The notes under the pieces were generated by a model. That model was not told where the DNA came from. It searched no databases and was given only the letters and a program-made list of their open reading frames with translations. From NCBI GenBank assembly GCA_937870675.1, contig CALMZN010000002.1, positions 1 through 40,357 on the forward strand: a DNA stretch of 40,357 bases, written 5' to 3'. Positions 1 to 40,357 of this stretch are shown piece after piece; positions within the stretch are counted from its first letter, which is position 1, and every line of letters begins with the position of its first letter. Origin of the DNA: an uncultured bacterium (GTDB lineage Bacteria; Patescibacteriota; Patescibacteriia; UBA1558; GWA2-36-10). A program made the translations under genes and the position numbers.

Positions 1-15
1 GAGCGGCCTGATTTG

Positions 16-91
16 TTAACCCCCTAAATCCCCCTTGACAGGGGGACTTTTTGAAATTCCGCCCCTGTTAAGTGGAGGTTGGAGGGGTTAA
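16..91 (-). repeat. Palindromic intergenic element (TTAACCCC...GGGGTTAA) directly after the uvrC stop; same family as 4959-5093
   Basis: Terminal IR 16-23/84-91 and hairpin TCCCCCT-TGAC-AGGGGGA at 29-46. Reverse complement of 58-90 matches 4959-4991 at 30/33 nt. Confidence 0.8.
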
Positions 92-1662
92 ATATTTTTC
101 TTGTGTAAATTGCGGTATTTTTTTATAGCAAACCTGTGCGCTTGATTACGCATATATTGGACAAATAGTGATAAAGGACTCAAGCGGGCTAGGCGAAGGG
201 AAGTTTTTTTATTGGGCAAAAATATTTCCTCTTCTTTTTTGGCCAAAGCCATGGTCTTGGCAGTCCAACTTTTTGGTAGAATTTTTGAGACCACACTGAG
301 TTGATTTTTACCACCATCCAAGATGATCAAATCCGGCTCGGGCCATTCCTTGTGTCTAATCCTACGACTCAAAACTTCTTGCATCATCCAAGCATCATTG
401 GGACCAGTCACATATTTTATTTTGAACCAGCGGTATTGGTCAGCGGCAATTTTGCCATCCTGAAAGACGACCATGGCGCCGACTGCCAGCGTGCCTTGAA
501 TATTAGAAATATCATAAATTTCAATACGACGCGGTAAGGTTTTTAATTTGAGCAATGCTTGCAGAGCGTTAAGCTGTTGCCATTTGGTCTGGTCAATATT
601 TCTTTCCAAATGATCTTGGGCATTTTTTTGTACTAGTTCTAGTAATTTTTTATTATGACCTTTTTTCGGTATTAGTATTTTTATTTTGTCACTTAAAATA
701 GTTTGCGTTTTATTTATTTTTCTTGGTAATAGTAGCCCGGCTGGTTGGTCTACTTTGTCACTATAAAATTGGTTGATAAAATTTTCAATAATTTCTGCTT
801 TCGAGAGCTTAGGTTCGTTTTGAATAATAAAATTAAATTTATCACCCAAAATTCCTTGGCGGATTTGCATAACGGTCAAAGCCACGGTTTGTCCGAAGCT
901 GACCAGATTAATAATATCTTGGTTGATATTTTTGGCCGAAATTACTTTTTGTTTGGCTTGCAGTTTTTGCAGGGACTGCAACTGGTCTCTTTTTATTTTG
1001 GCTAGTTCAAAGTTTTTTTCGGCGCTGAATTTTTTTAAGCACGTCAACAAATCGGTCTCTAGTTCTTTGGTATCGCCACGAATTATTTTTTTGGCTTGAT
1101 TTATTAGGTCGTTGTATTCATCGGCGGAAATTAATTTTTCACAAGGACCCAAACAGCGGTGCAGATGATATTCCAAACAAACTTTACCTTTTGGTAAATG
1201 TGTTAGATCGCGACCGCAAGTACGCAAAGGCAAAATGCGATGCAAAAGCCGGACAGTAGTGCGCGCCGCCAGAGTAGAAGTATAGGGGCCAAAATGCTGG
1301 CCTTTTCTTTTTTGTCGGCCATGAATGACCACAATGCGTGGAAAGGGCTCATTAGTAATTACTATGTAGCCCCAATTTTTGTCATCTTTCAAAACTATAT
1401 TGTATTTGGGTTGGTGTTTTTTTATTTGGCTGGCTTCTAGTAGCAAGCTTTCGGTTTCATTGTCTACTAGAGTGTAGCGGATGTGGGCGATTTCTTGGAG
1501 CATCAGCAGTTTTTGTTCAGTCAGCTCACTGCTTTTTTGCCAATAGGAAACTAAGCGGCTTTTTAGATTTTTGGCTTTGCCGATATAGATGATTTGACCC
1601 TGTTTGTTTAGGAAAAAATATACTCCAGGGCTTTTGGGTATTTTTTTGAAATCAGGTATCAT
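88..1662 (-). CDS. uvrC: Excinuclease ABC subunit C, lacking the C-terminal HhH domain
   Basis: GIY-YIG motif (PGVYFF...IIYIGKAKNL), Cys cluster, UVR coil, RNase H-like domain (YDISN, ILDGGKNQL, AHRFAI). ATG 1662 preferred over TTG 1698, which lies in the predicted -35 box. Confidence 0.95.
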   Translation of the reverse strand: MIPDFKKIPKSPGVYFFLNKQGQIIYIGKAKNLKSRLVSYWQKSSELTEQKLLMLQEIAHIRYTLVDNETESLLLEASQIKKHQPKYNIVLKDDKNWGYIVITNEPFPRIVVIHGRQKRKGQHFGPYTSTLAARTTVRLLHRILPLRTCGRDLTHLPKGKVCLEYHLHRCLGPCEKLISADEYNDLINQAKKIIRGDTKELETDLLTCLKKFSAEKNFELAKIKRDQLQSLQKLQAKQKVISAKNINQDIINLVSFGQTVALTVMQIRQGILGDKFNFIIQNEPKLSKAEIIENFINQFYSDKVDQPAGLLLPRKINKTQTILSDKIKILIPKKGHNKKLLELVQKNAQDHLERNIDQTKWQQLNALQALLKLKTLPRRIEIYDISNIQGTLAVGAMVVFQDGKIAADQYRWFKIKYVTGPNDAWMMQEVLSRRIRHKEWPEPDLIILDGGKNQLSVVSKILPKSWTAKTMALAKKEEEIFLPNKKTSLRLARLSPLSLFVQYMRNQAHRFAIKKYRNLHKKNI

Positions 1663-1668
1663 ACTCTT

Positions 1669-1698
1669 AATATAGCAGACATTAAATATTAAAAGCAA
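1669..1698 (-). promoter_or_regulatory. Sigma70-type promoter of uvrC, probably leaderless
   Basis: TTGCTT-N18-TATATT with extended -10 TG; -10 ends 6 nt before ATG 1662. Confidence 0.5.
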
Positions 1699-1786
1699 TT
1701 TTTGATTTTTTAATTGTTTTGAGATAAACTTTATAGCAGTGTTGTGTTCCGGCTGTTTTCATCCTAGCAGAGTGAGGAGGTGTCTT

Positions 1787-1966
1787 ATGAGTGACCCAAG
1801 CTTTCCGCAAGATCCGAGTCAGGATCCAGAGAGAAGGTTGTGTCTTCCCAATCTATGGGATGATGATGAGCTACAGATCCAACCCATCTTAGTTCCGGAG
1901 TCGTTTGTCGGGCGCGATGATCCCAAAGACCAACCGAGGACTGATGAGCCCTCAGAAGCTGTTTAG
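1787..1966 (+). CDS. Small acidic, Pro/Asp-rich hypothetical protein (59 aa)
   Basis: GAGGAGGTG Shine-Dalgarno just before ATG 1787 and a terminator-like hairpin just downstream. Confidence 0.55.
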   Translation: MSDPSFPQDPSQDPERRLCLPNLWDDDELQIQPILVPESFVGRDDPKDQPRTDEPSEAV

Positions 1967-1989
1967 TAGCCAAGGCTACACTGAGGATG

Positions 1990-2026
1990 GACCCGAGTCT
2001 TTAAGGAGGCTCGGGTCTTAAATTTG
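1990..2026 (+). terminator. Terminator-like hairpin
   Basis: GACCCGAGTCT (1990-2000) pairs with AGGCTCGGGTC (2007-2017) with one G-U; weak T-rich tail. Confidence 0.55.
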
Positions 2027-2044
2027 GCCAAGTGGCTCTAGTTA

Positions 2045-2073
2045 TTGACTTTGCGTCAAAGTCGTGATATCAT
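2045..2073 (+). promoter_or_regulatory. uvrA promoter with an overlapping inverted repeat
   Basis: TTGACT-N17-TATCAT; GACTTTG-CGT-CAAAGTC at 2047-2063. Confidence 0.6.
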
Positions 2074-2105
2074 TTGCAGGATATTATTTTTAAATTTTCG
2101 GACTC

Positions 2106-4958
2106 ATGCCAAAATATATTACTATCAAAGGCGCTAATGTCCATAACTTGAAAAATTTGTCGGTGAAAATTCCGCGCGACAAATTTGTGGTGATCACTGG
2201 TCTTTCGGGATCGGGAAAATCATCACTGGCCTTTGATACAATCTATGCCGAGGGGCAAAGACGTTATGTAGAATCATTATCGTCTTATGCTCGGCAGTTT
2301 TTGGGCTTGATGGACAAGCCCGACGTGGAAAGCATTGATGGTTTGTCGCCAGCTATTTCTATTGATCAGCGCTCCAGTTCACGCAATCCGCGATCGACTG
2401 TCGGCACAGTGACGGAAATTTATGATTATCAGCGCTTGTTGTATGCCAAAATTGGCATACCGCACTGCTACAAGTGCGGACAGCCAGTAGTCAAGCAGAC
2501 CATGCAACAAATTGCCGAAAAAATTTGGCAGTTGCCATCTGATACTGACTTTATGCTTTTGTCGCCTTTGGTTCAGGACAAAAAAGGCGAACACCGAGGA
2601 GCTTTGGACAGAGTCAAGATCGCTGGCTATCGTCGCGTGCGTTTGGATGGCGATATGCTGACTTTGGAAGACGCCCAAAATGTTGATTTGGATAAATACA
2701 AAAAGCATACCATTGAAGTAGTGGTGGATCGCTTGCGACGCGATGATACCAAAGAGACCAAGAGCCGTTTATTGCAGTCAATTGAAACTGCCCTGGATCT
2801 CAGCAATGGCTATATTTCAGTGCATTTGCCACAGGAGAAGAGAGATATTAATTTTAGTGAACATTTTACTTGCCCTAATCATCCGGAAATTTCTTTTGGA
2901 GAAATAGAGGCCAGGAATTTTTCTTTCAATAGTCCGCATGGCGCTTGTCCAGAATGCACTGGCTTGGGTACCAAGCTGACGGTTGATCCAGAATTAGTCA
3001 TACCCAACCCCAAGCTATCTATTGCCGAAGGCGCTATCCGTCCTTGGTCAAGGACTGCGGCCAACCAGTCTTGGTATGCGGCTATTTTGGAGGCCGTGGC
3101 CAAGAAGCATAAATTTTCTACTAGAGTAGCGGTCAATAAACTGACCAAAAAACAATTGGATATAGTGATGCACGGCACTGGTGATGAACGCTATGAATTA
3201 AATTTTTCCACCGATAGATTCAATGGAAATTACAGCCCAACTTTTGAAGGTGTCATACCAAATCTGGCGCGTCGCTACAAAGAAACAGACTCGGATTATA
3301 TCCGTGGCGAGATTGAACGCTATATGCGTATTGATCCTTGCGAGGTCTGCCAAGGCAAGCGCTTGAAGCCAGAAATTTTGGGTATCAAAGTAGCTGGTAA
3401 AAACATCGCCGAAGTATCAGCACTCAATATTGTGGAGTTGCAAAAGTTTTTTACTGAAGTACCAAAGCAACTCAATGAGCGAGAATTACAGATTGCCAAG
3501 CAGATTATCAAAGAAATCAAAGAGCGCTTGAATTTTATGCGCAATGTTGGTTTGGATTATCTGACTTTGGACAGAAACGCCAGCACGCTGTCAGGCGGTG
3601 AGGCCCAGCGCATTCGTCTGGCCACCCAAATCGGCTCTTCTTTGACTGGCGTTTTGTATATTTTGGATGAGCCATCCATTGGTTTGCATCAGCGTGATAA
3701 TGATCGCTTGATTGAGACCTTGAAAACTTTGCGCGACTTGGGCAACACGGTCATTGTGGTAGAGCATGATGAAGAAACCATACTCAACGCCGACTATGTC
3801 ATAGATATCGGTCCGGGCGCTGGCAAACATGGCGGAGAAGTGGTGGCTGAAGGCACGCCTCAGGCCATTATGCGCAACAAGAAATCTTTGACTGGCCAGT
3901 ATTTGCTTGGCGCCAAAACCATTCCCGTGCCAAAAAAGAATCGCGCTGGCAATGGCAAAATGCTGTCAGTCATTGGCGCTAGTGAATTTAATTTGAAAGA
4001 AATTGATGTTAATTTTCCTCTAGGCAAATTCATCAGCATCACGGGTGTTTCTGGCTCTGGCAAATCTACTTTGATGACGGAAATTTTGGCCAAGGCCTTG
4101 ACCAAACATTTTTATCGCTCCAAAGAAAATCCTGGTCAGCACAAAATGATCAAGGGCTTGGAATATATTGATAAAGTGATTGACATCGATCAGTCGCCAA
4201 TTGGTCGCACACCTCGGTCAAACTCCGCTACCTACACTGGCGTCTTTACTTACATCAGAGATTTGTTTGCCGAAGTGCCAGAAGCCAAAATTCGTGGCTA
4301 TCAAGCCGGACGCTTTAGCTTCAATGTCAAAGGCGGTCGTTGTGAAGCTTGTCAGGGCGATGGCGTGATCAAGATTGAAATGAATTTTTTGCCCAATGTC
4401 TATGTAGAGTGCAAAGAATGTCATGGCCACAGATATAATAATGAAGCGCTAGAGATACACTACAAAGGAAAAAATATTTCTGAAGTTTTGCAGATGACTG
4501 TTGAAGAGGCCATGAATTTCTTTGTCAATATTCCCAATATTTATAACAAACTAAAAACTCTTTTTGATGTGGGCTTGGGCTATATCCAGCTGGGCCAATC
4601 AGCCACCACACTGTCTGGTGGTGAAGCCCAACGCATCAAGTTAGCCACGGAATTATCGCGTCGCTCTTCTGGTAAGACACTGTATATACTAGATGAGCCA
4701 ACCACTGGTTTGCACTTTGATGATGTCAAAAGATTGCTAGAAGTTTTGCATCGCTTGGTGGACAAAGGCAACACCGTGCTAGTGATTGAGCACAATCTTG
4801 ATGTGATCAAAAGCTCGGACTGGGTCATAGACCTTGGGCCAGAAGGCGGAGATAAAGGTGGCTATCTAGTGGCCGAAGGCACGCCAAAGCAAGTGGCTAA
4901 AGTAAAAAATAGTTATACCGGACAATATCTGGCCAAGATGTTTAATAAAGCGAAATAA
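2106..4958 (+). CDS. uvrA: Excinuclease ABC subunit A
   Basis: Two Walker A motifs ([18 protein letters not shown]), two LSGGEAQRI signatures, CxxC zinc fingers, 950 aa. Confidence 0.99.
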
Positions 4959-5093
4959 TAACCCCTCCAACCTCCCCTTGACAGGGGAGGAACATTTAAG
5001 CCCCCTATTGTCTCGCCCAGGGGGCGATCACCCTCTGGGTGAAAAGGGGGTTCCTGCCTGCCGGCAGGCAGGTGGGGGATTAGGGGTGGGTTA
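4959..5093 (+). repeat. Palindromic element after the uvrA stop, with two nested palindromic inserts
   Basis: Starts TAACCCCTCCAACCTCCCCTTGACAGGGGAGGA like the uvrC copy. Extra double hairpin at 5013-5042 and perfect palindrome CCTGCCTGCCGGCAGGCAGG at 5053-5072. Confidence 0.8.
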
Positions 5094-5126
5094 AATAATC
5101 TTGGCCAGTATTTTTTTGGTTATTTG

Positions 5127-5155
5127 TTGAAAAAAAGTGTTTTTAGGGTTAAGAT
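5127..5155 (+). promoter_or_regulatory. Sigma70-type promoter, probably leaderless
   Basis: TTGAAA-N17-TAAGAT, ending 6 nt before ATG 5162. Confidence 0.5.
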
Positions 5156-5161
5156 TAAGTC

Positions 5162-6106
5162 ATGTTGAACGATTTGGAAAAATCCATTATCAAGACCATT
5201 GCTTATTTTGATGTTTTTAATTTTCCTCTGACTACTTTAGAAATCTGGAAGTGGCTTTATCGCCCTCGAGAAAAATACACCTTGCAGGAGGTGCGTGAGG
5301 TCTTGGAAAGCAGTTTGGAGTTGCAAAATAGGGTGACTTTGCAAGAAGGATTTTTTTCCCTGAAAAAAAGGGACAATATTTACCTGTTGAGAAAACAAAA
5401 TAATAACTGGGCAGAAAGAAAGTTTCAAAAAACCGTACGCTTGGTTAAAATTTTTCGTTATTTACCTTTTGTGCGCATGATCGCGGTCTGTAATAATTTG
5501 TCATACAGCAATTCAAAGGATTCCAGCGATATTGATTTGTTTATTATTACCAAAAAAAATCAGATTTGGCTGGCCAGATGTTATTGCTTACTGATATTAA
5601 AATTTTTTGGTTTGCGTCCCAGCATAGAAAATCATCGCGACAAATTTTGCTTAAGTTTTTTTATTGACGAGGGCTATTTGGATATGCAAGGTGTGATGCT
5701 CGGTCAGCATGATGTGCATTTTGTTTATTGGTTTTCCCAATTTTTGCCAATTTATGATCCCGACAATTTGTTTGCCAAATTGCGGACAGCCAATTCCTGG
5801 TGCCAGGAATATTTGCCCAATGCCTATGCTAATGAATTCATTAACAAAGTAGAGCCGATTTTTTTGTCAGATTTGCTTGGCAAAGTAGTAAGTTTTTTTA
5901 GCCAATTGCCAATCATTGCTGGCTGGCTATACAATCAAGCGCGTGTTTTGCAGATCAAGATTATTGATCACAATATGCGAGCCATGGTCAATATAGACAC
6001 TAGAGTGATTATCAATGAACAAATGCTCAAGTTTCATTCTAATGATCGCCGTGACCAATATTTTCACCAGTGGAAAGAGCGGGTAAAGCAATTATTGACC
6101 CCGTGA
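5162..6106 (+). CDS. Nucleotidyltransferase-fold (pol beta-like) hypothetical protein
   Basis: SSDIDLFII DxD motif after a degenerate G-S loop. Stop TGA lies within the adjacent TIR element. Confidence 0.65.
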   Translation: MLNDLEKSIIKTIAYFDVFNFPLTTLEIWKWLYRPREKYTLQEVREVLESSLELQNRVTLQEGFFSLKKRDNIYLLRKQNNNWAERKFQKTVRLVKIFRYLPFVRMIAVCNNLSYSNSKDSSDIDLFIITKKNQIWLARCYCLLILKFFGLRPSIENHRDKFCLSFFIDEGYLDMQGVMLGQHDVHFVYWFSQFLPIYDPDNLFAKLRTANSWCQEYLPNAYANEFINKVEPIFLSDLLGKVVSFFSQLPIIAGWLYNQARVLQIKIIDHNMRAMVNIDTRVIINEQMLKFHSNDRRDQYFHQWKERVKQLLTP

Positions 6107-6210
6107 AATAAATTTAATTTGCGTTAGCATAAAAAAAAGAACGAGTTAACAATTTAGATAAAAAGTTAATATATTATTTTAATAATTAAATTTATTTCAC
6201 GGGGTCAATA
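6093..6210. mobile_element. MITE-like element with perfect 27-bp terminal inverted repeats
   Basis: TATTGACCCCGTGAAATAAATTTAATT (6093-6119) and its exact reverse complement (6184-6210) around a 64-nt AT-rich core; related copies elsewhere in the window. Confidence 0.75.
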
Positions 6211-6213
6211 TTT

Positions 6214-7524
6214 ATGAGCAAAAATTTTATACAAAAAAGTTTTGTTTTTCTATTAAGCTTTTTTGTTTTTGTTATCCCTTGGCAAAGTCGATTTATCTAT
6301 AAAGATATCATGCTGGAGGGTCAAATTTGGCAGTTTGGACGCTTGAGTATCTATGCCAGCATGTTGGTTTTGTTCGCCACGGCTTTGGCTTTTGGCTGGC
6401 ATCGTCGTGAGCAGTGGCACTTGTCCAAAAATAAATGGTGGTATGGTTTATTTTTTTATGGCTTGGCCGTCTGTCTTAGTAAGCCCCTACCGCTTTTAGG
6501 TCTTTATTATTTGTTTATTATTTTTGCCGCGATTTTGTTTATCTGGCTGGCACAATATGTCAATAAAAAAAATATTTTGTGGGCTTTGTTGCTTGGTGGT
6601 TTAGGGCAGAGTATTTTGGCAATTTATCAAGGGCTTACGCAAAATATTAGCGCCAACAAATGGCTAGGTATGGCTGAGCAATTAGCCCAAAATCGCGGTG
6701 TGTCTGTTTTGGAGAGCGGGGATATGCGTATTTTAAGGGCTTATGGCGCTTTGCCTCATCCCAATATTTTAGCTGGTTTTTTGGTTTTGGCAATTTTGGC
6801 TGGCTTATATTTGTGGCACAGCATTTACGTCCAAAGCGAACAAGCAGATTGGCAAATTAAAAAAATAAGAAAATATACGCTTAGTTTATGTCTGGTGATA
6901 GTTAGCTTGGTATTGATGAGCTTTGCACTGCTGGCTACTTTTTCTCGTAGCGCCCTGCTAGCAATGCTTGCCACCTTATTGTTTATTTTTGTTTTCAGTA
7001 TAATAAAAAAAGACCGACTTACTATTTATGTGTTTATCAAATACGCGGTTTTGTTGTTTATTACTTTTTTTGCTTTTAATTTGTATTATCCTAATCTATG
7101 GGCTAGCCGTTTTGATTTAAATAATCGTTTGGAAGCCAAATCAATAGAGGACAGGGGCTTGACCTATGGCCAACTGAGTTGGGGCAATCCCCAAGAAATT
7201 ATTTTTGGTCAGGGCTTGGGCTTGAATACTTATTGGGCCCATAAAAAAACCACGCCCTTGTCTGTTGATCAGATGCAACCTATTCACAATTGGTATTTAC
7301 TGGCTTTGACTGAAGTGGGTCTGGTAGGTGTATTTATGTTTTTGGTGTTATTATATTTTTATCTTAAAAAAAGTTTGTTTATAAAAAATAAAAACCAAAT
7401 TTGGTCTTGGAGTTTTGTTTTGTTAATATTGTTATTGGGATTGTTTGATCACTACTTGTGGACTTCTTGGACTGGCTGGCTGATGGTGGGGATAGTAGTA
7501 GCTATCGTTCATAATAAAGAATAA
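6214..7524 (+). CDS. O-antigen ligase (Wzy_C/WaaL-like) family membrane protein
   Basis: Many TM segments; RAYGALPHPNILAGFL, TFSRSA, PIHNWYLLALTEVGLVG, GLFDHY motifs. Confidence 0.85.
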   Translation: MSKNFIQKSFVFLLSFFVFVIPWQSRFIYKDIMLEGQIWQFGRLSIYASMLVLFATALAFGWHRREQWHLSKNKWWYGLFFYGLAVCLSKPLPLLGLYYLFIIFAAILFIWLAQYVNKKNILWALLLGGLGQSILAIYQGLTQNISANKWLGMAEQLAQNRGVSVLESGDMRILRAYGALPHPNILAGFLVLAILAGLYLWHSIYVQSEQADWQIKKIRKYTLSLCLVIVSLVLMSFALLATFSRSALLAMLATLLFIFVFSIIKKDRLTIYVFIKYAVLLFITFFAFNLYYPNLWASRFDLNNRLEAKSIEDRGLTYGQLSWGNPQEIIFGQGLGLNTYWAHKKTTPLSVDQMQPIHNWYLLALTEVGLVGVFMFLVLLYFYLKKSLFIKNKNQIWSWSFVLLILLLGLFDHYLWTSWTGWLMVGIVVAIVHNKE

Positions 7525-7562
7525 AAAAGCCCTAGCCGCCGTGTGTAATCGGTGGCTAGGGC
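7523..7562 (-). terminator. Intrinsic terminator between convergent genes
   Basis: GCCCTAGCCGCCG/CGGTGGCTAGGGC stem preceded by A6, giving a U-tract on the minus strand. Confidence 0.7.
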
Positions 7563-7580
7563 ACGAAGTCGAAAAGAACA

Positions 7581-7826
7581 TCACAACACCACATTCTTGG
7601 CGCTGTTGTGCAACCAGTGCCTGAAATCGAGGGCGCGAGCCATGATGTAGGCGCCGAAAAAGAGCATGACGTGAAACAGGTCTAAAACTCCCTCCCCGAA
7701 CCTCATCTTTGAATATCTCAGGAACTTGGTGATGTTGTCAGGCAGATTCATGCCCCAGATGCAGATGGTGTAGAAGAGTCGAAGGAATTTGTCGATCAGG
7801 CGATTCTTGTGGTAGATAGTGCGCAT
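7581..7826 (-). CDS. Small hypothetical protein (81 aa), possibly membrane-associated
   Basis: GGGAGGTG 4 nt before ATG; terminator right after the stop; no competing ORF. Confidence 0.6.
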   Translation of the reverse strand: MRTIYHKNRLIDKFLRLFYTICIWGMNLPDNITKFLRYSKMRFGEGVLDLFHVMLFFGAYIMARALDFRHWLHNSAKNVVL

Positions 7827-7897
7827 GTTTCACCTCCCAAGTGGTGGATGTTTCTATTCACGATAGTTCAAATGAAATCATTTTATTGGATATTTGT

Positions 7898-7929
7898 CAA
7901 CCTTCGAGGTTGCTCAACCTCGAAGGTTG
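7898..7929. repeat. REP-like perfect 15-bp inverted repeat
   Basis: CAACCTTCGAGGTTG-CT-CAACCTCGAAGGTTG; each arm is also a small hairpin. Confidence 0.75.
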
Positions 7930-7944
7930 GTCAAGTCATAATAC

Positions 7945-7973
7945 TTGACAATTTTTGGTTAGCACTCTAAAAT
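7945..7973 (+). promoter_or_regulatory. groESL sigma70 promoter
   Basis: TTGACA-N17-TAAAAT. Confidence 0.8.
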
Positions 7974-7985
7974 AGAGAGTGCTAA
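7959..7985 (+). promoter_or_regulatory. CIRCE element (HrcA operator)
   Basis: Perfect consensus TTAGCACTC-N9-GAGTGCTAA upstream of groES. Confidence 0.97.
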
Positions 7986-7991
7986 TTTGAC

Positions 7992-8132
7992 TTCACCCCG
8001 TTAAATAAATTTAATTAACAGGGTGTGAATATTGAGTAAATAAAACATTAAAATTAGCCTTTATAATTTTTAATGATTTAATAATTAAATTTAATTTTTG
8101 CGCCAAGCGCAAAAATTATTTAACGGGGTGAA
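7992..8132. mobile_element. MITE-like TIR element in the groES 5' UTR, with a nested palindrome
   Basis: TTCACCCCGTTAAATAA/TTATTTAACGGGGTGAA 17-bp IR; right arm interrupted by ATTTTTGCGCCAAGCGCAAAAATTA (8094-8118). Confidence 0.75.
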
Positions 8133-8133
8133 T

Positions 8134-8409
8134 ATGAAGTTAAAACCATTAGGTGATAGGGTGATTGTCAAACCATTACCCAAAGAAGAAACTACCAAGG
8201 CCGGTATTATATTGCCAGAAACAGTCAACAAAGAATCTCGTCAAGAAGGTGAAATAATTGCTATTGGCCGTGGAGAAAAAATTGTAAAATTAAATTTGGC
8301 TATTGGCCAAAAAGTTGTTTTTTCTGAATACGGCGGTTCGGAAATAAAAATAGACGGCGTGGAACACAAAATTTTGAATCATGATGATTTATTGGCCGTG
8401 ATTGAATAA
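8134..8409 (+). CDS. groES: Co-chaperonin GroES
   Basis: MKLKPLGDRVIVK...GIILP...DLLAVIE; ATG 8134 preceded by GGGGTG. Confidence 0.97.
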   Translation: MKLKPLGDRVIVKPLPKEETTKAGIILPETVNKESRQEGEIIAIGRGEKIVKLNLAIGQKVVFSEYGGSEIKIDGVEHKILNHDDLLAVIE

Positions 8410-8420
8410 TTTTTTCTAAT

Positions 8421-8572
8421 TGTCATCTTCGGGCTCCCGCCCGACACGCCTCTGACGGCAGTCAAGGCGGGCGGGTGACCCGGAGATCCAAAAGTTTAAG
8501 TGTGGATTCCTGCCTTCGCCCGCTTCGCTTCGAGGCGAGCAGGAATGACGTAGAAAATAGGCAGGGATGACA
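8421..8572. repeat. GTCAT...ATGAC palindromic repeat (dRS3/RPE-like style) with two nested inserts
   Basis: Removing 8436-8475 and 8520-8540 leaves GTCATCTTCGGGCTTGACCCGGAGATCCA...TGGATTCCTGCCTTCGCAGGAATGAC. Confidence 0.7.
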
Positions 8573-8603
8573 TTAATAATAAACTTTATAAATTAAAATT
8601 TAA

Positions 8604-10253
<1,650 letters not shown>

Positions 10254-10313
10254 TCCCACAAAATCATTTCGAGTCGCTTTAGTTGGGGGGATAAAATAAA
10301 TTTAGTCAATATA

Positions 10314-10355
10314 AAAAACTCCTGTCGAGCTTAGTTTGATGGGGGTTTTTGTTTT
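10314..10355 (+). terminator. groEL intrinsic terminator
   Basis: G-U-rich stem AAAAACTCCTGTCGAGC/GTTTGATGGGGGTTTTT followed by GTTTT. Confidence 0.55.
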
Positions 10356-10394
10356 GTGATAATTTCTGTTATAATATAGAAGTAAAAAAATCCT

Positions 10395-10919
10395 ATGATG
10401 CAGGGAAAAATTGAGCAAGTGGAGATTGATGGCAAGGTTGTTTCCATCCACGAAGAGGTTTGGGTAGCAGATTTTGGCTTGCCAGAAATAGAGCATGAGA
10501 TCAAAGAAGAAGTCATTAAGCTCAGGCCAAAAAATGTGAGAAATTTTAGTTGGGTTTTTTCTTCTCTGCTAATTGTCTTGCTCATGGTGGTGGGCGAGTA
10601 TCTGCTCTGGTCGTTGGGTCTTAAAAATTTTTGGTCGATTTTGACTATCACGATTGTGACCTGGATTTACCGTCTCTTGGTATTGCTTTTGTGGCTATAC
10701 TTGGGCTACTACCAGTGGGGCTTGAATCGGGAAAAAATAGTTGCCGTGGCTTTTTCTAGCGTCATTGTGGCTAGTATTTTGGTGGCTATTATGAAAGTAG
10801 TGATGATGCCTGAGCCATGGGCTTGGCTCAATATTTTGGTAGAGCCGATTTGGGCCTTGATCATGGTGGCAATAATAAATATTATATTTTTTAAATTCAC
10901 CCCGTTAAATGCCCGCTAG
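10395..10919 (+). CDS. Hypothetical membrane protein, about 4 TM
   Basis: Acidic N-terminus then four hydrophobic segments; the last residues FTPLNAR* are encoded by the adjacent repeat. Confidence 0.75.
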   Translation: MMQGKIEQVEIDGKVVSIHEEVWVADFGLPEIEHEIKEEVIKLRPKNVRNFSWVFSSLLIVLLMVVGEYLLWSLGLKNFWSILTITIVTWIYRLLVLLLWLYLGYYQWGLNREKIVAVAFSSVIVASILVAIMKVVMMPEPWAWLNILVEPIWALIMVAIINIIFFKFTPLNAR

Positions 10920-11010
10920 GCGGGCAAGCCGTGGCTTATTTAACGGGGTGAACCCCGTTAAATGCCCGCTAGGCGGGCAAGCCGTGGCTTATTTAACGGG
11001 GTGAACCCCG
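10896..11010. repeat. Exact tandem duplication of a 53-bp TIR unit (ACCCCGTTAAAT...ATTTAACGGGGT)
   Basis: Units start at 10899 and 10952, partial third at 11005; each contains hairpins GCCCGCTAGGCGGGC and AAGCCGTGGCTT. Confidence 0.9.
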
Positions 11011-11041
11011 ATTAAATAAAATTAAATAAAAAACAAAAATT

Positions 11042-11350
11042 ATGGAAAAAATACAAATAAACAAGCACGATGTTGAAGAACACAAGGTAAGCGCGGCTAT
11101 GAGCTATGTGGGAATTTTATGCTTATTTCCACTGATGTTCAAAAGGCATTCACCCTATGCGCATTTTCATGCCAAGCAGGGATTGCTTTTATTTTTGGTA
11201 GAAATAGCTTGCGCCGCTTTTTTCTTTTTGTTGTGGCCAGTATTTATCTTGGCGATTTATTTTGCGGTGCGTGGCATCAGTCAAACCCTGCACGGCAAAT
11301 ATTGGCGCTTGCCATTTTTAGGTCGCTTCGTTGAGAAGCTAAACGTTTAA
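11042..11350 (+). CDS. Small membrane protein, DUF4870-like
   Basis: AAMSYVGIL...FHAKQGLLLF...GKYWRLPFLG pattern. Confidence 0.75.
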   Translation: MEKIQINKHDVEEHKVSAAMSYVGILCLFPLMFKRHSPYAHFHAKQGLLLFLVEIACAAFFFLLWPVFILAIYFAVRGISQTLHGKYWRLPFLGRFVEKLNV

Positions 11351-11363
11351 TAAATAATAAAAT

Positions 11364-11466
11364 TTTTAACTTTCAACTTTTTTGCTCAGTCCTCGACCAC
11401 GAGATTGAGGCTCGAGTGGAGGCGAGTTCGCTTTTGGCCGAAATTTTAAACTTTTAACTTTAGACT
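11364..11466 (+). repeat. Heptamer TTTYAAC-like repeats flanking a GC-rich hairpin insert
   Basis: TTTTAAC TTTCAAC before and TTTAAAC TTTTAAC TTTAGAC after; hairpin CTCAGTCCTCG-ACCA-CGAGATTGAG at 11385-11409. Confidence 0.5.
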
Positions 11467-11471
11467 ATAAT

Positions 11472-13862
11472 ATGCCCAAAAAATTTATTTTATGGTTCAA
11501 TGAGATTGGTATCAAAGATATACCTATTGTCGGTGGCAAAAATGCTTCGCTGGGTGAGATGTATCGCAAGTTGACACCAATTGGTGTCAAAATTCCCAAT
11601 GGCTATGCCGTCACGGCCGCGGCTTATGATTATTTTTTGGATAACAGTGGCGTCAAAGATAAGATTAAGAAAATTTTGAAGAATTTGGATACTGGAGACA
11701 TGAAAAATTTGTCTCAGCGTGGCGCGCAGATCAGAAAAACTATACTGCAAGCCGAGTTTCCCGAAGATTTGAAAAAAGAAATTACAAATTATTATCATCA
11801 GCTTTCCCAGCAATTCAAGGCGGTCAATACTGATGTGGCTATTCGCAGTTCAGCCACTGCCGAGGATCTACCCGATGCTTCTTTTGCTGGCCAGCAAGAG
11901 TCATATTTGAATATCAAGGGCGAAAAAGCCCTGCTGGATGCTTGTCGTAAGTGTGTGGCCTCACTATTCACTGATCGCGCTATTTCTTATCGCACAGATA
12001 AGGGTTTTGATCATTTTTCTATCAAACTTTCCATCACAGTGCAGAAAATGGTGCGTTCGGACAAGGCCTCTTCTGGTGTTATGTTTTCTATTGACACCGA
12101 GTCCGGCTTCAAAGACGCAGTTTTGATCAATGCTACTTATGGCTTGGGGGAATATATTGTCAAAGGCAAAGTCAATCCGGATGAATATTATGTTTTCAAA
12201 CCGACTTTATTAAAGGGCTTGGATCCGATTATCAGTCGTCGCTTGGGTTCCAAAGAACAAAAATTAATTTACAATTTTGCTGGCAGTGTTCACGCTACTG
12301 TGGATATGAAAGTGCCAGCCAAAGAAAGGCATAAATTTGTTTTGACGGACAAGGAAGTAATTCGTCTGGCCAAGTGGGCCGTGATTATTGAAAAGCACTA
12401 CAATAAAGCCATGGATATGGAGTGGGCTAAAGATGGTTTGACCAATCAATTATTCATAGTCCAAGCTCGTCCCGAGACCGTGCGCTCACAAGATGATCCC
12501 AACAAGCTCAAAGAATATATTTTGCAAACCCGTGGTAAAGTGCTAGCCGAAGGCGCTTCGGTTGGGAACATGATAGGTCAGGGACTAGCCCACGTGATTA
12601 AAGATGTGGCTGATATTGGCAATTTCAAACAAGACGAGGTCTTGATTACAGAGATGACTGATCCTGATTGGGAGCCGATTATGAAAAAAGCGGCCGCCAT
12701 TGTCACCAACGCTGGCGGACGCACTTGCCATGCCGCCATTATTTCTCGTGAATTGGGCATCCCTTGCGTGGTAGGTACTGTGGACTGCACAGAAAAAGTA
12801 AAAAACAAACAAGCAGTGACTGTCAGCTGTGCTGAAGGTGAGCGCGGTTATATTTATAATGGCTTGTTGAAATTTCAAATCAAAGAAACTGATTTGAAAA
12901 AAATAAAAAAACCACGCACCAAGATTATGATGAATATCGGCAATCCCGAAATGGCTATGGCGCAGAGTTTTATCCCCAATGATGGTGTGGGTTTGGCTCG
13001 CGAAGAATTTATTATTACTTCGTATATCAAAATACACCCTCTGGCTTTGCTTAATTTTCATAAATTAAAAAATAAAAAAGCCAAACAGCAGATAGAAAAA
13101 TTGACAGTCGGCTATACAAATAAAGCGCAATTTTTTGTGGATCGACTGGCCGAAGGCGTGGCTAGGATTGCCGCTAGTTTTTATCCCAAAGATGTCATAG
13201 TTCGTTTGTCGGACTTCAAATCCAATGAATATGCCAATTTGATTGGTGGCGCCGAGTTTGAACCAGTAGAGTCCAATCCCATGATCGGCTGGCGAGGGGC
13301 TTCCAGATACTATGATCCAAAATACATAGCGGCTTTTGAGCTAGAATGTCGGGCCTTAGTCAAAGTCCGCGAAGATATGGGTCTGAGGAATTTGAAAATC
13401 ATGGTGCCTTTTTGTAGAACACTCGAAGAGGGCAAAAAGGTCTTGGCTATCATGGCCAAGCATGGTTTGAAGCGAGGAGTGGGAGGCCTAGAGGTCTATG
13501 TCATGTGCGAGATACCGTCCAATGTAATTTTGGCCGAGGACTTTTGCAAAATATTTGATGGCTTTTCTATTGGCTCCAATGATTTGACCCAGCTTACTTT
13601 GGGAGTAGACCGCGATTCGCAAATAGTGGCTCATGTTTATGATGAACGCAATCAAGCAGTCAAATCTTTGATTAGCCAAGTAATCAAAACAGCCAAAAAG
13701 AATAAAAGAAAAATTGGTATTTGCGGACAAGCGCCTTCTGATTTTCCGGACTTTGCCCAATTCTTGGTCAGAGAGGGTATTGATTCTATTTCTTTGAATC
13801 CCGACACAGTCATCAAGACCACTTTGGCCATCAAGCAAGTAGAAAGTAAAAAAAGAAAATAA
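11472..13862 (+). CDS. ppsA: Phosphoenolpyruvate synthase
   Basis: VGGKNASLGEM, RSSATAEDLPDASFAGQQES, GGRTCHAAIISRE phospho-His motif, FSIGSNDLTQL. Confidence 0.98.
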   Translation: MPKKFILWFNEIGIKDIPIVGGKNASLGEMYRKLTPIGVKIPNGYAVTAAAYDYFLDNSGVKDKIKKILKNLDTGDMKNLSQRGAQIRKTILQAEFPEDLKKEITNYYHQLSQQFKAVNTDVAIRSSATAEDLPDASFAGQQESYLNIKGEKALLDACRKCVASLFTDRAISYRTDKGFDHFSIKLSITVQKMVRSDKASSGVMFSIDTESGFKDAVLINATYGLGEYIVKGKVNPDEYYVFKPTLLKGLDPIISRRLGSKEQKLIYNFAGSVHATVDMKVPAKERHKFVLTDKEVIRLAKWAVIIEKHYNKAMDMEWAKDGLTNQLFIVQARPETVRSQDDPNKLKEYILQTRGKVLAEGASVGNMIGQGLAHVIKDVADIGNFKQDEVLITEMTDPDWEPIMKKAAAIVTNAGGRTCHAAIISRELGIPCVVGTVDCTEKVKNKQAVTVSCAEGERGYIYNGLLKFQIKETDLKKIKKPRTKIMMNIGNPEMAMAQSFIPNDGVGLAREEFIITSYIKIHPLALLNFHKLKNKKAKQQIEKLTVGYTNKAQFFVDRLAEGVARIAASFYPKDVIVRLSDFKSNEYANLIGGAEFEPVESNPMIGWRGASRYYDPKYIAAFELECRALVKVREDMGLRNLKIMVPFCRTLEEGKKVLAIMAKHGLKRGVGGLEVYVMCEIPSNVILAEDFCKIFDGFSIGSNDLTQLTLGVDRDSQIVAHVYDERNQAVKSLISQVIKTAKKNKRKIGICGQAPSDFPDFAQFLVREGIDSISLNPDTVIKTTLAIKQVESKKRK

Positions 13863-13922
13863 TTTTAGTTTGTTATTTTAAAATCAGTGATTTGTTTATT
13901 GACAATTAGCTGATTTTTCTTT

Positions 13923-15488
13923 ATGTCAAACCTAGAAACACAAGAAAAAATTATTTCAAGCAAGGAAGTTGATGACACGGCTGTTAGTTTGGCTTTGCCT
14001 GAAAATTATATTGTTAATTGGCAGAGTAGGGGTTTGGAAAAACAGGCCGAATCCTATGAAGCGGTTGTGAGAATCTGCCGAGCCGTTCAGGAAGCTGGTG
14101 GTAAAGCGCTAATGGTCGGTGGTGGTGTGCGCGATTTACTTTTGGACAAAGAAGTAAAGGACTTTGACATTGAGGTCTATGGTATAGAGCCACTAGATCT
14201 TCAAAATTTATTGCGGCCCTTTGGTCATTTGGGGGAAGTGGGAAAATCTTTTAGCGTTTTGAAACTTTTTGTCAATCATGATATTCAGATTGATATTTCT
14301 CTGCCGCGTCGCGATTCAAAAACCGGCCCCTTGCATACCGATGTCGACGCGCAACCTGATCCTTACCTGTCAATATCCGAGGCGACGCGGCGCCGTGATT
14401 TTACCATCAATGCTATTTTAGCCGATCCGCTTACTGGTAAGATCATTGATCCTTTTCACGGCATTGATGATTTGAAAAGTAAAACGTTGCGGCTGGTGGA
14501 TGAAGAAACCTTTGTTGATGACCCATTGAGAGTATTGAGGGCCATGCAACTTATCGGCCGTTTTGAGTTGGCAATGGATGATGATAGTCGTCGGATTATG
14601 AGCAGTATGGCTGATGGGCTAAAGCATTTATCAAAAGAGAGAATTCGTGAAGAGTGGTGTAAGCTTTTGTTGAAATCCAATCAGCCATCACTGGGCTTGG
14701 AAGCAGGTCTCGAACTAGGAGTGCTCAAAGAACTGCATCCCGAGTTTGTGCCTTTGGTAGAAACACCGCAAGATCAAAATCAGCATCCCGAAGGAAATGT
14801 CTGGGAGCACACTTTGATAGCGGTTGATGAAATGACTGACATTGCTAGGCGAGAGAAATTAACTGAGCAGGAAATGTGGCCATTGATGCTAGCCGCTCTG
14901 TGTCATGATTTGGGTAAAGCAGAAACAAGCGAAGAAAAAGACGGAAAAATAATTGCTCACGGCCACGATTTGGCCAGTGTTGGTTTGACCAAAGTTTTTT
15001 TAGATGGCCTCAGGGTAGATAAGTTCACAGAAGCGCGAGTTTTGCCCTTGGTGCGCCATCACATGAGACCGTTGTATTTGTATAATGATATGTTGCAAAA
15101 TCGTCAAATAAAAGATGGTATTTTTCGTCGTTTGGCTAGAGATTTGGCGCCGTCTAGTATTAGAGATTTGGCTTTTTTGTCAGAAGCTGACTATCGGGCT
15201 ACGCGGAGGGAAGATAAAGAGGAAATAAAAAAATTAATTGACTGGTTGATAAATAAAGCAACGGAGATTGGTGTTGACCAGCAAGTTGCTCCAGAGCTTG
15301 TGACCGGCAAGGATTTTTTGCAAATGGGTTATGCTCCTGGTCCAGAAATTGGTCGCTTGATACAATTGAGCAGTGAATTAAGAGACGCGCGTGGTTTTAG
15401 TCGAGAAGACATTATTCAAGTGTTATTTAACATCAAAGATGTCACCGAAGCTATGAGTAAATTAGAAAAATTATTATTAACAGATTAA
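13923..15488 (+). CDS. cca: CCA-adding enzyme / poly(A) polymerase family protein with HD domain
   Basis: VGGGVRD, DFDIE, RRDFTINA, DDPLRVLR, ERIREE, HPEG...HT, LCHDLGK. Confidence 0.85.
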   Translation: MSNLETQEKIISSKEVDDTAVSLALPENYIVNWQSRGLEKQAESYEAVVRICRAVQEAGGKALMVGGGVRDLLLDKEVKDFDIEVYGIEPLDLQNLLRPFGHLGEVGKSFSVLKLFVNHDIQIDISLPRRDSKTGPLHTDVDAQPDPYLSISEATRRRDFTINAILADPLTGKIIDPFHGIDDLKSKTLRLVDEETFVDDPLRVLRAMQLIGRFELAMDDDSRRIMSSMADGLKHLSKERIREEWCKLLLKSNQPSLGLEAGLELGVLKELHPEFVPLVETPQDQNQHPEGNVWEHTLIAVDEMTDIARREKLTEQEMWPLMLAALCHDLGKAETSEEKDGKIIAHGHDLASVGLTKVFLDGLRVDKFTEARVLPLVRHHMRPLYLYNDMLQNRQIKDGIFRRLARDLAPSSIRDLAFLSEADYRATRREDKEEIKKLIDWLINKATEIGVDQQVAPELVTGKDFLQMGYAPGPEIGRLIQLSSELRDARGFSREDIIQVLFNIKDVTEAMSKLEKLLLTD

Positions 15489-15624
15489 CCCCGTTAAATA
15501 AATTTAATTTATTGGGGCATAAAAATAAACCAAAAAAATAATTATAACAATTCAATTTTTTATTTATTATTAATTAAATTTAATTTTTATCGAGCTGGGC
15601 CCGATAAAAATTATTTAACGAGGT
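15488..15624. mobile_element. MITE-like TIR element with a nested palindrome
   Basis: Left arm ACCCCGTTAAATAAATTTAATT; right arm AATTAAATTTA[insert 15583-15613]TTTAACGAGGT. Confidence 0.7.
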
Positions 15625-15629
15625 AAATT

Positions 15630-15932
15630 ATGAAAGGATTTATAGATTTTATTAGAGAGCAGGGAGTGGTGGGCTTGGCCGTTGGTTTTATACTTGGTGG
15701 CGCAATTTCCAAAGTAGTGTCTGGTTTGGTCAATGATATTATCAATCCATTACTTGGTTCATTGTTGGGTGGCGCCAACTTAGATCAATTGGCTTGGCAG
15801 GTGGGTGAAAATAAAGTCATGTTTGGTAGTTTTGTGAATACAACAATAGATTTTATTATTATTGCCTTGGTAGTATATTTTGGCGTGAAAATTTTGAAAC
15901 TGGATCGCCTAGATAAGAAAAAAGACGCCTAG
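15630..15932 (+). CDS. mscL: Large-conductance mechanosensitive channel
   Basis: FIDFIREQGVVGLAVGFILG...LVNDIINPL...GSFVNTTIDFIIIALVVYF. Confidence 0.92.
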   Translation: MKGFIDFIREQGVVGLAVGFILGGAISKVVSGLVNDIINPLLGSLLGGANLDQLAWQVGENKVMFGSFVNTTIDFIIIALVVYFGVKILKLDRLDKKKDA

Positions 15933-15994
15933 TAGTTTAGTTTTTTATAAACATAAAAAATAGCTTTTGGCAGGGCAATCATTTTATTTATGGA

Positions 15995-16023
15995 TTGACT
16001 AAAATCTCAATAAAATCTATAAT
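15995..16023 (+). promoter_or_regulatory. Sigma70 promoter of the large surface-protein gene
   Basis: TTGACT-N17-TATAAT. Confidence 0.7.
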
Positions 16024-16077
16024 ATTTGCGCATATTATTAAGTAAATTAATAGTTAATTATTCTTTGAATAATTTTT

Positions 16078-19000
16078 ATGAATTATCTGCACATTGTTCA
16101 TCAACACAAAAACAGAATAATTTTTTTCATTTTTGTCTTCTTATTTGTTATTTTTGGTAGTTTTTTGTTTGTGGGGGTTGAGAGAGCTAGTGCCGCGACA
16201 TATTATGTTTCCACAACAGGTACCGATGATGCTAGCCATGGCACCGGCACTGGTACTGATGCTTGGCTGACCCTAGATTATGCTTTGACTGGTTCACGGG
16301 TTGCCATGGGAGACACTATTAATATTGAAGCTGGGACTTATAGCTCTTTTTATGGAGCTGACACTTATATTAGCCCCACTATAAACACCGCTAGTGGTAG
16401 CGGACCGGTTATAATACAAGCTTATCCTACCGATGCCGTGGTCACTCTTGATATGCCAGTTAATACTTCCGGCAGTTATGCTTTCCTTTTTCTAAACTCA
16501 ACTAGATGGGGTGAGTTTACTTTTAAACATATTAATTTTACCAATTCCAACGCAGTTGCTTCCCAATTATTTTGGATATACGGTCACAACCTAACTCTTG
16601 AGGATTGCCAAATAACCTTTAACGCCGCCGTGACCAGAACACAAATTTATATAAGCACTGATACTGAAGATGCTAATTTGATATTTAGAAGAACTAAGAT
16701 CATCAATGGTCCATCGGGTAGCAGATACATAATTAGCAACGGTAAGGTCGGCGCAAATGTTACTCTTGAAAGTAGTTTATTTTATGATCAAATTTATTAT
16801 ATCCTAGCCCTAGGAGCTAGAACAAATGTGACTGTGACTAATTCTACTTTTTTCACCAGTTATGCAAAATTTTATATGCCCGCTGAAGCGAGTGGATCAA
16901 TTTTCCATATCAAAAATAATATTTTTTATGCCAATACAGACACCGACTATCGGCCGTTTGTAACGGTTGACGCTATATCAGCTGAAATAATAGCAAATCC
17001 AGACAATTGGGATGTTACAAATAATATTTGGTACTGGTCTAAAGCACCGGTAGCTGAAGTAATACAATATCAGTACTTTATAGGTGGACATACCCACATT
17101 GACCAGGTTGATAGCACCAATCATTATATAAATCCTCAATTTACAGCAACCTCTACTGATGATTATACTATACAAGTTGGATCTGATATCTGTGGTCATG
17201 GATTGCAGGCCAGCTTACCAGCCGACGGTGATGTCACTGGGGTAGCTTGGACTGGTAATGATATTGGCGCTTATAAGTGCCCTAGCTCAAGTACTGGCGT
17301 TACTTTATTAGATAAAGTTGCCTTTGTTGGTGATTCTATAATGCTTCAAGGTACAGTCGCTTCAACTTTTACTGACCAAACTGGCCTAGATGTTGTTGCC
17401 GTCGCTGATACCGCAATATCTGGCGCACCAATGCAAAAAATATTTGATTCTATTGATGCTGTAATGATAAATAGTAGCCCCAGTACTGTATTTTTATCAA
17501 TTGGCATCAATAATTTAGCCTTGCAAACACCAGCCCTAGCCACCAACACCGAATATGCTAATTATATTTTAGAGATTATGGAAAAAATTGAAGATTGGGG
17601 AGCAACACCGATCTGGTTGGGCATAGGGACACTTAATAATTACGGTGGGTTGCCTGACACTCCTATTCCTATAATCAACGCCGCTGTTGAAGCTGGTTGC
17701 GTCTCTCATGGCTGGACATGTGACGCCTATTATGATCAAATGACTTTCAACTCTAGCTGGCAATCCGCCTCACCTAATGGATATTATGACACCAATGGCG
17801 ATGTCCATCCCAATACTGCTGGCTATCAGCTCATCGGAGAATTTGCTGAATATTTATATTATACTCACCACACTATGGGTACTGATGAAATAGATGTCGG
17901 AGCCGGAGCTAGAGTCTACTCTAATGGTAAATTTAGAGATCAAGGCGTTGTTTCTGGGATTACGGCTGATTTGACAGTAACACCAGCGTGGGGTGGCTTT
18001 ACAACTGGAGATTACTCTTATTGGTTGGATGTCGGTATTGATTCGTGGTTGACTAGTGGCACATATAATAAACAATGGACTGCTTCTTCTACTTTAGCCA
18101 CAACTACGATTTATACAATTGGTGATTTAGCCCCATCAAAATATTATAAATTTAAATTAGATGGAGCTGATTATACCAGTATTACTGGTGACACTTGCGC
18201 CAGTGGTATTTGTCTTTCAGATTCTTTGGGTAACCTTACTTTTACTTATGCGGGTGGTTATTCTACCCACACTTTTGCTTTGGAACAAAATACTAGTGCG
18301 CCAACTAATATTGGATTTACATCAATTACTGCTGATTCTACAAGTCAGCTAACAATTTTGGCAGACACAGCTGTTGACTCTGATCCGGGATTATCAGCAA
18401 CTCCATATTGGTTTGATGAAACAACAGGTGGTTCAGGCGCAACAGATTCTTCGGATTGGCAATCTTCAGCCACGTATATAGATAGTGGCTTATCAACTAA
18501 TACTCAGTATACTTATAGAGTCAAGGCCCGAGATGGCAATACCAACGAATCCGACTATTCTACTACCTTATCAAAATATACTCTAGCCCCTACACCCAGC
18601 AATCTATCAGCCACTGCCAGCCGAACTAGCATAAGTCTATCGGTCAGCGCTTTAGATAATGCCAGTTCTGGTTCATCGGGTTATTATTTTTCTCGCAATG
18701 ACGGTACTAACTCCGGCTGGATACAAACTAATACTTGGGATGATACAAGTTTATCTTGTGGCACTTCATATACCTATTCAGTAAAGTATCGAAATGGTGA
18801 TGGGACAGAAACTAGCGTAAATACCATCACTAAATCAACAAGTGGTTGTAGTGGTGGTGGTAGCTACTATATACCCTCCGTTGGTCTGGGGAGTACGGAT
18901 TTTTATTTTAAAATTGGTGAGACCAAAGAAATTACTGGCCTAGGAACCAATGGAATAAATATTTTGGTCTATGTTCATTCATCATTGATATTTAGTTTGG

Positions 19001-19725
19001 TAAATTCAAATACAAAATATAATTTGGAAGTTTTGGATTTAGATACAGCTACTGGTCTAATAAAAATAAAATTAGCGGACAGAATTTTTTATTTATCACC
19101 TGGTAAAAGTCAAAAATTTGACCTTGATGGGGGTGGAAATTTTGATTTGCAATTAGTTTATAATAAATTAAAAGTTAATCAAATTGATTTAACTCTGCTC
19201 ACATTAGATCAGCCAATCCCGACTTCTGACTTATTAGCAAATGGTAGTCTAGTCAAAACACCGAACGATCCGGCGGTTTATCTGGTAGAAAACGGGATGA
19301 AGAGGCACATAATCAATGAGGATGTTTTTATAGCCCAAGGATTTTCTTGGTCTGATATTATAGATGTGCCGAATTTGGACAATTATCCTTCTGGAGAAAT
19401 AATAAATATCACTAGTAATAAAACCAACAACCCATCAGTGATAAATAATTATGTATTTACAGTTAATTTGCCATATGGTAGTGCTAGTGATGATGTGCTA
19501 CGGCTACAAAAATTTTTAAATGCCAATGGATTTATTGTGGCTAATACTGGGTTCGGCTCACCTGGTCATGAAACTAAAATATTCGGCAGAGCTACCAGAG
19601 CGGCCTTAATAAAATTTCAAAATAAATATAAAAAACAAATTCTTGAACCCTTGGGTCTAAGCAATGGCACTGGAATTTTTGGTCCAGCCACTAGAGAATT
19701 TATAAAAAATAATTTTAGTTATTAG
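16078..19725 (+). CDS. Large secreted protein: beta-helix, SGNH/GDSL hydrolase, FN3-like and peptidoglycan-binding-like domains
   Basis: Signal ASA|ATYYVS; GDTINIEAGTY; NPQF...DIGAY; SGNH blocks FVGDSI, GINN, DVHP; GLSTNTQYTYRVKARD; DVLRLQKFLN...GIFGPATR. Confidence 0.8.
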   Translation: MNYLHIVHQHKNRIIFFIFVFLFVIFGSFLFVGVERASAATYYVSTTGTDDASHGTGTGTDAWLTLDYALTGSRVAMGDTINIEAGTYSSFYGADTYISPTINTASGSGPVIIQAYPTDAVVTLDMPVNTSGSYAFLFLNSTRWGEFTFKHINFTNSNAVASQLFWIYGHNLTLEDCQITFNAAVTRTQIYISTDTEDANLIFRRTKIINGPSGSRYIISNGKVGANVTLESSLFYDQIYYILALGARTNVTVTNSTFFTSYAKFYMPAEASGSIFHIKNNIFYANTDTDYRPFVTVDAISAEIIANPDNWDVTNNIWYWSKAPVAEVIQYQYFIGGHTHIDQVDSTNHYINPQFTATSTDDYTIQVGSDICGHGLQASLPADGDVTGVAWTGNDIGAYKCPSSSTGVTLLDKVAFVGDSIMLQGTVASTFTDQTGLDVVAVADTAISGAPMQKIFDSIDAVMINSSPSTVFLSIGINNLALQTPALATNTEYANYILEIMEKIEDWGATPIWLGIGTLNNYGGLPDTPIPIINAAVEAGCVSHGWTCDAYYDQMTFNSSWQSASPNGYYDTNGDVHPNTAGYQLIGEFAEYLYYTHHTMGTDEIDVGAGARVYSNGKFRDQGVVSGITADLTVTPAWGGFTTGDYSYWLDVGIDSWLTSGTYNKQWTASSTLATTTIYTIGDLAPSKYYKFKLDGADYTSITGDTCASGICLSDSLGNLTFTYAGGYSTHTFALEQNTSAPTNIGFTSITADSTSQLTILADTAVDSDPGLSATPYWFDETTGGSGATDSSDWQSSATYIDSGLSTNTQYTYRVKARDGNTNESDYSTTLSKYTLAPTPSNLSATASRTSISLSVSALDNASSGSSGYYFSRNDGTNSGWIQTNTWDDTSLSCGTSYTYSVKYRNGDGTETSVNTITKSTSGCSGGGSYYIPSVGLGSTDFYFKIGETKEITGLGTNGINILVYVHSSLIFSLVNSNTKYNLEVLDLDTATGLIKIKLADRIFYLSPGKSQKFDLDGGGNFDLQLVYNKLKVNQIDLTLLTLDQPIPTSDLLANGSLVKTPNDPAVYLVENGMKRHIINEDVFIAQGFSWSDIIDVPNLDNYPSGEIINITSNKTNNPSVINNYVFTVNLPYGSASDDVLRLQKFLNANGFIVANTGFGSPGHETKIFGRATRAALIKFQNKYKKQILEPLGLSNGTGIFGPATREFIKNNFSY

Positions 19726-19799
19726 TTTGGAGAGGTCGCCCCGTACCATAACCTCGCACTGCTTCGGCTGGCTACGGGGTAAACATAGTTGATAATTCT

Positions 19800-19889
19800 G
19801 GAAGGTTCGCATAGTGGTCTAGTGCGCACGCTTGGAAAGCGTGTGAGGTGTCAAAACCTCCGAGGGTTCGAATCCCTCACCTTCCGCCA
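19800..19889 (+). tRNA. tRNA-Ser(GGA), CCA encoded
   Basis: Acceptor GGAAGGT/ACCTTCC-G-CCA; anticodon arm CACGC-TTGGAAA-GCGTG; long variable arm; GAGGG-TTCGAAT-CCCTC. Confidence 0.97.
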
Positions 19890-19990
19890 TCCTTCGCGCT
19901 AAGCGAAGGAATGTCGTCCGTAGCTTTAGCGAAGGACGACAAATAAATATAAAAATTATTTGACAAAGCGCCGCTTCGGATGGCAGGCCA
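19886..19990. repeat. Stacked hairpins downstream of the tRNA
   Basis: TCCTTCGC/GCGAAGGA; GTCGTCC-GTAGCTTTAGCGAA-GGACGAC; outer GCCATCC/GGATGGC. Confidence 0.55.
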
Positions 19991-20089
19991 AAATAATTCT
20001 GGGTGAGAATCTTTACCCGCCAAAGTCCGCAGGACGTCGGCGGGCTGTCCTCTCCGCCACCTTAAATTTTAAAAAATAATTTAATATAT

Positions 20090-21370
20090 ATGGGCAAATA
20101 TAAATATCTTTATCTGGGAGCATTGTTGGTTGTTGTTTTTCTTTTTGTGATTGTTAAATCTAGCAACTCTGAAAATAATCGAATTGATAAGCAAGGCATA
20201 GAAATAACTGGCTCTATTGCGTCAAAAGTAGATTTGTATTTTTTTTGGGGCGATGGTTGTCCGCATTGCGCTCAAGAGGAAATATTTTTGAAAAGCATAG
20301 AGTCCAAATATCCAGATTTGAGAATTCAGCGTTTTGAAATTTGGGAGCATCAAAACAATGCGAGATTGATACTGGAAGTAGCTAAAAAATTACAGACAAA
20401 TATTGGTGGTGTGCCATTTACCGTTGTAGGCGACCAATCTTTCGTGGGCTTTGACGAAAACTACACAGCTCCAAAAATAGAAGCCAGAATCAAAGAGTGC
20501 CTAGCCGGCTCTTGCCCAGATTCACTTGCTTCATTGGTGCCGGCGATAAAATCAGCCAAAGATTCGCAAGCGGTCGCTAGCGCCGATGTCGTAGAGCCAG
20601 CCAAATCAAAAGCAGTTGGCAAAATAGATGCTGGTGTATTTGGCGAAGTTGATATGGCCAAATTTTCCTTGCCTGTATTGACTATCATTATTGGCGCCTT
20701 AGACGGCTTCAATCCTTGTGCTATGTGGGTTTTAGTATTTTTGATTAGCTTGCTGATTGGCATGCAGAACAGGAAGAGGATGTGGATCTTGGGTTCGGCC
20801 TTTATTGTGGCTTCAGCCGCTGTTTATTTTCTTTTTATGGTTGCTTGGCTGAATATATTTTTATTTATTGGCGTGGTGGCTTGGGTCAAAATTTTGATTG
20901 GTTTGGTAGCGCTACTCGGAGCGGGTTATAGCTTGAAAGATTTTTACAAAAACAAAGAGGCCACTTGCGAAGTGGGAGATATAGAAAAAAAGAAGAAGAT
21001 CATGGACAAGCTGAAGGGCTATGTGGCTTCTCAGAATTTTTGGCTGGCTTTGTTTGGCATTATGGCCTTGGCTTTTATGATCAACTTGGTTGAACTTTTG
21101 TGTTCAGCTGGTTTTCCGGCGGTCTATACCCAAGTACTAGCTATGAACAACATGACCGGCTGGTATTATTATGCTTATATTTTGCTTTATGTGTTGTTTT
21201 TTATGCTGGATGATTTGATCGTCTTTTTTATTGCCATGTTCACTTTGCAGGCCACTGGTTTGACTACCAAATATACCAGGGCCTCGCGGTTGATTGGTGG
21301 CATTTTGATGTTGGTCATTGGCTTGTTGATGATTTTCAAGCCAAGCATTTTGACGAGTTTTGGTAATTAA
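20090..21370 (+). CDS. Glutaredoxin-like CxxC domain fused to a DsbD/CcdA-like TM domain
   Basis: FWGDGCPHC, GGVPFT; TM part with DGFNPCAMWVL and ELLCSAGFP. Confidence 0.85.
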   Translation: MGKYKYLYLGALLVVVFLFVIVKSSNSENNRIDKQGIEITGSIASKVDLYFFWGDGCPHCAQEEIFLKSIESKYPDLRIQRFEIWEHQNNARLILEVAKKLQTNIGGVPFTVVGDQSFVGFDENYTAPKIEARIKECLAGSCPDSLASLVPAIKSAKDSQAVASADVVEPAKSKAVGKIDAGVFGEVDMAKFSLPVLTIIIGALDGFNPCAMWVLVFLISLLIGMQNRKRMWILGSAFIVASAAVYFLFMVAWLNIFLFIGVVAWVKILIGLVALLGAGYSLKDFYKNKEATCEVGDIEKKKKIMDKLKGYVASQNFWLALFGIMALAFMINLVELLCSAGFPAVYTQVLAMNNMTGWYYYAYILLYVLFFMLDDLIVFFIAMFTLQATGLTTKYTRASRLIGGILMLVIGLLMIFKPSILTSFGN

Positions 21371-21385
21371 TATTATGTTTTTGGT

Positions 21386-21419
21386 GCGGCGCCCCGCTAG
21401 CGGGGCGCCGCTTTTGTTT
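21386..21419 (+). terminator. Perfect 26-bp GC palindrome followed by a T-tract
   Basis: GCGGCGCCCCGCTAGCGGGGCGCCGC then TTTTGTTT. Confidence 0.7.
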
Positions 21420-21477
21420 ATTTAAGATTTAGGTTAAAATATACAATATAGTCGATTAACAGGAATAAATATATTTT

Positions 21478-21828
21478 ATGTCAGAAAAATTTGGACCATG
21501 CTTAGAAAAAAATTGTTCACACTGTTGTGATCCCGTGAAAGTTGGTAGGTTTTTTTCAGAAGAAGATGTGCCAATAAATAAAGATGGTAATAAGATATGG
21601 ATGGGAAAAAATGAGCTGTTAGTTTCGGTTGATGTACCAGATGGTCAGAAACTTAAAACGTATAATTGTGTTAATTTTGATGCGCAAACAGGAAAATGCA
21701 AAGATTATAATAATAGGCCAGAAATTTGTAGAAACACAAGTTGCGTTAGTGCGGATTCTACGGAAAGCATAGACGAACAACATACTAAATTTGTTGGCGA
21801 AAAATTTATATCAATTTCAAAGAAATAA
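21478..21828 (+). CDS. YkgJ-like cysteine-cluster protein
   Basis: CSHCC ... CVNFD...KCKDYNNRPEICR. Confidence 0.75.
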   Translation: MSEKFGPCLEKNCSHCCDPVKVGRFFSEEDVPINKDGNKIWMGKNELLVSVDVPDGQKLKTYNCVNFDAQTGKCKDYNNRPEICRNTSCVSADSTESIDEQHTKFVGEKFISISKK

Positions 21829-21832
21829 AAAT

Positions 21833-22921
21833 ATGAAAAAAATAAATGTTGGTATTTTATTTGGAGGTAAATCAGCTGAGCATGAAGTTTCTATACAATC
21901 AGCTAGAAATATTTTTAAAGCTTTAGACAAAAATAAATATCAATCCCTCTTGATTGGTATTGATAAAAATGGTCGCTGGTTATTTTATGATCAAGCTAGC
22001 TTTTTATTGCATTCCGAGCAAGTAAGTTTAAGAAAATTTAGTAAAGCAGTAAAAGAAATTGCTTTGGTACCGCAGAGTCAAGGTAAAATATTAAATGTTT
22101 CTGGTTTGGCTAGTAAAAAATCAATAGATGTTGTTTTTCCAATATTACATGGGCCATTTGGCGAAGATGGTACTATTCAGGGTCTACTAAAGTTAGCCAA
22201 TGTGCCTTTTGTTGGAGCAGGAGTATTGTCCTCGGCAGTAGGCATGGATAAAGATATCATGAAAAGACTTTGGCGAGAGGCCGGATTGCCTATTTGTAAA
22301 TTTTTAGTATTTAAAAATAAAGAATCTATAAATTATAAACAAGTAGTAAAAAACTTGGGCTTGCCCTTTTTTGTTAAACCAGCCAACTTGGGATCATCTG
22401 TCGGAATAAGTAAGGTAAGTAACCAAAGTCAGTTTACTAAGGCGGTTAAGATCGCTTGGCAATATGATAATAAAATCATAATTGAAGAAAATATAACGGG
22501 CAGAGAAATCGAGTGTGCTATATTAGGCAATGAAGATCTCAAAGCTTCTGTGCCCGGTGAAGTGAAGCCCAGTCACGATTTTTATTCCTATGAAGCTAAA
22601 TATATTGATGAGCATGGAGCGACCCTGATTATTCCCGCAAAATTGTCTAAAAACGTTATTAAAAAAATTCAAGATTTATCTGTTAAGGCATTCAAAGTTT
22701 TGGATACCGAGGGTTTGGGGAGAGTGGATTTATTTTTGAAAAATAATGGGGAAATAGTTTTAAATGAAATAAATACAATGCCCGGATTTACTGTCATTAG
22801 CATGTATGCACGCTTATGGCAGGCTAGTGGCTTAAGTTACGATAAATTAATTGATAATTTAATACAGCTAGCTATTAGTAGATTTAAAAAAGAACAAAAA
22901 TTAAAAACAACTTATTTATAA
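21833..22921 (+). CDS. ddl: D-alanine--D-alanine ligase
   Basis: FGGKSAEHEVS, LHGPFGEDGTIQG, KPANLGSSVGI, FYSYEAKY, NEINTMPGFT; ATG at 21833. Confidence 0.96.
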   Translation: MKKINVGILFGGKSAEHEVSIQSARNIFKALDKNKYQSLLIGIDKNGRWLFYDQASFLLHSEQVSLRKFSKAVKEIALVPQSQGKILNVSGLASKKSIDVVFPILHGPFGEDGTIQGLLKLANVPFVGAGVLSSAVGMDKDIMKRLWREAGLPICKFLVFKNKESINYKQVVKNLGLPFFVKPANLGSSVGISKVSNQSQFTKAVKIAWQYDNKIIIEENITGREIECAILGNEDLKASVPGEVKPSHDFYSYEAKYIDEHGATLIIPAKLSKNVIKKIQDLSVKAFKVLDTEGLGRVDLFLKNNGEIVLNEINTMPGFTVISMYARLWQASGLSYDKLIDNLIQLAISRFKKEQKLKTTYL

Positions 22922-22930
22922 ATAACTAGC

Positions 22931-23629
22931 ATGACTCCGCAGAATGCTTTGAAAAAATTATCCAGTCCTCAAAGAGCGCAGAGTTCAAGGAGATTTTTTA
23001 AGACGGATCCAGGCCAATACGGAGAAGGCGATGAATTTATTGGCGTGGTAGTGCCTGATATTAGAAAAGTTGCTAGGCAATATTTTGGCGTGTCATTAAA
23101 AGAAGTTGCTGAACTTTTGCACTCCAAAATACATGAGGAGCGACTGTGTGCTTTGTTTATTTTAGTGGAGCAGTACAAAAAAGGGGATAGTAAAAAACAA
23201 AAAAATATTTTTGAGTTGTATTTAAAAAATTATAAATATATAAATAATTGGGATTTGGTGGATTTGACGGCACCGCCTATTGTCGGCGCGTATTTGGCTG
23301 ACAAGCCCAAAGATGTTTTATATAAATTAGCGCATAGCCGGAATTTGTGGCAAAGACGAATAGCTATTGTGGCTACTTTTTATTTTATTTATCAAGGAGA
23401 GAGTAAGACAACCCTCGAGCTTGCCAAAATTTTACTTCATGATAAGCATGATTTGATTCACAAGGCAGTGGGCTGGATGCTAAGAGAAGTAGGTAAGCGT
23501 TGTGATGAGCGGATTTTGCTGAATTTTTTGGATAAACATTATAGGGATATGCCACGCACTTGCCTAAGATATGCGATTGAGAGATTACCCAAAATAAAGC
23601 GTCGGGCTTATTTGCGCGGTTTGATTTAG
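22931..23629 (+). CDS. DNA alkylation repair protein, AlkD-like
   Basis: FFKTDPGQYGEGD, INNWDLVD, LWQRR, DLIHKAVGWMLREVGK, RYAIER. Confidence 0.9.
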   Translation: MTPQNALKKLSSPQRAQSSRRFFKTDPGQYGEGDEFIGVVVPDIRKVARQYFGVSLKEVAELLHSKIHEERLCALFILVEQYKKGDSKKQKNIFELYLKNYKYINNWDLVDLTAPPIVGAYLADKPKDVLYKLAHSRNLWQRRIAIVATFYFIYQGESKTTLELAKILLHDKHDLIHKAVGWMLREVGKRCDERILLNFLDKHYRDMPRTCLRYAIERLPKIKRRAYLRGLI

Positions 23630-23656
23630 CCAAATAGCAATTTTTTTGTGGGTGAT

Positions 23657-23672
23657 TTTTGTGCTATAATAT
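23657..23672 (+). promoter_or_regulatory. Extended -10 promoter
   Basis: TTTTGTGCTATAATAT, identical to 25235-25250. Confidence 0.6.
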
Positions 23673-23682
23673 AAGCGTCAAT

Positions 23683-25212
23683 ATGGCGAAATTTTTTAAG
23701 ATACCATACACCAAAAAAATTTTTACCTTTTTCCTAATTTTTGTTTGGGTTTTTTCATCTTGGCCGAAAATTATTGATTTTCCGCCAACAGTAAAAGAGG
23801 CCTCCGCCGCTAGTGGCGATGTCATACTTTTGTGGGACACGGCCAATGGTTCAGTCCCTTCGGGCTGGACTTGTATTTCTTGCACTGGTGGTGATGCTTT
23901 TTACGGTGTTTTCCCCAGAGCCGCTTCCAGCTATGGCGCGTCCACGGCTGGCTCTGATACTCATACGCACACTTTAACTTATTCTAGCGCTACCCAAGGC
24001 GCCAATGGTGATGCCTTGGGTGAACTTACTGGTAATAGAGCGTCTGTCAACACGCATACGCATACTTGGGGCAATATTACTTCTGGTAGTGGCGATGTCA
24101 GGCCAAGTTATAAAAATTTGAATTTTATTTATGCCAACAATCCTTCATCAATTCCCGCCAATGTTATTGCTGTGTTTGATAGCACTTTGCCGTCTGGCTG
24201 GACAAGATACAGCGCTTTGGACAGCATATATTTGCGTGGCAATGCTGATAATGCGACCGGAGGCGGAGCAACGCATTATCATGCTATTGCTAGTGGCTCC
24301 ATAACCTCAAGCGGTCACAGCAATATTTTGACTGACTCTGGCAATGCTCGCAGTGCTTGTAATCAAACGGCTGGCCACCTTCTTCCTTCGGCCACTACAA
24401 ATCTTGATAATAACAACAATGCCCCTCCCTATGTTCAGGTAATTTTTGCCTATAATTCCAGCGGTAGCGCTATTTCTCTTTCTTCAACTTCGGCTACAGG
24501 CATGATTGCTTTTTTCAATGCCACGCCACCTTCGGGCTGGGACACTATTTCAGATGTCTCGCCTTGGAATGGTAATTTTTTGATGGGTTATTCTAGCTAT
24601 GGCTCAACCGGCGGCTCAAGCGCTGATCATAATCATGGTGGGTCCAAGAGTTTTACATCAGCCGCCTGCGCGTCAAGCGCGAATGGTCTTGGTCCAACTG
24701 GCACTTATACTGGCGCATTAGAAACTCATTCTCATAGCGTCACTTACACGATTGATTCTCAAGCATCACTGCCGCTTTATCGCGATGTTATTTTAGCCAA
24801 AAAAGAAGCGCCAACATTTAGCATTAGCATATCCACCAATGGCGCAGTAGCTTTTGGAACACTGGCTCTGGAGCAGACCCAAGACAATACAGTTACCGGA
24901 GTCAATGATATAGAGATTGTGAGCGTTGATGTTGGCCCGGTAGATTTGGATATCAAAAGCACAGTTTTTACAGAGGGAGGTAATACTTGGACACTTGGCT
25001 CCAGTAATGGTTCCAATCAAGTCAAATGGGAGTTTGCCACCTCAACTAATAATTGGGTGACTATGGCCGTGGCCAATTCAAATTATGAGATGGATCTCAA
25101 TGTCGCCCAGTCAGCTACTAGAAATGTATATTTGCGCATTACTATGCCAACAGCGACCAATTCTTACAACCAATATAGCTCAACAGTCACCATTACGGCC
25201 TCATCTCCGTAG
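23683..25212 (+). CDS. Secreted protein with three phage tail-collar/HxH repeats and a C-terminal pilin-like domain (putative fibre tip)
   Basis: Signal ending ASA|; three PSGW...(G)G..HxH...PxY..(V/L) repeats; last ~134 aa align with the product of 25338-25856. Confidence 0.7.
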   Translation: MAKFFKIPYTKKIFTFFLIFVWVFSSWPKIIDFPPTVKEASAASGDVILLWDTANGSVPSGWTCISCTGGDAFYGVFPRAASSYGASTAGSDTHTHTLTYSSATQGANGDALGELTGNRASVNTHTHTWGNITSGSGDVRPSYKNLNFIYANNPSSIPANVIAVFDSTLPSGWTRYSALDSIYLRGNADNATGGGATHYHAIASGSITSSGHSNILTDSGNARSACNQTAGHLLPSATTNLDNNNNAPPYVQVIFAYNSSGSAISLSSTSATGMIAFFNATPPSGWDTISDVSPWNGNFLMGYSSYGSTGGSSADHNHGGSKSFTSAACASSANGLGPTGTYTGALETHSHSVTYTIDSQASLPLYRDVILAKKEAPTFSISISTNGAVAFGTLALEQTQDNTVTGVNDIEIVSVDVGPVDLDIKSTVFTEGGNTWTLGSSNGSNQVKWEFATSTNNWVTMAVANSNYEMDLNVAQSATRNVYLRITMPTATNSYNQYSSTVTITASSP

Positions 25213-25234
25213 GGGGGTTTGGTGTTTTTTTAAA

Positions 25235-25250
25235 TTTTGTGCTATAATAT
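25235..25250 (+). promoter_or_regulatory. Extended -10 promoter for the putative major subunit
   Basis: TTTTGTGCTATAATAT followed by an almost pure A/T leader. Confidence 0.6.
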
Positions 25251-25337
25251 TATCATGTAATTTTAATATATATATAAATATAAAAATAAAAAATATTAAT
25301 ATATATAAAATAATAAATAAAAACTAAATGTAAACGT

Positions 25338-25856
25338 ATGAAAGAAACTATTTTATCAACATTGATTGTCATTGTTTTTGGTTTTTTGGTGGTAGTTGGT
25401 GTCAGAGCCGCTGACAATGCGGATGTCACAGCCACTGTCACAGTCCAAAACATTGCTATGACCTTGAGCCAGTCAACATTTGACTATGGCACTATGTCAA
25501 GCAATACCACCTCTACCACAGTGCCTCTTTGGGCGGGGGCAGGCATAGTAGCCACCAACACTGGCAATGTCAACGAAGATTTTGACATCAACAGCGCTGA
25601 CACTGCTGCTTGGACGCTAGCGACAGCCACATCAACCGCTGATATTTACGCTCATCGTTTTTGCAATGACACGGATAATGACTGCACAACACCTTGGACT
25701 AATTACACAGCCATGACTACATCGCCAGGAGCGTTGGACACGGGAATAGCAGCATCGGGCACAGTTGCTTTTCAATTGCAGATACACACTCCCAACCCTA
25801 GCACAGTTTTTACTGAGCAGAGCTCTAGCGTGACAGTGACGGCTAGCGCCAGCTAA
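25338..25856 (+). CDS. Secreted beta-rich subunit, TasA/WxL/pilin-like (putative major fibre subunit)
   Basis: Signal VRA|, N-terminal ADNADVTATVTVQ strand, FDYG, NTGNV, terminal SVTVTAS strand. Confidence 0.65.
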   Translation: MKETILSTLIVIVFGFLVVVGVRAADNADVTATVTVQNIAMTLSQSTFDYGTMSSNTTSTTVPLWAGAGIVATNTGNVNEDFDINSADTAAWTLATATSTADIYAHRFCNDTDNDCTTPWTNYTAMTTSPGALDTGIAASGTVAFQLQIHTPNPSTVFTEQSSSVTVTASAS

Positions 25857-25889
25857 GTGAATATTTAAATTTTGTTTTTATAACCGGTT

Positions 25890-26492
25890 ATGAAAAAATC
25901 TACCTTAGCGGTTGTGGCTATTTGTTTATTTTTACCTTTTTGGGCTTTGGCCAAGATTGGCGTGGGGGTGGGGACTGGTAAAATAGTGGTTGATCAGCCG
26001 ATGAAACCCGGTTTGATTTACACTTTACCACCTTTAGTGGTTCTAAATACCGGCGATGAGGCCTCAGATTACGGCGTCACTATTCAACATCGTGAAAATC
26101 AAGAGCAGATGAAACCAGCTAAGGAATGGTTTAGTTTTGAGCCCAGTAGTTTTTATCTGAATCCCGGTGAATCAAAAGTTGTTCAAATCAAATTAACTTT
26201 GCCCATAAAAGGGGCTAGACCGGGAGATTATTTTGCTTTTTTACAGGCCTATCCAAAGCAAAAAGCTGGTGTCTCGGGTACTAGTGTCAATATAGCCGCC
26301 GCCGCTAAATTGTATTTTACGATAGTGCCTAGTAATTTTTTTGCCGGAATTTATTATAGGATTGTTTCACTTTTGACGCTTTATTCTCCTTGGGGGTACA
26401 TAGTTTTGGTAGTCATTGGAGCTACTTTGTTGCTTGGCATACTGCGCCGTTTCATTTCTTTTAATATCGGACTTAGCGTCAAGAAAAAATAA
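25890..26492 (+). CDS. Membrane-anchored Ig-fold protein, PapD-like or WxL-interacting-like (putative chaperone)
   Basis: Signal ALA|; VVLNTGD, WFSFEPSSFYLNPGESKVVQIKL, PGDYFAFL; C-terminal TM. Confidence 0.6.
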   Translation: MKKSTLAVVAICLFLPFWALAKIGVGVGTGKIVVDQPMKPGLIYTLPPLVVLNTGDEASDYGVTIQHRENQEQMKPAKEWFSFEPSSFYLNPGESKVVQIKLTLPIKGARPGDYFAFLQAYPKQKAGVSGTSVNIAAAAKLYFTIVPSNFFAGIYYRIVSLLTLYSPWGYIVLVVIGATLLLGILRRFISFNIGLSVKKK

Positions 26493-26506
26493 GATTGTCA
26501 TAATGA

Positions 26507-27562
26507 ATGAAAAAACATGATTTGATGGTTAATTTATTTTTTTTATTAACAATAGTTTTGGCTATTGTTTTTTTTATTTTTTCTAAAGAAATAGTTTTTA
26601 GCAGTGATAGTGTGGTGACGACAGTGCAAATATCGGTTTGTGGTAATGGCGTCAAAGAGGGCGGCGAAGATTGCGATACTAATGATTTTGGGGGAGTATC
26701 TTGCACTTCTTTGGGCTACACCAGCGGTACTTTGACCTGTGATGCGGCTTGCGATTACGTCACTAGCGCTTGTATATACACGGCACCAGTAATTATTGGC
26801 GGTGGTGGCGGTGGTAGCACTGTATTGTTGCCAACAGTGACAGGAGTAAGCTTTTCAGGCAAAGCTTATCCATCAAGTGAAGTCACAGTTTTAAAAGATG
26901 GCCAAATTATTTCTATGACCATGGCTGGTCCGGATGCTAATTTTTTAGTCAGTTTATCCAATATTTCAGCGGGTAATTATATTTTTGCTTTATATACTGA
27001 GGATTCTCAGGGTCTGCGTTCTTCTTTGTTTACTTTTCAGGTCTATGTCACTTTTGGCGCTATTAGCACGGTTAGTGGTATTTTTCTTTCACCGACAATC
27101 ACTGCGGACAAAGTCGAAGTTAAAAAAGGCGATAATTTGGCAATCTTTGGTCAAACAACGCCCAATTCTCAAGTGAGTATCCTAGTCAACTCTTCTCAAG
27201 ATTTTTTTGCTAGCGCCAGTACGGACGAATCAGGCGCTTACCTTTATAATTTTGATACTAGTGTTTTGGAAGAAGGGGACCATAGTACTAAGTCAAAAGT
27301 AACCCTCAATAGCGCTACTAGCAACTATAGCACAGCCGTTGGTTTTTTGGTGGGTGATAAAAACGTCAGCCGACAACCTGGCGCTGATTGTGGTAATCTG
27401 CGAGGGGACATAAATTGCGACGGCAAGGTAAATTTGGTTGATTTTTCCATTGCCGCTTATTGGTATCGGCGGACAAATCCACCAATTCGCGTTGATATTA
27501 ATGGCGATGGGCAGGTGAGTTTGGTAGATTTTAGTATTATGGCTTACAATTGGACTGGTTAA
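26507..27562 (+). CDS. Secreted protein: Cys-rich module, Ig-like domains and C-terminal dockerin
   Basis: CGNGVKEGGEDCD; poly-Gly linker; duplicated EF-hand-like GDINCDGKVNLVDFSI and DINGDGQVSLVDFSI. Confidence 0.8.
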   Translation: MKKHDLMVNLFFLLTIVLAIVFFIFSKEIVFSSDSVVTTVQISVCGNGVKEGGEDCDTNDFGGVSCTSLGYTSGTLTCDAACDYVTSACIYTAPVIIGGGGGGSTVLLPTVTGVSFSGKAYPSSEVTVLKDGQIISMTMAGPDANFLVSLSNISAGNYIFALYTEDSQGLRSSLFTFQVYVTFGAISTVSGIFLSPTITADKVEVKKGDNLAIFGQTTPNSQVSILVNSSQDFFASASTDESGAYLYNFDTSVLEEGDHSTKSKVTLNSATSNYSTAVGFLVGDKNVSRQPGADCGNLRGDINCDGKVNLVDFSIAAYWYRRTNPPIRVDINGDGQVSLVDFSIMAYNWTG

Positions 27563-28449
27563 TGTTTATGATAAAAGGAGCAGTAAAAATATTATTGTTG
27601 TTGGGTCTGATCTGGCCCTTGAGCGGACAAGCGGCTTTGTTTTATTTTGAAGATAAGCAAAACAGCGCCGTGGTTGGCCAAGATACGAGCATTACTCTAA
27701 AAATTGATACTCAAGGTCAGCTGATAAACGCTATTGAGGGTGATGTGCTTTTGCCGTCGGATTTACAATTAGTGGATATTTTTGATAATGGCTCTATAAT
27801 AAGTTTTTGGGTGGAAAAACCGGAAAACAAAAATAATATAGTCCACTTTTCTGGTATTACTCCGGGCGGTTTTATGGGGCAGGGAATTTTGTTCAAAATA
27901 TTGGTCAAGGCAGGTTCGTCTGGGTCAAGACAAATAACTTTGGGTAATTTGTCAGCTTATTTGAGTGATGGACAAGGCACGAACGTTATTGTGAGCAGTC
28001 AGTCCGCGCAAATGGATTTTATTATAAGTGAAGAGGCGCCGGCAATTGAAATAAAAATAAATGACAATGAACGGCCCGAAGATTTTACACCTATCATTAG
28101 TCGTTTGGATCAGATTGAGCCGGGTATTTATTTTTTGATTTTTGCTACTCAAGATAAGGGGTCAGGAATTGACTATTATGAAGTGCGAGAAGGATGGTAT
28201 AATTACCAACTAGCCCTTAGCCCTTATCGTCTGAAGAATCAAGAATTGAATCAAGATATTTTTGTCAAAGCCGTGGATAAGGCCGGCAATGAACGAGTCG
28301 TTAAGGTCTTGGCTCTATACGATAAGGCGTGGTATGAAAATTTTTGGTTTTATGTTATAATGATAAGCGTAGTTATTTCGTTGTTTTTGGGTAAAAAAAT
28401 AAAATTATTACGGCATCATGGCCGATCGACAAACAAAAATAAAAGTTAA
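27562..28449 (+). CDS. Cohesin-domain protein with C-terminal TM anchor
   Basis: INAIEGDV, SIISFWVEKP, FSGITPGGF, AYLSDGQGT; Ig-like DKGSGIDYYEV...AVDKAGN; TM then basic tail. Start overlaps the upstream stop (TAATG); ATG 27568 is also possible. Confidence 0.75.
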   Translation: MFMIKGAVKILLLLGLIWPLSGQAALFYFEDKQNSAVVGQDTSITLKIDTQGQLINAIEGDVLLPSDLQLVDIFDNGSIISFWVEKPENKNNIVHFSGITPGGFMGQGILFKILVKAGSSGSRQITLGNLSAYLSDGQGTNVIVSSQSAQMDFIISEEAPAIEIKINDNERPEDFTPIISRLDQIEPGIYFLIFATQDKGSGIDYYEVREGWYNYQLALSPYRLKNQELNQDIFVKAVDKAGNERVVKVLALYDKAWYENFWFYVIMISVVISLFLGKKIKLLRHHGRSTNKNKS

Positions 28450-37073: not shown

Positions 37074-38699
37074 ATGCGGAACAAGTTATTAAAACTTTAC
37101 CAAAACCAAATGTTTATTTGGTTTTGCTATTTATTAGTGGCTTGGCTTTTGTATTTTAGGGTACTGAACAATTTTTTTGTTAGCGATGATTTTCATTGGC
37201 TGTCGCTAGCCAAAAGCCGGCCTTGGGATTGGTCTATTTTTATTACCAATTATGAGGGTCTAAATTTAGGTGGCTCTTATAATCCACTGCTGTTTATTTT
37301 TTGGAAAGTGGTTTTTGGATTTTTTGGTTTGCACTATCAGTGGTATCACGCGATCAGTATATTTTTGCATGCCACCAACGCTTGGCTGGTCTATATTTTG
37401 GCCAAAAAATTGTTAGGCCAGTATCAAGTCAGAGCCGCTTATTGGGCCAGCTTGGGTGGCCTGTTTTTTCTGTTGTGGCCAGTGCAAGTTGAGGCCATTT
37501 CTTGGATTGCGGCTTGGCCGCATCTTTTTGGCACTTTATTTTATTTATTGTCTCTGATATTTTATCTGAAATTATTGCCAGCCAAAAAACGCTTGGCTTT
37601 ATTTTTGTCAGTCACTTTTTTTGTGTTGGGCTTGATGTGCAAAGAGATTGTCATGACCCTGCCCTTAGCTATTATTTTTATCAATTTATACTTAAAAAAT
37701 AAAATATTTAGCAAAAAAATATGGCCTTATTTTTTCTGCTTAATTATCTTTTTTATTTTACGTTGGCAAGCGACGGGGCAGTTTTTGGGCTATTATGGTC
37801 AAGCCAGTTTGGGACTGAAAATAAATGAATGGCTAGGGAATTTAGCGATTATTTTTTTGGCTTGGCCGAGCGCTGGTTATTTTCAGACAATTTTTTATAA
37901 AGTTTGGTATCATTATCTTTGGTTTTTGGCCCTTGTTTTGGTTTTGTTTTTGGTGGCGTATATATTTTATTTGTGGCGTTATAAAAATAAGCAACGGCTT
38001 TACCTTTTTCTTTTATTGATCTTAAGCTGTCTGCCAGTGTTGCCCTTGGGTTTGCACCGCACGACATTTGCCGGAGAAAGATATTTGTATTTGCCGACAG
38101 TTTTTTTTGTGATTTGGTTTATCTCACTGTTGGCTGATCTGAAACTGACCATCAACAAAAAAATGGCCATAATATTTTTTATGGCCTTTTGTTTTATGGT
38201 GATTATAAATGACAAAAATATAATTTGGTCAAAGGCCAGTGCTTTAAGTCGGCAGATAGTGGCCAGCTATGCTGATTTACATCTTGAGCCAGACACCAAA
38301 GTAATCAGTGTGGCTTTGCCTGATAATTTGCAAGGCGCAGAAGTTTTTAGAAATAATTTACAGCAAGCTCTGGAGCTATATTACCCGGGCAGTCATCCGC
38401 AGATTATGCCTTTACCGGTTTATGTGCAACTAAAAAATTATAATGTAAATCAAAATTTGTTGCGCTGGCGTACGGATGAGCGGGGTTGGTTTTTGGAAAG
38501 TATTGATCGCAGTTTTGTGGTCACTGGTCTGACATCTATTACAATCAATCAAGTATATTTTGAATTGTGGCATTATAATTATCAAAATTATACGGCGGAT
38601 CTAGCGCGTCTTATGCCAGAACCAGAGTTGCTTTCAGAACTGCGACAGGGGACAGTCAAATGGCTAAGTTTTGATAGGGGGAGATTGATAATTAAATAA
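37074..38699 (+). CDS. GT-C fold (PMT/GT39-like) membrane glycosyltransferase
   Basis: FVSDDF after TM1, LHATNAWLV, VEAISWI, CKE, ERYLYLP; many TM. Confidence 0.8.
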   Translation: MRNKLLKLYQNQMFIWFCYLLVAWLLYFRVLNNFFVSDDFHWLSLAKSRPWDWSIFITNYEGLNLGGSYNPLLFIFWKVVFGFFGLHYQWYHAISIFLHATNAWLVYILAKKLLGQYQVRAAYWASLGGLFFLLWPVQVEAISWIAAWPHLFGTLFYLLSLIFYLKLLPAKKRLALFLSVTFFVLGLMCKEIVMTLPLAIIFINLYLKNKIFSKKIWPYFFCLIIFFILRWQATGQFLGYYGQASLGLKINEWLGNLAIIFLAWPSAGYFQTIFYKVWYHYLWFLALVLVLFLVAYIFYLWRYKNKQRLYLFLLLILSCLPVLPLGLHRTTFAGERYLYLPTVFFVIWFISLLADLKLTINKKMAIIFFMAFCFMVIINDKNIIWSKASALSRQIVASYADLHLEPDTKVISVALPDNLQGAEVFRNNLQQALELYYPGSHPQIMPLPVYVQLKNYNVNQNLLRWRTDERGWFLESIDRSFVVTGLTSITINQVYFELWHYNYQNYTADLARLMPEPELLSELRQGTVKWLSFDRGRLIIK

Positions 38700-38713
38700 T
38701 ATTTTTAAAAAAT

Positions 38714-38739
38714 AAAACTCCGCCTTTAGCGGAGTTTTT
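38714..38739. terminator. Bidirectional terminator
   Basis: AAAACTCCGC-CTTTA-GCGGAGTTTT between convergent genes. Confidence 0.8.
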
Positions 38740-38741
38740 GT

Positions 38742-38927
38742 TTATATTTTATGGGAATTTTTTCTCTTGGCCCTTACTATTCCAATAACGCTCATGACAA
38801 CAACTATTAGCCCTATCAATTGAGCTCCGGGGCTATCATCATATCCTCCATACACAAATATAAATATCCCGATTAATATCAACAAAACAAAGGATAGTAT
38901 TTTTATTATGTATTTTCTTTTATTCAT
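38742..38927 (-). CDS. Small two-TM protein (GGYDDSPGAQLIG loop)
   Basis: Two hydrophobic helices; extended -10 TGCTATACT 6 nt upstream; terminator downstream. Confidence 0.75.
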   Translation of the reverse strand: MNKRKYIIKILSFVLLILIGIFIFVYGGYDDSPGAQLIGLIVVVMSVIGIVRAKRKNSHKI

Positions 38928-38985
38928 ATAGAAAGTATAGCATATTTTTTTATACCAAAAAATGAAACCCCAATTTTGACAAACC

Positions 38986-39013
38986 TTGACAGCCAGTTGT
39001 CATTGAATATACT
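38986..39013 (+). promoter_or_regulatory. Promoter with overlapping TGACA-N6-TGTCA inverted repeat
   Basis: TTGACA-N16-TATACT; IR at 38987-39002. Confidence 0.45.
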
Positions 39014-39101
39014 ATTATTGACAAGAGCAATGAGGACTATGATGCCTTACTGCGAATGAGATGGGAAATGTCGGGTAAATTATAAATTAAGTAGTACATC
39101 T

Positions 39102-40357
39102 ATGAAACATAAATTTTATAAGAAAATAGCACTAAATAGAATTTTGTCGTTACTCGTAGGTTTATTAATAACAACTGGGACTTTTTTCGCAGTCGGCCTA
39201 GAGCCGGTCTTGGCCAGCGAGACGATTTATCTGGGCGATGGAGGTTGGAGTGTGCCAGTCGGGACATGGGATCCTGTTTCTCGGATCGCAGTTTTGACAC
39301 AGGATACATCAAGTTCAATTGTAATAACATCAAATTACATTGTTCTTGATGGCAATGGCTACACAATCTCTGGAGATGGTACGGGCAATGGAGTATATAC
39401 CGAGAGCAAGCATGATATTACCATCAGGAATTTGCTCATTGTTGGTAAACAGAATGGCGTTAAACTGTATAAAACGCATCATAGCATCGTTGAAAATAAC
39501 ACTATATCCAATAATACCCAGCTAGGCATATATCTCTATGAAGCCACACTCGTTTCTGTCATAAATAATAAAACCTTCAGCAATGGTTTGGCAGGAATCT
39601 CGGTTCGAGCATACTCTACCTACAACACCATTGAGAATAACGAGTCCTATCTCAATGAAACTGGTATAAAATTTGAAGGTGGATTTAACAATATTGTCCG
39701 AAACAACGAGATACGAGATAATACAGCTTATGGATTATTAATTACAAATGATTTAGCTCTTGTTGGCGGGGTACTAGTGACGCTTGTGACAGATGATAAT
39801 CAAATCTACAACAATAATTTTGTCAATAACTGGGCTCAAGCCTATGTATATACTTCGTTAGTCGGCGACAATAATGTATTTAATCTTGACTTGCCTATCG
39901 GTGGCAACTACTGGAGCAACTGGACTTCGCCAGATGAGAACAATGACGGGATTGTTGATAGCCCTTATGTGCATGTGCCTTATGGTGTGCAGGATAATCT
40001 ACCATGGACAACTCCAAATGGCTGGCTAAACCTGCCACTTCCAAATCAAGCGCCAATCGCTGACGCTGGTGGCCCATATTCCACCATTCTTGGCAATGCG
40101 GTCACCTGTGAGGGTGGTAGCTCTTATGATCCTGATGCTACTTCCGGTGATAGTATCGTCAGCTACAACTGGGATATCGTGGAAACTTACTACGTCCTAG
40201 CTGGTGTAACACCAACGCTTAGCATTGAAGAAATTAATGCCCTAGGGATAGGAACCTATTCAGTAAACTTAACAGTAACTGATTCGTTTGGAGCTACACA
40301 TACCGATACTACCACTCTTGAGATATTGCCACTTCCAACTACTGTCTTGGAAGATGC
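39102..40357 (+). CDS. Secreted NosD/CASH-type beta-helix plus PKD-domain surface protein, running off the window end
   Basis: Hand translation: signal ...VLA|SET; IVLDGNGYTISG; NN/GI repeats; IYNNNF; GGNYWSNW...DENNDGIVDSPY; NQAPIADAGGPY...SYDPD...LTVTD; no stop in window. Confidence 0.85.
   Translation, partial: MKHKFYKKIALNRILSLLVGLLITTGTFFAVGLEPVLASETIYLGDGGWSVPVGTWDPVSRIAVLTQDTSSSIVITSNYIVLDGNGYTISGDGTGNGVYTESKHDITIRNLLIVGKQNGVKLYKTHHSIVENNTISNNTQLGIYLYEATLVSVINNKTFSNGLAGISVRAYSTYNTIENNESYLNETGIKFEGGFNNIVRNNEIRDNTAYGLLITNDLALVGGVLVTLVTDDNQIYNNNFVNNWAQAYVYTSLVGDNNVFNLDLPIGGNYWSNWTSPDENNDGIVDSPYVHVPYGVQDNLPWTTPNGWLNLPLPNQAPIADAGGPYSTILGNAVTCEGGSSYDPDATSGDSIVSYNWDIVETYYVLAGVTPTLSIEEINALGIGTYSVNLTVTDSFGATHTDTTTLEILPLPTTVLED

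What the first reader, a model, noticed from the sequence alone, without database searches (positions are those of the whole stretch)
23815..24804. Three tail-collar/HxH repeats in one chain: possible single-chain mimic of a trimeric phage fibre tip
Seen: three repeats with VPSGW, LPSGW and PPSGW, then FPRA/YLRG/FLMG, a Gly-rich turn and a closing PSY/PPY/PLY strand. His pairs are THTH+THTH, THYH+AGH (degenerate) and DHNH+THSH. Established: T4 gp12 and gp37 tips are homotrimers in which HxH from three chains bind one metal ion. Inference: triplication lets one Sec-exported chain build the pseudo-threefold metal-stapled needle, so a domesticated phage receptor-binding module can cap a single-stranded fibre.
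Basis: partly seen in the sequence, partly recalled or inferred. Interest (0 to 1): 0.8.

Follow-up and report, generated by a model that had tools for sequence, protein, structure and literature searches.

The report
Single-chain three-repeat phage-fibre-tip module
A secreted protein of a tiny symbiotic-type bacterium carries three copies of the histidine-rich tip of a phage tail fibre in one chain, which are predicted to pack together like the three chains of a phage fibre, and probably serves to grip another cell's surface.

Summary
ORF 23659-25212(+) (517 aa) holds three ~110-aa repeats with PSGW, FPRA/YLRG/FLMG, paired HxH and PSY/PPY/PLY exactly as described.

The core inference holds up in silico. 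A single-repeat profile finds trimeric fibre tips in the PDB: Pvc13 at E 9.5e-4, Pa223 gp60, T4 gp37 and the JUB59 RBP. The AF2 triplet model matches Pas28 and Pas29 of Actinoplanes phage phiAsp2 at E 1e-13, and each of these carries the same three repeats.

Repeats occur only as sets of three. This was true of 135 of 140 fetched repeat-bearing proteins, and the other five are cut records. In a 401-genome scan, the counts not divisible by three that I re-examined were mostly insert-split triplets, the rest broken or cut genes.

Split from repeats 1-2, repeat 3 docks with ipSAE 0.87 against a best control of 0.02. The contacts are cyclic, and 10 of the 11 motif histidines lie in the interface.

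Four points are not supported or not shown:
- Pfam Collar membership is not met.
- Metal binding is untested.
- The direction of transfer between phage and bacterium is open.
- The fibre-cap idea rests only on a C-terminal pilin/TasA-like domain shared with the next gene.

Verdict: a new variant of a known kind.

The parts
23659..25212 (+). Whole gene, 517 aa (TTG start; alternative ATG at 23683 = residue 9)
   Evidence: The 99%-identical database protein P0002 starts at residue 9.
23683..23808 (+). N-terminal basic stretch, a hydrophobic helix (residues 17-32) and an ASA motif. This is a signal peptide or a membrane anchor.
   Evidence: AF2 predicts a helix at 17-32; sequence. Cleavage was not tested.
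23812..24144 (+). Repeat 1 (residues 52-162): VPSGW, FPRA, THTH, THTH, PSY
24151..24483 (+). Repeat 2 (residues 165-275): LPSGW, YLRG, THYH, degenerate TAGH, PPY
24493..24816 (+). Repeat 3 (residues 279-386): PPSGW, FLMG, DHNH, THSH, PLY
   Evidence: Docks onto repeats 1-2.
23962..23970 (+). H102-x-H104, site 1 of repeat 1
   Evidence: In the predicted inter-repeat interface.
24055..24063 (+). H133-x-H135, site 2 of repeat 1
24274..24282 (+). H206-x-H208, site 1 of repeat 2
   Evidence: H208 is in the interface; H206 is not named there.
24367..24378 (+). T237-A-G-H240, degenerate site 2 of repeat 2. The first His is lost and one residue is inserted.
   Evidence: this position is His in 62 of 69 homologues.
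24628..24636 (+). H324-x-H326, site 1 of repeat 3
24727..24735 (+). H357-x-H359, site 2 of repeat 3
24817..25209 (+). C-terminal beta-sandwich domain (residues 387-517), pilin/TasA/PapD-like fold. It is always the last domain of the proteins that carry it.
   Evidence: Foldseek TasA 8aur at E 0.012. VIA Z 7-8.3 to PapD-like, Csu, TasA and archaeal pilins. Lies within 3 residues of the C-terminus in 54 of 54 carriers.
25338..25856 (+). Next gene, 172 aa: a signal peptide plus a stand-alone copy of the same C-terminal domain
   Evidence: My domain HMM hits only this ORF (E 6.7e-15) and the gene itself in the whole genome. BLASTP E 4e-5.
25890..26492 (+). 200-aa protein with a signal peptide, one beta-domain and a C-terminal membrane helix. 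A possible partner; its role is unknown.
   Evidence: It belongs to a ~200-aa family from candidate-phyla bacteria; NPCBM_assoc is carried by 11% of one neighbouring cluster, which is a lead only.

Best explanation
The gene encodes an exported surface protein of a small-genome bacterium; its named homologues are from Patescibacteria/CPR. The core of the protein is three tandem copies of the domain that forms the distal, histidine-stapled tip of trimeric phage and PVC tail fibres.

In a phage fibre three identical chains each give one copy. Here one chain gives all three. They fold around a common pseudo-threefold axis in three ways:
- The three first strands meet.
- The closing P-x-Y strand of each repeat pairs with the F/Y-x-R/M-G strand of the next repeat, in a closed ring.
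- The HxH hairpins lie in the core.

There the histidines would bind up to two metal ions. Site 1 would use six His. Site 2 would use five in this protein, because one has been lost. This step is inferred by analogy with T4 gp37, JUB59 and SU10.

The module most likely acts as a rigid binding head (adhesin) for a surface structure of another cell. The C-terminal pilin/TasA-like domain, shared with the next gene's product, would tether the head to a fibre or to the cell surface.

Shown by computation: the repeats, their kinship with fibre tips, the obligate set of three, and the predicted compact packing. Inferred only: metal binding, what is bound, and the tethering.
For: 1. Repeats and conserved histidines.

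2. Kinship with fibre tips.
- The profile of 87 single repeats against the PDB returned five sequences at E up to 10. Four of them are trimeric fibre tips: Pvc13 9qgo at E 9.5e-4, Pa223 gp60 9nxk at 0.029, T4 gp37 2xgf at 1 and JUB59 RBP 6ov6 at 2.1.
- For Pvc13 the aligned pieces follow the repeat's motif order and end at the chain's C-terminus. For Pa223 gp60 the PxGW piece was aligned only by the full-length profile, and one search aligned its second half, which also ends at the C-terminus.
- The AF2 triplet model against BFVD gave Pas28 and Pas29 of phage phiAsp2 at E 1e-13 and 1.9e-12, prob 1.0, TMq 0.56 and 0.58. The next hit was at E 0.07.
- My repeat HMM finds three repeats in each of Pas28 and Pas29, with full-sequence E 1.7e-20 and 3.3e-23.
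- Pas29 is annotated as a possible receptor-recognising protein with HXHY motifs and sits beside the putative major tail protein.
- 38 IMG/VR contigs encode Pas29-like triplets.

3. Obligate set of three.
- Of 184 fetched proteins, 118 have 3 repeats, 17 have 6, 5 have 2 (all cut records) and 44 have none. No protein has 1, 4 or 5.
- The single-repeat profile matched 33 of 401 genomes.
- The counts not divisible by three that I re-examined were mostly triplets split by insertions, the rest frame-broken or contig-cut genes.
- Repeat positions are orthologous across proteins: 4 label changes on the tree against a shuffled mean of 38.7.

4. Compact packing.
- AF2 of residues 48-390 gave pLDDT 89 and pTM 0.85.
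- Repeat 3 against repeats 1-2 gave ipSAE 0.87 (runs 0.85, 0.87, 0.87) against a best control of 0.02. That mark was reached by 116 of 157 solved complexes and by 2 of 215 mismatched pairs.
- The runs agree in at least 84% of contacts, and the partner's pLDDT is at least 82.
- Contacts are cyclic, and 10 of the 11 motif His lie in the interface.

5. Literature. HxH pairs in such tips are said to bind Fe2+ and stabilise the fibre (PMC9509320, passage read).
Against: - No coordinates were available to me, so I did not measure whether the histidines converge on one axis. H206 is not named in the confident interface.
- The matches to solved fibre tips are weak one by one: E 9.5e-4 to 2.1.
- hhalign of the repeat profile against single T4 gp37 and gp12 sequences gave only 5% probability.
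- Pfam Collar, Phage_fiber and PHROGs give no significant match.
- tblastn of the triplet against 50,697 phage records found nothing.
- Foldseek and VIA against the PDB found no whole-module match; the best were E 0.09 and Z 4.0.
- Both structure predictors use the same alignment, so they are not fully independent. The calibration of the complex test held no ligand and did not use my own alignments.
- The first repeat count used proteins retrieved with the whole triplet, which favours triplets.
- Nothing tested what the module binds.
Confidence: 0.66

Rival explanations
1. The repeats are ordinary tandem adhesin domains (beads on a string). Each folds alone, the histidines have local roles, and the resemblance to fibre tips is only compositional (Gly/Ser/Thr/His-rich).
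For: - Matches to solved tips are weak, and glycophorin also appears at E 0.45 in the same list.
- hhalign probabilities are about 5%.
- There is no Pfam Collar hit.
Against: - Repeats come only in threes or sixes in 135 of 140 repeat-bearing proteins; the other five are cut records.
- Repeat positions are orthologous.
- pTM is 0.85 for the three together.
- The docking test gave ipSAE 0.87 against 0.02, with about 400 contacts.
- The phiAsp2 matches are significant both by HMM and by fold.
Confidence: 0.07
2. The triplet is a genuine fibre-tip-like pseudo-trimer, but the protein is not a fibre cap. On this reading the C-terminal domain is a general wall- or surface-anchoring (sorting) domain of these bacteria, in the manner of WxL-type or S-layer-anchoring domains. 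The 172-aa neighbour would be another anchored protein or a decoy.
For: - The domain sits at the extreme C-terminus of 54 of 54 carriers. Their N-terminal parts include S8 peptidases, DUF2341/Laminin_G_3, Gly_rich_2, BclA_C, fn3 and BNR.
- Only 10 of the 54 carry the triplet.
- The nearest named ESM Atlas cluster is WxL at 0.82, which is a lead only.
- The WxLIP structure 9i1y matches at Z 5.8.
Against: - The best fold matches are donor-strand fibre subunits and pilin domains of two-domain tip adhesins: TasA, Csu, FimH, PapG, CfaE and archaeal pili. All are at Z 6-8, which the tool calls middling.
- Pfam WxL did not match at E up to 1.
Confidence: 0.3
3. The histidine clusters form a catalytic metal centre, so the module would be an enzyme (for instance one that cuts polysaccharide or cell wall) rather than a structural binding head.
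For: - Twelve conserved His are present.
- The same C-terminal domain also ends secreted S8 peptidases.
Against: - No enzyme family matches in Pfam or NCBIfam.
- The only relatives with known structure use HxH structurally.
- One His is lost in this lineage while the rest of the module is kept.
Confidence: 0.04
4. The gene is a tail-fibre gene of a prophage or phage remnant, not a cellular surface protein.
For: The closest characterisable relatives are phage proteins.
Against: - The neighbours are housekeeping genes (uvrA, uvrC, groEL, PPDK, ddl, dnaG, rpoD) and secreted Ig-domain proteins.
- The gene and the five ORFs downstream of it gave no PHROG match at E below 0.01.
- The protein has an N-terminal hydrophobic helix.
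- Homologues are giant multi-domain surface proteins of up to 5,808 aa.
Confidence: 0.02

Closest known systems
Pas28 and Pas29 of Actinoplanes phage phiAsp2 (AY576796) and about 37 related IMG/VR contigs
   Same: - Three repeats of the same domain in one chain (HMM E 1.7e-20 and 3.3e-23).
- The same fold by Foldseek (E 1e-13 and 1.9e-12).
- PxGW in the first repeat.
- Pas29 is annotated as a possible receptor-recognising protein.
   Different: - They are phage tail-region proteins of 936 and 1,291 aa, with the triplet in the C-terminal half.
- Each repeat has four HxH (12 per triplet) against two here.
- Identity to the window protein is only 16-19%.
- They have no pilin-like C-terminal domain.
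- They are uncharacterised: my search found no paper describing them (listing only).
Tips of trimeric fibres with HxH metal sites: T4 gp37 (2XGF), JUB59 RBP (6OV6), Pa223 gp60 (9NXK), Photorhabdus PVC Pvc13 (9QGO), SU10 short fibre
   Same: - The order of motifs: a hydrophobic strand, PxGW, HxH, HxH, then a P-P-Y/F closing strand at the end of the unit.
- Histidine pairs are reported to bind Fe2+ and stabilise the fibre (PMC9509320 passage).
- The Pa223 gp60 tip is said to resemble the gp37 tip (preprint 10.1101/2025.06.11.659172, passage).
[quoted passage not shown]
   Different: - Those are homotrimers with one copy per chain, at the C-terminal end of a long fibre shaft.
- Here three diverged copies sit in one chain, right after the export signal.
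- Sequence similarity is marginal (E 9.5e-4 to 2.1).
T4 gp12 short tail fibre (Collar PF07484 plus receptor-binding domain PF14928)
   Same: - A strand followed by a P-x-x-W start. This was the only piece hhalign aligned.
- A His pair that binds one metal on the threefold axis. That gp12 binds zinc is recalled, not taken from a call.
   Different: - Pfam Collar and S_tail_recep_bd match gp12 but not the window protein or any of 87 homologous repeats.
- hhalign probability is 4.6%.
Two-domain tip adhesins of donor-strand pili (FimH, PapG, CfaE) and TasA-type fibres
   Same: - Layout: a binding head, then a C-terminal pilin-like beta-sandwich.
- A neighbouring gene encodes that sandwich alone.
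   Different: - Fold similarity is only Z 6-8, and Foldseek E is 0.012 at best.
- No chaperone, usher or SipW-type peptidase was recognised among the neighbours.
- The head is a fibre-tip pseudo-trimer, not a lectin jelly roll.

Membership tests
Pfam Collar (PF07484, phage tail collar domain) | A match to the family HMM at or above the gathering score (24 bits) | tested here: not met
   No match for the whole protein at E up to 1, for each single repeat at E up to 10, or for any of 87 homologous repeats at E up to 10. Positive control: T4 gp12 scored 51.9 bits and gp37 42.4 bits.
HxH metal-stapled tips of trimeric phage/PVC fibres (gp37, JUB59, Pa223 gp60, Pvc13 type) | Sequence kinship with solved members | tested here: inconclusive
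   With the single-repeat profile, Pvc13 scored E 9.5e-4, gp60 0.029, gp37 1 and JUB59 2.1. These are 4 of the 5 sequences returned. hhalign against gp37 alone gave 5%. The link through phiAsp2 Pas28 and Pas29 is significant, but those proteins have no solved structure.
HxH metal-stapled tips of trimeric phage/PVC fibres | Paired HxH motifs conserved in every copy | tested here: met
   Twelve positions are His in 59-68 of 69 homologues. The window protein keeps 11 of them.
HxH metal-stapled tips of trimeric phage/PVC fibres | Three copies packed around a threefold axis with the histidines in the core | tested here: inconclusive
   This is predicted, not measured. pTM is 0.85. ipSAE is 0.87 against 0.02, with cyclic strand contacts and 10 of 11 motif His in the interface. 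I had no coordinates with which to measure His geometry.
HxH metal-stapled tips of trimeric phage/PVC fibres | A bound Fe or Zn ion | not testable with these tools
   Two Fe ions rode along but are not scored. ICP-MS or a solved structure is needed.
Pfam Phage_fiber (PF03335) and Gp10_C (PF21939) | A match to the family HMM | tested here: not met
   Phage_fiber matched 2 of 87 repeats, best E 1.3. Gp10_C matched 3 of 87, best E 0.0011. Phage_zn_bind_4 matched 1 of 87 at E 0.0049. These are hints only.
TasA / donor-strand pilin subunits (for the C-terminal domain) | Fold match that stands clearly above background, and donor-strand polymerisation | tested here: inconclusive
   Foldseek gave TasA 8aur at E 0.012. 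VIA gave Z 8.3-6 to PapD-like domains, Hyper2, archaeal pili, Csu, TLP-1 and TasA, a range the tool itself calls common. Polymerisation was not tested.
WxL domain (PF13731) (for the C-terminal domain) | A match to the family HMM | tested here: not met
   No Pfam match at E up to 1 or for the domain alone at E up to 10. The ESM Atlas nearest named cluster is WxL at 0.82, where 20% of members carry it, a lead only. Both the domain and the neighbour contain a W-T-L tripeptide.

The most novel reading that the evidence does not exclude
Patescibacteria, and some Chloroflexi, would recognise the cells they live on with the same device phages use: the metal-stapled tip of a receptor-binding fibre, re-cast as a single-chain pseudo-trimer. 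Putting three copies in one chain frees the tip from strict threefold symmetry. That would allow one repeat to lose a metal ligand, as here, or to take up a whole 200-400-aa domain at its apex, as in relatives. It could give one asymmetric binding site per head, mounted on giant surface proteins or, as here, on a TasA/pilin-like fibre built from the neighbouring 172-aa subunit. phiAsp2-like phages and these bacteria would have exchanged the module.
Probability: 0.3. Interest if true: 0.85.

Novelty: new variant of a known kind. Interest (0 to 1): 0.68.

Why it matters
According to the abstract of PMC12206443 (listing), how ultrasmall episymbiotic bacteria find and hold their hosts remains largely unknown. 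A widespread, well-conserved module that is kin to phage receptor-binding tips gives a concrete candidate to test. The full-length query found 864 representative proteins at E up to 1e-3, a count that includes proteins sharing only the C-terminal domain.

For structural biology, it would be a natural case in which an obligate homotrimeric, metal-stapled fold has been rewritten as one chain. It comes with visible consequences of broken symmetry: position-specific divergence, a lost ligand, and domains inserted in one or two of the three repeats.

For phage biology, it marks Pas28, Pas29 and a clade of uncultured phages as carrying monomeric pseudo-trimeric tips. That bears on how many copies sit on a tail and how they attach.

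Tried and rejected
Searches that found nothing significant for the repeats:
- Pfam, PHROGs and NCBIfam on the whole protein.
- tblastn of the triplet against 50,697 phage records: no match.
- IMG/VR scan with the window triplet: none.
- Genome-contig scan: one locus only.

I used the single protein instead.

Fold searches against the PDB:
- Foldseek PDB with the full model and VIA-wide with the full model reported only the C-terminal domain.
- Foldseek PDB with the triplet model gave a best E of 0.09 with rmsd above 28 Å, which is noise.
- VIA-wide with the triplet gave a best Z of 4.0. All rows span residues from all three repeats, and JUB59 6ov6 scored Z 2.4.
- A single chain of a trimer cannot match a pseudo-trimer well, so this absence says little.

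Other tests:
- hhalign of the repeat profile against single T4 gp37 and gp12 C-terminal sequences gave probabilities of 5.3% and 4.6%.
- The prophage reading was rejected on gene context.
- The placement of the phage repeats on the repeat tree is unresolved because of long branches, so I make no claim about who gave the module to whom.

Literature (listings only unless stated): searches for Patescibacteria + tail fiber + adhesin, HxH + tail fiber + pseudo-trimeric, phiAsp2 and CPR + tail fiber + surface protein + episymbiont found no description of this module. Papers outside the held library were not searched.
Full report
**The observation**

The finding lies inside one ORF, 23659-25212(+), of 517 aa. 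Coordinates 23815-24804 are residues 53-382.

- PSGW at residues 67, 178 and 291.
- FPRA, YLRG and FLMG.
- THTH and THTH in repeat 1.
- THYH and a degenerate TAGH in repeat 2.
- DHNH and THSH in repeat 3.
- Closing PSY, PPY and PLY.

The three ~110-aa units are significantly alike. Pairwise BLASTP gives E 7.6e-7, 2.2e-9 and 6.6e-6 at 26-29% identity.

In an alignment of 69 homologues, the twelve histidine positions are His in 59-68 sequences. The missing histidine of repeat 2 is His in 62 of 69. It is lost only in the window protein and in four of the close relatives printed, P0002, P0003, P0005 and P0006.

**Where it sits**

The window is ordinary chromosome of a small genome (829 kb in 84 contigs). 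It carries uvrC, uvrA, groEL, PPDK, a CCA-adding enzyme, ddl, dnaG and rpoD.

Named homologues come from Parcubacteria, Patescibacteria and Dojkabacteria, and from Dehalococcoidales and Anaerolineales. The gene and the five ORFs downstream of it gave no PHROG match at E below 0.01, so this is not a prophage.

The protein starts with a basic stretch and a hydrophobic helix at residues 17-32. This fits export or a membrane anchor. Cleavage was not tested.

**What each repeat is**

Curated libraries do not name it. Pfam, PHROGs and NCBIfam give nothing for the protein. Pfam Collar matches neither the single repeats nor any of 87 homologous repeats, although it matches T4 gp12 and gp37. The label 'tail collar' is therefore not met.

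Kinship with fibre tips is nevertheless supported by three lines.

1. A profile of 87 single repeats taken from 29 loci (A4) returned five PDB sequences at E up to 10. Four are tips of trimeric fibres:

| PDB entry | Protein | E-value |
|---|---|---|
| 9qgo | Photorhabdus PVC fibre Pvc13 | 9.5e-4 |
| 9nxk | Pseudomonas phage Pa223 gp60 | 0.029 |
| 2xgf | T4 gp37 tip | 1 |
| 6ov6 | JUB59 receptor-binding protein | 2.1 |

- The fifth, glycophorin, is compositional noise.
- For Pvc13 the aligned pieces keep the repeat's order (strand, PxGW, HxH, HxH, PPY strand) and end at the chain's C-terminus. For Pa223 gp60 the PxGW piece was aligned only by the full-length profile; one search aligned its second half, which also ends at the C-terminus.
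- Passages I read say that gp60 residues 124-215 closely resemble the gp37 tip (preprint 10.1101/2025.06.11.659172).
- They say that His pairs in the SU10 short fibre may bind Fe2+ and stabilise the fibre, as in T4 and JUB59 (PMC9509320).

2. The AF2 model of residues 48-390 (pLDDT 89, pTM 0.85) was searched against predicted viral structures. It hit Pas28 and Pas29 of Actinoplanes phage phiAsp2 at E 1e-13 and 1.9e-12, prob 1.0, TMq 0.56 and 0.58. The next hit was at E 0.07.

3. My repeat HMM, built only from cellular repeats, finds three repeats in each of these phage proteins, with full-sequence E 3.3e-23 and 1.7e-20.
- Each phage repeat has four HxH.
- pas29 lies two genes after the putative major tail protein. 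It is annotated 'possible receptor recognizing protein; contains HXHY motifs; similar to phage TuIa tail fiber'.
- Thirty-eight IMG/VR contigs encode Pas29-like triplets at 51-100% identity. Thirty-six of them cover at least 411 of the 415 residues.
- On their ORFs my HMM sees three repeats in 31, two in 33 and one in 3. Some ORFs are cut by the locus ends, and the HMM is weaker on the diverged phage copies.

So the single-chain triplet already exists in a phage clade. It is not necessarily a bacterial invention.

**Beads or one body?**

Four tests bear on this.

1. *Repeat number in fetched proteins.* The 184 proteins came from the two homology searches.

| Repeats found | Proteins |
|---|---|
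| 3 | 118 |
| 6 (two sets) | 17 |
| 2 (all five records end inside the array) | 5 |
| 0 (these share only the C-terminal domain) | 44 |
| 1, 4 or 5 | 0 |

This set was retrieved with the whole protein, which favours triplets.

2. *Repeat number in a less biased scan.* I searched 401 genomes of the phylum with the single-repeat profile, and 33 had matches.

| Matches per genome | Genomes |
|---|---|
| 3 | 20 |
| 6 | 5 |
| 12 (scoring cap) | 2 |
| 4, 8 or 10 | 6 |

- I fetched 11 regions from nine genomes, including all six with counts not divisible by three, and rescanned them.
- Nine of the eleven resolve into triplets in which repeat 1 and/or repeat 2 is split by a 200-400-aa insertion (L036-L044). 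In L036 the triplet runs across two open frames, and L037 and L041 are also cut at a contig end.
- L045 is a gene broken by a change of frame.
- L046 is cut by a contig start.
- I did not verify every match in every genome.

3. *Orthology of repeat positions.* I built a tree of 81 repeats. They came from the window protein, 24 proteins drawn at random from the 118 with three repeats, and the two phage proteins.
- The labels r1, r2 and r3 need only 4 changes, where the minimum is 2. The shuffled mean is 38.7, and 0 of 200 shuffles were as low.
- The three positions are therefore old and distinct.
- The phage copies sit on long branches, and their placement is unresolved.

4. *Docking.* I split the module into repeats 1-2 and repeat 3 and handed it to the complex predictor, with two Fe ions riding along.
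- ipSAE was 0.85, 0.87 and 0.87 against a best control of 0.02.
- That mark was reached by 116 of 157 solved complexes and by 2 of 215 mismatched pairs. Those counts hold only roughly here, because my own alignment and a ligand were used.
- The runs agree in at least 84% of contacts, the partner's pLDDT is at least 82, and there are 398-444 contacts.
- The pass is unlikely to come from memory of a solved single-chain structure: Foldseek and VIA found no convincing whole-module match in the PDB.
- maps the confident contacts. F85/R87 of repeat 1's FPRA strand touch Y374/D376 of repeat 3's closing strand.
- Y258-Q260 of repeat 2's closing strand touch F307-M309 of repeat 3's FLMG strand.
- The first strands of all three repeats touch one another (I56 with F285; V172/F173 with I283).
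- The same kind of contact recurs from repeat 2 to 3 and from repeat 3 back to 1. That is what a closed pseudo-threefold ring requires.
- Ten of the eleven motif histidines are in this confident interface. H206 is not named.

I had no coordinates, so the convergence of the histidines on an axis is inferred, not measured. Metal binding is not tested.

**The C-terminal domain and the 'fibre cap' idea**

- *Fold.* Residues 387-517 form a beta-sandwich. Its best structural neighbours are PapD-like domains and donor-strand fibre subunits, together with the pilin domains of two-domain tip adhesins. Foldseek gives TasA 8aur at E 0.012. VIA gives Z 8.3 to 6 for CEP192 PapD-like, Hyper2, Pyrobaculum bundling pili, Csu, TLP-1, TasA, PapG, FimH and CfaE. 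The tool warns that such Z values are common.
- *Distribution.* An HMM of this domain finds it within three residues of the C-terminus in 54 of 54 carriers. In the window's own genome it finds only two ORFs: this gene, and the 172-aa gene immediately downstream (E 6.7e-15), which is essentially a signal peptide plus this domain (BLASTP E 4e-5).
- *For the fibre reading.* This layout, a binding head plus a pilin-like domain beside a gene for the bare domain, is that of FimH-type tip adhesins.
- *Against it.* Only 10 of the 54 carriers hold the triplet. The other 44 carry varied N-terminal parts: S8 peptidases (5), DUF2341/Laminin_G_3, Gly_rich_2, BclA_C, fn3, CHB_HEX_C, BNR, or nothing recognisable. 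The domain could equally be a general surface-anchoring module.
- *Weaker leads.* ESM Atlas neighbours are unnamed ~150-aa proteins of DPANN archaea and Elusimicrobia. The nearest named clusters are WxL at 0.82 and SCPU at 0.79, which are leads only.

I leave the fibre-cap reading at roughly even odds with the anchor reading.

**Function**

The triplet is most often found in large, mostly unannotated secreted proteins of up to 5,808 aa. Where Pfam recognises anything beside it, the domains are DUF2341, Laminin_G_3, Ig-like, fn3, PKD, Kelch or GBS_Bsp-like. In a sample of 38 such proteins, 24 had no Pfam domain at E 1e-6.

Taken with its kinship to receptor-binding tips, the best reading is a rigid, probably metal-stapled binding head. 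What it binds is unknown.

The module is patchy in the phylum. The triplet query matched 31 of 401 sampled genomes, with no match in the same-order and same-class genomes listed.

**Novelty**

The domain type is known: the HxH fibre tip. Three things appear to be undescribed:
- its single-chain, position-specialised triplicate form;
- its wide use in cellular surface proteins of Patescibacteria and Chloroflexi;
- the asymmetric elaborations, namely a lost ligand and whole domains inserted in one or two repeats.

My four literature searches found no description (listings only). The original phiAsp2 genome paper is not in the held library and I did not see it.

I rate this a new variant of a known kind. 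Confidence is 0.66 in the pseudo-trimer and fibre-tip reading, and lower for any specific function.

Noticed in passing
window 25338-25856 (+): A 172-aa secreted protein that is essentially a stand-alone copy of the C-terminal domain of the gene under study. It is the only other carrier of that domain in the 829-kb genome. Both proteins contain a W-T-L tripeptide.
   Followed up: partly
window 25890-26492 (+): A 200-aa protein with a signal peptide, one beta-domain and a C-terminal membrane helix. It belongs to a ~200-aa family from candidate-phyla bacteria (ESM Atlas 0.98). Weak hints point to fn3_5/ASH (PapD-like) and NPCBM_assoc. It could be an assembly or anchoring partner of the two genes before it.
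   Followed up: partly
L036-L044 (for example L038 residues 254-339 and 541-580 of the ORF; L044, three sets in one 2,504-aa frame): In one family of the phylum the triplet carries a 200-400-aa insertion inside repeat 2, and sometimes also repeat 1, near the second HxH. This is an asymmetric elaboration that a homotrimer could not have. The inserted domains were not identified.
   Followed up: partly
L045 (G099:C2:9000-12500) and L036 (G191:C1:520000-525500): Triplet genes that run across two open frames in different reading frames. These may be frameshifts, pseudogenes or assembly errors.
   Followed up: no
Proteins P0027, P0033, P0034, P0035 and P0157: Secreted S8 subtilases of Patescibacteria end in the same C-terminal domain as the window protein. 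A solved 'fibril form of serine peptidase Vpr' (8jmw) is among the fold neighbours of that domain at Z 6.7.
   Followed up: no
L035 19272-25990 (phage phiAsp2 pas28, pas29): Two consecutive large tail-region genes each carry a single-chain triplet with 12 HxH motifs. Related uncultured phages (38 IMG/VR contigs) keep this arrangement.
   Followed up: partly
window 26507-30184 (+): Three further secreted proteins follow in the same direction: 351 aa with Big_6 and a dockerin, 299 aa, and 588 aa with Big_13 and weak OmpL47-type barrel hints. Together this looks like a surface-protein gene cluster.
   Followed up: no
window 16078-19725 (+): A 1,215-aa protein that combines a GDSL lipase/acylhydrolase domain, fn3 and a peptidoglycan-binding domain.
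   Followed up: no
window 23659 versus 23683: The ORF list starts the gene at a TTG. The 99%-identical database protein starts eight codons later at the ATG (residue 9), which is the likelier start.
   Followed up: no
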